From: Methanobacteriota archaeon
GTDB lineage: Archaea; Halobacteriota; Bog-38; Methanoflorentales; Methanoflorentaceae
NCBI GenBank assembly: GCA_963719035.1
Contig: CAVRAO010000002.1
Span: 32,001 to 96,000 of the forward strand
Direction of reading: 5' to 3'
Length of the DNA stretch: 64,000 bases
Both the position numbers and the translations under genes were made by a program. Positions within the stretch are counted from its first letter, which is position 1. Each line of letters opens with the position of its first letter. This document shows positions 1 to 64,000 of the stretch, one piece after another. A model generated the notes under the pieces. That model was not told the origin of the DNA and searched no databases. It worked only from the letters and a program-made list of their open reading frames with translations.

Positions 1-1111
1 GCTCGTTTGGAGCGTTTTTGCTTTTGCAATTACCGTTGTGCAGACACGTTTTACGTTTCTCTTGTCGGCAAATGTCGCAATCCTTTCCGGGTTCATGATA
101 GTGTGGATTATGGACACTCTGGTCAGCAAGGCGTATGGAGTGTTATTCAACGTCCGCGATGTCGGGGCGCTCCGACACCTTTTCGGGCGTGAAATAAAAT
201 ATACACAACTCATTGGCGTTTTTCTTATTGTGTTAGTCTTGCTCTTGCCAAGCATTAATGTGACCACAGCTTATGCAAAGAGCTCACAAGAGATATCGCC
301 CGATTGGAAGGATTCACTGCTGTGGATGAGGGATAACACGACGCAAACATCGAACTTCAATGTGAGCTCTGACCAAATACCAGAATATGGCGTGCTTAGT
401 TGGTGGGATTACGGTAACTGGATCATTTGGTTTGGTCATAGGCCTGCTGTTGCGAACAACTTCCAAACCGGCGTCAGCGATGCTGCGCAGTTCTTCACGA
501 GCCAAAATGAGTCCGACACCGTCAGCATCGTCCAGAACCGCAACGTTAAGTACGTTATGACAGACTATGAAATCGCAGACTATAACGGCAAGTTTCAGGC
601 TATCGCGTTACTCTCGGGGAAAGGAATTGATCCATTTATAACAACGCAACAATATTACACACAGAGTGGAACGATAGAGCAACAGCCTGCCCCAACAAAC
701 GCTTATCACAACACAACGGTCGTTCGGTTACACTATTATGATGGGAACGGCTATAGTCACTATCGCTTGGTTCACGAATCCAACTCGTCCGTCGGTACGC
801 TCGGTGGAACGGAAATCAAGTATGTGAAGACATTTGAGTACGTCAACGGCACAAAAATTAAGGTTACTGGTAACGGAAATACAACGCTATCGCTGAACGT
901 TACAACAAATCAAAATAGGACCTTCAACTATACACAGAGCGCTTTCGTAAACGGTACTCACACGTTTATAGTGCCTTACTCGACAAACTGGACGTCCAAC
1001 GGCATGCAAACAGGCAATGCGTACAACGTAACCGTCGGAAACTCGACGAAATCGATTGCTGTAAGCGAAAGTGACGTTACTAGTGGAAAAGAGTTGAGCC
1101 TGAGTTTTTGA
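1..1111 (+). CDS. aglB: Oligosaccharyltransferase AglB/STT3, C-terminal part (5' truncated by window)
   Basis: WWDYG motif, ANNFQ, YVMTD, TM helices followed by a beta-rich C-terminal domain. Confidence 0.93.
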   Translation, partial: LVWSVFAFAITVVQTRFTFLLSANVAILSGFMIVWIMDTLVSKAYGVLFNVRDVGALRHLFGREIKYTQLIGVFLIVLVLLLPSINVTTAYAKSSQEISPDWKDSLLWMRDNTTQTSNFNVSSDQIPEYGVLSWWDYGNWIIWFGHRPAVANNFQTGVSDAAQFFTSQNESDTVSIVQNRNVKYVMTDYEIADYNGKFQAIALLSGKGIDPFITTQQYYTQSGTIEQQPAPTNAYHNTTVVRLHYYDGNGYSHYRLVHESNSSVGTLGGTEIKYVKTFEYVNGTKIKVTGNGNTTLSLNVTTNQNRTFNYTQSAFVNGTHTFIVPYSTNWTSNGMQTGNAYNVTVGNSTKSIAVSESDVTSGKELSLSF

Positions 1112-1204
1112 AACAAGCTACATCGCTCTAACCGGTCCTTCGGGATAGTTCGTCGCGTGATCAGCTCTTCCAAACAACTCCAATTTTTGAGAACATTGCC
1201 GCCC

Positions 1205-4111
1205 CTATTCAACGTATCGGATAGCCTCCGCGGGTGAAATTTTTGAGGCGTTTCTCACCGGAATTATCGTACATATCATGGCAGCTAAATAAACTGCCGT
1301 AAAAACTAGGGCAAGCTGAGCTATCGGTATAGTAAATGGCGCTTTCACGGATTGATTCAAGCTAAGGTAGATAGCGCCGGAGACGGCGAGTCCCGTCGCT
1401 AGCCCAACGAGCACGGCTAGGGTGATTGCTAAGAGTACTTCGAGTATGAGCGTCTTTTCCACGCGTCTTCGGGTAAAACCAATGGCCCGCATTATACCGA
1501 TTTCTTGGCGCCGTTCAATTGCTGACCGCGATGTGATAACGCCGACTGACGCCATTCCAATGATTAGTCCGAGGCCGAGACAGGTCGCTGTGAGCTGAAA
1601 CAGAAACTGGGTCTGTCTCATCGTTTGCAGAAGCTCATCACGTATCAGGTATGCGTTAATGCCCGCTATTTTGTAGCCCTTTTTGAGGTCATAGCTCAGG
1701 TCAATAGGTTTCATGCCGCTCTCCGACTTGATGAGAAACAAAGTGTCGCCCGTAATGGCGGGAAAATACTGCAGCATTTGTTGCTTACTCATGAATATCC
1801 CGTGGAGGTAGACTTCATCCAAAACGCCCGCGACGACCTTTCGCGTTGTTCCGTTTGCCGTCGCTACTGAAACGACGTCGCCCGCCTTTACTTGAGTGTC
1901 ATTGGCGCCGTAGAAGTAATTCGAATCGACAACGACATAACGCGGATTGTCCAGAGCGTTCCAAACGTCTTGAGACGAATTGAAGCCCGTCAAAGTGTCT
2001 TGGAAGCTATACTGCGAGTGCTTGGAGAAATTCGCATCAACTCCGTAGATCGTGCCTTCCCCAGATCCTTGGTTGTTCAGTTGCTGATCATTGATCGTCA
2101 TCCCGGTGACGTTCGTCGTGAAAAGTCCGTCATAGTAGCTGATTTCTGACTCGTTCAACAATGCAACCGGCGCCGTGCCTGACTGACCTGGCGTGAGTGA
2201 CTGTACTTGCAACATCGTCAAGTTTGCCAAAGGCGTTGTTGTCGTCACCCGAATGTCATATCCGCCTGTCTGCTTTTCGATATCTGGATTATATACAGCT
2301 GCCGTCACCGAAGTGAGGACGACAAGGAAGATGACAAGGGATACTATGATGACCGTCATTCTGAACTGTGATCGTTTTTGCAGACTGTAGGTGATGGCTA
2401 GCTTCAGCGAAGATTGAACGCCTGCAAATCTTCCCAACAACTTGGCGACTCCGTCCAGCCAGATGCTAGCGTTTGCCAGCACCACTAAAAGAGTCCCAAT
2501 CAAAAAAAGGGCCCCTAGAGCAGCAAAAACAAGCGTCGACGTAACATCGCCAAAATTAGCAGGGTTAGCTACAGCATTGTAGGCCGTATAGGTTATGAGA
2601 AGCGCTCCCGATATCGTCAGAGCCAACCGACGAGTGGCTACTTGCTGAACGATAAAAGCGAGGCCAGCTATAGCCAAAATCGGGGCTACAACGTGGACAA
2701 CAAGGGTGTCCTTCAACGTCGCATATGCTGCTAGACCACACGCCACCAGTGCAATCCCGAGTAGAACAGTGCCGATCGGCCTCTGCGACTTGTTAAGGGA
2801 TTGCTCAGTATTGTGAATCGCTCCTGCGATGCTTAGCCGGCTGATTTTTGAAGCAGACAGCGTTATGGTTAACATAGCTATGAGCGCGCTCACAAGAAAG
2901 GCAGCAACCAGATCTAAGAAATCGTAGTGCAGAGTGAGGGACGTTCCCACTAGATTCTCTCCATTAAATGCCACGTTGAGCACACTGAGTATACTAGCTC
3001 CGATGCCCACGCCTAGGACAGAGCCTATTGCCGCGCCGAACAACGCGGCAATTGTCCCCTCAAAGAAAAACAGCAGCACGAGATGCCTTCGCTTCATGCC
3101 TATTGCGCGGGCCAACCCCAGCTCGCTTTTACGTTCTTCGCCAAGAGTGACAAAGACGTTGACGATGAGGGTGCTGCTTGCTGCTACCGAGAGAACCGCA
3201 AGCACCATTAATAAGTTTGAGAAGAGGGCCCCTTCTTGTTGAGAAACGGTCAACGTATCCTGCTTGATTGCCTTAACGTCAAATCGCTCCGGCGAATCTG
3301 ACAAAGCTTTGGCCACGAGCTCTGACACATCGTTCGATTTTGCTACCCCTGATTCGGCAGTGCCTAGGTTTGATATTCTTATTTCGTTGATTTGGCCTTC
3401 GTTTTGAAAGACGACTTGAGCGGCGTCGAGCGTCACAAAGATATTTTTGTTTAATCCGTACAGGGCCTTTCCTTCATCTTTCGCAACGTGCTTCACAACG
3501 AACGTATAAGCCTTGTAGGAGGACTCATTTCCACCATAATAGATTGTCAGTTTGTCGCCTTCGTGCGCATTTAGGTCCTGAGCGAGTTTGTTGTTGATCA
3601 GCGCCTCTCCTCCGCGCAAGTCGCTCGCATTAGTTTGTGTGTTGTTAAGCAGCGAGAACTCCCCAAATTGGGTATCAGAGCTGAAGTTCAAACCGACCAG
3701 CGTTACTTGTGTCGAGGTGATTCCAGTAGTCACATCATCTACTGACGGCACCTGCCCGTACAGGCTTGCAGACAGGCCCTTTGTGTTATTAGCAATATCG
3801 GGGTTCGCAGCAAGCTTTTCGTAAACGGAAACGTTAAAGGGTTGACCGTTCAATGTGACAATTTCGTCAACGTTGCCGAGAGCATCGTACGTGGCCCTTA
3901 CTACCGCATAATTGAGGCTATTGCTTGCGACCAACGAGCCCGATATGATTGCAGTGCTTATGAGTAGCGCGGCGAAAACTATTGCTGCGCTTTTCGGACG
4001 TCGCGTAAGGTTTCTCACGCCGACTTTGAACATTGTCTTGTTTTTAATTGCCAGCAGCATCACTAATAGTAGGAGAGCAACGACCATAACGAAGGCAAGT
4101 TCTGAGTACAT
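1205..4111 (-). CDS. FtsX/MacB-like ABC transporter permease (duplicated domains)
   Basis: Two FtsX motifs (ERKSELGLARAIG, ERRQEIGIMRAIG), many TM helices, ends with ISPAEAIRY. Confidence 0.9.
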   Translation of the reverse strand: MYSELAFVMVVALLLLVMLLAIKNKTMFKVGVRNLTRRPKSAAIVFAALLISTAIISGSLVASNSLNYAVVRATYDALGNVDEIVTLNGQPFNVSVYEKLAANPDIANNTKGLSASLYGQVPSVDDVTTGITSTQVTLVGLNFSSDTQFGEFSLLNNTQTNASDLRGGEALINNKLAQDLNAHEGDKLTIYYGGNESSYKAYTFVVKHVAKDEGKALYGLNKNIFVTLDAAQVVFQNEGQINEIRISNLGTAESGVAKSNDVSELVAKALSDSPERFDVKAIKQDTLTVSQQEGALFSNLLMVLAVLSVAASSTLIVNVFVTLGEERKSELGLARAIGMKRRHLVLLFFFEGTIAALFGAAIGSVLGVGIGASILSVLNVAFNGENLVGTSLTLHYDFLDLVAAFLVSALIAMLTITLSASKISRLSIAGAIHNTEQSLNKSQRPIGTVLLGIALVACGLAAYATLKDTLVVHVVAPILAIAGLAFIVQQVATRRLALTISGALLITYTAYNAVANPANFGDVTSTLVFAALGALFLIGTLLVVLANASIWLDGVAKLLGRFAGVQSSLKLAITYSLQKRSQFRMTVIIVSLVIFLVVLTSVTAAVYNPDIEKQTGGYDIRVTTTTPLANLTMLQVQSLTPGQSGTAPVALLNESEISYYDGLFTTNVTGMTINDQQLNNQGSGEGTIYGVDANFSKHSQYSFQDTLTGFNSSQDVWNALDNPRYVVVDSNYFYGANDTQVKAGDVVSVATANGTTRKVVAGVLDEVYLHGIFMSKQQMLQYFPAITGDTLFLIKSESGMKPIDLSYDLKKGYKIAGINAYLIRDELLQTMRQTQFLFQLTATCLGLGLIIGMASVGVITSRSAIERRQEIGIMRAIGFTRRRVEKTLILEVLLAITLAVLVGLATGLAVSGAIYLSLNQSVKAPFTIPIAQLALVFTAVYLAAMICTIIPVRNASKISPAEAIRYVE

Positions 4112-4140
4112 CTCGATTCCTAAATCTGAAGCTCGGGCAG

Positions 4141-4833
4141 CTAAATCGACGTCGCAGCGGATTCGGAGAGGATAGCCCCGTCTTTCATGGTGATTAACCG
4201 GTCGGCAGTCTTTGCAACGGACGGATCGTGAGTCACAATGACAAATGTCTGTCGATTGGTCGTATTAAGTCGTTTAAGGAGCGTAGTGATCTGATCGGCG
4301 CCCGTTGAATCTAAGTTGCCCGTTGGTTCATCAGCCCAAATGATCGCTGGACGATTGATGAGCGCCCGGGCGATCGCTACTTGCTGTTGTTGACCGCCGC
4401 TCAGTTCAGACGGCTTATGGTTTTCCCACTCGCTAAGTTCAACGTTTGCGAGCATCTCCAACGCTTGGACACGTGCCTCTTTCTCGCTTTTGCCTGCAAT
4501 CAAGAGTGGCAGCTCAACATTCTCAACTGCCGTCAGTACAGGGAGCAGATTAAACGCTTGGAAAACAAATCCCATCCTAGTTGCGCGGTATTCTGATAGC
4601 TCATTATCGTTCATCTGGGCGAGAGGGATCCCTTCAATTTTTACGACACCTGAGGTTGGATCATCGAGTCCTGACAGACAGTTAAGTAGGGTTGTCTTTC
4701 CGCAACCACTGGGGCCCATAATCGCCACCATATCACCCTTTTCAATTATGAGGTTGATATTTCTGAGCGCGTGGACTTTTATCCCATTCAACTCGTATAT
4801 CTTATGCACACTTTGGGCTTCTACCATTAGCAT
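4141..4833 (-). CDS. ABC transporter ATP-binding protein (LolD/SalX type)
   Basis: GPSGCGKTT Walker [21 protein letters not shown]. Confidence 0.95.
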
Positions 4834-5059
4834 GGTGGACTCCGTTTTTCCATCCGCTGGTTTTGAGCGGTGTTTATAATATCATCATAAGCTAGGTACT
4901 ATTGCACTTTAGGCATACACAGTGCTTTTTTTGCACACTTTATCGATAGGTAATTGATTAAATGCTTTATTTAGAGCTACCGGCAAACGTCTGTAACCTA
5001 TAAATATTATCGAATTATACCCCGAAGTAAGTCCCCGAAGAAACTAAACAGGCTACACG

Positions 5060-5653
5060 ATGAAAACCGCAAAGAACTTCTGCGTACCGTTCACTGAAGA
5101 ACGTTGGAGCAATTGGCTAGAGTGCGCAAAGCAAAGCGACTACAAAAATATGGACGAGACAGCAACAAAAGTCTTCATAGAGATGGAAGAAGACGTTATT
5201 ATCGCGTGCTGCAAGATTGTTAAAGGTTTTGAAATAGGCAAACTCACGCGGGAAGAATCTTTAGATGGTTTGCACGCCATCGAGACGATGACGGAGAAAA
5301 AAGCCAACACCGGTGACGGGGAGCTAGACGACCTAATCGGGCTCATCCAGGCTTCTCTAGTTGGGGCTTTTGTATCATTTGAAAGCTATGTAAAGGAGTC
5401 TTTTGCTGACAAACCTCCAATGGATGAGTTGATCAGAGAAGCGCTCGAACAAGAAAAAAAGGAGAATTTTGACTTGGCCCTAGCGATAGTCGGGAAAATA
5501 GGCGCGCGAGTGATCGCTGGAGAGACGCTTCACCAAGAAACCATTACGGAGTTGGAAGACAGTTACGTTGCCGAGTGGCTCGATGGGGTCGATTCGATTT
5601 CGGCTGCTATTGTGAGCTTGGTAGTGTACGATACCGGTGAGGAAACGACGTAG
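5060..5653 (+). CDS. DUF2150-family conserved archaeal protein
   Basis: FTEERWSNW N-terminus and VAEWLDGVDSI C-terminus. Confidence 0.75.
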   Translation: MKTAKNFCVPFTEERWSNWLECAKQSDYKNMDETATKVFIEMEEDVIIACCKIVKGFEIGKLTREESLDGLHAIETMTEKKANTGDGELDDLIGLIQASLVGAFVSFESYVKESFADKPPMDELIREALEQEKKENFDLALAIVGKIGARVIAGETLHQETITELEDSYVAEWLDGVDSISAAIVSLVVYDTGEETT

Positions 5654-5670
5654 GCGGCTTTTTAAGGCGT

Positions 5671-6837
5671 TTACGGGACTGATGGTAAGCTTTGTGGCGG
5701 AACCACCGATTTGAGCAATATTTCTGTTTTGCGCGCAACTGACTCCCATTGCCAGTATCGCTTAACAAGCGCAATACCTTGCGACTGTTTCATCGATATC
5801 TCTGTGGCTGACAGGTTTAAAAGCTCAGTCACGACCGATTTAATTTCGATGCTATCGCCAACATCGAAGAACTGAATCGTGCCCGAATCTCGGTCGACAA
5901 ACCTATGGGCCCCGATGTCGCTCGCGGCTACTAAGCAGCCTGATGCGAGACCTTCGAGAAGCGTTATCCCAAATCCCTCTACTGATGAAGCTGACACGAG
6001 GACTTTTGATCTTGCCAGAAGAGCCTTTTTGTCTGATTCTGATATCGCTCCCGCAAAAGAAATGTTCTTACCTCCATAATCCTTCTCAATTTTGCTTCGG
6101 AGTTTCCCGTCGCCTATGATGCGCGTGCGAATGCTCGAGTCAAACAAAGCGCCACACAAAATATCTACGTTCTTGTACGGCACATCGAGTCGGGCGATGC
6201 AAATGACGTCAATGTCTTTAACCCCAGTTCGATATTCATTCAGGTCGATTCCACATCCAGTCAACCTGATTTTGTGTCGTGGAACCCAATACTGCAACGT
6301 GTCTGAGCTTGCCTTTGAGATCGTTATCACGAGGGGGCAGGTCGAAGCGTAGTATAAACATACTCTTTCTAGAAGACTCCCTTGAATTCCCCTCGCCAAG
6401 CTGCCATTCTGCAAATCTCGCCACGCCGCTATCCCATTAGCTAAAGGCAAAGGTTGATAAATGTCGTAAACAAGTGGCACGACAGGCTTCTTAACGCGGC
6501 TTAGCAACGTCGACAACACCGGCACAAATGTTTGGGGTACAATAACGTCATACTTAGGCGAAAGTCGCCTCAATGCCCTAGATAATCGTATAGCATATCG
6601 CAGGTTTTCAGGACGCTGTGCGACGGTTTTTCCGTTATAGACGTTCTGTACGTCAAATGGGAAGAGACCCGCAGGATAAGAGGACTTAGGTATTTCTGAC
6701 GTAAGCACGGTTACGCGGTTGTTATTTGAAAGCTCACGAGCCAGTGCATAGGTGTTAATCTCACCCCCACCTTGAATTTGAAGTTCACCAGCCTCATCGC
6801 AGAAAGGAAAAAGCTCAGCAGCGAACAGAATCTTCAA
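5671..6837 (-). CDS. GT4 family glycosyltransferase
   Basis: GGGE N-terminal motif; EGFGITLLEGLASG. Confidence 0.9.
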   Translation of the reverse strand: MKILFAAELFPFCDEAGELQIQGGGEINTYALARELSNNNRVTVLTSEIPKSSYPAGLFPFDVQNVYNGKTVAQRPENLRYAIRLSRALRRLSPKYDVIVPQTFVPVLSTLLSRVKKPVVPLVYDIYQPLPLANGIAAWRDLQNGSLARGIQGSLLERVCLYYASTCPLVITISKASSDTLQYWVPRHKIRLTGCGIDLNEYRTGVKDIDVICIARLDVPYKNVDILCGALFDSSIRTRIIGDGKLRSKIEKDYGGKNISFAGAISESDKKALLARSKVLVSASSVEGFGITLLEGLASGCLVAASDIGAHRFVDRDSGTIQFFDVGDSIEIKSVVTELLNLSATEISMKQSQGIALVKRYWQWESVARKTEILLKSVVPPQSLPSVP

Positions 6838-6973
6838 TTTATTGCCTCCGAGGGTTTCTATAGCAAAACCTTGAGTGTATTCCGTGAGTAATTAGAAGAC
6901 AACATAACTTTAAAAAGGTTATTAAGAGCCTCATGGATTAAAATAATAGACTCGCAACGAGAAATTCCGTGCA

Positions 6974-8053
6974 TTAAGTCACTGAGCGATAGACATCGTA
7001 TAATGTTTTGCACAAGGTGTTCCAATCAAAAGACGCCGCGCTCGCTTTTGCGGCTCGGTGCATTTGCTGTTTATCAATTGCAGACAGCGCTGATCGGATC
7101 TCGCCAATGGTTGGGGCTACTAGAAAACCATTCTCTCCCGGCGTGATTAGTGCCCTCGCCGCATTTTGCTGAACGTTGCTGGTGATGACGGGCGTACCGC
7201 ACGCGAGCGCTTCAAGGGCAACGATGCCGAAACCCTCACGAGAGGATGGCAGAACTAGTGAATTTGCAGCCTTCATTACGCTAATGAGGTCTGTGTAGGA
7301 CAAAGTGCGGACGAACCGCACTGTCGCGTTGACCTCTTTTGCTAGCTGCACGAGGTTCTCTCTTTCAGGACCGTCGCCGATGATACATAATGTAGCATCA
7401 GTGGGGAGAGCACGTATAAGTAGATCGACGTTTTTTTCACGAATTAGCCTTCCGACAAAAAGCGTATCAGCTGAAATCTCAGCAGGTGCGACTGAGTCTA
7501 TAAAGGCGAGATCTACACCATTTGGCACCAATACAGTATCTTTCTTAACTCGAACAAGATCTTCTTTGGTGACTTCAGAAACGGCTATAACTTTATCAGC
7601 TACCCTTAACGCAGCTTTCTCTGTGAGCTTGCCAAGCAATCCTATTTTGCCCAAGTATTCGTTCCAATAGTCGCCCCAGAACTCGTGCCACGTTATCACC
7701 AACGGAATACCTTTTAATCGAGAGATCAGCTTCGACGGAAAGCAGTGCAAATATGGAAATTGATTACAGTCAATAATGTCAAGATCATAAGTAGATAGAG
7801 GGCTTAGACTACCTGCAAAGCGCACTGCCTCTTGAAAAGATCTTCTCTCTCCGGCATACAGGCTGAGCGGCTTGCAGATGCCGTGTAAGTGTAATCCATC
7901 TAAATCGATATCCTTGTTACCGTCCCACCACTTTATGCCAAAAACGTGGACCTCGTCGTGAGCAGCAAGACGCCTCCCCAATTCGTAGATGCGCTTCTCA
8001 GCCCCTCCTATAACAAAAGGGTAGACAACGTCAGATACGTAAGCAATATTCAT
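6974..8053 (-). CDS. GT4 family glycosyltransferase
   Basis: GGAEKR; REGFGIVALEALACG. Confidence 0.92.
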   Translation of the reverse strand: MNIAYVSDVVYPFVIGGAEKRIYELGRRLAAHDEVHVFGIKWWDGNKDIDLDGLHLHGICKPLSLYAGERRSFQEAVRFAGSLSPLSTYDLDIIDCNQFPYLHCFPSKLISRLKGIPLVITWHEFWGDYWNEYLGKIGLLGKLTEKAALRVADKVIAVSEVTKEDLVRVKKDTVLVPNGVDLAFIDSVAPAEISADTLFVGRLIREKNVDLLIRALPTDATLCIIGDGPERENLVQLAKEVNATVRFVRTLSYTDLISVMKAANSLVLPSSREGFGIVALEALACGTPVITSNVQQNAARALITPGENGFLVAPTIGEIRSALSAIDKQQMHRAAKASAASFDWNTLCKTLYDVYRSVT

Positions 8054-8059
8054 CTTAGC

Positions 8060-8938
8060 TTATCTTCGTCGCAGGTTCGTTAGTATTATGTCGGCAAGCA
8101 AACCAAAGAACGTTACCTGCAAGCCAGTCATAATAAGCAGAACAGAAAGGATGGCAGCTGCGAACCGTGTTACAACTCCAGTATTTGTATATTCAATAAC
8201 GACGCTTGCACCGTAATAGAGACCTATGAGGATGAATATGAAACCAATTGGTAAGAAAAATACTATTGGATTGTAGTCCCGCACTAAGCGAACGGTCATA
8301 AATACAATGCTTAGGGCGTCTCTAAACGGATCGAGTTTCGCATCGCCGACTCTTTTTCTGTAGCTAATAGGAACTTCAGTAATTGTTAAACCGATTTTTT
8401 GTGCATCAATTATCATTTCGCTGGCGAATGGCATATGAGGCGATTGCAGCCTCAAATCATCAAGTGCCGAGCGCCGTATTGCACGCATTCCTGACTGAGA
8501 ATCAGTTATTTGGACGTGATACAAGTATCGTATCATCGCAGTGAGCATTTTGTTGCCAAGCGCGTTTCTCTTACTCATCGCTTCTTTGTCCATAAGAGCG
8601 AATCGATTGCCGATAACAAAATCAACACCGTCGTTGATAGGCTGAAGTAGAGCCGGAATATCGTATGGATCGTAAGTGTAATCACCATCTAGGATGACGA
8701 CTACCTCTGAATCTTTTGAAATGTGCTTGAAGCCTGTAATGTACGCATCCCCATAGCCAGTCCCGGTTTGATGGATAACCTTTGCTCCAAGCTCGGCAGC
8801 ACGCATTGGAGTTTCGTCTGTTGATTTATCAACGACGATTACTTCTACATCCTGGCCTTTTAGCGCGTCAAAGACATCATAAAGCACGCTTTCAATAGCC
8901 GGCTCATTTATCGTTGGGATGACGACTGAAATTTTCAT
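8060..8938 (-). CDS. aglJ: GT2 dolichol-phosphate hexosyltransferase (AglJ-like)
   Basis: SVVIPTINE, DGDYTYDP, DSQSGMR, two C-terminal TM helices. Confidence 0.7.
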   Translation of the reverse strand: MKISVVIPTINEPAIESVLYDVFDALKGQDVEVIVVDKSTDETPMRAAELGAKVIHQTGTGYGDAYITGFKHISKDSEVVVILDGDYTYDPYDIPALLQPINDGVDFVIGNRFALMDKEAMSKRNALGNKMLTAMIRYLYHVQITDSQSGMRAIRRSALDDLRLQSPHMPFASEMIIDAQKIGLTITEVPISYRKRVGDAKLDPFRDALSIVFMTVRLVRDYNPIVFFLPIGFIFILIGLYYGASVVIEYTNTGVVTRFAAAILSVLLIMTGLQVTFFGLLADIILTNLRRR

Positions 8939-9150
8939 ATCTTCTTGCTCAATGTTAGCTGCTGTATTGGGTTTAGTCTTCCATTAATACTAAAAAATGT
9001 ATAGTTATCTGTTGTTGTTTGTGGAGACTTGGCGTTATGACTGCCAGTATATTATAAAGTAACACAGTTCAGGTTTTGACTATTGAAATTGAAACGGGGC
9101 GCTTCAGTTGGCATGATTCGTGTTAGGCGTTAAATAGCTAAGAGTAGAAG

Positions 9151-10375
9151 ATGACGTCAGTTTGTGTTGAAACGTATGGTTGTACGTCAAATAAAAGTGA
9201 AAGCGAAGAGCTCATACACCAGCTAGAGGGGTACGGGTTAGTTGACTCCGCAAGCGAAGCTCACGTCGTCGTTCTAAATACATGCATGGTTATAGAGGCC
9301 ACCGAGCGGAAGATCCTCAAGCGGATCGAGCTGCTGTATAGCCAGCGAGGCCATCGAACGCTCATTGTCAGCGGTTGCATGGTGCAGCCGCTCGGTGACC
9401 GGCTGCGTTCTTTGTTTCCAGAATTGCTAGTTATGCAGAACGACCGTGTTGCACCTTACATATTAGCTCATTTTTCCTGTGAGCCTGATACAACGTCAAG
9501 GCGTGAAGTGACCGCGAGAGTGAAGATTGCTCAAGGGTGTCAGGGAAGCTGCAGCTACTGCATCGTGAAGCTTATAAAAGGACCGATCAAAAGTCGAAGC
9601 GTAGAGGCCATCAAAAAGGATGTTGAGCACAGGATTCAGCACGGGGCAAAGCAGATATTCTTGACGGCACAAGATGGAGGAGCATATGGGCTAGACAGCG
9701 GATGCAGACTGCCAGAGCTCATAGAAGTCCTTAGCGAACTTAAATACAACTTTAGACTCCGTATTGGGATGATGAACGTATCTTCAATTCAAGATATTGT
9801 CGAAGATCTATTGAGAGCATTTAAGCATCCGAAAGTGTATAATTTTCTGCACTTGCCAGTGCAGTCTGGTTCTGACAGGGTTTTAGGGCGAATGGAACGA
9901 GGGTATACGGTATCTGATTTTAAGTGCATCGTCGCAAGATTCCGTAGTGCGAATCGAGACATCACCTTATCAACCGACTTCATAGTAGGTTTCCCAACTG
10001 AGACTGCAGAGGATTTTCAAGCGACAATACAACTACTTAAAGAGATCCGCCCTCTTAAGGTAAACATCACACGTTTTTCAACAAGGGAGGGAACCTCTGC
10101 GTGCACTTTGGAGCCTGTGATTGGCAGAGAAGCTAAAGAACGATCGCGAGTGTTAACTGCAGAGCACCACCGCATTGCTCACGAGCAAAACTATCTCAGC
10201 CTTGGGAAGGTCTATAGGGCCCTTGCGGTCGAACGAGGTAAAAACGCGAGCACCGTTCTGTATAATGATAATTATAGGCCAATAGTTGTGGCGCGTAAGC
10301 TGACGCTAGGGTTTCGGGTACTCACTACTCGTAACTAAAGCTACACCAACGTATTTGGTAGGCACGCTTAGCTGA
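9151..10375 (+). CDS. tRNA t6A37 methylthiotransferase (MiaB/MtaB-family radical SAM); +1 frameshift at ~10316-10318 in the TRAM tail
   Basis: ETYGC, CQGSCSYC, HLPVQSGS, DFIVGFP; removing one G restores ...YSLLVTKATPTYLVGTLS* ending at 10375. Confidence 0.88.
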
Positions 10376-10462
10376 TTTTTTTGGGGAAAACAAGCCCGCT
10401 TCACAGCTATTTTTAAAATAAAGCAATAGGATTTTATATCATAACAGTTGTGTATCAGTAAT

Positions 10463-10624
10463 ATGCAACGGCCTCGATATCAGCTAAGGAATTTTGACTG
10501 GGTTACCTTTGCCTTAATTTTTGCCATCGCGTTCATTTTGAGCTGGATCCCGTTCCTTGATCGTCTTCTCGTAGTTGTAGCTATTTCAGCTGTCTTGTAC
10601 ACGTTCGTTAAAAGCATATTCTAG
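10463..10624 (+). CDS. Small 53-aa membrane protein (not in ORF track)
   Basis: ATG..TAG, MQRPRYQLRNFDWVTFALIFAIAFILSWIPFLDRLLVVVAISAVLYTFVKSIF, two hydrophobic segments; TTTATAT ~30 nt upstream. Confidence 0.6.
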   Translation: MQRPRYQLRNFDWVTFALIFAIAFILSWIPFLDRLLVVVAISAVLYTFVKSIF

Positions 10625-10756
10625 CTACATGCTTTCTCTACGGCAAGTAATAGCAGATTGAGGACGTTTTGGCTCAGATTACGGTGTGCCTCGTGAACAG
10701 CACTACGTCATTGCAGGAAAAAGCGAACCATCATCTAGAACATAGGGCGGTTACAT

Positions 10757-12571
10757 ATGCGTCTCCTTCTATTGCACGTTGACTACATTGAATACAAGAC
10801 TACAAAGGCGACCAAGTACGCGGAAGACTTAGAAGGTTTGCGAAACGAAGCTCGAATGGAGGAGGCTTTAGCTGTATTTATTGCAGCGGAACGCGCTGAT
10901 GCGGTAAATGCGGATGAAGTGGCACTAGAAGCTTCAAAGGTTATACAAGACGTAGCGACCAAAGTAGCGACTAAGAGGGTGTTGCTTTATCCATATGCTC
11001 ATTTGAGTTCCGAATTGGCCTCGCCCGAGATTGCTTTGGCAATTCTACAAAAAATTGAATCTTTTCTTGTTGATTATGAGGTGTTAAGGGCGCCATTTGG
11101 GTGGTACAAATCATTTAGTCTCAAGTGTAAGGGTCATCCCCTCGCTGAGCTTTCAAGATCTATAAAAGCCGAAGCAAAACCAGAAAAGAAGAAAATCGAC
11201 AGAGAGTTTCATGTTATTGAGCCTGATGGCAAGCTCACGCCTGCAAATGCTTTTCACTCTGCGGACTCCGAATTCCAAGACATTTTGGAATACGAATTAG
11301 GACAATACGTGACCCGTAGTGCGGAAAGAGAATTGCCGCATATCAGGCTGATGAAGGAGAAGGAGCTAGTTGAGTATGAGCCATTGTCGGACGTGGGTCA
11401 CCTAAAGTGGTTGCCTAAGGGGAAACTGATTCGCGACCTTTTGATTGATTACACATACCTCTTGTCGGTGAGTTACGGTGCGATGCCGGTCGAAACGCCG
11501 GTGATGTATGACCTTTCTAGCACAGCGGTTAGCGAACATGCAAGCAAGTTTGGAGAGCGACAATATCGGTTGAAAGCTGGCTCCCGCGATATGATGCTAA
11601 GATTCGCTGCCTGTTTTGGCATGTTTAGCATGATGCACCAGATGCATTTGACCGCAAAAGACCTGCCGTTGAAACTGTACGAGCTTTCAACTTACTCCTT
11701 CCGTTATGAGCAACGTGGCGAAGTGACCGGTCTCAAGCGCCAGCGAGCATTCACTATGCCTGACATGCACACGGCTTGTAAGGACATGAGTGAAGCGAAG
11801 CAGTTTTTTTTAGAGCAATTAAGACTCGGGTTTAAGTCTGGTTTAGATCTAGCTGTTAAATATGAGCCTATATTTCGAAGTACAAAAACGTTTTATGAAG
11901 AGAACAAAAAATGGGTTCAGCAGATGGTTCGCGAATTTCAGCGTCCATTCCTCTTAGAACTTTTGTCCGAGCGTGCGCACTACTGGGTTTGTAAGTGCGA
12001 TCTTGCGGCATTAGATAGTTCACGAAAACCCATCGAATGTCCCACTGTCCAGATTGACGTGGAGAGTGCGGAGCGGTTTGATATAAAATATTATGATGAA
12101 ACGGGTGAACGCTGGCCTATCATTTTACATACGTCACCAACGGGGGGGATAGAGCGGGTGCTTGGTGCGATCCTCGAAGCGCAGGCGCTTGAAAGAGTGC
12201 CCTCCTTACCTGTGTGGTTGGCACCAACTCAGGTTAGGATTATTCCGATCTCAGAGAAATACCTAAAGTATGCGGAAGGGGTTTTAGGTGAAGTCCAAAA
12301 AGCGAAGGTTCGCGTAGACATCGATGACCGCGATGAGTCTGTCAGTAAAAAAGTAGCCGCTGCTGGAAAAGAGTGGGCACCCTACGTCGTCGTTATTGGG
12401 GAAAAAGAGCAAAAAGAAAAAAGCCTAGCCGTCACTGAGCGCTTAACGGGTACAAAGCAGTCTATGTCGGTTAACGAATTGATCGATCAGGTGCGCCAAA
12501 ACACCAATCAAATGCCGTTTAGGCCCCTAACTTTACCTCAGATGCTATCTAAGCGGCCAAAATTTGTTTGA
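10757..12571 (+). CDS. thrS: Threonine--tRNA ligase, archaeal type
   Basis: MRLLLLHVD/LYPYAHLS editing domain, RQRAFTMPDMH, LPVWLAPTQVR. Confidence 0.97.
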   Translation: MRLLLLHVDYIEYKTTKATKYAEDLEGLRNEARMEEALAVFIAAERADAVNADEVALEASKVIQDVATKVATKRVLLYPYAHLSSELASPEIALAILQKIESFLVDYEVLRAPFGWYKSFSLKCKGHPLAELSRSIKAEAKPEKKKIDREFHVIEPDGKLTPANAFHSADSEFQDILEYELGQYVTRSAERELPHIRLMKEKELVEYEPLSDVGHLKWLPKGKLIRDLLIDYTYLLSVSYGAMPVETPVMYDLSSTAVSEHASKFGERQYRLKAGSRDMMLRFAACFGMFSMMHQMHLTAKDLPLKLYELSTYSFRYEQRGEVTGLKRQRAFTMPDMHTACKDMSEAKQFFLEQLRLGFKSGLDLAVKYEPIFRSTKTFYEENKKWVQQMVREFQRPFLLELLSERAHYWVCKCDLAALDSSRKPIECPTVQIDVESAERFDIKYYDETGERWPIILHTSPTGGIERVLGAILEAQALERVPSLPVWLAPTQVRIIPISEKYLKYAEGVLGEVQKAKVRVDIDDRDESVSKKVAAAGKEWAPYVVVIGEKEQKEKSLAVTERLTGTKQSMSVNELIDQVRQNTNQMPFRPLTLPQMLSKRPKFV

Positions 12572-12639
12572 ATGCGCTTGGGAGTCCCTGTTCTTCAGTT
12601 TGCGGAGTCAGAGAGTACGCAAGTGTGCTTTCAAGGGTT

Positions 12640-14110
12640 TTAGAACGTGTCGTCTTGAGCGTAGCTTCTTCCCAACTTTAGTGCAATTTCTGCCTGTTTT
12701 AACTCACGTCCAAGGTACCCTGCGTGTGCTGTGCTTGATACTAGTTCGAGTTCAAAAATGGTTTTGAGGATCATTTCTGCAGAATCACCTTGGATAGTTG
12801 TTCCCGTGTCGTGCCGCGCATAAATCAGTCCGTCTTTGATGCCGATCACGAAGTTGCCCTGAGGGTCAGGTGTAAATATTTCAGGATCGAAGTCCTTTGC
12901 GTTATAGACGTTTCTGCTAGTGACTACGTATTCTGGTCTTCGTCTGCGTTCTTTCAACTGGAGAAGATCGATGCCCAGATCCTTAGGTGGTCCTCCTTTA
13001 AATTGCGCCAGCTGCATCATTTGAGCAGCGGTCTTTAATTCTCGCACGCTGCCTCTTGCTTTGTCGCTGTATTCAGGGGTAAAAAGAATGCTCACGCCAA
13101 GTTCTAAAGCTAAGCCCGCGAGCAAAGCGTTCGCGCCAACTGAGTCGGCTTCCATAAGTTCAACTATGTTACCGACGCCGAGAAACAGAGGCAAACGGCT
13201 GAGGGATCGCACGCGGCGGTACTCCGCGAGTGAATCGGCAGCTCCTACGCCAATAGGGTAGAGCACAGGATCAGCTATGATTTTCCTGATTTGGTAACTG
13301 CGTGCAAGAGCTACAGAAGAGCATACGTCGCTGTCGTGGGGTAGCACGACAGTCGCAATATCTCTCTCAGCAATGAGAGGTCCGATCTCGCGGGCGTTTT
13401 CTGATGTAAATGAAAGAACTAGCTCCGCTCCTGCGTCTATTCCAGCGCAGATAAGCGCTGGATCTAGGCTGTCAACGCTAGTTGCGACATTGTGCTGACC
13501 TGTTACTTCATTGACTTTAGCAAAGGTCTGCATTACCTCATTTTCTGTGGTTCCTAAGGGTATGCCGATGTCGATAATATCGGCGCCGTTTCGTATATGT
13601 TGCTCAGCGATGCGTTTAGAGTCTACAAAGGGCGCGTCTATTATCTCAGCGAGTACCCTTCATGCGAGAATTACCACCTATTTTTTTGTCACGAATCTTG
13701 AAATCGTAGGTGGCAGATCTCTCTAGTTCTATTAATAACCTCAAAGCGTCATTCTTGCGTTTTTCCAGAATGATCCGATCAGCCGGCTCATTTAGTGATA
13801 ACGGAGAATCATCAAAGGAATTAAGCACTAAGCTGAGATCATACGCTTGCTTTGGCCCCAGAACAATAGTTGTGTTCAGTTCATCGGCAAGAGAACTAAA
13901 CCCGGTTGTGTTCGAAGAACCGGGAATCAAGATCACATCGTACGCACGAGCTAGCCGTCTTACGTGCTCGACGTAAGCTTTTTTTAATAAGGGCGGAGTC
14001 ATTAGCGCCGCAACGTCGATATCTAACACAAGCACATCCGCAGCCTGACCTACGCTTCCCTTGACGACTTTTTCAGCGCAGCGACCGGTAGCCACTAGTA
14101 CTCTTGTAAT
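12640..14110 (-). CDS. Dihydropteroate-synthase-related protein (MJ0107-like); +1 frameshift at ~13656
   Basis: ORFs 13646..14095 and 12640..13533 join as SRMKVLAEIIDAP when one base is removed; GADIIDIG, HAGYLGREL. Confidence 0.85.
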
Positions 14111-14165
14111 AAGAGCTCACCGTAACTACATACCCTTAATATATTATATCACAATTACTGGTGGC

Positions 14166-14831
14166 ATGCGGCTCGACCTGCACGTTCACTCCGAATATTC
14201 GCCTGACTCTCATAGTTCAATTGAAGCAATTCTTAAACAAGCCCAAGAAGCAGGTCTTGATGGCATAGCAATTACTGATCATAACTCAGTACAGTCTTTT
14301 TTTGTAGCATCTAAACTTGCTGAAGATCTAGGACTTAATTTGATTTTAGTTCCTGGGGCTGAGATTTCGACGAGTGAGGGCCATTTGATCGCGCTTGGAA
14401 CCCACAACCTCTTGCCGGCCGGTTTATCTGCTGTTGAAACTATAGAGCACGCTCACGATAATGGTGGAATTGCTGTAGCGCCGCATCCATATGCGTTCTT
14501 TAGACAAGGCATTCGAAATCTTCGAGCCAAACGATTAGATGCTGTGGAAACGTTCAATTCGAAACATCTTTTTGGATTTTCGAACTATCTCGCTGGCCGT
14601 TCTGCTCGAAAGCTGAACCTTGGGGTGACTGGTGGAAGCGATTCACACAAAGTAGAGACGATCGGTTTTGGCTACACCGAAGTGAATATAGCAGACGGCG
14701 CTGACGTGGAGCAGGTACTGCAGGCCATAAAGAGTTGTAGATCGCAAGCAAAGGGTCGGGTTTCGCCGCGTCTGCGATCAGTTGGTTATTCGCTCAAAAC
14801 ACGTGTCGGGAACTACAAAAACGGTAGGTAA
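14166..14831 (+). CDS. PHP-domain metal-dependent phosphoesterase
   Basis: DLHVHS, ITDHN, APHP, GGSDSH. Confidence 0.9.
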   Translation: MRLDLHVHSEYSPDSHSSIEAILKQAQEAGLDGIAITDHNSVQSFFVASKLAEDLGLNLILVPGAEISTSEGHLIALGTHNLLPAGLSAVETIEHAHDNGGIAVAPHPYAFFRQGIRNLRAKRLDAVETFNSKHLFGFSNYLAGRSARKLNLGVTGGSDSHKVETIGFGYTEVNIADGADVEQVLQAIKSCRSQAKGRVSPRLRSVGYSLKTRVGNYKNGR

Positions 14832-14879
14832 GTTGCCGGCAGCAAAAAGTCCGTAAGTACGCGAGCCGTTACGCGCAAA

Positions 14880-15581
14880 TCAGACTTTTACCCAAAGCGC
14901 CTCTTTGAGCTCGGTTGGGTCGTTGAGAACTGTGATTCCTGACTGCTTTCGTAGCGTTTTGACATTGTTTTTATCAATCTCACGTACCGCGAGATTCACC
15001 GAACCCCCTATAATCGCATCAAAGCAGCACGCATCCTTGCATAACCCACAACCATCGCATCTAAGGTAATCGATTTGCTCATCAATAGCGTCGTTTGGGC
15101 ACACTCGTGCGCATTCGCGACATTGAGTACAAAGATCCCTGTTTATGAAATATGGCACAGGGCTCTTCACGGTCCCTTCGATGTCGACGGGGACTATGAA
15201 AACTAAAACACCGGCCTTCAGTGCGTGTGCAGCTGCATTAGTGACTAGTGTGTCGGCGATGCCGTGGGCTATCTTGGCAACTGTGTTAGATGTAGCGGGG
15301 GAAATGAACAAAGCGTCATAGATGCCGCGTGAGAAGCGACCGGTTTTGGGATAGCTCCAACCTTGCTCTGTTTCGAGTATGATCTCCTCCATATACCCAC
15401 CAGGAGAGATTATGGGCAAGTGCTGAAAAAGGCCATAAACGCGTGTCACCTCTTCTGCTGCCCGTGAGACAAACGAAGTAATGTTCACGCGATCTTGCTT
15501 GAGTCGTTTGAGTTCGACGAATAAATCAAAGCTATCTTTTAAGTAATGACCTGCACCAGTGACGCCCCATGCGATTTTCAC
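14880..15581 (-). CDS. dmrX: Dihydromethanopterin reductase (archaeoflavoprotein with 2x[4Fe-4S])
   Basis: IAWGVTGAG, PATSNTVAKIAHGIADTL, two CxxCxxCxxxC motifs. Confidence 0.8.
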   Translation of the reverse strand: MKIAWGVTGAGHYLKDSFDLFVELKRLKQDRVNITSFVSRAAEEVTRVYGLFQHLPIISPGGYMEEIILETEQGWSYPKTGRFSRGIYDALFISPATSNTVAKIAHGIADTLVTNAAAHALKAGVLVFIVPVDIEGTVKSPVPYFINRDLCTQCRECARVCPNDAIDEQIDYLRCDGCGLCKDACCFDAIIGGSVNLAVREIDKNNVKTLRKQSGITVLNDPTELKEALWVKV

Positions 15582-15630
15582 GCTTTTCCTCCAACAGCTG
15601 CACTCTCGATTAAACAGCGAGACCTGCGAT

Positions 15631-16185
15631 TCACGCTATGTAATCTTTTAGCAGCTGAAATGCTTCTAACTCCTGTCTTCCGCCACATTTTCTAACAATA
15701 CTCTCGAAGTGGGTTGTGCATTCTAGGTATTTTGGATCCTTTAACGTTTTATACCGTGTTGCGTTAATCGTTGCTTCAAGCACTGCGTAGAATGCCCGGT
15801 TGATCGGCAATATTGGCCTCTGCAGAACAACGGATCTCATCGGCAGAAGCTTTACGAGAGCAGTCTTTTGGGTCGGTTTCTCTAGAATTGTACATGCGAA
15901 TACTACCCAAGCATAAGCTGCGGTGAGGATTGGCGCCTCTTCATCCGAGCGAAAAAATGAACGATCAAGATCATCAAAGGCCGTCTTTACGTAAAGCAGT
16001 GGGTCTAAAACAAAGTTTGCAACCAGCTCACGATTCTTTTTGACGTTCGAAAATGTATGACTATCTTTGTATATCAAAGCGTAGAGGAAGTTGCGATTTA
16101 TAATGCCCATAGGAGCCGCATTGGGCTGATCGTTGCGCGTGGTCGCTATAACCTCTGAAATCCCCTCGCGAAATTGTATCTCCAT
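15631..16185 (-). CDS. DUF447 family protein
   Basis: EVIATT...NAAPMGI, PINRA..AVLEA. Confidence 0.8.
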   Translation of the reverse strand: MEIQFREGISEVIATTRNDQPNAAPMGIINRNFLYALIYKDSHTFSNVKKNRELVANFVLDPLLYVKTAFDDLDRSFFRSDEEAPILTAAYAWVVFACTILEKPTQKTALVKLLPMRSVVLQRPILPINRAFYAVLEATINATRYKTLKDPKYLECTTHFESIVRKCGGRQELEAFQLLKDYIA

Positions 16186-17051
16186 CAGTACCTAAATCCT
16201 CCCAAGAGCGTAACGAACAATGACCCAATCACGAGATCTGCCGTCGTGCCCGGGTTAATATGCCGTGCGATAAGCTCTTTGTCAAAGTCTTCAATATTGC
16301 CGCGTTTTAACACGTGCGCCGCTTTTGCCGACATCTCAAGAGCTACTTCGGAGCCAAATTTTTTAGCAATAAGGCTATCTGGCAATTCGCTGAGGAGGTG
16401 AAGGAACAAGCATACAATCGAATCGTTAAGGCCATATCCCGATTCTTGGAACCGCTTGAAGCGTTCAGCCCCACGAAAGGTTCGCGGGAATCCCTCGATC
16501 CATTCCTTCGCAATTGTGTCGTTTGAGCTTGAAATTTCCATAATGTCAAGGAGCGTCAGGTGCTGCTTTTGAATATTGCGCACTGATTCGGGATCATTTA
16601 CGTCAAGGTAATGCCGTTCTTGGACGCGGACGTCAATGCTCCGAAATGATTCGTAAAACCGTACGGCGTCCACAGTTGTAGTACTTTCCACTATTTTTAT
16701 TACGTTTGTTCTAAGCTGAGATATCGTGCTGCTTCTGCTTGCTGCGGCACACAACGGGATTAACAGAAGAATTGCACCAAAGTGGCAGTTACCTGCTTTT
16801 TGCCACGTAGCACTAGCCTCCACTGCGTTTAAAATCAGATCGCCAATGTTATGTCCCTTTGATGCTGCTTTTCTGAACGCAGGAAACAGACCCACAGACG
16901 ACCCGAGAAAATGCTCGTAGGTTACATCTTCAAAGTCGTGAGTTCTGTCTACATTACCTGGTTTTGGCGTCGCGGAGACCTCGAGCAACATCGCAAGCTC
17001 CGCGGAACCGGCTATAAAGTCTGTTTCATACATGTTGAAAAGGCGTTTCAC
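16185..17051 (-). CDS. citG: CitG-like triphosphoribosyl-dephospho-CoA synthase family protein
   Basis: LEVSATPKPGNV, NPGTTADL. Confidence 0.8.
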   Translation of the reverse strand: MKRLFNMYETDFIAGSAELAMLLEVSATPKPGNVDRTHDFEDVTYEHFLGSSVGLFPAFRKAASKGHNIGDLILNAVEASATWQKAGNCHFGAILLLIPLCAAASRSSTISQLRTNVIKIVESTTTVDAVRFYESFRSIDVRVQERHYLDVNDPESVRNIQKQHLTLLDIMEISSSNDTIAKEWIEGFPRTFRGAERFKRFQESGYGLNDSIVCLFLHLLSELPDSLIAKKFGSEVALEMSAKAAHVLKRGNIEDFDKELIARHINPGTTADLVIGSLFVTLLGGFRY

Positions 17052-18154
17052 TCAAGATTTCGACAGCTGAGGAATGCTTCCGCGAGCTGTTTTTTGAGTT
17101 GCATGTACTCAACGTCAGAAAATCCTAAGTCCTGTAAACTGCTGTCTCTCCAAGGGCAAGGCCTTGTGATCTTACAACACCAGACCATGCTGCCAAAGCA
17201 CGTATCTGGACCTGCCCCGAGCTTTGTTCCCTTAAAGCTCTCTTTGACACGGACATATTCTTCCTTCGTAATTCCTGCTCTTTTCAAAACGTATTGGAGG
17301 GGGCAATCCTTTACTGGCATACAACAATAGGCCAACCCTCGCAGATCTCCACCAGCACAGATGTGTTTTGGTGCGTTATACCAACCAACTGATTCTTGAT
17401 ATGATTGAACTTCAACTAGTATTTCCTGAAGAGCTATGTCGCCGGCTATTGCGGCGCGGGCGACTGAAACATAGTCTGCGCCCATAGAGAACATTTTGTG
17501 TGCGCTGCTATAGTCTACAATGGAATTGTTAGCGATGATTTTGAGCGTGGTAGTATCTCGTATCTTCTTGACTAACGTAGGTCTCGAATCCATTGTGTCG
17601 ATATGAATTGCATCGGCACCTGCCTTGTCTATAGCTTTTGCGAGCTCGACATCGCCGACCACCCCTGCGCGAACCTTCACAGACAAAGGCACGTCTGTCT
17701 GTTTGATCTCATGGATCCATTCGTCAAGCTTGGTGAGATCTTGCGTCAGACATTGACCAGCGCCAATAGCTTGCATCTCAGGCTGTCTGCAGTGCGCATT
17801 CAGTTCAAGAATTGCCCCCTTTTGATGCGTCAGTTCAGCGATTTCGAGCAGAGGTTCTAACGTGGTCGACCGTGCATTAACTCCCGCTATTATCTCGGTC
17901 GCGTTCATGACCCCAAGCTCGTTTTTAATAATGGACGTCGGGTCGTCATACGCGAATTCGCTTCGCCCTTTCTTAACCAGCTCTTTTGCGGCCGTGATGG
18001 TTGCTTCATCGAGATTATACCCACCTAAAATTGCGAGCCCAGCGCTTCGCGTTATGGCAAACGAACTATTCGTCAGTCCCGCGATCGAAGCGAGTACCAA
18101 AGGGTTCGGTATATTAATATCGCCGATTGTCAAGTCAAAGTCTATTTGCGGCAA
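17048..18154 (-). CDS. Dus-like TIM-barrel (MJ0144 family) fused to methanogenesis marker-9 domain
   Basis: ELNAHCRQPE barrel; C-terminal APKHICAGGDLRGLAYCC..C, TCFGSMVWCC..RPC. Confidence 0.8.
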   Translation of the reverse strand: MPQIDFDLTIGDINIPNPLVLASIAGLTNSSFAITRSAGLAILGGYNLDEATITAAKELVKKGRSEFAYDDPTSIIKNELGVMNATEIIAGVNARSTTLEPLLEIAELTHQKGAILELNAHCRQPEMQAIGAGQCLTQDLTKLDEWIHEIKQTDVPLSVKVRAGVVGDVELAKAIDKAGADAIHIDTMDSRPTLVKKIRDTTTLKIIANNSIVDYSSAHKMFSMGADYVSVARAAIAGDIALQEILVEVQSYQESVGWYNAPKHICAGGDLRGLAYCCMPVKDCPLQYVLKRAGITKEEYVRVKESFKGTKLGAGPDTCFGSMVWCCKITRPCPWRDSSLQDLGFSDVEYMQLKKQLAEAFLSCRNLE

Positions 18155-18290
18155 GGTTCAACCTCTATCCTCTCGAGTTTATTCATTCAGGGTGCTGAGT
18201 AACTTGGAAATAGAGCATCAGTGTCTCATTATTGTAGTTCGCTGCTATTTAATCTTACTTTGCCGGGGGGCACACATCGTGACTACGATC

Positions 18291-19202
18291 TCAGCAATGC
18301 TGAGCAAGCAATTGCAGGATCTCTGCAGCGAGTTCTTTGCTTTGCTTTCCATCTGCCATGATTGTATTCGCACGCAGCACTTCTACTTCCCCGGGCAAAT
18401 CGCGACTCGAAACGGCAAAGTCCGCATTGTCGACGATTAAGATGTTTAAAAAGTCGCCGTAGAACTCGGCAACCCCAATGGAACTAACCGGAAGTCCTGC
18501 AGATTCCATAAACTTTCGCGCTGGTCCACTCACGGGTTCAGTCCGCACTATCGGACTGATCGCGATGACAAATCGATCTTTGAGAGCTTCTCTCATCCCA
18601 TTTACGCGAAGAATAGGCCCGATGCTTGAAATTGGGTTCGACGGCCCGATGACAACGGCATTGTATTCCTCAAGGGCGGTGTTTACCTCTGTTGTCATTG
18701 CGCTCGTCTCACAATTGACTTGTGCAACGGCCGGCCGCTGCTTGTGTTTAATGAGAAAATCTTGAATATGCATCTCGCCTTCGTCCGTTTCAATCATTGT
18801 AGGAACGAAGTCGTTCGTCATTGGGAGGACTTTGGAGGACACACCGAACGAAGCGCACAGAAGGAGAGTCGCATCAGTCAAAGTTGCTCCCTGTCGCAGA
18901 AGGTCTGAACGGAAAATATGGGTCGCCCTATCAAGCTCCCCAATAATGATTCCCTCTTCGTGTCCGCGGCTGACTAGCGCTTCGTGGGTCAAGAACGTAT
19001 CGTCCTTTATGCCCCACCACCGGTCGGTTGAAACTCCTGTGATGGTATAGATGACCGTGTCGATATCGGGACAAACAAGGTTGCCAGAGACCCAAATATC
19101 GTCTCCTGTATTCGCGATAACGGTCAATTGTGTTTCAGGACAAAGGTTAAGCAGCCCGCGAAGCAACTTCGGACTGCCCGTCCCACCAGAAAGCAATAGC
19201 AA
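18291..19202 (-). CDS. cofD: 2-phospho-L-lactate transferase (F420 biosynthesis)
   Basis: LSGGTG, NTGDD, CPDIDT, IGPSNPISSI. Confidence 0.93.
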   Translation of the reverse strand: MLLLSGGTGSPKLLRGLLNLCPETQLTVIANTGDDIWVSGNLVCPDIDTVIYTITGVSTDRWWGIKDDTFLTHEALVSRGHEEGIIIGELDRATHIFRSDLLRQGATLTDATLLLCASFGVSSKVLPMTNDFVPTMIETDEGEMHIQDFLIKHKQRPAVAQVNCETSAMTTEVNTALEEYNAVVIGPSNPISSIGPILRVNGMREALKDRFVIAISPIVRTEPVSGPARKFMESAGLPVSSIGVAEFYGDFLNILIVDNADFAVSSRDLPGEVEVLRANTIMADGKQSKELAAEILQLLAQHC

Positions 19203-19435
19203 GGCATTCCTCCGCGTTTGTAGTAAGTTTTCTTCAGATAAAGGTTATGCCCGTACCATCCAAAACCGCCGCTCAATTGCATCCGTCCTGTTTGAAGTCT
19301 TTTCGGAAGGGCTAAACCCAAAAACCTTTAGGCTGTCAGTAAGATAGAATTAGAGGAGGCTGCACGTGCTCATCCCACGGTCTCGGCGATTCAAGGATTT
19401 AAATTGCCAAACATCACTCAACAAGGAGCAAGTAT

Positions 19436-19789
19436 TTGTCTCGTGATACCTTGGTCTTGACCAGAAGCGTAGGCTCAACGGATTTGAGGGTAGACGTGAC
19501 TCATTTGGGTCGAGATTTGCTTGTCACGCTGGTGGGGGGCGAAGCGCACGTGGGCGCCGTCGCGTTGGGCGGATTTCACAAGCGATCATACGCGTCAGTG
19601 CTAACTGTGCCTGACCATCGGGATGACGTAATAGCTAAAGAAGCTGCTTCGCGAATTTCGAAAGAGCTGAATTGCAGCTGTGTCGTTGTAGTTGGCATTC
19701 ACGTTAGCAATGCGTCCGAGCAGCAAGTCAGTCATATTGTTGAAGCATCAGTTACGCTTGTTAACGAACTTATCGAGGCACTTAAATGA
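19436..19789 (+). CDS. LpdD-like putative prenyl-FMN chaperone
   Basis: GGEAHVGA, HRDD, VVVGIH; stop overlaps the ubiX start. Confidence 0.6.
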   Translation: MSRDTLVLTRSVGSTDLRVDVTHLGRDLLVTLVGGEAHVGAVALGGFHKRSYASVLTVPDHRDDVIAKEAASRISKELNCSCVVVVGIHVSNASEQQVSHIVEASVTLVNELIEALK

Positions 19790-20340
19790 CGATAACATTG
19801 GCGATTACCGGCGCGAGCGGAGTACAATACGGCGTTCGTTTACTCGAAGCCCTGAGGGATCTGCAGGTTGAGACGCAGCTCATCGTGACCAAAAGCGGCC
19901 AGGATCTTATAAGCACCGAGACTCAGCTTAGTTTGAATTACGTTACTTCGCTGGCCTACCAGACATATGAAGAAATGGACTTGTCGGCGCCCATTGCCAG
20001 CGGATCTCACATTAGCAGTGGTATGGTGATAATACCGTGCAGTATGAAGACGCTTGGAAGCATCGCACACGGTATTTCTTCAAATCTTGTGACGCGTGCG
20101 GCCGATGTGTGCTTGAAGGAAAGAAGAAAGCTGATATTAGTGGTGCGCGAGACGCCATTTAGCGGGGTTCATTTGAGTAACATGTTGAAATTGTCCCAAT
20201 GTGGGGCGGTGATAATGCCTGCAAGTCCCGGGTTTTACACACGCCCAGCGACGATCGACGAGCTCATCGATACGCTAGTCGCTCGTGTGCTCGATCTGCT
20301 ACAGATAGATCATTCGCTTTCGCGGCGCTGGGGTGACTAA
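19786..20340 (+). CDS. ubiX: Flavin prenyltransferase
   Basis: ITGASG, IASGS, PCSMKT, RETP. Confidence 0.95.
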   Translation: MTITLAITGASGVQYGVRLLEALRDLQVETQLIVTKSGQDLISTETQLSLNYVTSLAYQTYEEMDLSAPIASGSHISSGMVIIPCSMKTLGSIAHGISSNLVTRAADVCLKERRKLILVVRETPFSGVHLSNMLKLSQCGAVIMPASPGFYTRPATIDELIDTLVARVLDLLQIDHSLSRRWGD

Positions 20341-21579
20341 ATGAGACGCTTTGTTCAGCATCTGATGGACTCTGGGCAACTTGAGGTCATTACGAAGGCC
20401 GTTTCACCGATCTTAGAGGCCCCGCGTCTAGCGCAAGGGCGGGGACCAATCCTATTCGAGCGCGTCGGCGGTTGTCGAGCTATCGTAAATCTCATCGGCT
20501 CACGCGCGCTGCTCGCCCACGTATTGAAAGTCAATGAACGGGAACTTATCAGCAAACTGTTACGCACAGCACCTGAAGGAAAAACAACGGTGCACGATTT
20601 CACCTGGGACGTTGAGACCACTCCCGATTTGAGAAAGTTGCCTGTTATGAAGTTCTTTGAGCGAGATGGCGGGCCTTACATCACGGCAGGCGTTCTGGTG
20701 GTAAAATATGGGCAAAGAGTAAACGCTTCCGTTCATCGAATGATGGTCATCGACGATACGTCACTCACCGTGAGGCTCGTTCCTCCGCGTCACGCATACT
20801 TGATGTATAAGGCCAGCGCGAAAAAAGCGGAACCGCTAAACGTCGCCATTGCTATTGGTGTTGATCCCGTCACGCTGTTTGCTACGACAACGAGAGTGCC
20901 GTGCGGTTTTGAATTCAATTACGCGGCGGCACTGAAGGGCGAGGTGCAGCCTCTGATCGAATGCGAAAATGGAGTCCCAGTTCCGCCGAGCGAAATGGTC
21001 TTAGAGGGGCAAATAAGCCCAACAAGAACGGCAAACGAAGGTCCGTTTGTAGATCTCACAGGTACTTACGATCTTGTGAGAAAGGAACCAGTCGTCGAAC
21101 TAACGAGACTAGCTTCAGTTAAAGATCCAATCTATCATTCCATATTGCCGGCCGGCGTCGAGCATTCACTTTTGATGGGCATCCCCTTCGAGCCGCGGAT
21201 ATACAAAGCGTGTCAGGACGTCACGAAGGTCAAGAACGTGATATTGACTGCGGGGGGCCGTCACTATCTGCACGCTGTCATTCAGATAGAAAAACAGACT
21301 GAAGGGGACGCAAGAAATGTCATGATGGCGGCGTTCGCGTCTCACACTAGTTTAAAGCACGTCGTGGTTGTCGATGAGGATATTGACATTTACGACATGG
21401 CTGATGTAGAATTCGCAATTGCCTCGCGAGTCCGAGGGGACTCAGATATCATGATAGTGCCGAACGTTCGCGGATCGTCACTTGATCCCCGAGCACGAAG
21501 TGACGGTACAACAACAAAAGTTGGCATAGATGCGACTGCTCCGCTGAGTGAACGTTGGAAGTTTGAGAAGGTTACCTAA
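20341..21579 (+). CDS. ubiD: UbiD-family prFMN decarboxylase (probably anhydromevalonate-phosphate decarboxylase)
   Basis: DGGPYITAG, EGPFVDLTG, GSSLDP, KVGIDAT. Confidence 0.88.
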   Translation: MRRFVQHLMDSGQLEVITKAVSPILEAPRLAQGRGPILFERVGGCRAIVNLIGSRALLAHVLKVNERELISKLLRTAPEGKTTVHDFTWDVETTPDLRKLPVMKFFERDGGPYITAGVLVVKYGQRVNASVHRMMVIDDTSLTVRLVPPRHAYLMYKASAKKAEPLNVAIAIGVDPVTLFATTTRVPCGFEFNYAAALKGEVQPLIECENGVPVPPSEMVLEGQISPTRTANEGPFVDLTGTYDLVRKEPVVELTRLASVKDPIYHSILPAGVEHSLLMGIPFEPRIYKACQDVTKVKNVILTAGGRHYLHAVIQIEKQTEGDARNVMMAAFASHTSLKHVVVVDEDIDIYDMADVEFAIASRVRGDSDIMIVPNVRGSSLDPRARSDGTTTKVGIDATAPLSERWKFEKVT

Positions 21580-21683
21580 AACGAGACTCACTCGTGAATA
21601 GCTCAGTTTGTACGGCGCGACGCGCGCCCCGTAAATCACGATCTTATGATAAAGGTTATGATTCGCAAAACTGTGCCCTACCT

Positions 21684-22842
21684 ATGCGAACGATGCTAGT
21701 AGTCGAAGGTCAAACTCCTGTTTTTAGTACCACAATTAGATGCAAGTGCGTCTTATCCTCCCTCATCGGCTGCGGTCTTTTATAACCCGACAATGGAGTT
21801 TAGCAGGGACATAAACGTCGCTTGCATGCAGACTCTCACTGATAGTCTAAGTAAGAGCTCTATAATCACGTATCTCGATGCCCTGAGTGCGAGCGGCATT
21901 CGAGGGCTCAGAATCGCAACTGAAGCACATTTGGAAGTGACGCTAAATGATTATAATAAAGCAGCATACCAACTTATTAAGAGGAATGTAAAGCGCTTGC
22001 AGCTAAATGCGTGCGTGAAGCACTCCGATGCAAACGCCTTAATGTCAGAAGAAAGGTTCGATGTCGTCGATATAGATCCGTTCGGATCTCCCGTTCCTTT
22101 TGTTGATGCTGCCTGTCGATCCGCAAGCAAGATGCTCTGCGTGACGGCAACCGACACTGCCCCCCTAAGTGGCGCCCATTTCAACGCCGGCGCAAGGAGA
22201 TACTCCGCACTGCCTCTGAACACTGAGTATCATGCTGAGACGGGTATAAGGATACTCATTGGAAAAATTGTTCGGGAATTTGTCAAATACGATAAATCTG
22301 CGGTTCCTGTGCTTGCGCATGCGACCGAGCACTACTATCGAGTTTATTTACGGATCGAGCGAGGCGCAAGACGCGCTGATGAGTGTTTAAGCTCGCTCGG
22401 ATTTGTCTTCCACTGCTTGAAATGTGGTCATCGCTACGTTACGTATGGGCTTGCACCAGGGCAGCGTTGTGAATGTACGCTATGCGCTGCAGAGCCGGTC
22501 ATTGCTGGGCCTCTTTGGCTTGGATCACTCTACGATCAGTCTTTTTGCCAGAAAGTTCTTAACAACCTTGAAAATGGCGTTTTTGGAACCAAACAGCAAG
22601 CCTCTAAGACGGTTGAGTTGTGTCTTAATGAGCTTGACTTCGTAACGTTTTTTGATTACCATAAGCTGCTGAAAGAGCTCAAATGCCCGCCGATCCCCAT
22701 TGAAACGCTAATGAGTGGTTTAAGGAATATCGGTTATCAAGCATCGAGAACCCATTTTTCAGGTACGTCAGTTAAGACAGACGCTAACGTGGCCACGTTG
22801 AAGGATGTTTTGCGCGATTTGAGCTGCGCAACTAAAAAATAA
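21684..22842 (+). CDS. trm1: tRNA G26 N2,N2-dimethyltransferase; +1 frameshift at ~21721-21731
   Basis: Upstream frames give MRTMLVVEGQTPV|VPQ..VFYNPTME; SGIRGLR, DIDPFGSP, GPLWLG, RTHFS. Confidence 0.9.
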
Positions 22843-22951
22843 AGATCTAGTGACTATCAGGGGCTGATCGTGGGCGTTGATGCGGGGCGCTTTCTAGTGT
22901 AGAGGCGTTTTTCGACAGGAAAATGTTTAGGACGAAATCCGCTGTGAAAGA

Positions 22952-23593
22952 TTACATTCCTAAAGTTTTGCGAATAACTTGAGTGAAAACGAGCGAGCAA
23001 AGCAAGTACCAAACAAGCCATACAGGAAATCCCAAGATAACCCCCCCCGTGTATGCTTGCACTCCAAAGTAAGGGAAGACTATCGTCGGTGATACGTATG
23101 AGAAGGTTAGTTGCCCTTTCTCCATTATGTAACTCAGCCACGCGAACAGTGGAAGCGAAATAATGAGAATATACGGCATTGGTTTCATCGTTTGTGCCTG
23201 AACATCCAAGCTGAGCTGCATCACTTCGGCACGTTCGTCCTCGAGCTTCTTGAGCTTTCCTTTATCTCCTGCGAGTTGAGCTTCACGATAGACCTTCTGG
23301 AAATCCTTCATCTTGGCTTGAGATTGCTTTACTTGCTGTTGATCAACGAATTGGTTAAGGAGGAGGGAAGAATAAGAGCCTGTAACAACGGATAGGAGAA
23401 GGATTGTAATAAACAGCGGCACCTGAAGATTGGTCACTAAACCTCCGAGCACGACGTTCATCGCTTCGCCAATTGGCTGTCGCAAAAACGCGTAAGCTAC
23501 TGTCATAGCTAAATAGAGGAGCAAGAGCCTCGTCATCACGCCAGTCGTACTTTTTTGTGCCATTTCGTGCTCTCCTTTCGCGAGAGTTATCAA
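22952..23593 (-). CDS. DUF106 / EMC3-TMCO1 (Oxa1 superfamily) membrane protein
   Basis: TM helix, coiled coil, MKPM, C-terminal WLVWYLLCS. Confidence 0.85.
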   Translation of the reverse strand: MITLAKGEHEMAQKSTTGVMTRLLLLYLAMTVAYAFLRQPIGEAMNVVLGGLVTNLQVPLFITILLLSVVTGSYSSLLLNQFVDQQQVKQSQAKMKDFQKVYREAQLAGDKGKLKKLEDERAEVMQLSLDVQAQTMKPMPYILIISLPLFAWLSYIMEKGQLTFSYVSPTIVFPYFGVQAYTGGVILGFPVWLVWYLLCSLVFTQVIRKTLGM

Positions 23594-23734
23594 AAATTGA
23601 GAATGTATGCTATAGCTAATTCAACTTTAATCACTACTGTTCAACACGTAAATAAATATGTTACGTGGATCTGCGGACGGGTTTTCGCACTCTTGCTCGA
23701 CTCAACTTTCCATTGAACCGCGCAGATTCGTCGT

Positions 23735-24322
23735 TCAAGTTCCCTTGTTATTTAAATAGCGTTTCGCCACAACGTATATTTCAGCGCTCTGTTTTCTTGA
23801 CGCTCGCGGATTAAAAGACTTTACAAAGCTAAAATGAGCGCTTACCTCGCGTATAAACGTTTCAAAGAGATCTCCTTGAAAGACTTTTACTACAAAATTT
23901 CCTCCCGTTTTGAGCACGCCTGTAGCGATTTTTAAGGCGCAGCTCGAGAGATCGATTGATCGCGCGTGATCGAGGCTCCAAACCCCGCTAAGATTTGGAG
24001 CGGCGTCTGACACGACGACATTGACCTTACCTACGAGCTCTTGGATCCTCTCGACCACGATTTCTGGAGCAGCAATATCGGCTCGAATGGAAGTCACTCC
24101 ATCTAGCGGAGCGATTTGCTGTAGATCAACGGCTATAGCTGTTGCATCTAACTTGCGAATCACTTGGAGCCATCCTCCAGGAGCTGCGCCTAAGTCAACT
24201 ACGACATCCCCCCTCTGGACAATGCGGTAACGTTCCTGAATTTGGAGCAATTTGTACGACGCTCGTGATCGATATCCTTCGAACTTGGCCTTTCGATAAT
24301 AAAAATCTTGTCGCTTTTTCAC
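23735..24322 (-). CDS. rlmE: 23S rRNA Um2552 methyltransferase
   Basis: GYRSRASYKL, DLGAAPGGW, SDAAPN, KVFQG. Confidence 0.95.
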   Translation of the reverse strand: MKKRQDFYYRKAKFEGYRSRASYKLLQIQERYRIVQRGDVVVDLGAAPGGWLQVIRKLDATAIAVDLQQIAPLDGVTSIRADIAAPEIVVERIQELVGKVNVVVSDAAPNLSGVWSLDHARSIDLSSCALKIATGVLKTGGNFVVKVFQGDLFETFIREVSAHFSFVKSFNPRASRKQSAEIYVVAKRYLNNKGT

Positions 24323-24456
24323 GATGTTAGATATCCTCGATACAAGTTATACTTAGAACTAAAAAGCAGTATACAACTCTCCGACCGCTTTTTATATCAT
24401 TCGACTAATAGACCAATGCATCACTCTTAATTAATAAAACGCTTAATGGAGCTAAG

Positions 24457-24975
24457 ATGAATCGACGAATGTGGATTGAGCTTGACGGGTGGCAGGCAAA
24501 GCTCAGGTTCTCAGCGTGCCATTTTATTCCGAACCACCCGAAATGCGGCCACCTCCACGGGCACACATACGCAATAAGCGTGAAGATTGTCGGTCAGCAG
24601 ATTGGCAATTTTGTAATGGACTTCGAAGACCTCAAGAGTTACGTCGGTGAGATCTGTGAAACGCTTGATCACAAGACGCTTCTCGCGTCTCGAGACGAGA
24701 GTACACAAATTACTAGAACAGAAACTGGAGATATTGCCGTTACCGTAGGAACGAGCAGAAAGCGTTATAGCTTCCCAAAGGAAGACGTCGTACTGCTCCC
24801 TATAAACTCTGTAAGCGCTGAAGATCTATGTTCACATCTGCTAGACGAGTTGTGCAACAAACTCGACCTTAGCACATTATCAGAAGTTAGCGTGCGGCTT
24901 GACGAAGGTTTGGGGCAAGGTGCAGGCAGCGTTCGGCACTTTCCGCAGCGGGAAGACGACTTGGGCCTAGGTTAG
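24457..24975 (+). CDS. queD: 6-carboxytetrahydropterin / PTPS family synthase
   Basis: FSACH, CGHLHGHTY, LDH, SAE. Confidence 0.8.
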   Translation: MNRRMWIELDGWQAKLRFSACHFIPNHPKCGHLHGHTYAISVKIVGQQIGNFVMDFEDLKSYVGEICETLDHKTLLASRDESTQITRTETGDIAVTVGTSRKRYSFPKEDVVLLPINSVSAEDLCSHLLDELCNKLDLSTLSEVSVRLDEGLGQGAGSVRHFPQREDDLGLG

Positions 24976-25081
24976 GCGATTTACGATGTTGTTGCGCGTC
25001 CCGTTGGGGATCAAGAACAGCAAGTTATAAAATTGTGTGGAAATATATAGGGTGTTTGGACGGTCATAAGGGAGTAGGATT

Positions 25082-25828
25082 ATGTTTAAAGCTGATATTC
25101 TTGGAGAGACGCTGAAAGATGGTATCGAAGCGTTGACAATAATAGTGGACGAGGCGCGCGTACACTTAGGCAAAGATGGCATTTATGCGAGAAACGCAGA
25201 CCCATCATATGTAGCGATGGTGCAGTTTGAGTTGTCTGCAAAAGCCTTTGAAAATTACGAAACCGATGAAGAAGTTGTAACGCTCGACTTGAAAAAAATG
25301 CAAGACATACTCGAGCTCGCTAATCGCACAGACGTAATCCAAATGGCTATAGACGACAACCGGATGGCATTGTCCTTTGGAGACCTTAAATACACAATAG
25401 CCCTCCTCAGTCCCTATTCGATAAAGAAAGAGCCCAAAGTGCCGAAGGTTGAATCTGCAGCACACGTTGTTATCACAGGAAAAGAGTTCCGGTGGGCAGT
25501 CAAAGCGGCGGGCAAGGTGAGTGATAATATAGCTCTTGGCTGCGTAAATACTGATTTCTTCATGGAAGCACTAGGTGACGCAGATACAATGCGGCTTGAA
25601 CTGTCGAAAGATCAACTCATCGATGTATCGCGTGCAGATGACAAATCAGATGAAGTTAAATCGTTGTTTAGTTTAGAATTCTTGATTGAAATGTCAAAAG
25701 CAGTCGGAAAAGCCTCTGAAGTGTCCCTCGATTTAGGTAAGAACATTCCGCTTAAAGTTGGATTCGATTTTGCTGACGGGAATGGTTCTGTCTCTTATTT
25801 ACTTGCGCCGCGCATAGAGCAGGAATGA
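25082..25828 (+). CDS. pcn: DNA sliding clamp PCNA
   Basis: DPSYVAMV, YLLAPRIE. Confidence 0.96.
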   Translation: MFKADILGETLKDGIEALTIIVDEARVHLGKDGIYARNADPSYVAMVQFELSAKAFENYETDEEVVTLDLKKMQDILELANRTDVIQMAIDDNRMALSFGDLKYTIALLSPYSIKKEPKVPKVESAAHVVITGKEFRWAVKAAGKVSDNIALGCVNTDFFMEALGDADTMRLELSKDQLIDVSRADDKSDEVKSLFSLEFLIEMSKAVGKASEVSLDLGKNIPLKVGFDFADGNGSVSYLLAPRIEQE

Positions 25829-25846
25829 AATAATAGGGCGTGGCAA

Positions 25847-26875
25847 TTGGCCGACGCTAGAAGCATGGAGGAATATTTAGCTCTTTTTCCATACACTTCT
25901 GCGGCAGCGCGCTACGTTGAAGCGTCTGCAAAAACGTTTGAATCACTATTGTCTGTCGGCGAGTTTTCAAAGCGAGTCCTCAACAGGAGCGTTGAGAGGG
26001 TAACACGCGCGATCAGTGGCGACATCAATGTGCCGTCAGTCGGGCACGACGATTACGAGGTTGAGATATTCTCTTATGTGATGGCAAGAGCATTGGTATC
26101 GTGTATCAATGAAACGCTTCTGGTTCAAAGATACGCAAATGCAGAAGCACGAGATGCTTATAACAATTTGCAGCACGCTGACGAACGATCTCAAGACGGT
26201 TATATATTGTCGTTACTTGGCGACTTTCGGATGCCTGCATCTATCAAAAAAAATGCTTTTCAGCTTTATTTCGCAGACGTTATCAAGTATACAGGAAGGT
26301 TGAGAGGCCCTCAATGGCGGCTTGTCAATCTCTTGTACAGGGGTCGCGTGACTCTAGCCAAAGGGGAGATAATCCAGATCTTAGCAGAGGCAGTGCGGTT
26401 GAAAGTGCTGAGCGGCTTGCCACTCCAGCTCAGCGTCAAAATGTGTGAAGAACTCTCCCCTTACACTTCGCCATTGAAAAAAACACTCTCTCAAGTCTTA
26501 CTGCGTCATGAAGACTCTGGCCCTGTTGTCTTAGAAGCGTGCCCTCCATGCATTAAAGCGTTGCTTTTGCAAGTGAAAGCAGGCAAGAATTTATCGCATC
26601 CTGCTCGGTTTGCGCTCACATCATTCCTAGCGAACATCGGTATGAAAGAAGACGAGATTGTACTCCTCTACCAAATGTCTCCAGACTTCGACTACGAGCT
26701 CACTCGCTATCAAGTTGAACATATTAAAGGGAGTTCTGGAAAGGATTATGTACCTCCGGGGTGCTCAACGATGGAGACATATGGCAATTGCGTTGAAAGC
26801 GACAGCTTGTGTCGTCGCATCACGCATCCACTTTCATATTATCGATTGCGAATCAAACGCCCTGATGGGGGGTAA
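25847..26875 (+). CDS. priL: DNA primase large subunit
   Basis: PPCIK, LSHPARF, PDFD, YVPPGC, HPLSYY. Confidence 0.93.
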   Translation: MADARSMEEYLALFPYTSAAARYVEASAKTFESLLSVGEFSKRVLNRSVERVTRAISGDINVPSVGHDDYEVEIFSYVMARALVSCINETLLVQRYANAEARDAYNNLQHADERSQDGYILSLLGDFRMPASIKKNAFQLYFADVIKYTGRLRGPQWRLVNLLYRGRVTLAKGEIIQILAEAVRLKVLSGLPLQLSVKMCEELSPYTSPLKKTLSQVLLRHEDSGPVVLEACPPCIKALLLQVKAGKNLSHPARFALTSFLANIGMKEDEIVLLYQMSPDFDYELTRYQVEHIKGSSGKDYVPPGCSTMETYGNCVESDSLCRRITHPLSYYRLRIKRPDGG

Positions 26876-26982
26876 AGACATCAACGGGTTGATCGAGATA
26901 ATAAGCGTTTTGGGACTATGAAGCTCTGTCAATTATGTAAAGAACTCTTTGGACTGGCGCAGCACAGCGATGGTGGAAGCAG

Positions 26983-28140
26983 GTGAATGCGAGAACTAAA
27001 GCTTTCCTCGAAAGCAAGTTTAGAAAGTACTATCATAACGCCGTTATAGAGCTTCCCCCGAGATTCCGGAAACGAGAATGGGCTTTTGTCCTTTTTGATT
27101 CAGCTTACCCTAAGCTTGTGATGCGACGACACAAAGCTTTTGGCTCGCAGAAGGAACTCTACTCGTATTTAGGGGCAGTATCTCCGGCTCACGTGTACTA
27201 CTCAACAGCTTGTTATGCGCATCCTAGTGCTACACGTATGCAAGAGAAGAAATGGGAAGGGGCAGACATAATCTTCGATCTGGATGCGGACAAGCTCTTG
27301 ACGGATTCTGCGCCGCAATATGCATTTATGCTCATTGCAGTAAAAAATGAAACTGCTAAGCTTCTGGACTTTCTAATGAATGATTTCGGTTTTGATCACA
27401 CAGACTTTAGTATAATATTTTCTGGTGGTCGAGGTTATCACGTTCATTTGCGAGCGGAGCGACTTGCCACTCTCGGTAGCCACGAACGGCGAGAGGTTGT
27501 GAACTACTTGACCGGCACTGGTCTCGCGCCAGAATATCTCTTAAAGCGTACAAATATGATGCCAACATCAGATGATAACAGCTGTTGGGAGATCAGGATC
27601 AGATCGTGGATTGACCGGTATTTCAAGCGCTTAAGCGAGCTTGACGCAAAAACAGCGATTATAGAACTTACCTCTGTAAAAGCTATCGGAAAGCGGCGTG
27701 CAAAAGAGATTGTCGACGAAATGTCGCAAGATTCTACGATCCAACCTCTACTGCAATCGAAACTAATGCCACTAGCAGCGTGGAAAAGTCTAATCAGGGA
27801 AGCCATCTCACAGATAAAGGTAACTATCGACGTGCCAGTCACGGCGGACACGAAGCGGTTGATCAGGTTACCCACGTCTCTACACGGCGGCTCTGGGCTT
27901 CGCGTGACACCGCTGACGCTTGATGAATTCCGTCTTTTTGACCCTCTACACGACGCAGTCGTCTTTTCTGACCATTTCATTTCAGTAAAAATTCTTAAGC
28001 CGACAACAGCTGAACTTAAGGGTGAAACTATTAAGGTTCAACAAGGTACAACAGAGTTGCCAGAACACACAGCCGTCTATCTTATGGCGCGAGGGCTTGC
28101 TGAATATGAATCTCGACGATTTAAAAGTGATCAGAAATGA
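26983..28140 (+). CDS. priS: DNA primase small subunit
   Basis: FDLDAD, FSGGRGYH, IDVPVT, RLIRLPTSLHG. Confidence 0.95.
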   Translation: MNARTKAFLESKFRKYYHNAVIELPPRFRKREWAFVLFDSAYPKLVMRRHKAFGSQKELYSYLGAVSPAHVYYSTACYAHPSATRMQEKKWEGADIIFDLDADKLLTDSAPQYAFMLIAVKNETAKLLDFLMNDFGFDHTDFSIIFSGGRGYHVHLRAERLATLGSHERREVVNYLTGTGLAPEYLLKRTNMMPTSDDNSCWEIRIRSWIDRYFKRLSELDAKTAIIELTSVKAIGKRRAKEIVDEMSQDSTIQPLLQSKLMPLAAWKSLIREAISQIKVTIDVPVTADTKRLIRLPTSLHGGSGLRVTPLTLDEFRLFDPLHDAVVFSDHFISVKILKPTTAELKGETIKVQQGTTELPEHTAVYLMARGLAEYESRRFKSDQK

Positions 28141-28906
28141 AGAACGCCGTTCACGGCGATTGACTGTCTTGAAGAGCGATTTTTACTCTGAGTTTGGAGA
28201 ATACGTCGAATCATTGAAAGACAGTGATGACCCCCAAAAACAAGACGAACTTGAAAACGCGTTGCGAGTCGCAGATGCGATTTATGACAAACGCGCAGCG
28301 AAAATAATCAAGTTAGCGGCGCTCGCAGCAAAAGGACATAAAGAGGCTGTAGAGTTAGCAACAGCTGAGACTCAGATATATGATACGGTTTACCGCGTCT
28401 TTACTAATTATCGCGACTGCTTGCTTGCACAAAAGGAATCCAAAGAAAACGATTCCCCTCGGTCACAAACGGCCCTAAAAGCTGATGAAAACCACGGAGT
28501 TGCTTTGCCACCCTTTAAGGGGGATTCATACCGGGTGAACCTCGACGAAAGCGTTGAACACCCTCAAATGGAGGAGGGAAGGCAGAGTCTGATCGACTTA
28601 AATGAAGAAACGCAAGAAGGTACAGAAGTAAATGAAGAGCGCTACGACGAAAGGACTTTAATAAGAGAACACGAGAATATGAGCTACCTCCAAGTGAGAA
28701 TTTTAACAGACATTCCAACGTTTATTGGGCTCGACGGCGAAAACTACAAACTCGGTGCAGGTGAAACGGTTCTGCTGCCGGAAGGCAACGCCAAAGCTTT
28801 GTCAGATCGCCATGTAGCTATCATAGTCGGTGATAAACTTGAAGATGCCAAAGAAGGTCAGGTCAATATGTCCGATGTGCGGAAAGCACACCATTCAAGA
28901 AGTTGA
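28106..28906 (+). CDS. gins: GINS complex subunit (Gins51/15 type)
   Basis: Helical A domain ([10 protein letters not shown]), acidic linker, B domain [17 protein letters not shown]; syntenic with priS. Confidence 0.8.
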
Positions 28907-29120
28907 AAAAGTTCGAAAAGGGCGTGCATCGTCTTTTACGTGGATTACACGCCAAAAAAAGCGGCGAAGCGGTATTGGCAATCTCGGCAAGTTCTCAAAG
29001 GTTCCTGGCGGGGATAAGCCCACCAAACGGGTAAACATCCGCTATCGCTGTACCGAGTGCAACAAAGCACACACGCGAAAGGGATTTCGCGTGTCAAAAT
29101 TCGAGTTAGTGGAGGCATAA
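28839..29120 (+). CDS. rpl44e: 50S ribosomal protein L44e
   Basis: MKMPKK..CPMC, KPTKR..RCTEC. Confidence 0.95.
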
Positions 29121-29123
29121 GTG

Positions 29124-29285
29124 ATGAGCAAATTTCTACGTGTTCGCTGTGCGGATTGTGAGAACATCCAGATCATATTTGGCAACGCCTCATCAGCTGT
29201 AAATTGTATAGTCTGCGGGCGAACCCTTGCAGAGCCGCGCGGGGGAAGGGCGGAGATAAGGACGCAAATACTTGAGGTCTTATGA
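29124..29285 (+). CDS. rps27e: 30S ribosomal protein S27e (not in ORF track)
   Basis: [20 protein letters not shown]...[14 protein letters not shown]. Confidence 0.95.
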
Positions 29286-30055
29286 GAAAAGCCTGGCCAG
29301 AGATCGGAGATTTGGTCGTCTGTACTGTGATTAACGTCGTCGACTTCGGAGCCTTCGTTCAACTTGATGAGTACGACAAAAAGGAAGGCCTCATTCACAT
29401 CTCTGAAGTTGCCTCTGGGTGGGTCAAATACATCAGAGACCATGTAAGAGAAGGTCAAAAGATCGTCTGCAAAGTACTGAATGTCGATCCTAGTCGGAGC
29501 CACATAGACCTTTCGTTTAAAGACGTAAATGAACATCAGCGCCGCGCTAAGATTCAAGAATGGAAGAGCGAACAAAAGGCGGAAAAGTGGCTTGAATTTG
29601 TGGCGGAGGCCACAGGGATGGACAAAGAGGTCCTTTATGATCAACTCGCTGACCAGTTTGGCGGTTTATACTTTGTTTTTGAGGATGCCGCTGCACGAGG
29701 TCAAGAAGCTCTCAAGGGGCTTCAACCAGAGGTTGCCGTACAAATTGAACTTATCGCAAAAGAGAATGTAAAAATACCGTACGTTTATATCACGGGCTAT
29801 GTTGATTTGACCTGCCCGCAACCGAACGGGATAGACGTAATCAAGCGAGCCCTAAAAGCTGCAATGAAGTCTGAAAATGATGAGGTTCGCTTTGACGTGA
29901 GCTATATCGGTGCGCCTCGCTACCGGATAAGAACTGTCGCGTTAGATTATAAAACAGCAGAGAACGCGATGAAAAAAGCGGCAAACGCAGCTACAGAGGT
30001 TGTTATTAAGGCTGGCGGCACTGGAAAGTTTCATAGGGAACTTCAATCATCATAG
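29282..30055 (+). CDS. eif2a: Translation initiation factor aIF-2 alpha
   Basis: S1 domain [13 protein letters not shown]; YIGAPRYRI. Confidence 0.96.
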
Positions 30056-30082
30056 TAAACTCATAATGGACCCTATCAGATT

Positions 30083-30241
30083 ATGAAACTTCGGAAATGC
30101 CATGGCTACACGTTTCAGGAAAAGTGTCCGACATGTGGGCAACCGACCGCGACGGCGCGTCCACCAAGATTCTCAGCAGAGGATCGATATGGGGGATACC
30201 GGCGAATTCTAAAGCGCGAAATAAAAGCAAGAGCAAGATGA
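30083..30241 (+). CDS. nop10: H/ACA RNP protein Nop10 (not in ORF track)
   Basis: YTFQEKCPTCG..PPRFSAEDRYGGYRR. Confidence 0.93.
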   Translation: MKLRKCHGYTFQEKCPTCGQPTATARPPRFSAEDRYGGYRRILKREIKARAR

Positions 30242-30289
30242 TCTTTTTGATTTGATCGGCTTAATCTTTCTGGAAGAGATGGGATTTAG

Positions 30290-31051
30290 ATGAAGCGAAT
30301 AGAAGTAAAGAATATCAAGGACGTCGAATTGGAAAACCCTGTTCTAGTGGAAGGATTACCTGGAATTGGACACGTCGGGAAACTAGTCGCTGAACATATG
30401 ATAGATGAGCTTGGCGCTGAGAAAATCGCAGAAGTATACTCGTCGCATTTTCCACCGCAGGTGATTGTGCTTGCCGACGGGTTGGTAAGGATGGTCAGAA
30501 GCGAGTTTTATGCAGTTAAGAGCGAGAAGCAGGACCTGTTGATCCTTGTAGGGGACCACCAAAGCGCGACAAATGAAGGCCATTACGAACTGACTGACGC
30601 TTATCTTGAAATCGCAAAGAGAAATAAGGTGCGACGAATATACACGCTTGGCGGTTACGGTCTCGGACAACTTGTAGAGAAACCTGCGGTTCTTGGGGCC
30701 GTGAACAATGAAGCACTAGTCGAAGAAATGAAACAATACGGGGTAATATTTAAGGAGAACGAGCCAGGAGGGGGCATCGTAGGCGCTTCTGGATTGCTAT
30801 TAGGCCTCGGTGGCTTGGCAGGAATTGATGCAGTCTGTTTGATGGGTGAGACATCTGGTTACTTGGTCGATCCAAAAAGCGCTCAAGCGGTATTGCGAGT
30901 ACTATGCAAGGCCCTTACTATTGACATTAACATGCAAGCGTTAGAAGACCGTGCAAAAGACATGGAAAAGATCGTTGCACGGCTCAGGGAAATGGAACAA
31001 ACAGGGATGCACGAAGTGGCAAGCGAAGAGGATCTTCGCTACATACGCTAA
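30290..31051 (+). CDS. PAC2-family proteasome assembly chaperone
   Basis: EGLPGIGHVG, LMGETSGYLVDP. Confidence 0.9.
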   Translation: MKRIEVKNIKDVELENPVLVEGLPGIGHVGKLVAEHMIDELGAEKIAEVYSSHFPPQVIVLADGLVRMVRSEFYAVKSEKQDLLILVGDHQSATNEGHYELTDAYLEIAKRNKVRRIYTLGGYGLGQLVEKPAVLGAVNNEALVEEMKQYGVIFKENEPGGGIVGASGLLLGLGGLAGIDAVCLMGETSGYLVDPKSAQAVLRVLCKALTIDINMQALEDRAKDMEKIVARLREMEQTGMHEVASEEDLRYIR

Positions 31052-31132
31052 TAATTCCGTTAAACGGGCGTTGCGATGGTTATTGAAGCCAGAACACCTG
31101 TTGCTTCTTAATATACACACAGGGGGTTAGTC

Positions 31133-31300
31133 GTGATTCAGGTTAATATTGAAAAATGTGGACACTGTGGCGCTTGTGTGTCAGTTTGTCCCACTAACTC
31201 GATAACGCTTATCGAGTCATGTCTAGAAATTGCAGATACATGCACAGCGTGTGAGACCTGTGTAACAATCTGTCCGGTCGGTGCGCTAGCTATTTGTTAG
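31133..31300 (+). CDS. 2x[4Fe-4S] ferredoxin (not in ORF track)
   Basis: CGHCGACVSVCP and CTACETCVTICP; directly upstream of the geranylgeranyl reductase. Confidence 0.92.
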   Translation: MIQVNIEKCGHCGACVSVCPTNSITLIESCLEIADTCTACETCVTICPVGALAIC

Positions 31301-31316
31301 TTAAGGGGGCTCGAGT

Positions 31317-32489
31317 GTGAGGGACAAATACGACGTTGTAGTGGTGGGCGCTGGCCCCGCTGGTTCTTATGCTGCAGCGACGGCAGCAACCGAATGCGAC
31401 GTTCTTTTGATTGAAAAGCGGCAGGAGATCGGCGATCCTGTACGCTGTGCAGAAGGCGTGTCAAAAGGGGCTCTCTCGAAGTTTCTGCGACCACAAAAAG
31501 AATGGATAGCAAATAAAGTAACTGGCGCCCGAATATTTGCGCCTGATGGGACGCTCTTGGAGGTCTCCGAAGAGCTTGCAGGTCCCGAGGTGGGTTACGT
31601 GCTTGAACGCAAGATTTTTGATCGAGATCTTGCGAAGCGAGCAGCTAAAGCAGGGGCCGATGTAACTGTTCGTACACGCGCTGTCGGCGTCATAAGAGAA
31701 GATGGGTTTGTGCGCGGCGTCAAAGTCCGGCACTTAGGTGAACCGCTTGAAATACGGGCTTCTGTGGTTATCGCGGCCGATGGCGTCGAGTCACAAGTCG
31801 CCCGGTGGGCAGGCATTAATACGACTCTTAGACCAAGCGATCTAGAGAGCTGTGCACAATACTTAATGACAAATGCCGATATTAAAGAAGATTATTGTGA
31901 TTTTTATCTTGGTTCGGAATCTCCCGGCGGCTACGCTTGGGCATTTCCAAAGGGGCCTCAAGAAGGAAATATCGGGATGGGCGTCCTTGCGAGCAAATTA
32001 GCGGGCAAACACTCCATCGATTATTTGAACGCGTTTGTGGAAAGACACTTCCCCTATGCACAGCCAGTTGAACTGCATCTAGGTGGTGTTCCGGTCAGCA
32101 AACCAGCTCGTAAGACGGTGGATGATGGGCTAATGCTCGTCGGTGATGCGGCCCGCCATGTAGACCCTATTACAGGGGGAGGCATCATCAACGCGTTGGA
32201 GGGTGGCAGGCTGGCTGGCGAGGTTGCAGTCCAAGCGGTTCAAGCGCAAGACCCTTCATTGAAGGTGCTAAAGCACTATGAAGCAGGTTGGCGCGCTTCT
32301 TTCGGAAAAAAGCTCGAACGAAATTACAAAATCAAGGACATCTTTGTAAATCTTTCCGACGCTGAGCTAAACAAGCTCATTCGTTCGATTGAAGGCCTTC
32401 CACTCGAAGAAATGAGCGTTGCTGGAATTGTTAAACGCTTGATTTCCAGCAATCCGCGACTGTTGGTGGGCCTGCGTCATCTGTTTTGA
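31317..32489 (+). CDS. Digeranylgeranylglycerophospholipid reductase
   Basis: GAGPAG, PVRCAEG, PGGYAWAFP, VGDAA..DPITGGG. Confidence 0.92.
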   Translation: MRDKYDVVVVGAGPAGSYAAATAATECDVLLIEKRQEIGDPVRCAEGVSKGALSKFLRPQKEWIANKVTGARIFAPDGTLLEVSEELAGPEVGYVLERKIFDRDLAKRAAKAGADVTVRTRAVGVIREDGFVRGVKVRHLGEPLEIRASVVIAADGVESQVARWAGINTTLRPSDLESCAQYLMTNADIKEDYCDFYLGSESPGGYAWAFPKGPQEGNIGMGVLASKLAGKHSIDYLNAFVERHFPYAQPVELHLGGVPVSKPARKTVDDGLMLVGDAARHVDPITGGGIINALEGGRLAGEVAVQAVQAQDPSLKVLKHYEAGWRASFGKKLERNYKIKDIFVNLSDAELNKLIRSIEGLPLEEMSVAGIVKRLISSNPRLLVGLRHLF

Positions 32490-32504
32490 GAGGACTGACG
32501 CGAC

Positions 32505-33155
32505 ATGAAGCTTGCCGGAGTGGATGAAGCTGGAAAAGGTGCTGTCTTGGGTTCACTCTTCGTTGCAGGGGTTTCCATCGACTCATCGGCGCTGAAGTAT
32601 TTGGAGAGGATGGGGCTAAAGGATTCAAAAGTGCTAAGTCCTAAGCGCCGCGAATTTCTGTCGAAGCGCATAAAAAAAGTATGCGCTGTGCAGCTCCAAG
32701 AGATTACAGCGCAGCAAATAGATGAACTGAGGGCAATCCTCACTATGAATGACATCTTGGTTAGGGGGCATGCTCAAAGTCTGCGTCGTTTAAAGCCAGA
32801 TGTAGCATTTGTGGACGCTGCTGATGTTGATGCATCGCGATTCTCTCGGCGCGTGATGGAAGAGAGTGGGGTAGATGACGTAATCGCTGAGCACAAAGCA
32901 GACTCAAATCACGCGATAGTGTCAGCTGCGTCAATTATTGCGAAAGTCAGTAGAGATGCCAGCATACAAACTCTCGAATCTTCACTTGGCGTTGACATCG
33001 GTAGTGGTTATCCATCAGATGCGAGGACAATTACTTTTTTGAAAAAGTGGTTGGACGAACGAGGCGACTTCCCACCGGGCACGAGACGTTCGTGGAAAAC
33101 GGCGCAAGATTTGCTTGCTGCCACGCTCAAAAAGGGTCAAAGCGACACTGAATAA
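32505..33155 (+). CDS. rnhB: Ribonuclease HII
   Basis: GVDEAGKG, KDSK, AASIIAK, GSGYPSD. Confidence 0.95.
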   Translation: MKLAGVDEAGKGAVLGSLFVAGVSIDSSALKYLERMGLKDSKVLSPKRREFLSKRIKKVCAVQLQEITAQQIDELRAILTMNDILVRGHAQSLRRLKPDVAFVDAADVDASRFSRRVMEESGVDDVIAEHKADSNHAIVSAASIIAKVSRDASIQTLESSLGVDIGSGYPSDARTITFLKKWLDERGDFPPGTRRSWKTAQDLLAATLKKGQSDTE

Positions 33156-33192
33156 GACTGGCAAGCGACCCAACTCCTGGCATGCGGGCTTG

Positions 33193-33993
33193 TTATCTTA
33201 GCTTCATCGGGACTTTTTCAAAAAAACTCTGTTCGCCGAGCACGAAAAGCGACTGTTCTTGGTCCTTATAGAAACGGATCTCATCATTTTTGTGAACGGT
33301 TTCACTATGTTGTCCATCGACGACGATTGCTGCATCCTTCTCTCTCATTTTGATGACTATCGTGCTCTTGTCATTTACGACCCACGGACGAACTGAAAGC
33401 TTATGTGGCGCGAGGGGAACGATGAGGAATGCATTTACATGCGGATCTACGATCGGACCTCCAGCGCTCATTGCGTACGCGGTTGAACCAGTTGGCGTCG
33501 CCACGATCACGCCATCTGCCCGCAATACGTCTACCTCGTGATCGTCTACCTGCACACTGTACTCAATAATTTTTGCCGGTCGAGAGGTGACGATCACTGC
33601 CTCGTTTGTCGCGGATGGTAAGCGCCTGTCATTCACTGAAATCGCTAAACGTGAATGTGTCGAGACACGGAAACCATCCAGCAGGCTCTCTACGACGCTG
33701 AGAGCCCTTTCGGGATTGACATCAGCCAAGAAGCCGACCTTGCCGACGTTTATCCCGACTATTGGAATCGGATTTGGAAGGTTTTGAAGAACGCGCAGAA
33801 TCGTACCGTCTCCCCCTACGGTCACGATAACGTCGGCGTCTAAGGCTTCAAGAGGCACCCCTTTTTGGCCTAACGCGTGCGCGGTTTCATCGTCATATAC
33901 AGTCTGCGCACGCCCTTTTAAGAAGCGGCCTATTTCAGCAGCTAAGTCTGTTGCTTCTTTGTTATCACATCTTGAGATGATTCCTATCTGCAT
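33193..33993 (-). CDS. nadK: NAD kinase
   Basis: GGDGT, NE, TPTGSTAY..SAGG. Confidence 0.95.
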   Translation of the reverse strand: MQIGIISRCDNKEATDLAAEIGRFLKGRAQTVYDDETAHALGQKGVPLEALDADVIVTVGGDGTILRVLQNLPNPIPIVGINVGKVGFLADVNPERALSVVESLLDGFRVSTHSRLAISVNDRRLPSATNEAVIVTSRPAKIIEYSVQVDDHEVDVLRADGVIVATPTGSTAYAMSAGGPIVDPHVNAFLIVPLAPHKLSVRPWVVNDKSTIVIKMREKDAAIVVDGQHSETVHKNDEIRFYKDQEQSLFVLGEQSFFEKVPMKLR

Positions 33994-34099
33994 CTGTATT
34001 ACCAGACTTCGTTAGTTTTTTGAATGGAGCGCTGCCGGACGCTAGACGCTTAAATCTAATGTGTATATATTTATATTAAATGCTCGTTTATTACCCCGC

Positions 34100-34483
34100 A
34101 TGAAGGAGCAAACGGAAATAAGAACGCTTAAACAGGGTCGTTATATAATAATTGATGATGAACCTTCTACCATAGTCAATCTAGAAAAATCAAAGCCGGG
34201 CAAGCACGGATCAGCCAAGGCGCGCATAGACGCTATTGGCGTTTTCGATGGACAAAAGAGGTCGATTGTGTCACCCGTGAGTGCTAAGGTTTATGTGCCT
34301 ATTGTAGAAAGAAAAGGAGCGCAAATTCTCTCTGTTTTAGGGAACGTCGCGCAGCTCATGGATTTGAACGATTACTCAACTTTTGAGATCGAGATCCCTC
34401 AAGAACATATGGGCAAGCTCGAAGCGGGCAACGACGTTACGTACTTAGAATCGATGGGTAAGCGCAAATTGGATATCAAATAG
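34100..34483 (+). CDS. eif5a: Translation factor aIF-5A
   Basis: SKPGKHGSAK hypusine motif. Confidence 0.96.
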   Translation: MKEQTEIRTLKQGRYIIIDDEPSTIVNLEKSKPGKHGSAKARIDAIGVFDGQKRSIVSPVSAKVYVPIVERKGAQILSVLGNVAQLMDLNDYSTFEIEIPQEHMGKLEAGNDVTYLESMGKRKLDIK

Positions 34484-34511
34484 TAAGTCCAACTTGACCT
34501 GTTGTTTCCGC

Positions 34512-35381
34512 ATGATGTTTGCTGATTCAGGCTCCGATTACGCAAGTAGTAAGTACGTAATTCACGGCATCTTATTTGACGGTACCTCATCGTTTAGAAC
34601 GGGATCTAGATGGGCGCCTGAAGCGATTCGAAAAGCTTCTTACAACTATGAGCCATATGACTTTGACTGCGATCGCGATCTTTCAGAGCCGCTGGTGCAC
34701 GACATGGGCGATTCGGAGTATGGCAATTTAAACGAAATGGTTGTAGATCTCGAAAAAACAACTTCTCGCTTAGTTGAAGACGAAAAAGTGCCAATAACGT
34801 TAGGTGGCGAGCATTCAGTTACTTTTCCCTGTATTAAGGCCTTAGCGAGAGAAATAGAGCTCGTGGCCGTCATTTTTGACGCGCATTTGGATTTTAAGGC
34901 GGAGTATCTTGGTAATGAATTTGGTCACGCGAGCGTTGCGCGGAATATCTCGCATCTTGGAGTACCGCTGATTCAAGTCGGAATCCGAAGTGGAGCTCGC
35001 GATGAGTATAAGCACGCGTTAGGTACGAGCGCTATTTATACGATGGAACAGGTTAGGCGCGATGGAATCAAAGAGATCTTGAGAGATATTGAATCTTCAA
35101 TTGGGGGAAAGCTTATCTATCTCTCGATTGACATGGACGCTATAGATCCTGCTTTTGCACCTGGCGTGGGAAATCCGGAGCCCTACGGGTTGACGCCATT
35201 GGAACTGCGAACATCAATTAGGAGGTTGGCACCTTATGTGTCCGGCTTCGATTTAGTCGAAATCACACCTGACTATGACATGGGAATGTCAGCTATGGTC
35301 GGCGCGAAACTCGTTCGCGATTTCTTGTTTGCTCATTCAAGCGTTGTGACTAAAGCGACGATTAAGGAGATTGTTCAGTGA
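34512..35381 (+). CDS. speB: Agmatinase (ureohydrolase)
   Basis: GGEHS, DAHLD, SIDMDAIDP. Confidence 0.9.
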   Translation: MMFADSGSDYASSKYVIHGILFDGTSSFRTGSRWAPEAIRKASYNYEPYDFDCDRDLSEPLVHDMGDSEYGNLNEMVVDLEKTTSRLVEDEKVPITLGGEHSVTFPCIKALAREIELVAVIFDAHLDFKAEYLGNEFGHASVARNISHLGVPLIQVGIRSGARDEYKHALGTSAIYTMEQVRRDGIKEILRDIESSIGGKLIYLSIDMDAIDPAFAPGVGNPEPYGLTPLELRTSIRRLAPYVSGFDLVEITPDYDMGMSAMVGAKLVRDFLFAHSSVVTKATIKEIVQ

Positions 35382-36292
35382 ACCCGGTTAAACACGCTAA
35401 GGTCCGAAAAGATATCACGGTCGCTGCGCTCATCCAGCAGTACGAAAACTGTGCTTTTGGAGCTGGACGCTTAGCAAAAGCCGTCAAGATTTACAAAGAA
35501 ATGCAAGCTGAAGACGTTACGAGCTTTTTTGGTCTTGCCGGCGCTATGGTCCCTGCTGGAATGCGGCAGGTCGTTGTTGACATGATAAAGCGCCGTGATA
35601 TTGACGTGCTAGTAACGACTGGAGCTAATTTGGTACATGATATGATCGAAGCGTTCGGCGGTGAGCATTGTCAAGGCCAATGCAGCGTAAACGATATCGA
35701 GCTAAAGAACTCCAAAATTGATAGAATTTACGACGTCTATCTGGCTGACGAACATTTCACGACGTTTGAAAACAGGTTTGATGCGATAGTTACCGATATT
35801 CTTGATTCAAGCTCACGAAAACAGTTTACTATTAAGGAGTTCTTGCAGGAGATTGGGTCTCGCATTATGGACAAAAACTCCATTTTGCGAGCCGCTGTAG
35901 ACAACGAGGTCCCTGTTTTTTGTCCTGCGATTGCTGATTCTTCTATTGGACTCCAGAGCTGGATGTTCGGGTATAAACGTGATCTTCACGTTGATACATT
36001 CAAGGATATTCGACAAATCATGGACATCTGCTACAAAGCAAGACGATCTGGAGCGCTTTTTATAGGCGGGGGCGTCCCAAAGAATTTTATCATGCAATCC
36101 ATGCTTCTTATCCCGAAAGGGCTTGACTTTGCCATCCAACTAACCATGGACACCCCTGAGACGGGGGGCCTGTCCGGCGCAACTTTGGACGAAGCGAAAT
36201 CGTGGGGGAAAGTTGGGGAACACGCAGAGACTGTGACAGTGTATTCAGACGCGACTATCACGCTTCCAATCCTAGTTGCTTCTTCGTTATAA
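35378..36292 (+). CDS. dys: Deoxyhypusine synthase
   Basis: GGGVPKN, GGLSGATLDEAKSWGK. Confidence 0.93.
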   Translation: MNPVKHAKVRKDITVAALIQQYENCAFGAGRLAKAVKIYKEMQAEDVTSFFGLAGAMVPAGMRQVVVDMIKRRDIDVLVTTGANLVHDMIEAFGGEHCQGQCSVNDIELKNSKIDRIYDVYLADEHFTTFENRFDAIVTDILDSSSRKQFTIKEFLQEIGSRIMDKNSILRAAVDNEVPVFCPAIADSSIGLQSWMFGYKRDLHVDTFKDIRQIMDICYKARRSGALFIGGGVPKNFIMQSMLLIPKGLDFAIQLTMDTPETGGLSGATLDEAKSWGKVGEHAETVTVYSDATITLPILVASSL

Positions 36293-36318
36293 ACAGCAAG
36301 CTTGTGACTCTACAAGCG

Positions 36319-36981
36319 TTAAAAGCGCCTACCTGATACGCGATCTAGGTCAAAGCTCGCTGTTTTCGCAATGGCCATCACCGCAAAGGTCCCAGCCTGA
36401 ACTGGATCGGTGACCACCAGGTCCGCCACGTCTGGCACGGAGCCTGCCATATTAAGAGCTATAACCTTAAAGCCCTCATTTTGCAGCTTCGTGACCTCGT
36501 GAGCGATTTTTCCCCCCATGAGAGAACCTGCCAGCACCAAAATACTTGCTCGATGTGTTCTGGACACCGCATTTACCGCTTTCGCAATGTTATTTTCGTC
36601 TACCATAGGCAAAGTGTCTATGCTAATCCGCTCTCCTCTAATATTGTGCCTATCAGCTTCTGTAATTGCTCCGAGTGCTACTTGCGCTACCTGAGCGCCC
36701 CCACCTATTATGATAATCCTAGAGCCCCAAATCTTTTCGAATGGTTGGTGAAACGAAACGCTCTCAACGTCAGTAATAGCTTTGAGCTTTTCTGCTAATT
36801 TTCGCCCACTAGGCACATTCTCAATTTCCATGTAGATTGAAGCTAAGCCTTTATGCTTGCCTTTCGAAAGAATAAACTGCTGTGTGTATTTTATATTTCC
36901 CTCAAAATGCGCAACTACAGCTGCAACATCTCTTAGAACGCCAGGTTTGTCTTGGCATATCACATTTATCGCGGTTAACAT
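36319..36981 (-). CDS. ACT-domain + DUF5612 protein
   Basis: DKPGVL ACT start; GGGAQV, EADRHNIRGERIS. Confidence 0.8.
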   Translation of the reverse strand: MLTAINVICQDKPGVLRDVAAVVAHFEGNIKYTQQFILSKGKHKGLASIYMEIENVPSGRKLAEKLKAITDVESVSFHQPFEKIWGSRIIIIGGGAQVAQVALGAITEADRHNIRGERISIDTLPMVDENNIAKAVNAVSRTHRASILVLAGSLMGGKIAHEVTKLQNEGFKVIALNMAGSVPDVADLVVTDPVQAGTFAVMAIAKTASFDLDRVSGRRF

Positions 36982-37003
36982 TTCTATCTCTCTTTAGCTC
37001 CGA

Positions 37004-38026
37004 TTAGCGGCTAGTAGCCCGATGCGGGTTATATATTATTCCTTCTTCTGTAATTATGGCTGTAACTAACTCCTTAGGAGTCACATCAAATGCTGGGTTT
37101 TCAACATGTGCCGAGCGAGGGGCGATTTGTTTTCCACGGCAAAACCTTAATTCATTAGCGTCGCGCTCCTCAATTTTGACAACTGAACTTTCGTGATCAA
37201 AGGTTGCTAAAGGAGCAGCAACATAGAAAGGTACATCGTGAGTTTTGGCGCAAATCGCTAGCATATACGTTCCTACTTTGTTGTAGACTGAAGTTTGAGT
37301 AATCCTATCCGCCCCCACTATCACGTTGTCTATTTTTCCCTGTTTCATTATCGAAGCAGCCATGTTGTCAGCAATTAATGTTGTGGGGATATTGTCCTCT
37401 AACAATTCAAAGACTGTGAGGCGGCTTCCTTGATTGAGCGGTCTAGTTTCGCACGCATATACGGCGATCCGCTTCCCCTCTTGTATTGCAGAGCGCACGA
37501 TCCCTAACGCCGTTCCCCAACCGACCGTAGCAAGCCTTCCCGCGTTGCAGTACGTCATTACGACGTCACCGTCTTTGAGCAACGATGCACCGATATTACC
37601 TAAGGCCTTGTTTGCTATCACGTCTTCTTCGGCTACGCGGAGCGCCTCATTGAGCGCTACTTCTCGGACTTCGTCAACCGTGATACAGGGCTCAATAGCT
37701 TTTAGAACGCGATCAACCCCGAAAAACAGATTGATGGCAGTCGGTCGTGTTTCTATGATTGACTTTGCTGCCAGGCGCAAATGCGCTTTTAACTTGACAA
37801 TGTTGCGGTTTTTATTCGATTGTGCGGCAAGAGCAACGCCATAAGCACCGGCTGCCCCTAGAGCGGGCGCTCCGCGCACTTTCAATGTTTTTATCGCGTT
37901 GATGAGCTGATTTAATGTCGTTATTCTCACGAGTTGATACGTGACAGGAAGTTTAGTCTGATCGACTAATACAATGGCGTCGGAGTCCCAGAAAATCGTC
38001 AGTTTTTCATCAAACTGCTGGTCCAT
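37004..38026 (-). CDS. mtnA: Methylthioribose-1-phosphate isomerase (eIF2B family)
   Basis: VRGAPA, TRPTAINL, ETRPLNQGSRLT, NPAFDVTP. Confidence 0.9.
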   Translation of the reverse strand: MDQQFDEKLTIFWDSDAIVLVDQTKLPVTYQLVRITTLNQLINAIKTLKVRGAPALGAAGAYGVALAAQSNKNRNIVKLKAHLRLAAKSIIETRPTAINLFFGVDRVLKAIEPCITVDEVREVALNEALRVAEEDVIANKALGNIGASLLKDGDVVMTYCNAGRLATVGWGTALGIVRSAIQEGKRIAVYACETRPLNQGSRLTVFELLEDNIPTTLIADNMAASIMKQGKIDNVIVGADRITQTSVYNKVGTYMLAICAKTHDVPFYVAAPLATFDHESSVVKIEERDANELRFCRGKQIAPRSAHVENPAFDVTPKELVTAIITEEGIIYNPHRATSR

Positions 38027-38248
38027 ATACTCAACTGGAAATTGAAGTTTAGAAGCTTAACGGTAGAAGTCAGTAAAAGCAAATTGGGCTTAGTTACTCG
38101 AGCATGTGTCTCCCTTCGCACTAACTCCCACTGATGAAGTCTTTAACCGCAATCTAGGTTCTCACAATAGTTCGTTTTAAGAGGCGTATTTCCTTTTTTT
38201 TGGACAGTATATTACCCTATAGCAACCATTAAGTAAAAGGCATCATAA

Positions 38249-38785
38249 TTGTCTCAAGAATCGCAAATGCTTACAGATGATCTTATCCGGGCAACGTTTT
38301 CATCAGATGAGGAGCTAAAGAGCACTCTTTTGCACTCAATTAAAGAACTTGGATTTTCGGTGACTAAGTTTGCTGAGATATCCGGGGTCTCTTCAAGCAC
38401 ACTTTACAAAATCATTTCAGGGGAACGCGAACCAAACCTTAAGACACTTAGAGAGATCCTTAAAGCGATTCGACGGCTGGAAGGAGCCTCCAAGAAAGGG
38501 GACCTCATTGCTGTCGTAGCAGCAAGGCCTGTGCTGGACAAGATAACAGAAAGGTCAATGGTGATAGAGGGAAAAGAGATCCTGATTCGAGAGTATCCTG
38601 CAACCTCTATTGAAGAAGCTCTGATTGCAGCCATCCATGCTGAACGAGATGGGGCGCTCGCGCTTGTTTGCGCTCCGATCGTCAGCCCAACCGTCGAGAA
38701 GATCTTGCGCATCCCGGTCGCGTCGATTATGCCGCAAAACAGTCTCGTTGAAGCGATCAAACTTGCAGCACGCAAAATTAGTTGA
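38249..38785 (+). CDS. XRE-HTH transcriptional regulator with C-terminal alpha/beta domain
   Basis: FAEISGVSSSTLYKIISGEREPNLKT. Confidence 0.85.
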   Translation: MSQESQMLTDDLIRATFSSDEELKSTLLHSIKELGFSVTKFAEISGVSSSTLYKIISGEREPNLKTLREILKAIRRLEGASKKGDLIAVVAARPVLDKITERSMVIEGKEILIREYPATSIEEALIAAIHAERDGALALVCAPIVSPTVEKILRIPVASIMPQNSLVEAIKLAARKIS

Positions 38786-39011
38786 CAAAGAACGTGCGAA
38801 ATATAGCGCTGACCATGTGTTTCCGGGAACTAACATAGAAAAGGTGACCGTATGTCCGAGTAGAACCGGTCTGCATCTCTCTCAATTCTAGGGTGTCATC
38901 AAACAATTGAAAGCAGCGACAAGAAATCTTATTTTGACTCATTGCGTATTTTCTTGCAGGAGTTTTAACTATCAGAAAAGAAACGGATAACTACCGCACG
39001 TCTGATCTGAC

Positions 39012-40397
<1,386 letters not shown>

Positions 40398-40486
40398 ATT
40401 GATGCACGATACTCTTATAGTTTGTTGAGCGAGTTTTTCATCTCCTATAATCTGGGCGTACGCTTTGAATTTCTCAAAAAATATAT

Positions 40487-41542
40487 TTACAACTGTTTAA
40501 TGACCGTTTCTACTTCTTGTCTATAGGCATCTTGATTGAACCCGGCAATGCACGTTAAGGCCATAGCTCCGCCAGCCCCTACACCTTCTTTGACTTCTCC
40601 TTCTTCATATTTCTGCAGTGCGCTAATCGAGCTTTTTGAGAAATCTGGGTAAGCGCTGAATGCATCGATTTCCAACGCTTCAATCAACTCAATCAACCGC
40701 GCTGACGTGTCGTCAAAGACATATTTTGTCGTTGCTAAAACGAGATCGTCGCTAAGGTTGAGCTCCTTTAGGACAGCAGCAATAGTGCCCATTTGGGTTC
40801 CGCCGGCTAAAACAACATCTTTCCCGCTATTTAGGAAGCCTTCGGTCAGCCCAACAACACAAGGCATCATGGGGTCACCAAATAGCTTGATTGCCCGCAT
40901 TGGATCGGCCTGTAAGCTTCCTGGACTGATTGATGCTCCTTGCATAGCTGTTCTGACGACTTTTTCCTTTAAGGCCGTAGGATTTGCGGCAAAGCTGCTG
41001 CTAACGTTTGCGCTGTAGCCGAGTGCTCTTAGCACACACAATGCAGTGGTCGTTCCTCCAGGAATCGTCTCTCCTATCACTGCCAAATCGCATTCGCAAC
41101 ATCCTGCAAGCTTGCGGGAAGCGTCGCGGATTGTGCTGGCGTCAGGAACGCCAGGTCGAAAACGGATGTCATAGCCGTGTTTTGCACGAAGGTCATAGTA
41201 GGGCACGCCTGGGATGATCTGCAAACCTGAATTAATCAAGAGATGTGCGGATTGCGAAAGATTTAGGCCCGCACGCGTAAGAACGGCCGGAGTAGCAGCA
41301 CCAGAGGGCGCATCAGACATAACCCCGATCGTCTTTAACTTTCCGTAGGAGACGATTTCTGCGTCGGCGGCAGGCGTATGTTGAACGTACTTCTGGATGC
41401 TTCCTGCCCCTGAAATGCCAGTTACGGTCGCGATCTCCGAGTTGGAAAGAACTAGCAAAAAAAGTGGACGCTCTGTGCTGCCAAATCTCTTTCTGATATT
41501 TGATGATTCGCCTGAATAGTTTCGGCAGTTCGTTACCCACAT
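40487..41542 (-). CDS. cobT: Archaeal nicotinate-nucleotide--dimethylbenzimidazole phosphoribosyltransferase
   Basis: TPAADAE, GETIPGGTTTA, LAGGTQM, KEGVGAGG. Confidence 0.9.
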   Translation of the reverse strand: MWVTNCRNYSGESSNIRKRFGSTERPLFLLVLSNSEIATVTGISGAGSIQKYVQHTPAADAEIVSYGKLKTIGVMSDAPSGAATPAVLTRAGLNLSQSAHLLINSGLQIIPGVPYYDLRAKHGYDIRFRPGVPDASTIRDASRKLAGCCECDLAVIGETIPGGTTTALCVLRALGYSANVSSSFAANPTALKEKVVRTAMQGASISPGSLQADPMRAIKLFGDPMMPCVVGLTEGFLNSGKDVVLAGGTQMGTIAAVLKELNLSDDLVLATTKYVFDDTSARLIELIEALEIDAFSAYPDFSKSSISALQKYEEGEVKEGVGAGGAMALTCIAGFNQDAYRQEVETVIKQL

Positions 41543-41544
41543 GA

Positions 41545-42861
41545 CTAGCGACGCACTTCGCGGTTTGTTGCATCCGCACCTGTTGCGCTCTTTTGTTCGA
41601 GCCGAGGGAGCGTATAAGCGCCAAATGGCATCACTATGATTCGCGCGTTTGGCCCGTGCTTTTTGAGCGTTGCTTGAAGGGCTTCTTCTAAATTTCGAGA
41701 GCAGAGTAAGAATGCTCGCTCGACAATTTCCTTTTGAAGCTCTGAGACAAGGTAGATGTCTGCTTTTTGAGTGAGTTTCGCTAAAATTCCGGCTTTGTGT
41801 CCGCCAATTTCGAAAGCATAGTCGAGCCGATCAACAAGCTCCTGCTTGTCTTGTGCTTCGTGAATCCAACGCTCAAATACCTTTTCTCCTAGTCCTTCTG
41901 GACATTCAGCTGCTAAAACGATGGCGCCTCCGTCTTTGAGCGCGTGTTTCGCATTATCGAGCGCTTTTTGTGCTTGAAAGAGGTTAATATCCTTCGGTGA
42001 GCCTCCTGCTGATGCCAGAACAACGTCTGCGAGCTCTGGTATTGGTACTATATACATAGAATCGACGACTTTTACCCCTTCGCGGTGCGCTCGAATCGGA
42101 TCACCTGCGACAGCTTTAACGATTTGTTTTTGTGCGTTAAGCACGACGTTCACGATAAAATCGCATCCAATTAGTTGGCCTGCGTCTTCGAGATCCTCTC
42201 TCACGGGGCTGTCCAGCCTTCCTGCTTCAGCGTTTGGCTGAAGCATCAGTTTATGATTCGATTCAATCGTCTCGCGCGCACAAACGCCCGGTAGCAATGA
42301 CTTATATCCACCGCTGTATCCAGCAAAATAATGGAGCTCAACCGTGCCGAGGCAAACTCGCACGTTAGAGCTGAGGACTACTTTGTTTGCATAAACTCGT
42401 GTCCCTCTTGGCGTTGTGCCGACAAAAACGCAGTTATTGCCGTCGTGGTTGATGCACCGGTAGCGATCAAAAACATCATCACCCACGAGTTCTTTCATCT
42501 CTGACTTTGAAAGAGGCCGGTGAATTCCGAGAGCAAACAATATCGTTATCTGGCTGTCAGGAATCTCTGCTTTCCGCAATTCGTTAAGAACGTGCGGCAG
42601 CAGCTTTTTGGTTGGGGTCGGTCTGGTTACGTCGCTCGCTATGATGACTACGCGCAAATCCTTTTTTGAGCCTTTCCGTTCTGACGCGATTTCGTAGAGC
42701 GTGGGAGTTCCAATTGGATCATTCAAAGCGCCAGCGATTTCGCTTTCCTCATCCAATACTTCGATTTCGAGTGGTTCTATAACCTGAATTAGGTTATTCG
42801 TGTCGAGAGTAACTGAGGTTTTACCCTTTCCATAATTGAGAGTGACTTGCGATTTCCCCAT
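41545..42861 (-). CDS. larA: LarA-family nickel-pincer 2-hydroxyacid racemase/epimerase
   Basis: DVTRPTP, LGIHR, HYFAGYSGGYKS, DINLFQAQKAL, GGHK. Confidence 0.85.
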   Translation of the reverse strand: MGKSQVTLNYGKGKTSVTLDTNNLIQVIEPLEIEVLDEESEIAGALNDPIGTPTLYEIASERKGSKKDLRVVIIASDVTRPTPTKKLLPHVLNELRKAEIPDSQITILFALGIHRPLSKSEMKELVGDDVFDRYRCINHDGNNCVFVGTTPRGTRVYANKVVLSSNVRVCLGTVELHYFAGYSGGYKSLLPGVCARETIESNHKLMLQPNAEAGRLDSPVREDLEDAGQLIGCDFIVNVVLNAQKQIVKAVAGDPIRAHREGVKVVDSMYIVPIPELADVVLASAGGSPKDINLFQAQKALDNAKHALKDGGAIVLAAECPEGLGEKVFERWIHEAQDKQELVDRLDYAFEIGGHKAGILAKLTQKADIYLVSELQKEIVERAFLLCSRNLEEALQATLKKHGPNARIIVMPFGAYTLPRLEQKSATGADATNREVRR

Positions 42862-43014
42862 CAAGGACTCTTTCGTCTTTTTTAGTATATCAATATTCAA
42901 TAGGTACGAAGCGGACCGGTGAATGGTGCGGAACTAGGTTCATATAGAATTGTTACTATAATAAGAATCTGGGATACGTTAGAGTCCATTAAAAACGAGT
43001 GGAGGGGCCTAAAG

Positions 43015-44289
43015 TTGTATAGATCATATGCTGAGATGCCAAAAATCGAGCTCCCAGGCGATATAGACGTTAAGATTAGCGACAGCACATTAAGAGACGG
43101 GGCACAAATGCCCGGAATCGTGCTTAAGAAAGCGCAAAAGCTTAGGATATTTGAATTATTGCACGATATGGGTATAGAAAAGCTGGAGTGCTTCCTCTTC
43201 AACGAGCGTGATCGCGTGTTAGCCCGCGAAATGCTTGGCTGTGGTTATGAACTCCCTGAGGTTACCGGGTGGGCGCGCGCTAACACGGAAGACATCGACA
43301 TGAGCATCAGTATGGAAGGCATAAATGAGGTGGGCATCCTCATGTCTATATCGGATACGCATATTTTCGACAAACTTGGCTTCGTAGATCGAGAACAGGC
43401 GCGCGACAAGTATACTGAAGCCCTTCAATATGCAGTGGATCATGGGCTGAAGGTTCGATGCCATCTTGAAGATATTACGCGAGCAGATATCCCCAACTTC
43501 GTTATCCCCTTGGTGAAGGATTTACTAAGCATTGCCCCTGATGCGATTTTCAGAATCTGTGATACTCTGAATTATGGCTTGCCGTTCGAAGAGACCCCAT
43601 TGCCGTACAGTATACCCAAGATCGTGCGTAACTTTAAAGAGATTGGTGCGGCGAATCTCGAAATGCACGTTCACGATGATTTTGGGCTCGGCGTGGCTAA
43701 CACTTTAGCAGGATACTGGCACGGAGCGAATTGGTCAAGCTTGACCTTCATGGGTGTAGGAGAGCGGGCAGGAAATACCGAGCTTGAAAAGATTTTAACC
43801 TTCCTTTTCTGCCGAGTCAAAGGGTTTGAAAGGTATAACCCCCGACCAGTAACAGAGCTTACACGCTATTTAGAACATGAGCTTGCTTTTAGACTACCAA
43901 GGAACAAGGCCATCGTCGGTGAAAATATTTTCGCTCACGAGAGTGGCATACATACCGACGGCGTCTTGAAGAACCCTTTTACGTACGAGCCATTTCCTCC
44001 TGAGGTTGTAGGTGCAAAACGAGTTCTGCTTATTGGAGACTCGTCTGGGAGGGAAGTGGTCCGCCACAAGATGCAGGAAGTGTTGAACGAGCTTTTGGGC
44101 GTTGAAGTAAGCTTAAGGAAAAACGACCGCCGGATCAAGATGATCTGCAACGACATACATAAGCTCTACGACGAAGAGGCCCGCAATTCAAGCGTTTCAG
44201 ATGATGAGTTGAAGGAATACGCCATCAAGTACTTCCTGACTAGCGAGGAAGTGTTCCCACCCTGGATTGTTCACACGCGTTATGAATAA
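43015..44289 (+). CDS. DRE-TIM synthase, Re-citrate-synthase-like
   Basis: DSTLRDGAQ, RCHLEDITRAD, RICDT, HVHDDFG, GERAGN; no regulatory domain; TTG start after GGAGG. Confidence 0.75.
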   Translation: MYRSYAEMPKIELPGDIDVKISDSTLRDGAQMPGIVLKKAQKLRIFELLHDMGIEKLECFLFNERDRVLAREMLGCGYELPEVTGWARANTEDIDMSISMEGINEVGILMSISDTHIFDKLGFVDREQARDKYTEALQYAVDHGLKVRCHLEDITRADIPNFVIPLVKDLLSIAPDAIFRICDTLNYGLPFEETPLPYSIPKIVRNFKEIGAANLEMHVHDDFGLGVANTLAGYWHGANWSSLTFMGVGERAGNTELEKILTFLFCRVKGFERYNPRPVTELTRYLEHELAFRLPRNKAIVGENIFAHESGIHTDGVLKNPFTYEPFPPEVVGAKRVLLIGDSSGREVVRHKMQEVLNELLGVEVSLRKNDRRIKMICNDIHKLYDEEARNSSVSDDELKEYAIKYFLTSEEVFPPWIVHTRYE

Positions 44290-44296
44290 TTAGCTC

Positions 44297-44596
44297 GTGG
44301 AGGCAGGAATTACGAAGGAATGTCGCTTTCGCCGGCGCGATAACATCTCGCTCGGCGGTGGAAACCTCGAGTACCATTCGTGTTCCCTTGCCGGCGAGGG
44401 CATTATGATTCACCAAGCACAGTGCGATGAGTGCGGGATTGAGCAGCTATTGCGGAGTTTTGACTGTCGTCACATGCGACCACAGAAGCGGTTCACAAGC
44501 GGAGGAGAGTCGAAGGAGTGTGTGAGCTGCGCCGTGAAGGGTAGCGTATTAGATAAAAGGCGCAGCACATGCGTAGCGTGTCCAGAGAAAGAGTAG
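44297..44596 (+). CDS. Small Cys-rich hypothetical protein
   Basis: 99 aa, 9 Cys including three CxxC; starts 7 nt after the synthase stop. Confidence 0.6.
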   Translation: MEAGITKECRFRRRDNISLGGGNLEYHSCSLAGEGIMIHQAQCDECGIEQLLRSFDCRHMRPQKRFTSGGESKECVSCAVKGSVLDKRRSTCVACPEKE

Positions 44597-44614
44597 CTAC
44601 GTTTCTGCCTACAA

Positions 44615-45652
44615 TTATCTCCTTTTCACGTAGCTTTCGACCTTGTCGATAATGCAGTCAACAACTTGGCTTGTACGAAGGCCACCTCCAAGGTCGTACG
44701 TTGTCTTGCCTTCGGCAATTACCTCTTGTAGGGCTTCGAAGATCATAGTTGACTCTTGCGAGCTGCCTAAATAATCGAGCATCCAAGCTCCAGCGAGCAC
44801 AGAGGCAGTGGGATTTACTTTATCAAGGTTCCGGTACTTTGGAGCAGATCCGTGAGCGGGTTCAAACATCGCATAGTTGTCGCCAAAATTAGCCGAATAG
44901 ATCATGCCAATACTGCCTACTAACGCCGCGCATTCTTCGCTAATAATGTCCATAAAGAGGTTGGTCGAAAGCAATATCGACTTGTTGAATATTTGTGGGT
45001 TTTTCACAAGTTGTTGTGCCACGTTGTCTACGTGATATTCCCACAGGTCGATACTCGGATAGTCACTCTTTGTCTCTCGAACAGCTTGGAGAAAAGCGCC
45101 GTCCGTCTGTTTCAGTATGTTACTTTTGTGGATCGCGACAACGGTTTTCCAATTTCGCTTTTTTGTCTCTTTAAAAGCAAATTTGGCGATTTTTCGGCTC
45201 GCCGATTTCGTGATTTTTCGCAGAGCGACAAACATATCGGCTGAGAGTTGTACTTCACTGCCTGCGTACATACCTTCAGTCGCTTCACGCACACATACAA
45301 AGTCTACGTCACCAAGAGGACGGGGTGTGTTGGTAAACGTCTTTATTGGACGAACGTTTGCGTAGAGATCCATCTCTTGTCTAATAGTGACCGCTACACT
45401 GCGCGGGGAGCCCGGCCCTCCCGGAGTTGTAGTCGGCCCTTTGAAACAGGCTTGAGTTGAATTAATCACGTCTCGAGTCTCATCGGGAATCAATGAGTCC
45501 CCTGCGTGAGATTCGTACCAGTCGCTTCCGGCTTGACATAGGATCATGTTTACTGGCGCTCCTGTAGCAGTCATGACACGCATCGTTGCCTTGACTAACT
45601 CAGGTCCGACCCCATCTCCCAGAATTACAGCTACATCTTGCATTAACCTCAC
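44615..45652 (-). CDS. Isocitrate/isopropylmalate-family beta-decarboxylating dehydrogenase
   Basis: GDGVGPE, KGPTTTP, LYANVRP, HKSNIL, FEPAHGSAP. Confidence 0.9.
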   Translation of the reverse strand: MRLMQDVAVILGDGVGPELVKATMRVMTATGAPVNMILCQAGSDWYESHAGDSLIPDETRDVINSTQACFKGPTTTPGGPGSPRSVAVTIRQEMDLYANVRPIKTFTNTPRPLGDVDFVCVREATEGMYAGSEVQLSADMFVALRKITKSASRKIAKFAFKETKKRNWKTVVAIHKSNILKQTDGAFLQAVRETKSDYPSIDLWEYHVDNVAQQLVKNPQIFNKSILLSTNLFMDIISEECAALVGSIGMIYSANFGDNYAMFEPAHGSAPKYRNLDKVNPTASVLAGAWMLDYLGSSQESTMIFEALQEVIAEGKTTYDLGGGLRTSQVVDCIIDKVESYVKRR

Positions 45653-45687
45653 CCAATGGCGTTGTCGTTAAAAGGTCGTCGAGCTGA

Positions 45688-46200
45688 TCAGTCCGTATAT
45701 CCCCCACAGGCGTCTAAGTAGGGCATTAGTCCACCTTTCTCGAGCAATTCTTGCATAAACGTTGGAATTGGCTTGAAACGGAGTTCTATTTGTCGATACT
45801 CGTTGCGAATTACTCCCGCATCAAAATTCACTTCTAGGTCTTCTCCCGGGGCCACCTCTTTCGAGATGCCCGCACATTCTATAAGAGGAAGACCTATGTT
45901 GAAGCTATTTCGGTAGAATATCCGTGCAAAGGACTCTGCGATGATGCACGAGATACCACAAGCTTTGAGAACCTGTGGCGCCTGTTCTCTTGACGAACCG
46001 CACCCAAAGTTTGCCGCTGCAACGAGAATAGGATTTCTTAAACCTTGGCAATCCTCATAAAAGTGCGAATCGATTGATTCAAAAGTATGTTTAGCAAGCT
46101 TGTTCAAATCGAGCTCATCATACTTGTACTTCCCTGAAATAATTTCATCCGTGTTGGTATCGCTAGGGAATACTCTGACAACCTCTCCTTTAATGTTCAT
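45688..46200 (-). CDS. LeuD/AksE-type hydratase small subunit
   Basis: [26 protein letters not shown]. Confidence 0.9.
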
Positions 46201-46223
46201 AGCTCTATCCTTTCTTATGTGTT

Positions 46224-47465
46224 CTAGCCATCGCGATTTCGTGGATCTGTGATACTTCCCTCGATGGCGCTTGCTGCTGCCGTTGATGGACTCGAAAGGT
46301 AAATAAATGACTTGTCGTTGCCCATCCTGCCCTTAAAGTTCCTATTTTGAGTAGAGAGGGCGACTTCATCGTCTCCTAAAGCAACTGTCCTCCCGATGCA
46401 AAAACCACACCCTGGCGGGCCAATAGAGGCACCTGCCTTTAGGAATGTCTCTATGATGCCTTCTTTTAGTGCCTCGAGAAGGACTCCGCGGCTTGCTGGA
46501 TACACCACTAGTCGAGCTCTGCTTCGATGGCCTTTCAAAATGCGTGCCGCGTCTCGAAGATCTTCAATTCGCCCGTTCGTGCACGAACCAATGCATACTT
46601 GATCAAGCTCTGTGCCTTCAAGCTCTGTTACTGGCACGACGTTATCGACCCTATGAGGTTTAGCAATCATAGGAACGACGGTATCGGCGCTTATGTGAAC
46701 CTGTTTGGCATACACAGCGCCCTCATCAGGGTACAACGGTTTGAAATCATTACTTCGGCCGTAGCGCGTCAAATACGCTTTTACTTTTTCATCTGCAGCG
46801 CAGAGACCGACTTTAGCACCGGCTTCGATGGACATGTTAGAGAGTGTAGCGCGCGATTCGACACTCATCGCCTCAACCGTTTCGCCGCAGAATTCGAGCG
46901 CTTTGTATGTAGCCCCATCTGCCGTTATTCGCGACACAAGCTCTAAGAAGACGTCTTTTGAGTGAACGTTTTGAGGGAGTTCTCCGGAGACTTCCACCTT
47001 AACAGTCTCTGGGACCTTTAACCACGTTTTTCCGTATGCCATAACAGCGGCCACGTCGGTCGACCCCATACCGGTGGCAAAAGCACCAAGTGCTCCATGG
47101 GTGCACGTGTGGCTATCGCCCCCAACTATTACTTGGTAGGGCGATGCATACCTCTCGAGAACAATTTGATGACAGATCCCGTCTCCGTTTTCATAGAAAT
47201 CCATGCCGTAACGGCGGGCAAACTGTCGCATAAAAGCTTGAACGTTTGACACTTTTTCAGAAGGTGAGGGTGAAGCATGATCACAGAAAGCAACCACCTT
47301 CTTCGGATGCTTGACTATATGGTCGCCAAGTTGCTGAATCGCGAGTGGCAGCGTGCCGTCATGAGCGAAAACTAAATCGACCGGCACGGCTACTATCTCC
47401 CCACTTTCAGCATCCACCCCACTTCGGTTTGATAGTATTCTCTCAGAAATCGTTTTCAATGGCAC
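46224..47465 (-). CDS. LeuC/AksD-type hydratase large subunit
   Basis: [35 protein letters not shown]. Confidence 0.92.
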
Positions 47466-47590
47466 TCCCTCAGAAAATTAACCCTAAGTATTGCTTAATA
47501 CGAACTTTATAGCTTAAAATCATCGCGTAGCGACTATTATTCTTAATATAAATACGCTTAGTTAGCGTTTATCTCTTCCGGTGAGCGCCT

Positions 47591-48284
47591 CTAACGATTG
47601 CCTCCACTCACACGCGCCGGCCGCTTGGCTCGCCTCGATCGTAATACGTACACGAGAATAACGACTGCTAAGACGAGAAATACCGCAACCACAATGTTGT
47701 AGTAGGAAGCAGCAATGTCGTGCCAGTTAGCACCTAGATAGAACCCCGCAAAAGCCAATGCAGCGTTCCACGGCAATGAGCCTAAAAAAGTGTAAGTAGA
47801 GAACTTCTTTAGATCCATTCTACAGATTCCCGCGGGGATAGACGAGTAAGCCCGTACGCCGGGAATCATTCTGCTTAAAAAAAACGAAAATCTCTCCATA
47901 TTTTTCAAACCATTCATTTGCGAGGTGCAGTTCACGTTCAGTAATTCCCACATACTTCCCGTAGCGTTCAAAAAAATAATTACCGCCAAAAAAAGCAATG
48001 AAATACGTAATGAGCGAGCCAACGAGACACGCGAAAGTACCAACAATAACCACTATCCAAAAGTCAAAGCGCCCTAAATAGGCTAGATAGCCCGCGTAGG
48101 GCAATATTATCTCGCTCGGCAGCGGAATACCAATGCTCTCTATAACCATTCCTATGAAAATGCCAGCATACCCGTATGTGTCGATTACACCGAGGATAAA
48201 AGTTGAAACCTCTAGTAGCCAATTGTACAGCTGATCGAGGAAGGATTGCGCAATTAATGATTGTATTAGGTGCAGGTTATACAT
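47591..48284 (-). CDS. DedA/SNARE-associated membrane protein; frameshift in the A8 run at 47877-47884
   Basis: ESIGIPLPSE in one frame and RMIPGVRAYSSIPAG in the next. Confidence 0.85.
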
Positions 48285-48584
48285 GTGTTCTCGAGTACTG
48301 GTGCTTTTGAAAGCTCATAGCCAAAAAACTCTCTGACTTGCTTTCTTTTTTTGCAACATAAAAAAAAACGTGAATTGGGGCAAAAATTGAGCCCAACTTA
48401 ATTTGGTCCGCTTTGATGAATGACTAAGTTTGTTTCACCTGCGCAACGCTCGAGGAGTAAAAGAGCTTTTCGATTTCATCTCATTCTCCTCAGCTACTGT
48501 GATAGACGATAGAGAGCAAGAAACGTGCGATGAAGCTATGCAAGAGCCCCTCCATGTAGAGAATTTGTGAATTGGGGCAAATTA

Positions 48585-49862
48585 TCACAAACTGTGTGAT
48601 CGTTTGAGGAAGTAAAGCGCAATAGGGATGCCGAGAACTACCCCAAGAATTCGCGATATCGTCGTCGAATATGCAGCCCCTAAGGCACCTAAAGTTGGGA
48701 TCAAGATCCAATTCAAACCAATATTTGCCCCAGCCATATAAGTCGCGTTTAGCACGTGTACCTTTTGATTGTCAGTTGCATCCAACAGCAGAGACGTTGG
48801 GATAGTCAGCAGATTGATGGCAAATCCTATTATAAGAACGTTGATAAAAACGATAGAATCTGCGAAGTTGGGACCGAAGGCGAAAATCATTACCTGGCCC
48901 CCGAACGCATACGTTATTCCAACTGCGACGAGCCCGGCTACGGCAAAGTAGCCAAGGTATTTGAAATATTCTTTTTTGGAAATCTTTCTCTCATGCACTG
49001 CTTTACAGATTATTGGAAAAAATGCACTTGTCAATGCAACGACGGCCATATCACCAATACCTATATAACTTACTGCAGGCGTGTAAAGTCCGACCTGCGT
49101 CATGGTCGACAACAGTGAGATCAGGATGGTATCTACGTGCTGCCATATCATCCCAAGCATTCCTGCAAGTCCGAACCACATAGCGGGTATTAGTATTGCA
49201 CGGTCGAATATTGGCCTGAAGTTCAGCTTATAGTCGTCAATTCGCCGGCTGAGTATGAAATTCAGCATCAAGCTGGCAAAGGCAGCGATAATGATCGCAA
49301 GTATGACACCAGGCACGCCAAGTCCTGCAATCAGAAAGACGAACGCCAACGTGGCAAAAGTGATTCGCTCGGCAATCTGAATGATCGAGATATACTTCAT
49401 GTCCTGGTAAATGCAGAATACCGCGCTGAACAAGCTGCCTATGCCGCCCATTACGAGCGTGACCGACATTAAGACGATCAGCACTTTGACCTCGAGTGAA
49501 TACGGCGTGAGGAGAGCGAATACGATTACGACAAACATCGTCGCAAGGGACATGAGAAGCTTAAGGCCCATCGAGCTAAAAATGAGCTTATGGGTATCTT
49601 CGGGCTTTTTGGCCCCTTCACGAATTATGACCGTGTTGATTCCGAAATCAGTAAAAATGCCGAACAAAGAGACGAACGAGATCACCGTGATATAGGATCC
49701 AAAGTCTGAGATCGGGAGTGTGCGAGCGATGTAGATGGTGATAACAAACGAGATTACGGCCGAGATCGCATTTCCACTAAACAAAAACCCCGTGTTCGTA
49801 AGACCACGTGCAAGTGATCCAAGTTTTTGCTTGCTCTTACCTTCGCACTTGGTTTGTGTCAT
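48585..49862 (-). CDS. Wzx/MOP flippase, copy 1
   Basis: ARTL..SDFG, DFGINT.IIRE, VGLY; ~12 hydrophobic segments. Confidence 0.9.
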   Translation of the reverse strand: MTQTKCEGKSKQKLGSLARGLTNTGFLFSGNAISAVISFVITIYIARTLPISDFGSYITVISFVSLFGIFTDFGINTVIIREGAKKPEDTHKLIFSSMGLKLLMSLATMFVVIVFALLTPYSLEVKVLIVLMSVTLVMGGIGSLFSAVFCIYQDMKYISIIQIAERITFATLAFVFLIAGLGVPGVILAIIIAAFASLMLNFILSRRIDDYKLNFRPIFDRAILIPAMWFGLAGMLGMIWQHVDTILISLLSTMTQVGLYTPAVSYIGIGDMAVVALTSAFFPIICKAVHERKISKKEYFKYLGYFAVAGLVAVGITYAFGGQVMIFAFGPNFADSIVFINVLIIGFAINLLTIPTSLLLDATDNQKVHVLNATYMAGANIGLNWILIPTLGALGAAYSTTISRILGVVLGIPIALYFLKRSHSL

Positions 49863-49934
49863 CTTATCGGTGCTCACGTCCTTTAGCCGTATTGACAAAA
49901 AGTAGCAAAAATAGTCAAGCTCGGCCGGCTTATG

Positions 49935-50066
49935 TCAACTAACGTCTGCAATGCTCCCATAAATCCCCTCAAGTCGGTCGACAACAGCACTCCACGTGAA
50001 CTCATTGATGACTTTAGCCCTACCTCGGACACTTCTTTCACGTTCTAGTTCTTCATTGTCGAGAAT
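49935..50066 (-). pseudogene. Duplicated 3' fragment of the GT4 gene at 51752..52963
   Basis: ILDNEELERERSVRGRAKVINEFTWSAVVDRLEGIYGSI(A/V)DVS* is near-identical to the GT4 C-terminus. Confidence 0.85.
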
Positions 50067-50396
50067 TTGTGTCACGTAGAGGTCACTCACGTTTCCTCGA
50101 GCACTTATATCCTTGAATGCTCCTCTCAAAAAACCTCTTTGTCTTTGCTTTCTTTTTTAACTATACGAATGAACGCTAAATTTAGCTCAAGAGGGATCCC
50201 CAGTTTGAGTTGGCCTGCGTTTGTCTAAGGATGACTAATCGTTTTTACGTGCGCAACGCTAGAGGAGAAAAAGAGCTTTTCGATTTCATTTCGTTCTTCT
50301 CTGTTACCTGTGGTAGACGATAGAGAGCAAGAAACGCGCAATACAAAAAAGCAAGAGATGCCTTTGAACAGAGTTTGCTTATACGGAGTAAAAATG

Positions 50397-51680
50397 TCAC
50401 AAACGGTGCGCCCGCTTGAGGAAGTAAAGCGCAATAGGGATGCCGAGAACTGCCCCTAGACTTTGCGATATCGTCGTCGCATACGCAGCCCCCAAGGCAC
50501 CTATAGTTGGGATCAGGATCCAATTCAAACCAATATTTACCCCTGTGAGATAGGTCGCGTTTAGCACGTGCACTTTTTGAAGGTTAGTTGCATCCAACAG
50601 CAGAGAGGTTGGGATGGTGACCAAATTCACAGCAAATCCTATGATAAGGATGTTGATGAAAACGATAGAATCTGCGAAGTTGGGACCGAAGAAAAAAACC
50701 ATCACCTGGCCCCCGAACGCATACGTTATTCCAACTGCGACGAGCCCGGCTACGGCAAAGTAGCCAAAGTACTTAGACAACTCTTTTCTGGAAATCTTTC
50801 TCTCATGCGCTGCTTTTGAGATTATGGGAAAAAATGCCCCTGTCAGTGCAATGACTGCCATATCGCCTATGCCGACATAGTTTACTGCAGGTGTGTAAAG
50901 TCCGACCTGTGTCATGGCGGAATTCGACAAAAGTGAGATCATGATGGTGTCTATTCGTTGCCATATGAACCCAAGCATTCCTGCAAGTCCGAACCACATA
51001 GCCGGTATTAGTATTGCACGGTCGAATATTGGCCTGAAGTTCAGCTTATAGTCGTCAATTCGCCGGCTGAGTATGAAATTCAGCATCAAGCTGGCAAAGG
51101 CAGCGATAATGATCGCAAGTATGACACCAGGCACGCCAAGTCCTGCAATCAGAAAGACGAACGCCAACGTGGCAAAAGTGATTCGCTCGGCAATCTGAAT
51201 GATCGAGATATACTTCATGTCCTGGTAAATGTTGAATACCGCGCTGAACATGCTCCCGACGCCGCCCATTACGAGCGTGACCGACATTAAGACGATCAGC
51301 ACTTTGACCTCGAGTGAATACGGCGTGAGGAGAGCGAATACGATTACGACAAACATCGTCGCAAGGGACATGAGAAGCTTAAGGCCCATCGAGCTAAAAA
51401 TGAGCTTATGGGTATCTTCGGGCTTTTTGGCCCCTTCACGAATTATGACCGTGTTGATTCCGAAATCAGTAAAAATGCCGAACAAAGAGACGAACGAGAT
51501 CACCGTGATATAGGATCCAAAGTCTGAGATCGGGAGTGTGCGAGCGATGTAGATGGTGATAACAAACGAGATTACGGCCGAGATCGCATTTCCACTAAAC
51601 AAAAGTCCTGTATTTTTGATACCACGTGCTAGTGATTCACGTCTTAGCTTGCCTCTATTCTCTCCATTGGTTTGTGTCAT
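50397..51680 (-). CDS. Wzx/MOP flippase, copy 2
   Basis: Paralog of 48585..49862. Confidence 0.9.
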   Translation of the reverse strand: MTQTNGENRGKLRRESLARGIKNTGLLFSGNAISAVISFVITIYIARTLPISDFGSYITVISFVSLFGIFTDFGINTVIIREGAKKPEDTHKLIFSSMGLKLLMSLATMFVVIVFALLTPYSLEVKVLIVLMSVTLVMGGVGSMFSAVFNIYQDMKYISIIQIAERITFATLAFVFLIAGLGVPGVILAIIIAAFASLMLNFILSRRIDDYKLNFRPIFDRAILIPAMWFGLAGMLGFIWQRIDTIMISLLSNSAMTQVGLYTPAVNYVGIGDMAVIALTGAFFPIISKAAHERKISRKELSKYFGYFAVAGLVAVGITYAFGGQVMVFFFGPNFADSIVFINILIIGFAVNLVTIPTSLLLDATNLQKVHVLNATYLTGVNIGLNWILIPTIGALGAAYATTISQSLGAVLGIPIALYFLKRAHRL

Positions 51681-51751
51681 CTTATCGGTGCTCACGTCCT
51701 TTGGCGGATTGAAAAAAGTAAGCAAAGATAGGCAGGCGCGGCCGGCTTATG

Positions 51752-52963
51752 TCAACTAACGTCTACAATGCTCCCATAAATCCCCTCAAGTCGGTCGACA
51801 ACAGCACTCCACGTGAACTCATTGATGACTTTAGCCCTACCTCGGACACTTCTTTCACGTTCTAGTTCTTCATTGTCGAGAATATCGACGATATTTCCAG
51901 CAAGAGCTCGGATATCTCCGTACTTAAATATTCTGCCGATATCGCCGACGACGTTAGGAATCCCTCCGACGTCTGAAGCTACGATCGGGGTTCCACAAGC
52001 CATAGCTTCGAGCAGAACAATGCCAAAAGCCTCCCACTCACTTGGCAGTACGAAAACGTTAGCAGCAGCATATCCTGACTTAAAGAGCTCAAAACTCTCT
52101 ATGTGGCCCGTGAACACGAAATAGTCGTCTAGATTACTCGCCCATATCTTCTTTTTAAGCCTTTTCAGGACCCCCCAGTCTTCGCCAACGATGACGAATT
52201 TTGTGTTCGGGTGCTTATCGACGACCTCATAAGAAGCATCGATGAGATGTTCCAGTCCCTTGTTGTCTGCTAGTCTTCCAGTATAAAGGACTATCTTTTC
52301 GTCGTTACCTATCCTATATCTACTTCTGAAAGGCTTGCCGTCAGGAATCGGGGTCCAGTCTTCTATATCTAGTCCATTTGGAACGGTCACGCACTTTCCT
52401 AAAGGTGCGAATCTTTCAATGAATTGCCTTTCACTATCTGTTACAGCTAGTATTGCGTCTACTATTTTGTAAACTCGCCGGGAAATAAAAAGATCGTCGA
52501 CACCCATTAGAAATCGTGAGACCGCTGATTCCCGATTAGAAGGTGGGTGAAAGTGGGGTGTAACAACGAGTGGCATTTGGTATTGCCCGTTTCGACGTCC
52601 TCGCTTTAGTTTTGCAGCTGCGCAAGCGAAAATTTGGTAGTACCTGTGCGAATGGGCGTGGACTACATCAGCGTCGGTCTCGAAAATTCTTTTGATCAAG
52701 CCTGGGATTGTCGGGTAAGACGCATACGGGGCGGGGTATCTTTTCACGGGCAGGCGCACTACTCTTACGCCGTTAACGTAACTGTCTGGAGCGTAGTTCT
52801 GAAAGCATTGCCAGGGCACTTGTGTTTTGAGATTTGTCGTATAGACAGTTACGTCGTGACCACGTTGCACTAACCGTTCTGAAATCTTTTGAATATGTGT
52901 TTCCACGCCGCCTGGAGCGAGATATCTGATGCACACTTGCGCTATTTTCAACTTTGTCACCAA
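51752..52963 (-). CDS. GT4 family glycosyltransferase
   Basis: GGVETH, GRL..NKG, EAFGIVLLEAMACG. Confidence 0.92.
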   Translation of the reverse strand: MVTKLKIAQVCIRYLAPGGVETHIQKISERLVQRGHDVTVYTTNLKTQVPWQCFQNYAPDSYVNGVRVVRLPVKRYPAPYASYPTIPGLIKRIFETDADVVHAHSHRYYQIFACAAAKLKRGRRNGQYQMPLVVTPHFHPPSNRESAVSRFLMGVDDLFISRRVYKIVDAILAVTDSERQFIERFAPLGKCVTVPNGLDIEDWTPIPDGKPFRSRYRIGNDEKIVLYTGRLADNKGLEHLIDASYEVVDKHPNTKFVIVGEDWGVLKRLKKKIWASNLDDYFVFTGHIESFELFKSGYAAANVFVLPSEWEAFGIVLLEAMACGTPIVASDVGGIPNVVGDIGRIFKYGDIRALAGNIVDILDNEELERERSVRGRAKVINEFTWSAVVDRLEGIYGSIVDVS

Positions 52964-53229
52964 ATCTTCACTACTACTACGGTTAAGCGATTTTTGTGCT
53001 GACAGTCACTACGCTGCGCTGTATTTATTAGTAATATGACAGACAGATTATTGCTTACAACGCGTTTATCATAATTATCTAGGCAAAGTGGCGCAAACCC
53101 CCGGCAGTACGACCGTAATAAACACAAATTTCTTGCAAAAGGTGCACATATCAGTAACTAATTGCAGCACTGCAAACCCCAATATCGAGAAGCGCTTATG
53201 GTTCGAGATTGTAACGATATTATTGGCTT

Positions 53230-54393
53230 ATGAAACTAACTGTTATAGCACCGTTTCCCAAACTCAAAGATGGGATACCGAGAGTTGCTGAGGAACTGCT
53301 TAAAAGAATAGCAAGTTCAAATCAAATAGACTCTGTTTCGGTAGTAGCTCGCCGAGGCATGGATTTTATCAGTCCATCTCTTTTAGCGAATCAAAAAATT
53401 TCGCTTTTTACTATCGCACGTTTCCTGACGCCTCAGACTATGGTGAGACTTATCAAGCTATACAAGGAAAGTGATGTGGTCCTATTTCTAGCTCCGCCTT
53501 GGGATGTGCTCGATCCGTTAGAGGCCCTGTATTTTTTTCTTCTTCTCATTAAATACGGTTTTTTGCCGCGGTCAAAATGGATTCAAGTGGTACACGATTT
53601 TATCCCATATATTTTTGTAGAGGACGGAACCCAAGGCAGGCGGACGATCAAACTCCTTAACACCTTTCAAAAGCACTTCAGCAATGTCCCAGAACGTTAC
53701 ATAGCGGTCTCGCAATCGACGAAGAAGGACGCGATACGTTTCTGGGGTTTACAAGCGGACCGAGTAGCAGTGATTTACAACGGCCCTTTCGTCGTTCCAA
53801 AAACTCCCAGAGAAGATTTTGGAAGCAAGAAGATCTTGATCGTGTCAGATATCTCTCCGCGCAAAAACCATATCCGGCTGATACAAGCGTTTGAACGGGC
53901 CCAAGAACTATCTCAAAGCCGTTTGGAGTTGGTCGTAGCTGGCCAAACGAGAACGGCAATTCCTGAACTTGACTATATGCTCCGAGACGTTGCTAAGCGG
54001 CGCGAAAATGTCAAAATCACGATGATGGGCTATGTGCCCGACTCTGAGTTGCTGTCACTATTCGCCGAAGCTGATGTCTTTGTTTTCCCCTCGCTCTACG
54101 AAGGGTTTGGTCTCCCTGTGCTCGAAGCAATGGCGTGCGGGTGTCCCGTAATAACCTCGAACGTCTCCTCATTGCCCGAAGTGGTTGGAGATGCGGCCCT
54201 ACTCGTTGATCCCTACAACGTTGAAGCGCTCGCGCAGGCGATGCTCACCGTACTCGAGGACGATGAATTAAAAAAAGAGATGAGCAAAAAAGGCATTGCC
54301 CAAGCGCAGAAGTTTTCGTGGGATAAAGCCGGTGCGGAATTTTTAGCGCTTTGCACAGATGTGGCTAATAAAGAAGGTATAACCACAACTTGA
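53230..54393 (+). CDS. GT4 family glycosyltransferase
   Basis: [20 protein letters not shown]. Confidence 0.92.
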
Positions 54394-54480
54394 AAGGACG
54401 GGCATTCTGCGCTTCACACCCGCTCGTACAAAGAACGACTAAAGATTCGGAGCTGCAGCAGGTTAAAAAAGGTGAATTTT

Positions 54481-55575
54481 TTAGATTTCGACGCCACAAG
54501 CTTTGAAAGCGTCAGTTAGAACAGAAACAATGCGCTCGCCTGCGTCGCCATTACCGAATGGATTGTTCCACTTTTGTGGGGCGTTTAGCATAGCTTTTGC
54601 CCCATTAAATATCTGATCGGACTGGGTTCCGACGAGCAAGTTTGAGTGCACGGCTATAGTCTCAGGTCTTTCCGTGTTATCTCTCACAGTAATACATGGC
54701 ACCCCTAGAATGCACGCCTCTTCTTGCACACCGCCTGAATCGGTGATAACAAGCTCGGCATTTGCTTCGAGAAGGAGGAATTCGAGAAATCCAATTGGAG
54801 AAATCGGTGTAATGCCATCTAAAGCAAGATTGAACTCTGCAATACGCTTCTTCGTATGAGGATGCATTGGGAATATTATAGGCACGCCAAACTCATAATG
54901 TAGCTTTGTTAGTCCCTTCAAGATGCCGTGCAAGCGCGCTTTGTTGTCAACATTCTCTCTTCGATGCGCCGTTATCAGAAAATAGTTGCTTTTTTCAATG
55001 CTGAGCTCACTAAGAACGCTCTCTCTTTTTTGTGCGAGTTGCAGGTTTTGGTAAAGAGCATCAACGATTGTGTTGCCTGTTATGGAAATCTTGTTTTCAG
55101 GGATTCCTTCGGCTAAAAGATTTTTCTTTGCTTTTGCAGTTGGAGCAAACAAGAAATCTGAGATATGGTCAGTGAGGATGCGGTTAATTTCTTCCGGCAT
55201 GAACCTATCAAAGCTTCTCAAACCGGCTTCTACATGTCCTACCTCGACGTGTAGCTTCGTTGCAGCAAATGCACCTGCAAAAACAGAGTTTGTATCCCCT
55301 TCTACGAGCACTACGTCCGGCTGTTCTTTCATCAAGACATCTTCTACGCCAACGAGTATCTTTCCAATTTGTTCAGCGTCTGTGCCTGATCCCACCCCAA
55401 GCGAGTAGTCTGGATCACTAAGATTGAGCTCTTCAAAAAACACCTTATCCATTTCGTACGAATAGTGCTGCCCCGTATGGATAATTAAGTCCCTTATTCC
55501 CTGCTTTTTGCATTCCCGGATTATAGGGGCCATCTTTATGATCTCAGGCCTGGTTCCAACTATAAATGTGAACAT
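54481..55575 (-). CDS. wecB: UDP-GlcNAc 2-epimerase (non-hydrolysing)
   Basis: GTRPEIIK, HTGQH, HVEAGLRS, TDSGGVQEEA, TERPE. Confidence 0.95.
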   Translation of the reverse strand: MFTFIVGTRPEIIKMAPIIRECKKQGIRDLIIHTGQHYSYEMDKVFFEELNLSDPDYSLGVGSGTDAEQIGKILVGVEDVLMKEQPDVVLVEGDTNSVFAGAFAATKLHVEVGHVEAGLRSFDRFMPEEINRILTDHISDFLFAPTAKAKKNLLAEGIPENKISITGNTIVDALYQNLQLAQKRESVLSELSIEKSNYFLITAHRRENVDNKARLHGILKGLTKLHYEFGVPIIFPMHPHTKKRIAEFNLALDGITPISPIGFLEFLLLEANAELVITDSGGVQEEACILGVPCITVRDNTERPETIAVHSNLLVGTQSDQIFNGAKAMLNAPQKWNNPFGNGDAGERIVSVLTDAFKACGVEI

Positions 55576-55588
55576 AATGCTATCCTCT

Positions 55589-56611
55589 TCAAATGCAGAC
55601 AACGTTGATTCCTGGGTACCTTTTGCGAATTTCTTCGGCCATATCTATGAAATAGCGCTCTGCATTAGGGAATGAGTCCAATAGGATAAGATGGGCCTCG
55701 GAATCATAAATGTTGAACTCCTCAAACTCACCGTGATACAGCTCTATAACAGTGTGATCTGTGGTGGCGATGCAGTACAAATAAGGAGCCTTGCTACGTG
55801 CTCGTTTTTTTACTGAGGCTCGGCGCAACATCCTAATCCCAAGTATCTCTTTATTCGCTTGCAAGTTGAGATAGGCGTTCTCAACAGCCGGCAGCCATGC
55901 GTCGTTCAAAATAACTTTTTGGGCGCCCATCAGCACACTCATAAGGCCGAGAGTTCCAGGTCCAGCGAGTGCATCAAGCACAACTCGCCCTGCTACAGGA
56001 AGTGTTCCGAGCTTTGCCATTTTTGCCATGTTGTCGTGCTCAATATGAATCTTCGACTGACTTTTGTGCACTAGTATCTGACCGTACGCAGAGGTTACTA
56101 AATCGGCCCGCATATCGCAGCCAGCTGACACGCGACAGGTGTAAGGAGCAGCATCGCGATCCGTTAGACCAATAACCCGCTTCGTATCCCCATAGATAAC
56201 CCCTTTGACTTCGGACACATGTTTAAGAATGAGATCGCTTGCATCAGCGATAATTTGCTGCTTGGTTAACAGAAGAAGGTTCTGGTATCCTATGTGGGGC
56301 GGCGCGTAGGTGGGGACACCTGGACACAATAGTGGTGTGCCCACTTGTCGAAGGGTCAGTGCCGGTCGGCTCTCTTGTCCGCCCGATAGTGAGAGTATAT
56401 GCGCCATGACCGCATCTAGCGGCCTTCTGCCGCAGTTTGTACACCTCAGATCGTCAAAACTTGTGTTGGGCGGGTCAATTTGTGCCCTCTTGTCTAGAAC
56501 TAAGTCATTGCATGATGCGCATTTAGCGTATAACGTGGGTGCTGCTTTAATCGCATACTCTGCAGGGTTTACGCATGACCGACTGCCACAACTAGGACAA
56601 CGCAGTCTCAT
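55589..56611 (-). CDS. Zn-ribbon + SAM-dependent methyltransferase-like protein
   Basis: Three CxxC pairs at the N-terminus; GCDMRADL; VLDALAGPGTLG; LND. Confidence 0.7.
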   Translation of the reverse strand: MRLRCPSCGSRSCVNPAEYAIKAAPTLYAKCASCNDLVLDKRAQIDPPNTSFDDLRCTNCGRRPLDAVMAHILSLSGGQESRPALTLRQVGTPLLCPGVPTYAPPHIGYQNLLLLTKQQIIADASDLILKHVSEVKGVIYGDTKRVIGLTDRDAAPYTCRVSAGCDMRADLVTSAYGQILVHKSQSKIHIEHDNMAKMAKLGTLPVAGRVVLDALAGPGTLGLMSVLMGAQKVILNDAWLPAVENAYLNLQANKEILGIRMLRRASVKKRARSKAPYLYCIATTDHTVIELYHGEFEEFNIYDSEAHLILLDSFPNAERYFIDMAEEIRKRYPGINVVCI

Positions 56612-56850
56612 TGTTCATTTATAGATCTTTTCGATATATAATGCTGAAGCTAACAGCCCGCATTAGAGCGCTCAATATGCATCTCGACATTCGAGCCGGC
56701 CAAAATCAGGGCTTAATGATAGCTAATAACTGTATAACTCTCTTAGAAATAACTCCCTGAAGCTCTAACGGTATTTGTCGAAGCGCGCTTTCGTTATCTC
56801 GCCAAACATTGTATTAGCGAAGCGTACGGCCTACGGTGCTCTGAAAAAAG

Positions 56851-56922
56851 TGGACCGGTCGGGAATTGAACCCGAGGCCTCTACCATGCCAAGGTAGCGA
56901 TCTACCCCTGATCTACCGGCCC
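56851..56922 (-). tRNA. tRNA-Ala(GGC)
   Basis: Reverse complement GGGCCGG...CTACC-TTGGCAT-GGTAG...GGTTCAATT...CCGGTCCA forms a 72-nt cloverleaf. Confidence 0.95.
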
Positions 56923-57053
56923 GTTGATGTTCTTTTTTGTCTACGGTAGGCAAATTAAATAGAGGCAACAGCTCTTTAGACTAAAGACATATAAGTATTG
57001 CTTCGAACGTAAGTCGCGTCGTGCTTCTCGCTGGGCTTAGAATCAGCAGACAA

Positions 57054-57068
57054 GAATTGTTATATATC
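57054..57068 (+). promoter_or_regulatory. Putative BRE/TATA for tRNA-Ile
   Basis: GAATTGTTATATATC ~35-45 nt upstream of the tRNA 5' end. Confidence 0.5.
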
Positions 57069-57102
57069 TCGCTCGCCTATAGGGATTGCGTTGTCAAGGA
57101 AG

Positions 57103-57209
57103 GGGCCCGTAGCTTAGCCAGGTTTGATTCCGTCTATGTCAATTCAGGGCGGAGAATATGCGCACGGCTGATAACCGTGAGGCCAGGCGTTCAAATCGCC
57201 TCGGGCCCA
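57103..57209 (+). tRNA. tRNA-Ile(GAU) with a 32-nt non-canonical intron (57128..57159)
   Basis: Acceptor GGGCCCG/CGGGCCC-A, anticodon arm CACGG-CTGATAA-CCGTG, T arm AGGCG-TTCAAAT-CGCCT; removing the intron restores the D stem GCTT/GAGC. Confidence 0.9.
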
Positions 57210-57682
57210 TCATTTTCAGTGAACGACGATTCTAGCTTGTAAGCTAAGCCTTCACAAACTGCAACGACGCGTTGATCGTCGGTCCGCACAACAATCTTGT
57301 AGAGGGCGGTGGTCTTACCTGAGCTCTCTTCACTAGCTTCTGCAATGAGCTTTGTGCCAATTGTGACTGGTCTTCGGTACGTTATATGGAAAGAAAGAGC
57401 GACCGCTGTCTGGTTGAAAGAATTGCAGGCTGCCGCAAATGCCACGTCTGCTAGGGAAAAAATGAAGCCCCCGTGCGCGACTTCGTTAAAATTTAGCATA
57501 TGCTCGGCAACTGTTACCACAGCTTGTGCGTATCCTCTTTCGATCTTAGCAATTCGAGCCCCCAAGAAGCTCGCGTAGCTGTCGCTTTTTAGCTTTGCTA
57601 GGACGCGAGCAAGTTCATTGTTCGTAGCTTCTGGCGTGAGACCCATCAGAATCAACCCCATATATGACTTTTTTGCCGCCAC
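57191..57682 (-). CDS. PaaI/hotdog-fold thioesterase
   Basis: NFNEVAHGGFIFSLADVAFAAACN. Confidence 0.9.
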   Translation of the reverse strand: MAAKKSYMGLILMGLTPEATNNELARVLAKLKSDSYASFLGARIAKIERGYAQAVVTVAEHMLNFNEVAHGGFIFSLADVAFAAACNSFNQTAVALSFHITYRRPVTIGTKLIAEASEESSGKTTALYKIVVRTDDQRVVAVCEGLAYKLESSFTENDGPEAI

Positions 57683-57794
57683 AACACTTTACGCAGCGCA
57701 GCAACAACTTTTTCGTTAACGTGTGAAACTCGCAAGACTTAAGGTCATATGCTAGCTTAGTTAAAAGATTTTAATTGGACTCTCTGTATAAGCC

Positions 57795-58166
57795 TTAGCT
57801 CGGCATGATTGTCGTAAACGCTTCGTCGATCTTCGCTGCCATTATAAAATCGTTTTCAGATAAACCACCTATATTGTGGGTAGTAAGGCAGATCTTCACA
57901 TAGTTGTACGAGACGAAGATGTCTGGATGGTGTCCCTCCCCCTCTGCCAGTTCTGCCACTTTGTTAATAAAGCGCATTGATTCAACGAAGTCCTTGAATC
58001 TAAAACTTCGCACGATTTTCTTTAACTCGTCGTCCGGCTTCCATTTAGGCACCATTGGCAATAGACCCTGAATTGTCTCAAGATCAAAAGGCTGTGTACC
58101 AACCTCACATGAAACGCAGTGTTTTTCTTTAAGGCTAGAAACGTCGTTTGAGTCAGCGTTGCTCAT
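57795..58166 (-). CDS. Pterin-4a-carbinolamine dehydratase family protein
   Basis: AEGEGHHPDI, THNIGGLSENDFIMAAKID. Confidence 0.92.
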   Translation of the reverse strand: MSNADSNDVSSLKEKHCVSCEVGTQPFDLETIQGLLPMVPKWKPDDELKKIVRSFRFKDFVESMRFINKVAELAEGEGHHPDIFVSYNYVKICLTTHNIGGLSENDFIMAAKIDEAFTTIMPS

Positions 58167-58347
58167 TGTTAAAACCCATTAGTTGTATGCGTCGTAGATT
58201 TTAAGTCTGTTGGAGTGAGCAGCGGAGCTTCTGAATACCGCAAAGAATCTGACTTAGCGATCTAACGTTTATGCTAACGGCTAAGAAAGATAGATTAACT
58301 CGTCTCAATCCTAGCACGAGCCTCGCTCAACGTCGCACGATTTGATA

Positions 58348-58432
58348 TGCGGGGGGTGCGATTCGAACGCACGAACTCCTACGAGAATAGGCCCTGAACC
58401 TATCGCCTTTGACCTGGCTTGGCAACCCCCGC
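58348..58432 (-). tRNA. tRNA-Leu(CAG)
   Basis: Reverse complement GCGGGGG...ATAGG-TTCAGGG-CCTAT, long variable arm, GTTCGAATC; 85 nt. Confidence 0.95.
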
Positions 58433-58497
58433 GCTTTTCGCGGCCGAATATATGATCTATTGCGTGATATTTACGTATTTCTACCGGTTACCTAAGG

Positions 58498-59163
58498 CTA
58501 ACGGATAACGTACGAGTCAATATGTAAAAGGTCGGCAACATAATCTCGCCATCGTTTTTTTGACCCTTTGAAATGCCCGAACTGAACAACCAGGACAAGC
58601 CCAGCTATGAGCGCAATCTTTCTGAATAATGGCATGGAAGTCCATACCACATCTTTGTATGCGTTGAGGTAGAGTAACGCATTTGTCTCTCCCGGGAGCT
58701 TGAACTGCCCATTCTCAGCAAAGGCAACCTGCGTTGTCTCGTATTGCTCAGTAAAGTTGGTACGCTGTTTGCCGCTGTAATCGACCCAGAAATGTATCGG
58801 AGACACCTTGACTGTGTGTGGAATCTGCTTCGCTTCAAGCAAGCTTGCAAGCAAGACGGCTTTTGACTTACAGTCTCCTTGCTGTGCTTTGAGAACGTCG
58901 CTGGGCGTAGGAAGGTACCAAACGACGCCATAGGTCTGAAAATCGTAAGCATAATGAATGTGATTGTCAACGTATTGCTCGATTGCCGTCGCATTTGCAG
59001 GGAGCGAATCTGCCACGAGCCGCACATCATCTGTTGGTCGTGTCGGCATCTCGAACAAGCGGTAGACGTCTAGCGGTAATAGTCCAGGGTTGGGGTAAAG
59101 CATAAACAAAATCCAAAGTATAGCGATTACTTTTTTGTGATTTACAAGTTGACTCACTTTCAT
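58498..59163 (-). CDS. Transglutaminase-like membrane-anchored protein
   Basis: GDCKSKAVLLASLL, HFWVDY; N- and C-terminal hydrophobic segments. Confidence 0.75.
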   Translation of the reverse strand: MKVSQLVNHKKVIAILWILFMLYPNPGLLPLDVYRLFEMPTRPTDDVRLVADSLPANATAIEQYVDNHIHYAYDFQTYGVVWYLPTPSDVLKAQQGDCKSKAVLLASLLEAKQIPHTVKVSPIHFWVDYSGKQRTNFTEQYETTQVAFAENGQFKLPGETNALLYLNAYKDVVWTSMPLFRKIALIAGLVLVVQFGHFKGSKKRWRDYVADLLHIDSYVIR

Positions 59164-59282
59164 GTTTTGGCTGGAAAATACGGCTTAATGCATAATATTC
59201 AGCTGGACACTACTACTTTATGTAAGATGTACAATTTATTCAAAACGATATTCGCTGATCAGTGATCTTAGGCAAAGATACC

Positions 59283-59813
59283 ATGGAAATCATCGTTTTG
59301 AGAATAGGTCATAGAATCGACCGCGATCGACGCGTTACAACGCATGTCGGTCTATGCTCGAGAGCGTTGGGGGCGCAAGGAATGCTTCTTGCTGCGTCTG
59401 ATCAGTCTGTTGTCTCTACGATCCGTGATGTCGTGCAACGCTGGGGCGGGAACTTTTGGATTCGCGACCAAGTAAACTGGAAACATGAGATATCGAAATG
59501 GAAACACGACCGGGGGAGTGTTGTACACCTAACGATGTACGGACAGAATCTGCCAAATGTCATCGATCAACTTGATACCGATAGACTTATGGTCGTTGTA
59601 GGAGCGGAAAAGGTGCCTCCAGATCTGTTCAGGCTTGCGGATTATAACATTGCGATTACAAACCAGCCACACTCGGAAATTGCGGCGTTGAGCATCTTCC
59701 TCGATCGTGTGCAGAACGGCCAAGAGCTCGCGGCAGATTTTTCGGGCAGAATGAGGATAGTCGGTAACATCAACGAGAAGGTAGGTGTTAAGCGTTCTGA
59801 GCCGATCGAATAG
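59283..59813 (+). CDS. trm56: tRNA C56 2'-O-methyltransferase (SPOUT)
   Basis: [37 protein letters not shown]. Confidence 0.95.
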
Positions 59814-60945
59814 CCCTTTCAGTCCTAGTGACGAATCGCTTCGAGTTTTGGTCGTCGGTTACAACACGAGGCACATCGTCTGCTCCGCAAAACGAGCAGG
59901 GTTTTACGTAGAGTCTGTTAGCCATTATGAAGACAGTGACTTGATTAAATGCGGGGACGTCACACGTTTCATCAGAGATGAATTTCCTGAAGTAATCACA
60001 GACGCTGATTATAGAAGTTTAAAAGCGCTTGTGATGGGCAGCTCTTATGATCACGCGATATTAGGCACTGGATTTGAAACGCTTGATATTCCACGGGTAG
60101 CGGGGAACCCTCCGTCTCTTTCGAGTTTTGTTAATGACAAAGACCGTCTAAGGGACAAGCTTGAAACTTTAGACTATCCCGTCCCCCAGCATTTTGATCT
60201 GGAAGACAACCTGTCGTTTCCTATCATTCTGAAACCTAAACGGGGAGCAGGCGGATTTAGGAACGTTCTTGTTAGAGATATAAAACACTTGCAGAGGAGT
60301 ATTGAGCAGTATCACGAGAACGGTTGGGATGATTTTTTTCTCCAGGAATTTATCCATGGTATTGATGTAAGCGCGTCGGTTTTATCGACCGGAAAGCAAG
60401 CGCTCACAATCGCTATTAACGAACAGCTCATTGGCCTTAAGAACTTAGGACCAATGCAACGATTCAGCTTTTGTGGCAGTGTGACTCCGTTCAGAACAAG
60501 CTTTGCGAGGGAAATCGAAGAAATCTCAAACTCTATTGCGACAGATCTCGGTCTAGTCGGGACGAATGGCATCGATTTTATCATTGGCGCCAACGGTCCA
60601 GTCATAATCGAGGTCAACCCGCGGTTTCAAGCAACGCTCGATACGATAGAAGGGTCACTGGGCATCAATCTCGTGGAGGCGCATATTAAGAGCTGTCAGG
60701 GTGAACTGGTTCCCCGCGCGAGATATAGCAGATTTGCATGCCGCACGGTCTATTTCGCAGAGCACGATTTTTACGTGAAGAAGACCTGCGAAGACCAGAA
60801 TTATATGGACATCCCTCGAAAAGGGACCTTCATAGAACGTGCTAAACCAGTCATATCAGCGATCGGGTATGGTAAGTCGAGAGATTGTGCATTCAATAAT
60901 GCGTCGCATTACATAGAAACCTCAAAAGGATATGTCGGGGGCTGA
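59785..60945 (+). CDS. ATP-grasp domain protein
   Basis: [24 protein letters not shown]. Confidence 0.85.
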
Positions 60946-60999
60946 GCGCAGCAACTCGGCGCTTCCCGATGAGCAACGTGTCAGTAGTTATAAGACACT

Positions 61000-61515
61000 T
61001 TGAAACCAAAAAATAGTATGATGGTTACAGATGTCGCAATTCGGGGCTATTTGAAGAATCTCGTCGGGGACGACGGCTTAGAAATGATAGAACGTGCTTC
61101 CATAAATGAGCTGACCGACGAGAAAATCGCAGCAGAGACAGATGCGAACCTCAACACGGTGAGGCGTACTCTATATATACTGTATGAAAATCGCTTAGCT
61201 AACTACCGACGTGAAAGGGACAAGGACAGCGGGTGGCTCACCTATCTCTGGAAAGTGGACCTAAGCGATGTTGAGCGTAATGTGGAAGAAGAAGCGCAAA
61301 AGCTTATTCGAAGGCTTGAAACCCGGTTGGATTTTGAAGGGCAAAACGTTTGCTATGCGTGCGGAAACGGCTGTGCTCGTTTTCCATTTGAGAATGCAAG
61401 CGATTATGGCTTCGTCTGCCCTGTGTGCCAGGGCGGGCTTGACTATCAGGACAGTTCAATTTTGGTCGAAGCCATGAGACAAAAACTGGAAGAACTAAGA
61501 ATTGCCTTCGAATAA
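61000..61515 (+). CDS. tfe: Transcription factor E (alpha)
   Basis: LNTVRRTLY.LYE, GWLTYLW, Zn ribbon CGNGC/CPVC. Confidence 0.93.
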   Translation: MKPKNSMMVTDVAIRGYLKNLVGDDGLEMIERASINELTDEKIAAETDANLNTVRRTLYILYENRLANYRRERDKDSGWLTYLWKVDLSDVERNVEEEAQKLIRRLETRLDFEGQNVCYACGNGCARFPFENASDYGFVCPVCQGGLDYQDSSILVEAMRQKLEELRIAFE

Positions 61516-62050
61516 CCTCCCATCAGACCAAGAAGCGTTACAGCTTCTCGCGAATAGTGGCTGCAGCGACAAACTCATCAAACACGTGAAAGCTGTCTCT
61601 CAATACGCAGTGGAAGTAGCGAAACTGAGAGGAGACGCCGACATCGCGCTCGTCCGAATAGGTGGACTTTTACACGATATTGGGAGGTGTAAAACGAACA
61701 GCATCAAACACGGTGTTGCTGGTGGACAGCTTCTTCGCAGCTATGGAGTAGATGAACGTATCGCCCAAATAGCAGAGAAACACGTTGGAGCGGGGATAAC
61801 CGCGGAAGAAGCCACAAGGTTGTGTTTCCCGCCAGGAGATTACATGCCGCAAACGGTCGAACAGAAGATCGTAGCGGCTGTCGATAATCTAATTGAAGGT
61901 ACACGAAGAATAAGCGTAGAGAAAGCCGAAGCAGATTTCTGTGCTAAGGTCGAGCTACAAGCGGCACTTCGAGTAAGAAGCCTTCACGACGAAGTTTTTA
62001 GCAGTAACGATCGGTTTTCGAACCGACGCGTGGAAAGTAACGGTCAATGA
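61502..62050 (+). CDS. HD-domain phosphohydrolase
   Basis: H...LLHDIG, HG, HVGAG, KIVAAVDN. Confidence 0.9.
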   Translation: MPSNNLPSDQEALQLLANSGCSDKLIKHVKAVSQYAVEVAKLRGDADIALVRIGGLLHDIGRCKTNSIKHGVAGGQLLRSYGVDERIAQIAEKHVGAGITAEEATRLCFPPGDYMPQTVEQKIVAAVDNLIEGTRRISVEKAEADFCAKVELQAALRVRSLHDEVFSSNDRFSNRRVESNGQ

Positions 62051-62793
62051 GAACGCTTCACCTTATGCAACTCGTCTGCGGACAAGCAAACAAGGTGGGC
62101 CCGTCCTTTGGGGCGATGTTGCATAATGACCTTGGTGGACTACATGTTGTTTTTTCTCTTGAGCTCTCGAAATGGATCTCTATAACGGTATCTGGCCCCG
62201 ATGAGGAGCTTGCTGCAGACCTGCTCACGAGGAAATATGGTACGTTGCACAACGTTCGACGGGGTGAAATTGTCCGCGCTTGGCTTTCGGCGATCAATGA
62301 TACAGACCTTGCCCTCGATGCTGGCGGGAAACGTGTTTTGGTGCACCAAAGCAAGCTCAAACAGTTGGGGCGGGGCACTGCTCTACAAGTTGCATCGAGA
62401 TTCGGTTTAATTCGATGTTTGCCACTTGAGGTGAGACTCGTCGAAGAAAATGATGCAGAGCTAACGAAAAACCAGATCGACACACTTTGGCGGTGGAAAA
62501 AAGGTACTGACCGGATAAACGTGAACAATGCGACTCGCGCACAGATTCATACAGTGCTTAAACGTAGCGGTCACGCTCGAGATGTCTACGCAATCGAGAG
62601 GCTTGGGATCTTGGAGCATTCTATAGTGTGTAAACACGGAACAGACGCCCCAGGTCTTGTCCCCATAATAGGTCCTTTCTTAGAATCGGAGCTGGGCTGC
62701 ATTAGGGGAGACATCACTTCGGGTAGCTCATCCTTTTTTCGAGGGTCGCCCTGTCAGCTTTCGTTTAAAAAATTGAAACGCCCTTTACGCTAG
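62047..62793 (+). CDS. DUF2110 family protein
   Basis: GHARD..IERLGILEH.IVC..TDAPG; near tfe. Confidence 0.75.
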   Translation: MRTLHLMQLVCGQANKVGPSFGAMLHNDLGGLHVVFSLELSKWISITVSGPDEELAADLLTRKYGTLHNVRRGEIVRAWLSAINDTDLALDAGGKRVLVHQSKLKQLGRGTALQVASRFGLIRCLPLEVRLVEENDAELTKNQIDTLWRWKKGTDRINVNNATRAQIHTVLKRSGHARDVYAIERLGILEHSIVCKHGTDAPGLVPIIGPFLESELGCIRGDITSGSSSFFRGSPCQLSFKKLKRPLR

Positions 62794-63268
62794 CAAGACG
62801 TAACACCTTATCAATAAGCGCGCTAGGAATGCGCGTATCGCAGATTATCGTTAGTTTTGGGTCTTCAATGAAGTAAGAGTCGTCAGTCACAGCTTGCCTC
62901 ACGCTCATGCCGTGTTCTGCTATAGTCTGTGTAACTTCCTCTATAATGCCGATTTGTGAAGCGTCTCGAGGCGTAATGATTATGACGCCAAGTCCTAAAA
63001 CGGGTGCGACGTCGCGGAGAAAAACGAACGTCTTTATGTTTGAAAAAAAGTTCTTGAGCATTTCGTCGCTCAGAATTGTAGCAGTCGTCTCATCGACTGC
63101 ACGTCGATCTACTTTAGCCTCTCGTGCAATCTCTGTGTCAGGGATTCGAATGGAACCTGAGATAACCGATCCAGCGCTATTAACTTGAAATCCGTGCTCA
63201 AGCAAAACCTCTGCGACACGCTCTTGAGCTGGAAATTTGGAAAACCGGGCGAGAACTTCACTCCACAT
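62765..63268 (-). CDS. ACT-domain amino-acid-binding regulator (COG2150-like)
   Basis: FPAQ, VDRRAVD, C-terminal ACT fold. Confidence 0.8.
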   Translation of the reverse strand: MWSEVLARFSKFPAQERVAEVLLEHGFQVNSAGSVISGSIRIPDTEIAREAKVDRRAVDETTATILSDEMLKNFFSNIKTFVFLRDVAPVLGLGVIIITPRDASQIGIIEEVTQTIAEHGMSVRQAVTDDSYFIEDPKLTIICDTRIPSALIDKVLRLASVKGVSIF

Positions 63269-63339
63269 GCTTGTCGGTTTTGTAAAGGTTTTTAGTGTGT
63301 ATATTCATGAATGTTACATACAAGAAGTTTGTGCACACC

Positions 63340-64000
63340 ATGCGACTGGATTTATATCTCGTTCGGGAAAAGCTTGTCGCATCTCGTTCTCGAGCACAAA
63401 GGGCGATCAAGAGCGGGTTTGTCGCAGTTGACGGTAGAACGATACTAAAACCTTCGTTTGATGTAACGGGCGTTAATATCGTAATTGTCGCCGCCTCTGT
63501 AGATAAGCCAGCTGGTTATTGGAAGTTGAAAGGGATCCAAGAGGCCTTTGAATTGATCAAAATTGGGGACGTCGTTCTAGACATCGGCTCAAGTGCAGGG
63601 GGATTTTTGCGGTACGCGGCGGAGTTTGCTGAAAGGGTTTATGCAATCGAGTTCAGTTCTTCATCCAAGCAGCTTCTTGACGTCGTTGTCGAGCACTATT
63701 ACGACAAGGTGCATTTAATTTACGCTGACGCATTTTCTTTTGATTTTATGAGTTTCGGGGTCGACTTCGACGTTATTTTGAATGATGTTACTGCGGCACC
63801 AAAAGACTCATTAGAACTCCTTTTAAAGTCTTCTGCGGCGCTTAAGGCCGGCGGGCGCGTTTTGCAGGTTCTTAAGGGCAAACCTAAAGACAGACCTGTT
63901 GATGATTTTCTGAAACGATTTGAGGAGTCTGGCTTCAAAACGTTAAAAGTAATTACTGGTCAAAAAGAAGAGCTTTACGTTATTGCTGAGAAGGGGGCGA
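63340..64000 (+). CDS. S4-domain + FtsJ-type (TlyA-like) rRNA methyltransferase, 3' truncated (not in ORF track)
   Basis: MRLDLYLV..SRSRAQRAIKSG, GYWKL, VLDIGSSAGGF; open to the window end. Confidence 0.85.
   Translation, partial: MRLDLYLVREKLVASRSRAQRAIKSGFVAVDGRTILKPSFDVTGVNIVIVAASVDKPAGYWKLKGIQEAFELIKIGDVVLDIGSSAGGFLRYAAEFAERVYAIEFSSSSKQLLDVVVEHYYDKVHLIYADAFSFDFMSFGVDFDVILNDVTAAPKDSLELLLKSSAALKAGGRVLQVLKGKPKDRPVDDFLKRFEESGFKTLKVITGQKEELYVIAEKGA

Follow-up and report, generated by a model that had tools for sequence, protein, structure and literature searches.

The window, a stretch of 64,000 nucleotides, carries on its forward strand a tRNA-Ile(GAU) gene that is interrupted by a short insert. 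The insertion point lies within the D stem, on its 3' strand, and the 5' exon accordingly comprises the 5' strands of the acceptor and D stems, the D loop and the two bases that open the 3' side of the D stem. The features of the locus are as follows.

56850..56922, minus strand: tRNA-Ala(GGC), intronless, divergent upstream neighbour (ARAGORN, Rfam)
57053..57067, plus strand: BRE/TATA-like element, AGAATTG plus TTATATAT, 36-50 nt upstream of the mature 5' end (read from the sequence)
57103..57209, plus strand: tRNA-Ile(GAU) gene, 107 nt with the intron and 75 nt after excision (cloverleaf and orthologues)
57103..57127, plus strand: 5' exon, tRNA positions 1-23 (cloverleaf; the halves abut here in intronless orthologues)
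57122..57125, plus strand: 5' strand of the central helix H, GTTT, in the exon; partner 57154-57157
57126..57128, plus strand: 5' bulge GA^T, three bases; predicted cut 57127/57128
57128..57159, plus strand: intron, 32 nt, between tRNA positions 23 and 24 (sequence and in-silico excision)
57129..57135, plus strand: 5' strand of the intron helix h'; partner 57147-57153, 7 bp
57147..57153, plus strand: 3' strand of the intron helix h'; partner 57129-57135
57154..57157, plus strand: 3' strand of the central helix H, GAAT, in the intron (covariation and RNAalifold)
57158..57160, plus strand: 3' bulge AT^G, three bases; predicted cut 57159/57160
57160..57209, plus strand: 3' exon, tRNA positions 24-73, anticodon GAT at 57170-57172
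57213..57216, plus strand: T run directly past the gene, terminator-like as judged from the sequence

When nucleotides 57128-57159 are removed in silico, the remaining 75 nt are recognized by ARAGORN as tRNA-Ile(gat) with a regular cloverleaf and the D stem GCTT/GAGC. In the spliced form the 7-nt anticodon loop contains GAU, and intronless tRNA-Ile(GAU) genes are orthologous to it. Given the unspliced 107 nt, the same program reported no tRNA. The initial annotation had described the locus as a gene for tRNA-Ile(GAU) whose bulge-helix-bulge intron lies at position 23/24, and this is borne out by the sequence, by ARAGORN on the excised form and by the orthologues. Its coordinates, central helix and bulges also stand, but the intron helix comprises 7 bp and not the six it had been given. 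In the window's genome (G000), helix H consists of two G:U and two A:U pairs. On the far side of the 3' bulge there is one closing pair alone, G57121:C57161 (G18:C25 in tRNA numbering), and the pair beyond it is non-standard in most of 26 aligned sequences (columns 18/63, inspected by eye). With h' at 7 bp and h at 1 bp, the motif in G000 falls short of the strict hBHBh' form, which alpha4 and alpha'2 enzymes reportedly require and for which Marck and Grosjean reportedly set in 2003 a threshold of at least 2 bp for the flanking helices. By that strict definition, the D-stem motif is relaxed on its 3' side. The minimum-energy fold of the single sequence, in which D-loop bases pair with the T arm, is not tRNA-like and was set aside.

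The 3-4-3 geometry with a 4-bp H and an h' of at least 7 bp occurs by chance about 1.0 times per kb and strand, as counted in 200 kb of the genome. About 0.1 such motifs are thus expected per 107 nt, which makes the motif by itself weak evidence, and for this reason the case is built on restoration of the cloverleaf, intronless orthologues and covariation.

The promoter-like element recurs in near-identical form upstream of the gene at all 15 of the 15 family loci listed, and AGAATTG plus TTATATAT probably acts as the promoter. In G017, G038 and G027, an opposite-strand tRNA match of uncertain identity lies 100-250 nt away. No further tRNA-Ile(GAU) gene was found in the 91%-complete G000 assembly by ARAGORN or Rfam; an intronless copy elsewhere in the genome, together with the lack of a spliced product, is what the initial annotation had named as speaking against the intron. 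The four single-contig relatives G010, G017, G018 and G022 each yield one match.

The initial annotation had also expected that standard callers could overlook the gene, and ARAGORN and Rfam indeed missed or miscalled it. ARAGORN in default mode missed it in the window, and with the option -i it returned a wrong call, tRNA-Asp(gtc) with a wrong 13-nt intron, at identical gene ends. The Rfam tRNA model at gathering score did not report it in a scan of the window; in the whole-genome search it matched only the 3' 63 nt of the gene, at 29.1 bits. Elsewhere in the window, ARAGORN calls a tRNA-Leu(CAG) at 58348-58432 on the minus strand, which is absent from the Rfam gathering-score results for both the window and the whole genome.

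The distribution of the insert was followed by a DNA search in 41 genomes, i.e., G000 and 40 relatives, 38 of which gave a match. The full 107 nt including the insert could be aligned in 15 of the 17 other genomes of the genus. In the sixteenth genome a contig end truncates the match, and the seventeenth (60% complete) has no match. The sister genus contributes insert-bearing alignments in five of six genomes, such that the same insert site is found in 21 of 23 family genomes (16/17 in the genus and 5/6 in the sister genus). A preprint equates the family Bog-38 with Ca. Methanoflorentaceae and Rice Cluster II. The MAG 'bog_38' and one genome of the window's genus share an identical tRNA-Ile sequence, so the window probably belongs to this family. 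Two genomes from other families of the phylum sample, G038 and G031, carry inserts of 20 and 22 nt at the same site. Among the matches listed, an insert at 23/24 is absent in G024, G034, G037, G032 and G035, the last of which shows a different anticodon and is of doubtful orthology. G027 is likewise intronless: nucleotides 1-25 of the query align at 556-580 and nucleotides 58-107 at 581-630, with the halves adjoining. Because the exon halves abut there, an orthologue that naturally lacks the intron has exactly the predicted junction.

A pattern scan with one genome per species, which allowed inserts of 10-40 nt at the tRNA-Ile site, yielded 33 loci with an insert in named records, of which 31 could be parsed. 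Twenty of the 31 belong to the 32-35-nt type of the window's family; their MAGs come from peat, bogs and fens and are labelled Euryarchaeota, Halobacteriota, Methanomicrobia or Methanobacteriota, apart from a few with implausible labels. Another eight, from records with the label Methanocella or Methanocellaceae, have inserts of a 20-26-nt type; among these is the chromosome of a cultured Methanocella, which carries two copies. Two more are of a 20-nt type, one labelled Methanocellales and the other Halobacteriota. The remaining locus (L042; tRNA at 269-359, minus strand) bears an Aenigmatarchaeota label, has a 16-nt insert at 23/24 and differs in the acceptor stem. For the two unparsed loci, L046 and L049, inserts of 23 and 20 nt are implied by match length. 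Over 26 distinct orthologous sequences the length of the intron ranges from 16 to 35 nt, while the junction is constant. Three insert-bearing tRNA-Ile loci sit in records with implausible labels, namely L035 (Bathyarchaeia), L046 (Desulfotomaculum) and L056 (Acidiferrales). L035 and L056 are identical to loci of the window's methanogen family, and the 23-nt insert of L046 is consistent with the Methanocella type; these contigs are likely misbinned or mislabelled.

The insert types of the two other families recur in the records labelled Methanocella, Methanocellaceae or Methanocellales. Because the genomes of the family share the intron and two other families also have an interruption at this position, its distribution marks it as old and not newly gained. 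The recent acquisition considered in the initial annotation is contradicted by the shared site in 16/17 and 5/6 genomes of the two genera, in two other families and in the Methanocella-labelled records. The 16-nt Aenigmatarchaeota case points to either a very old intron or a site with repeated intron gains.

Covariation was assessed by counting the proposed structure on an alignment of the 26 distinct precursor sequences. Standard pairs fill 98.0% of the cells as compared with 83.8% in shuffles, none of 500 shuffles reaches the observed value, and in a control with the partners slid by 1-3 columns 35-50% of the cells are paired. All four pairs of H are standard in 26/26 sequences, with the variants GU/GC, UA/UG, UA/CG and UG/GC/CG. 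Two of the H pairs vary on both sides and in this way link exon with intron. Helix h' has two-sided changes in seven of seven pairs and 90.9% of its cells paired. G18:C25 is uninformative for covariation since it is invariant in 26/26 sequences. RNAalifold, to which the structure was not supplied, predicted the acceptor, anticodon and T arms together with H, a 3-nt bulge and h'. Taken as comparative evidence, these patterns argue firmly that the insert is a real intron, neither chance nor artefact.

At the RNA level, the metatranscriptome runs contain 7-12% of the sampled words and were covered as contigs only. Some contigs show apparent joints from 57123 or 57124 to 57160, but these were rejected as a splice product: they carry extra GGA or GA letters and foreign flanks and have one D-loop T fewer. 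Because of the extra letters and the foreign flanks, they are ascribed to intronless tRNA-Ile genes of other organisms. No joint among the metatranscriptome contigs matches the predicted junction. One RNA-library contig spans the unspliced form from a relative.

The initial annotation had proposed a survey of the other tRNA genes of the genome for non-canonical introns, and this indeed brought to light a second D-loop intron, at 17/18 of a tRNA(CAT). The tally for G000 comprises hand-corrected ARAGORN -i calls plus one gene from our own acceptor/T-arm scan; 17 of the 45 credible tRNA genes contain introns, 18 in total. A tRNA-Arg(gcg) called by ARAGORN -i at C2:557062-557485 with a 330-nt intron is doubtful, is not seen by Rfam and was excluded from the 45. 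The gene from our own scan is an elongator-Met-like tRNA(CAT) with two introns (contig C12, 157953-158082, plus strand; locus L096:101-230), namely a 31-nt D-loop intron at 17/18 and one of 26 nt at 37/38. Its 17/18 intron has the strict motif with H = 4, h = 4 and h' = 8. ARAGORN missed this gene with and without -i, and its Rfam score of 26.7 bits is below threshold. The D-loop intron is retained in 12/17 genus and 5/6 sister-genus genomes and missing in the orthologues found outside the family, which have the canonical intron alone.

For 11 canonical introns whose H has 4 bp, cutting after the second base of each bulge leads to the 37/38 junction; the same rule fits three introns with three of four H pairs as well as the second tRNA(CAT) intron, which has a 4-bp H. 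For the tRNA-Ser(TGA) intron, no boundaries compatible with a 4-bp H could be identified. By a crude count of contiguous pairs, the 12-nt canonical intron of tRNA-Gly(TCC) (C2:121370-121453) has h' = 0. The canonical introns of the Gln, Ser-GGA and Leu-TAA tRNAs have h' = 1 when contiguous pairs only are counted and no energy model is applied, and those of Thr-GGT, Thr-CGT and Ala-CGC have three of four H pairs, again by a crude count. Several of the short canonical introns, the 12-nt one of tRNA-Gly(TCC) among them, look like bulge-helix-loop forms. The genome also contains two 3' fragments of tRNA-Val that comprise the last ~45-50 nt (C8:30462-30528, plus strand, locus L097; C11:83985-84045, minus strand, locus L098). 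The anticodon loop reads CAC in one and GAC in the other, the latter being close to tRNA-Val(GAC). Both are followed by a similar T-rich tail, no 5' half lies nearby, and they resemble what integrated elements leave behind of their attachment sites.

The splicing endonuclease of the lineage was then compared with enzymes of known architecture. In G000, endA is represented by a single locus that contains two PF01974 repeats, and the genome search turned up no further copy. The PF01974 search retrieved EndA in 22 of 23 family genomes. All 19 of the 19 family orthologues recovered are single open frames of 340-360 aa with both repeats inside. Tyr, His and Lys motifs are present in the C-terminal repeat, and the His motif is confined to this repeat as judged by eye from the sequences. 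The best solved relative is the alpha'2 EndA of Archaeoglobus fulgidus (E = 5.6e-34, residues 23-332 of 345). Alignment with 3P1Y, an engineered A. fulgidus (AFU) EndA carrying the Crenarchaea-specific loop (CSL; PMC3241643), leaves a 9-residue gap in the query at the loop site. G040 excepted, none of the 14 aligned EndAs listed has an insertion at the specificity-loop site, and the alignment reveals no insertion in the enzymes of intron-bearing lineages as compared with G027 and G037, two genomes with an intronless tRNA-Ile. A broad-specificity EndA, (alpha-beta)2 or epsilon2, has its alpha and beta subunits encoded separately or joins three units in one chain, and carries an inserted loop (CSL or ASL) with a conserved Lys; these hallmarks are lacking here, where the single endA locus shows no insertion at the loop site. 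Going by its sequence, the family EndA is an ordinary alpha'2 type without specificity loop. The suggestion of an unusual EndA made in the initial annotation thus finds no support at the level of architecture and loop (alpha'2, no specificity-loop insertion, a single endA locus), and a change of specificity via point substitutions is possible. RtcB is present in G000 (562 bits).

Note that endA of G000 itself (C2:672015-672799, minus strand; locus L001:1453-2498) is split into frames of 255 and 131 aa by two extra bases relative to four relatives. The adjacent trpS gene for tryptophanyl-tRNA synthetase has one additional G in a G run, and because this neighbour also carries an indel, the +2-nt shift in endA is taken as an assembly error. 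Both shifts are probably assembly indels, which suggests that other frameshifts exist in the assembly. In an EndA tree computed with a quick method, in which G007 and G019 were labelled intron-bearing by family membership, having no tRNA-Ile match, and G025, G028, G033 and G040 were labelled 'none' despite partial tRNA matches, there are at least two changes of intron state, and one old gain followed by losses fits as well as repeated gains.

In the literature, Euryarchaeota with alpha4 or alpha2 EndA are described as having introns in fewer than 10% of their tRNA genes, one per gene and at the canonical position (PMC4090602). Non-canonical introns are said to be cleaved only by (alpha-beta)2 and epsilon2 enzymes, and Cluster II Euryarchaeota to possess alpha'2 EndA exclusively (PMC5829648). 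In agreement with the initial annotation, two papers state that non-canonical introns are rare in Euryarchaeota (PMC4090602, PMC5829648). The HBh' intron in the D loop of Methanopyrus kandleri tRNA-Glu is not efficiently removed by AFU EndA (PMC5829648), and a D-loop bulge-helix-bulge intron is hardly cut by the wild-type AFU enzyme, a loop insertion rescuing cleavage (PMC3241643). The D-loop introns of M. kandleri tRNA-Glu(UUC), an HBh' intron at 20b/21, and of Aeropyrum pernix tRNA-Thr(UGU) resemble the present one in that they are protein-spliced, reside in the D arm of an essential gene, have cut sites 4 bp apart and one relaxed motif side, and cause trouble for callers (PMC5829648, PMC3241643). 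They differ in that their hosts have (alpha-beta)2 EndA, whereas the enzyme is alpha'2 here, in the host and the 22 matching family genomes. Position 23/24 is absent from the position list in a review, but this list ends with 'etc.' and its silence does not imply that the position is novel (PMC4090602).

With the canonical euryarchaeal hBHBh' introns at 37/38, which are processed by alpha4 or alpha'2 enzymes, the tRNA-Ile intron shares the enzyme class, the 3-4-3 geometry and the cut rule. In contrast to them, it is located in the D stem, the exon strand of H is provided by the D loop instead of the anticodon loop, and a 1-bp outer helix takes the place of the anticodon stem. The lineage's EndA resembles the alpha'2 enzyme of A. 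fulgidus (PDB 2GJW, 1R0V, 1RLV) in having two tandem repeats, a C-terminal repeat that bears the catalytic motifs, and a short turn where the specificity loop would sit. It differs in that the aligned region is visibly divergent and the G000 gene is interrupted by the +2-nt shift. We found no publication on non-canonical tRNA introns in Methanocella or Bog-38; databases of the GtRNAdb type may already annotate the Methanocella gene. The M. paludicola genome paper lists 48 tRNAs, four of them with introns identified with intron-aware software, and does not give positions. The kind of feature, i.e., non-canonical bulge-helix-bulge introns including D-arm cases in Euryarchaeota, is known, and it is the enzyme background that is unexpected.

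We consider it very probable that the locus is a functional single-copy tRNA-Ile(GAU) gene of a peat methanogen with an old, protein-spliced intron at 23/24. The gene would be transcribed from the BRE/TATA-like promoter. In the precursor, as the covariation shows, the D-loop bases G19-U21 pair with the 3' end of the intron, giving the 4-bp H, two 3-nt bulges and a 7-bp hairpin. Following the motif rule, homodimeric alpha'2 EndA would cut after the second bulge base, at 57127/57128 and 57159/57160. RtcB would then ligate the exons, and the D stem GCTT/GAGC would be able to form only afterwards. Splicing of tRNA-Ile(GAU) is what we infer from comparative data, and the lack of a spliced product among the metatranscriptome contigs, like the single-sequence minimum-energy fold that is not tRNA-like, would also suit a gene in which the insert is retained, either as an extra hairpin in the D arm of the tRNA or in a decaying pseudogene. 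Retention is nevertheless very unlikely. The D stem cannot form while the insert is in place, and the exons are near-invariant in the family whereas the insert varies between 16 and 35 nt and drifts in sequence. Moreover, the bulge-helix-bulge geometry has been kept through compensatory changes, including those in exon-intron pairs, and the gene is the sole tRNA-Ile(GAU) found in G000, with one match each in four closed relatives. An origin of the insert from misassembly, wrong binning or foreign DNA deserves next to no credence. Indels in at least two neighbouring genes elsewhere in the assembly and the implausible labels on some insert-bearing records (Bathyarchaeia, Desulfotomaculum, Acidiferrales) could be quoted in its favour, but more than 30 independent assemblies, single-contig genomes and the cultured Methanocella chromosome among them, share the insertion at this site, and an RNA-library contig from a relative spans the insert. 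Such an origin is effectively refuted.

A different matter is whether the intron is real and the EndA of the lineage is functionally unlike the A. fulgidus enzyme, which would refine the reading as a protein-spliced intron and not exclude it. Through substitutions, use of the tRNA body or a helper protein, the enzyme might accept D-arm sites as well as bulge-helix-loop ones as substrates. The conservation of two D-arm introns within the family speaks for this, as do several canonical-position introns that lack h' or have three of four H pairs by a simple count, and the report that wild-type alpha'2 AFU EndA hardly cuts D-loop introns in vitro and leaves BHL minihelices uncut (PMC3241643). On the other hand, no insertion or obvious lineage-specific block distinguishes the enzyme from those of G027 and G037, which have an intronless tRNA-Ile, or from that of G028; the helix counts are crude; and failure in vitro of a thermophile enzyme on a foreign substrate need not predict the situation in vivo. 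An altered EndA is therefore a serious possibility, to which we assign somewhat less than an even chance.

The intron of tRNA-Ile(GAU), spliced as proposed, has consequences for annotation. Without intron-aware calling, tRNA-Ile(GAU) seems to be absent from one of the most abundant families of peat methanogens, and a tRNA(CAT) gene goes unnoticed too; missed tRNA genes distort estimates of completeness and decoding capacity. The main interest of the finding, however, lies in the mismatch between a plain alpha'2 enzyme and the intron repertoire of the lineage. An alpha'2 lineage in which 17 of 45 tRNA genes contain introns and two introns lie in the D arm contrasts with the textbook euryarchaeal pattern and would constitute a natural counter-example to the published assays of alpha'2 EndA on D-loop introns. 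Because a cultured Methanocella carries the same tRNA-Ile intron, the substrate range of alpha'2 EndA is directly testable. We tentatively put forward, while leaning slightly the other way, that Rice Cluster II and Methanocellales are a natural exception to the rule that EndA architecture and tRNA introns co-evolve, either because their alpha'2 EndA is broadened or because limits seen in vitro fail in vivo. This proposal builds on the relaxed D-stem intron, the second D-loop intron in tRNA(CAT) and several bulge-helix-loop mini-introns. If the enzyme is broadened, the new route to its specificity would run through substitutions, through the body of the tRNA or through a partner protein.
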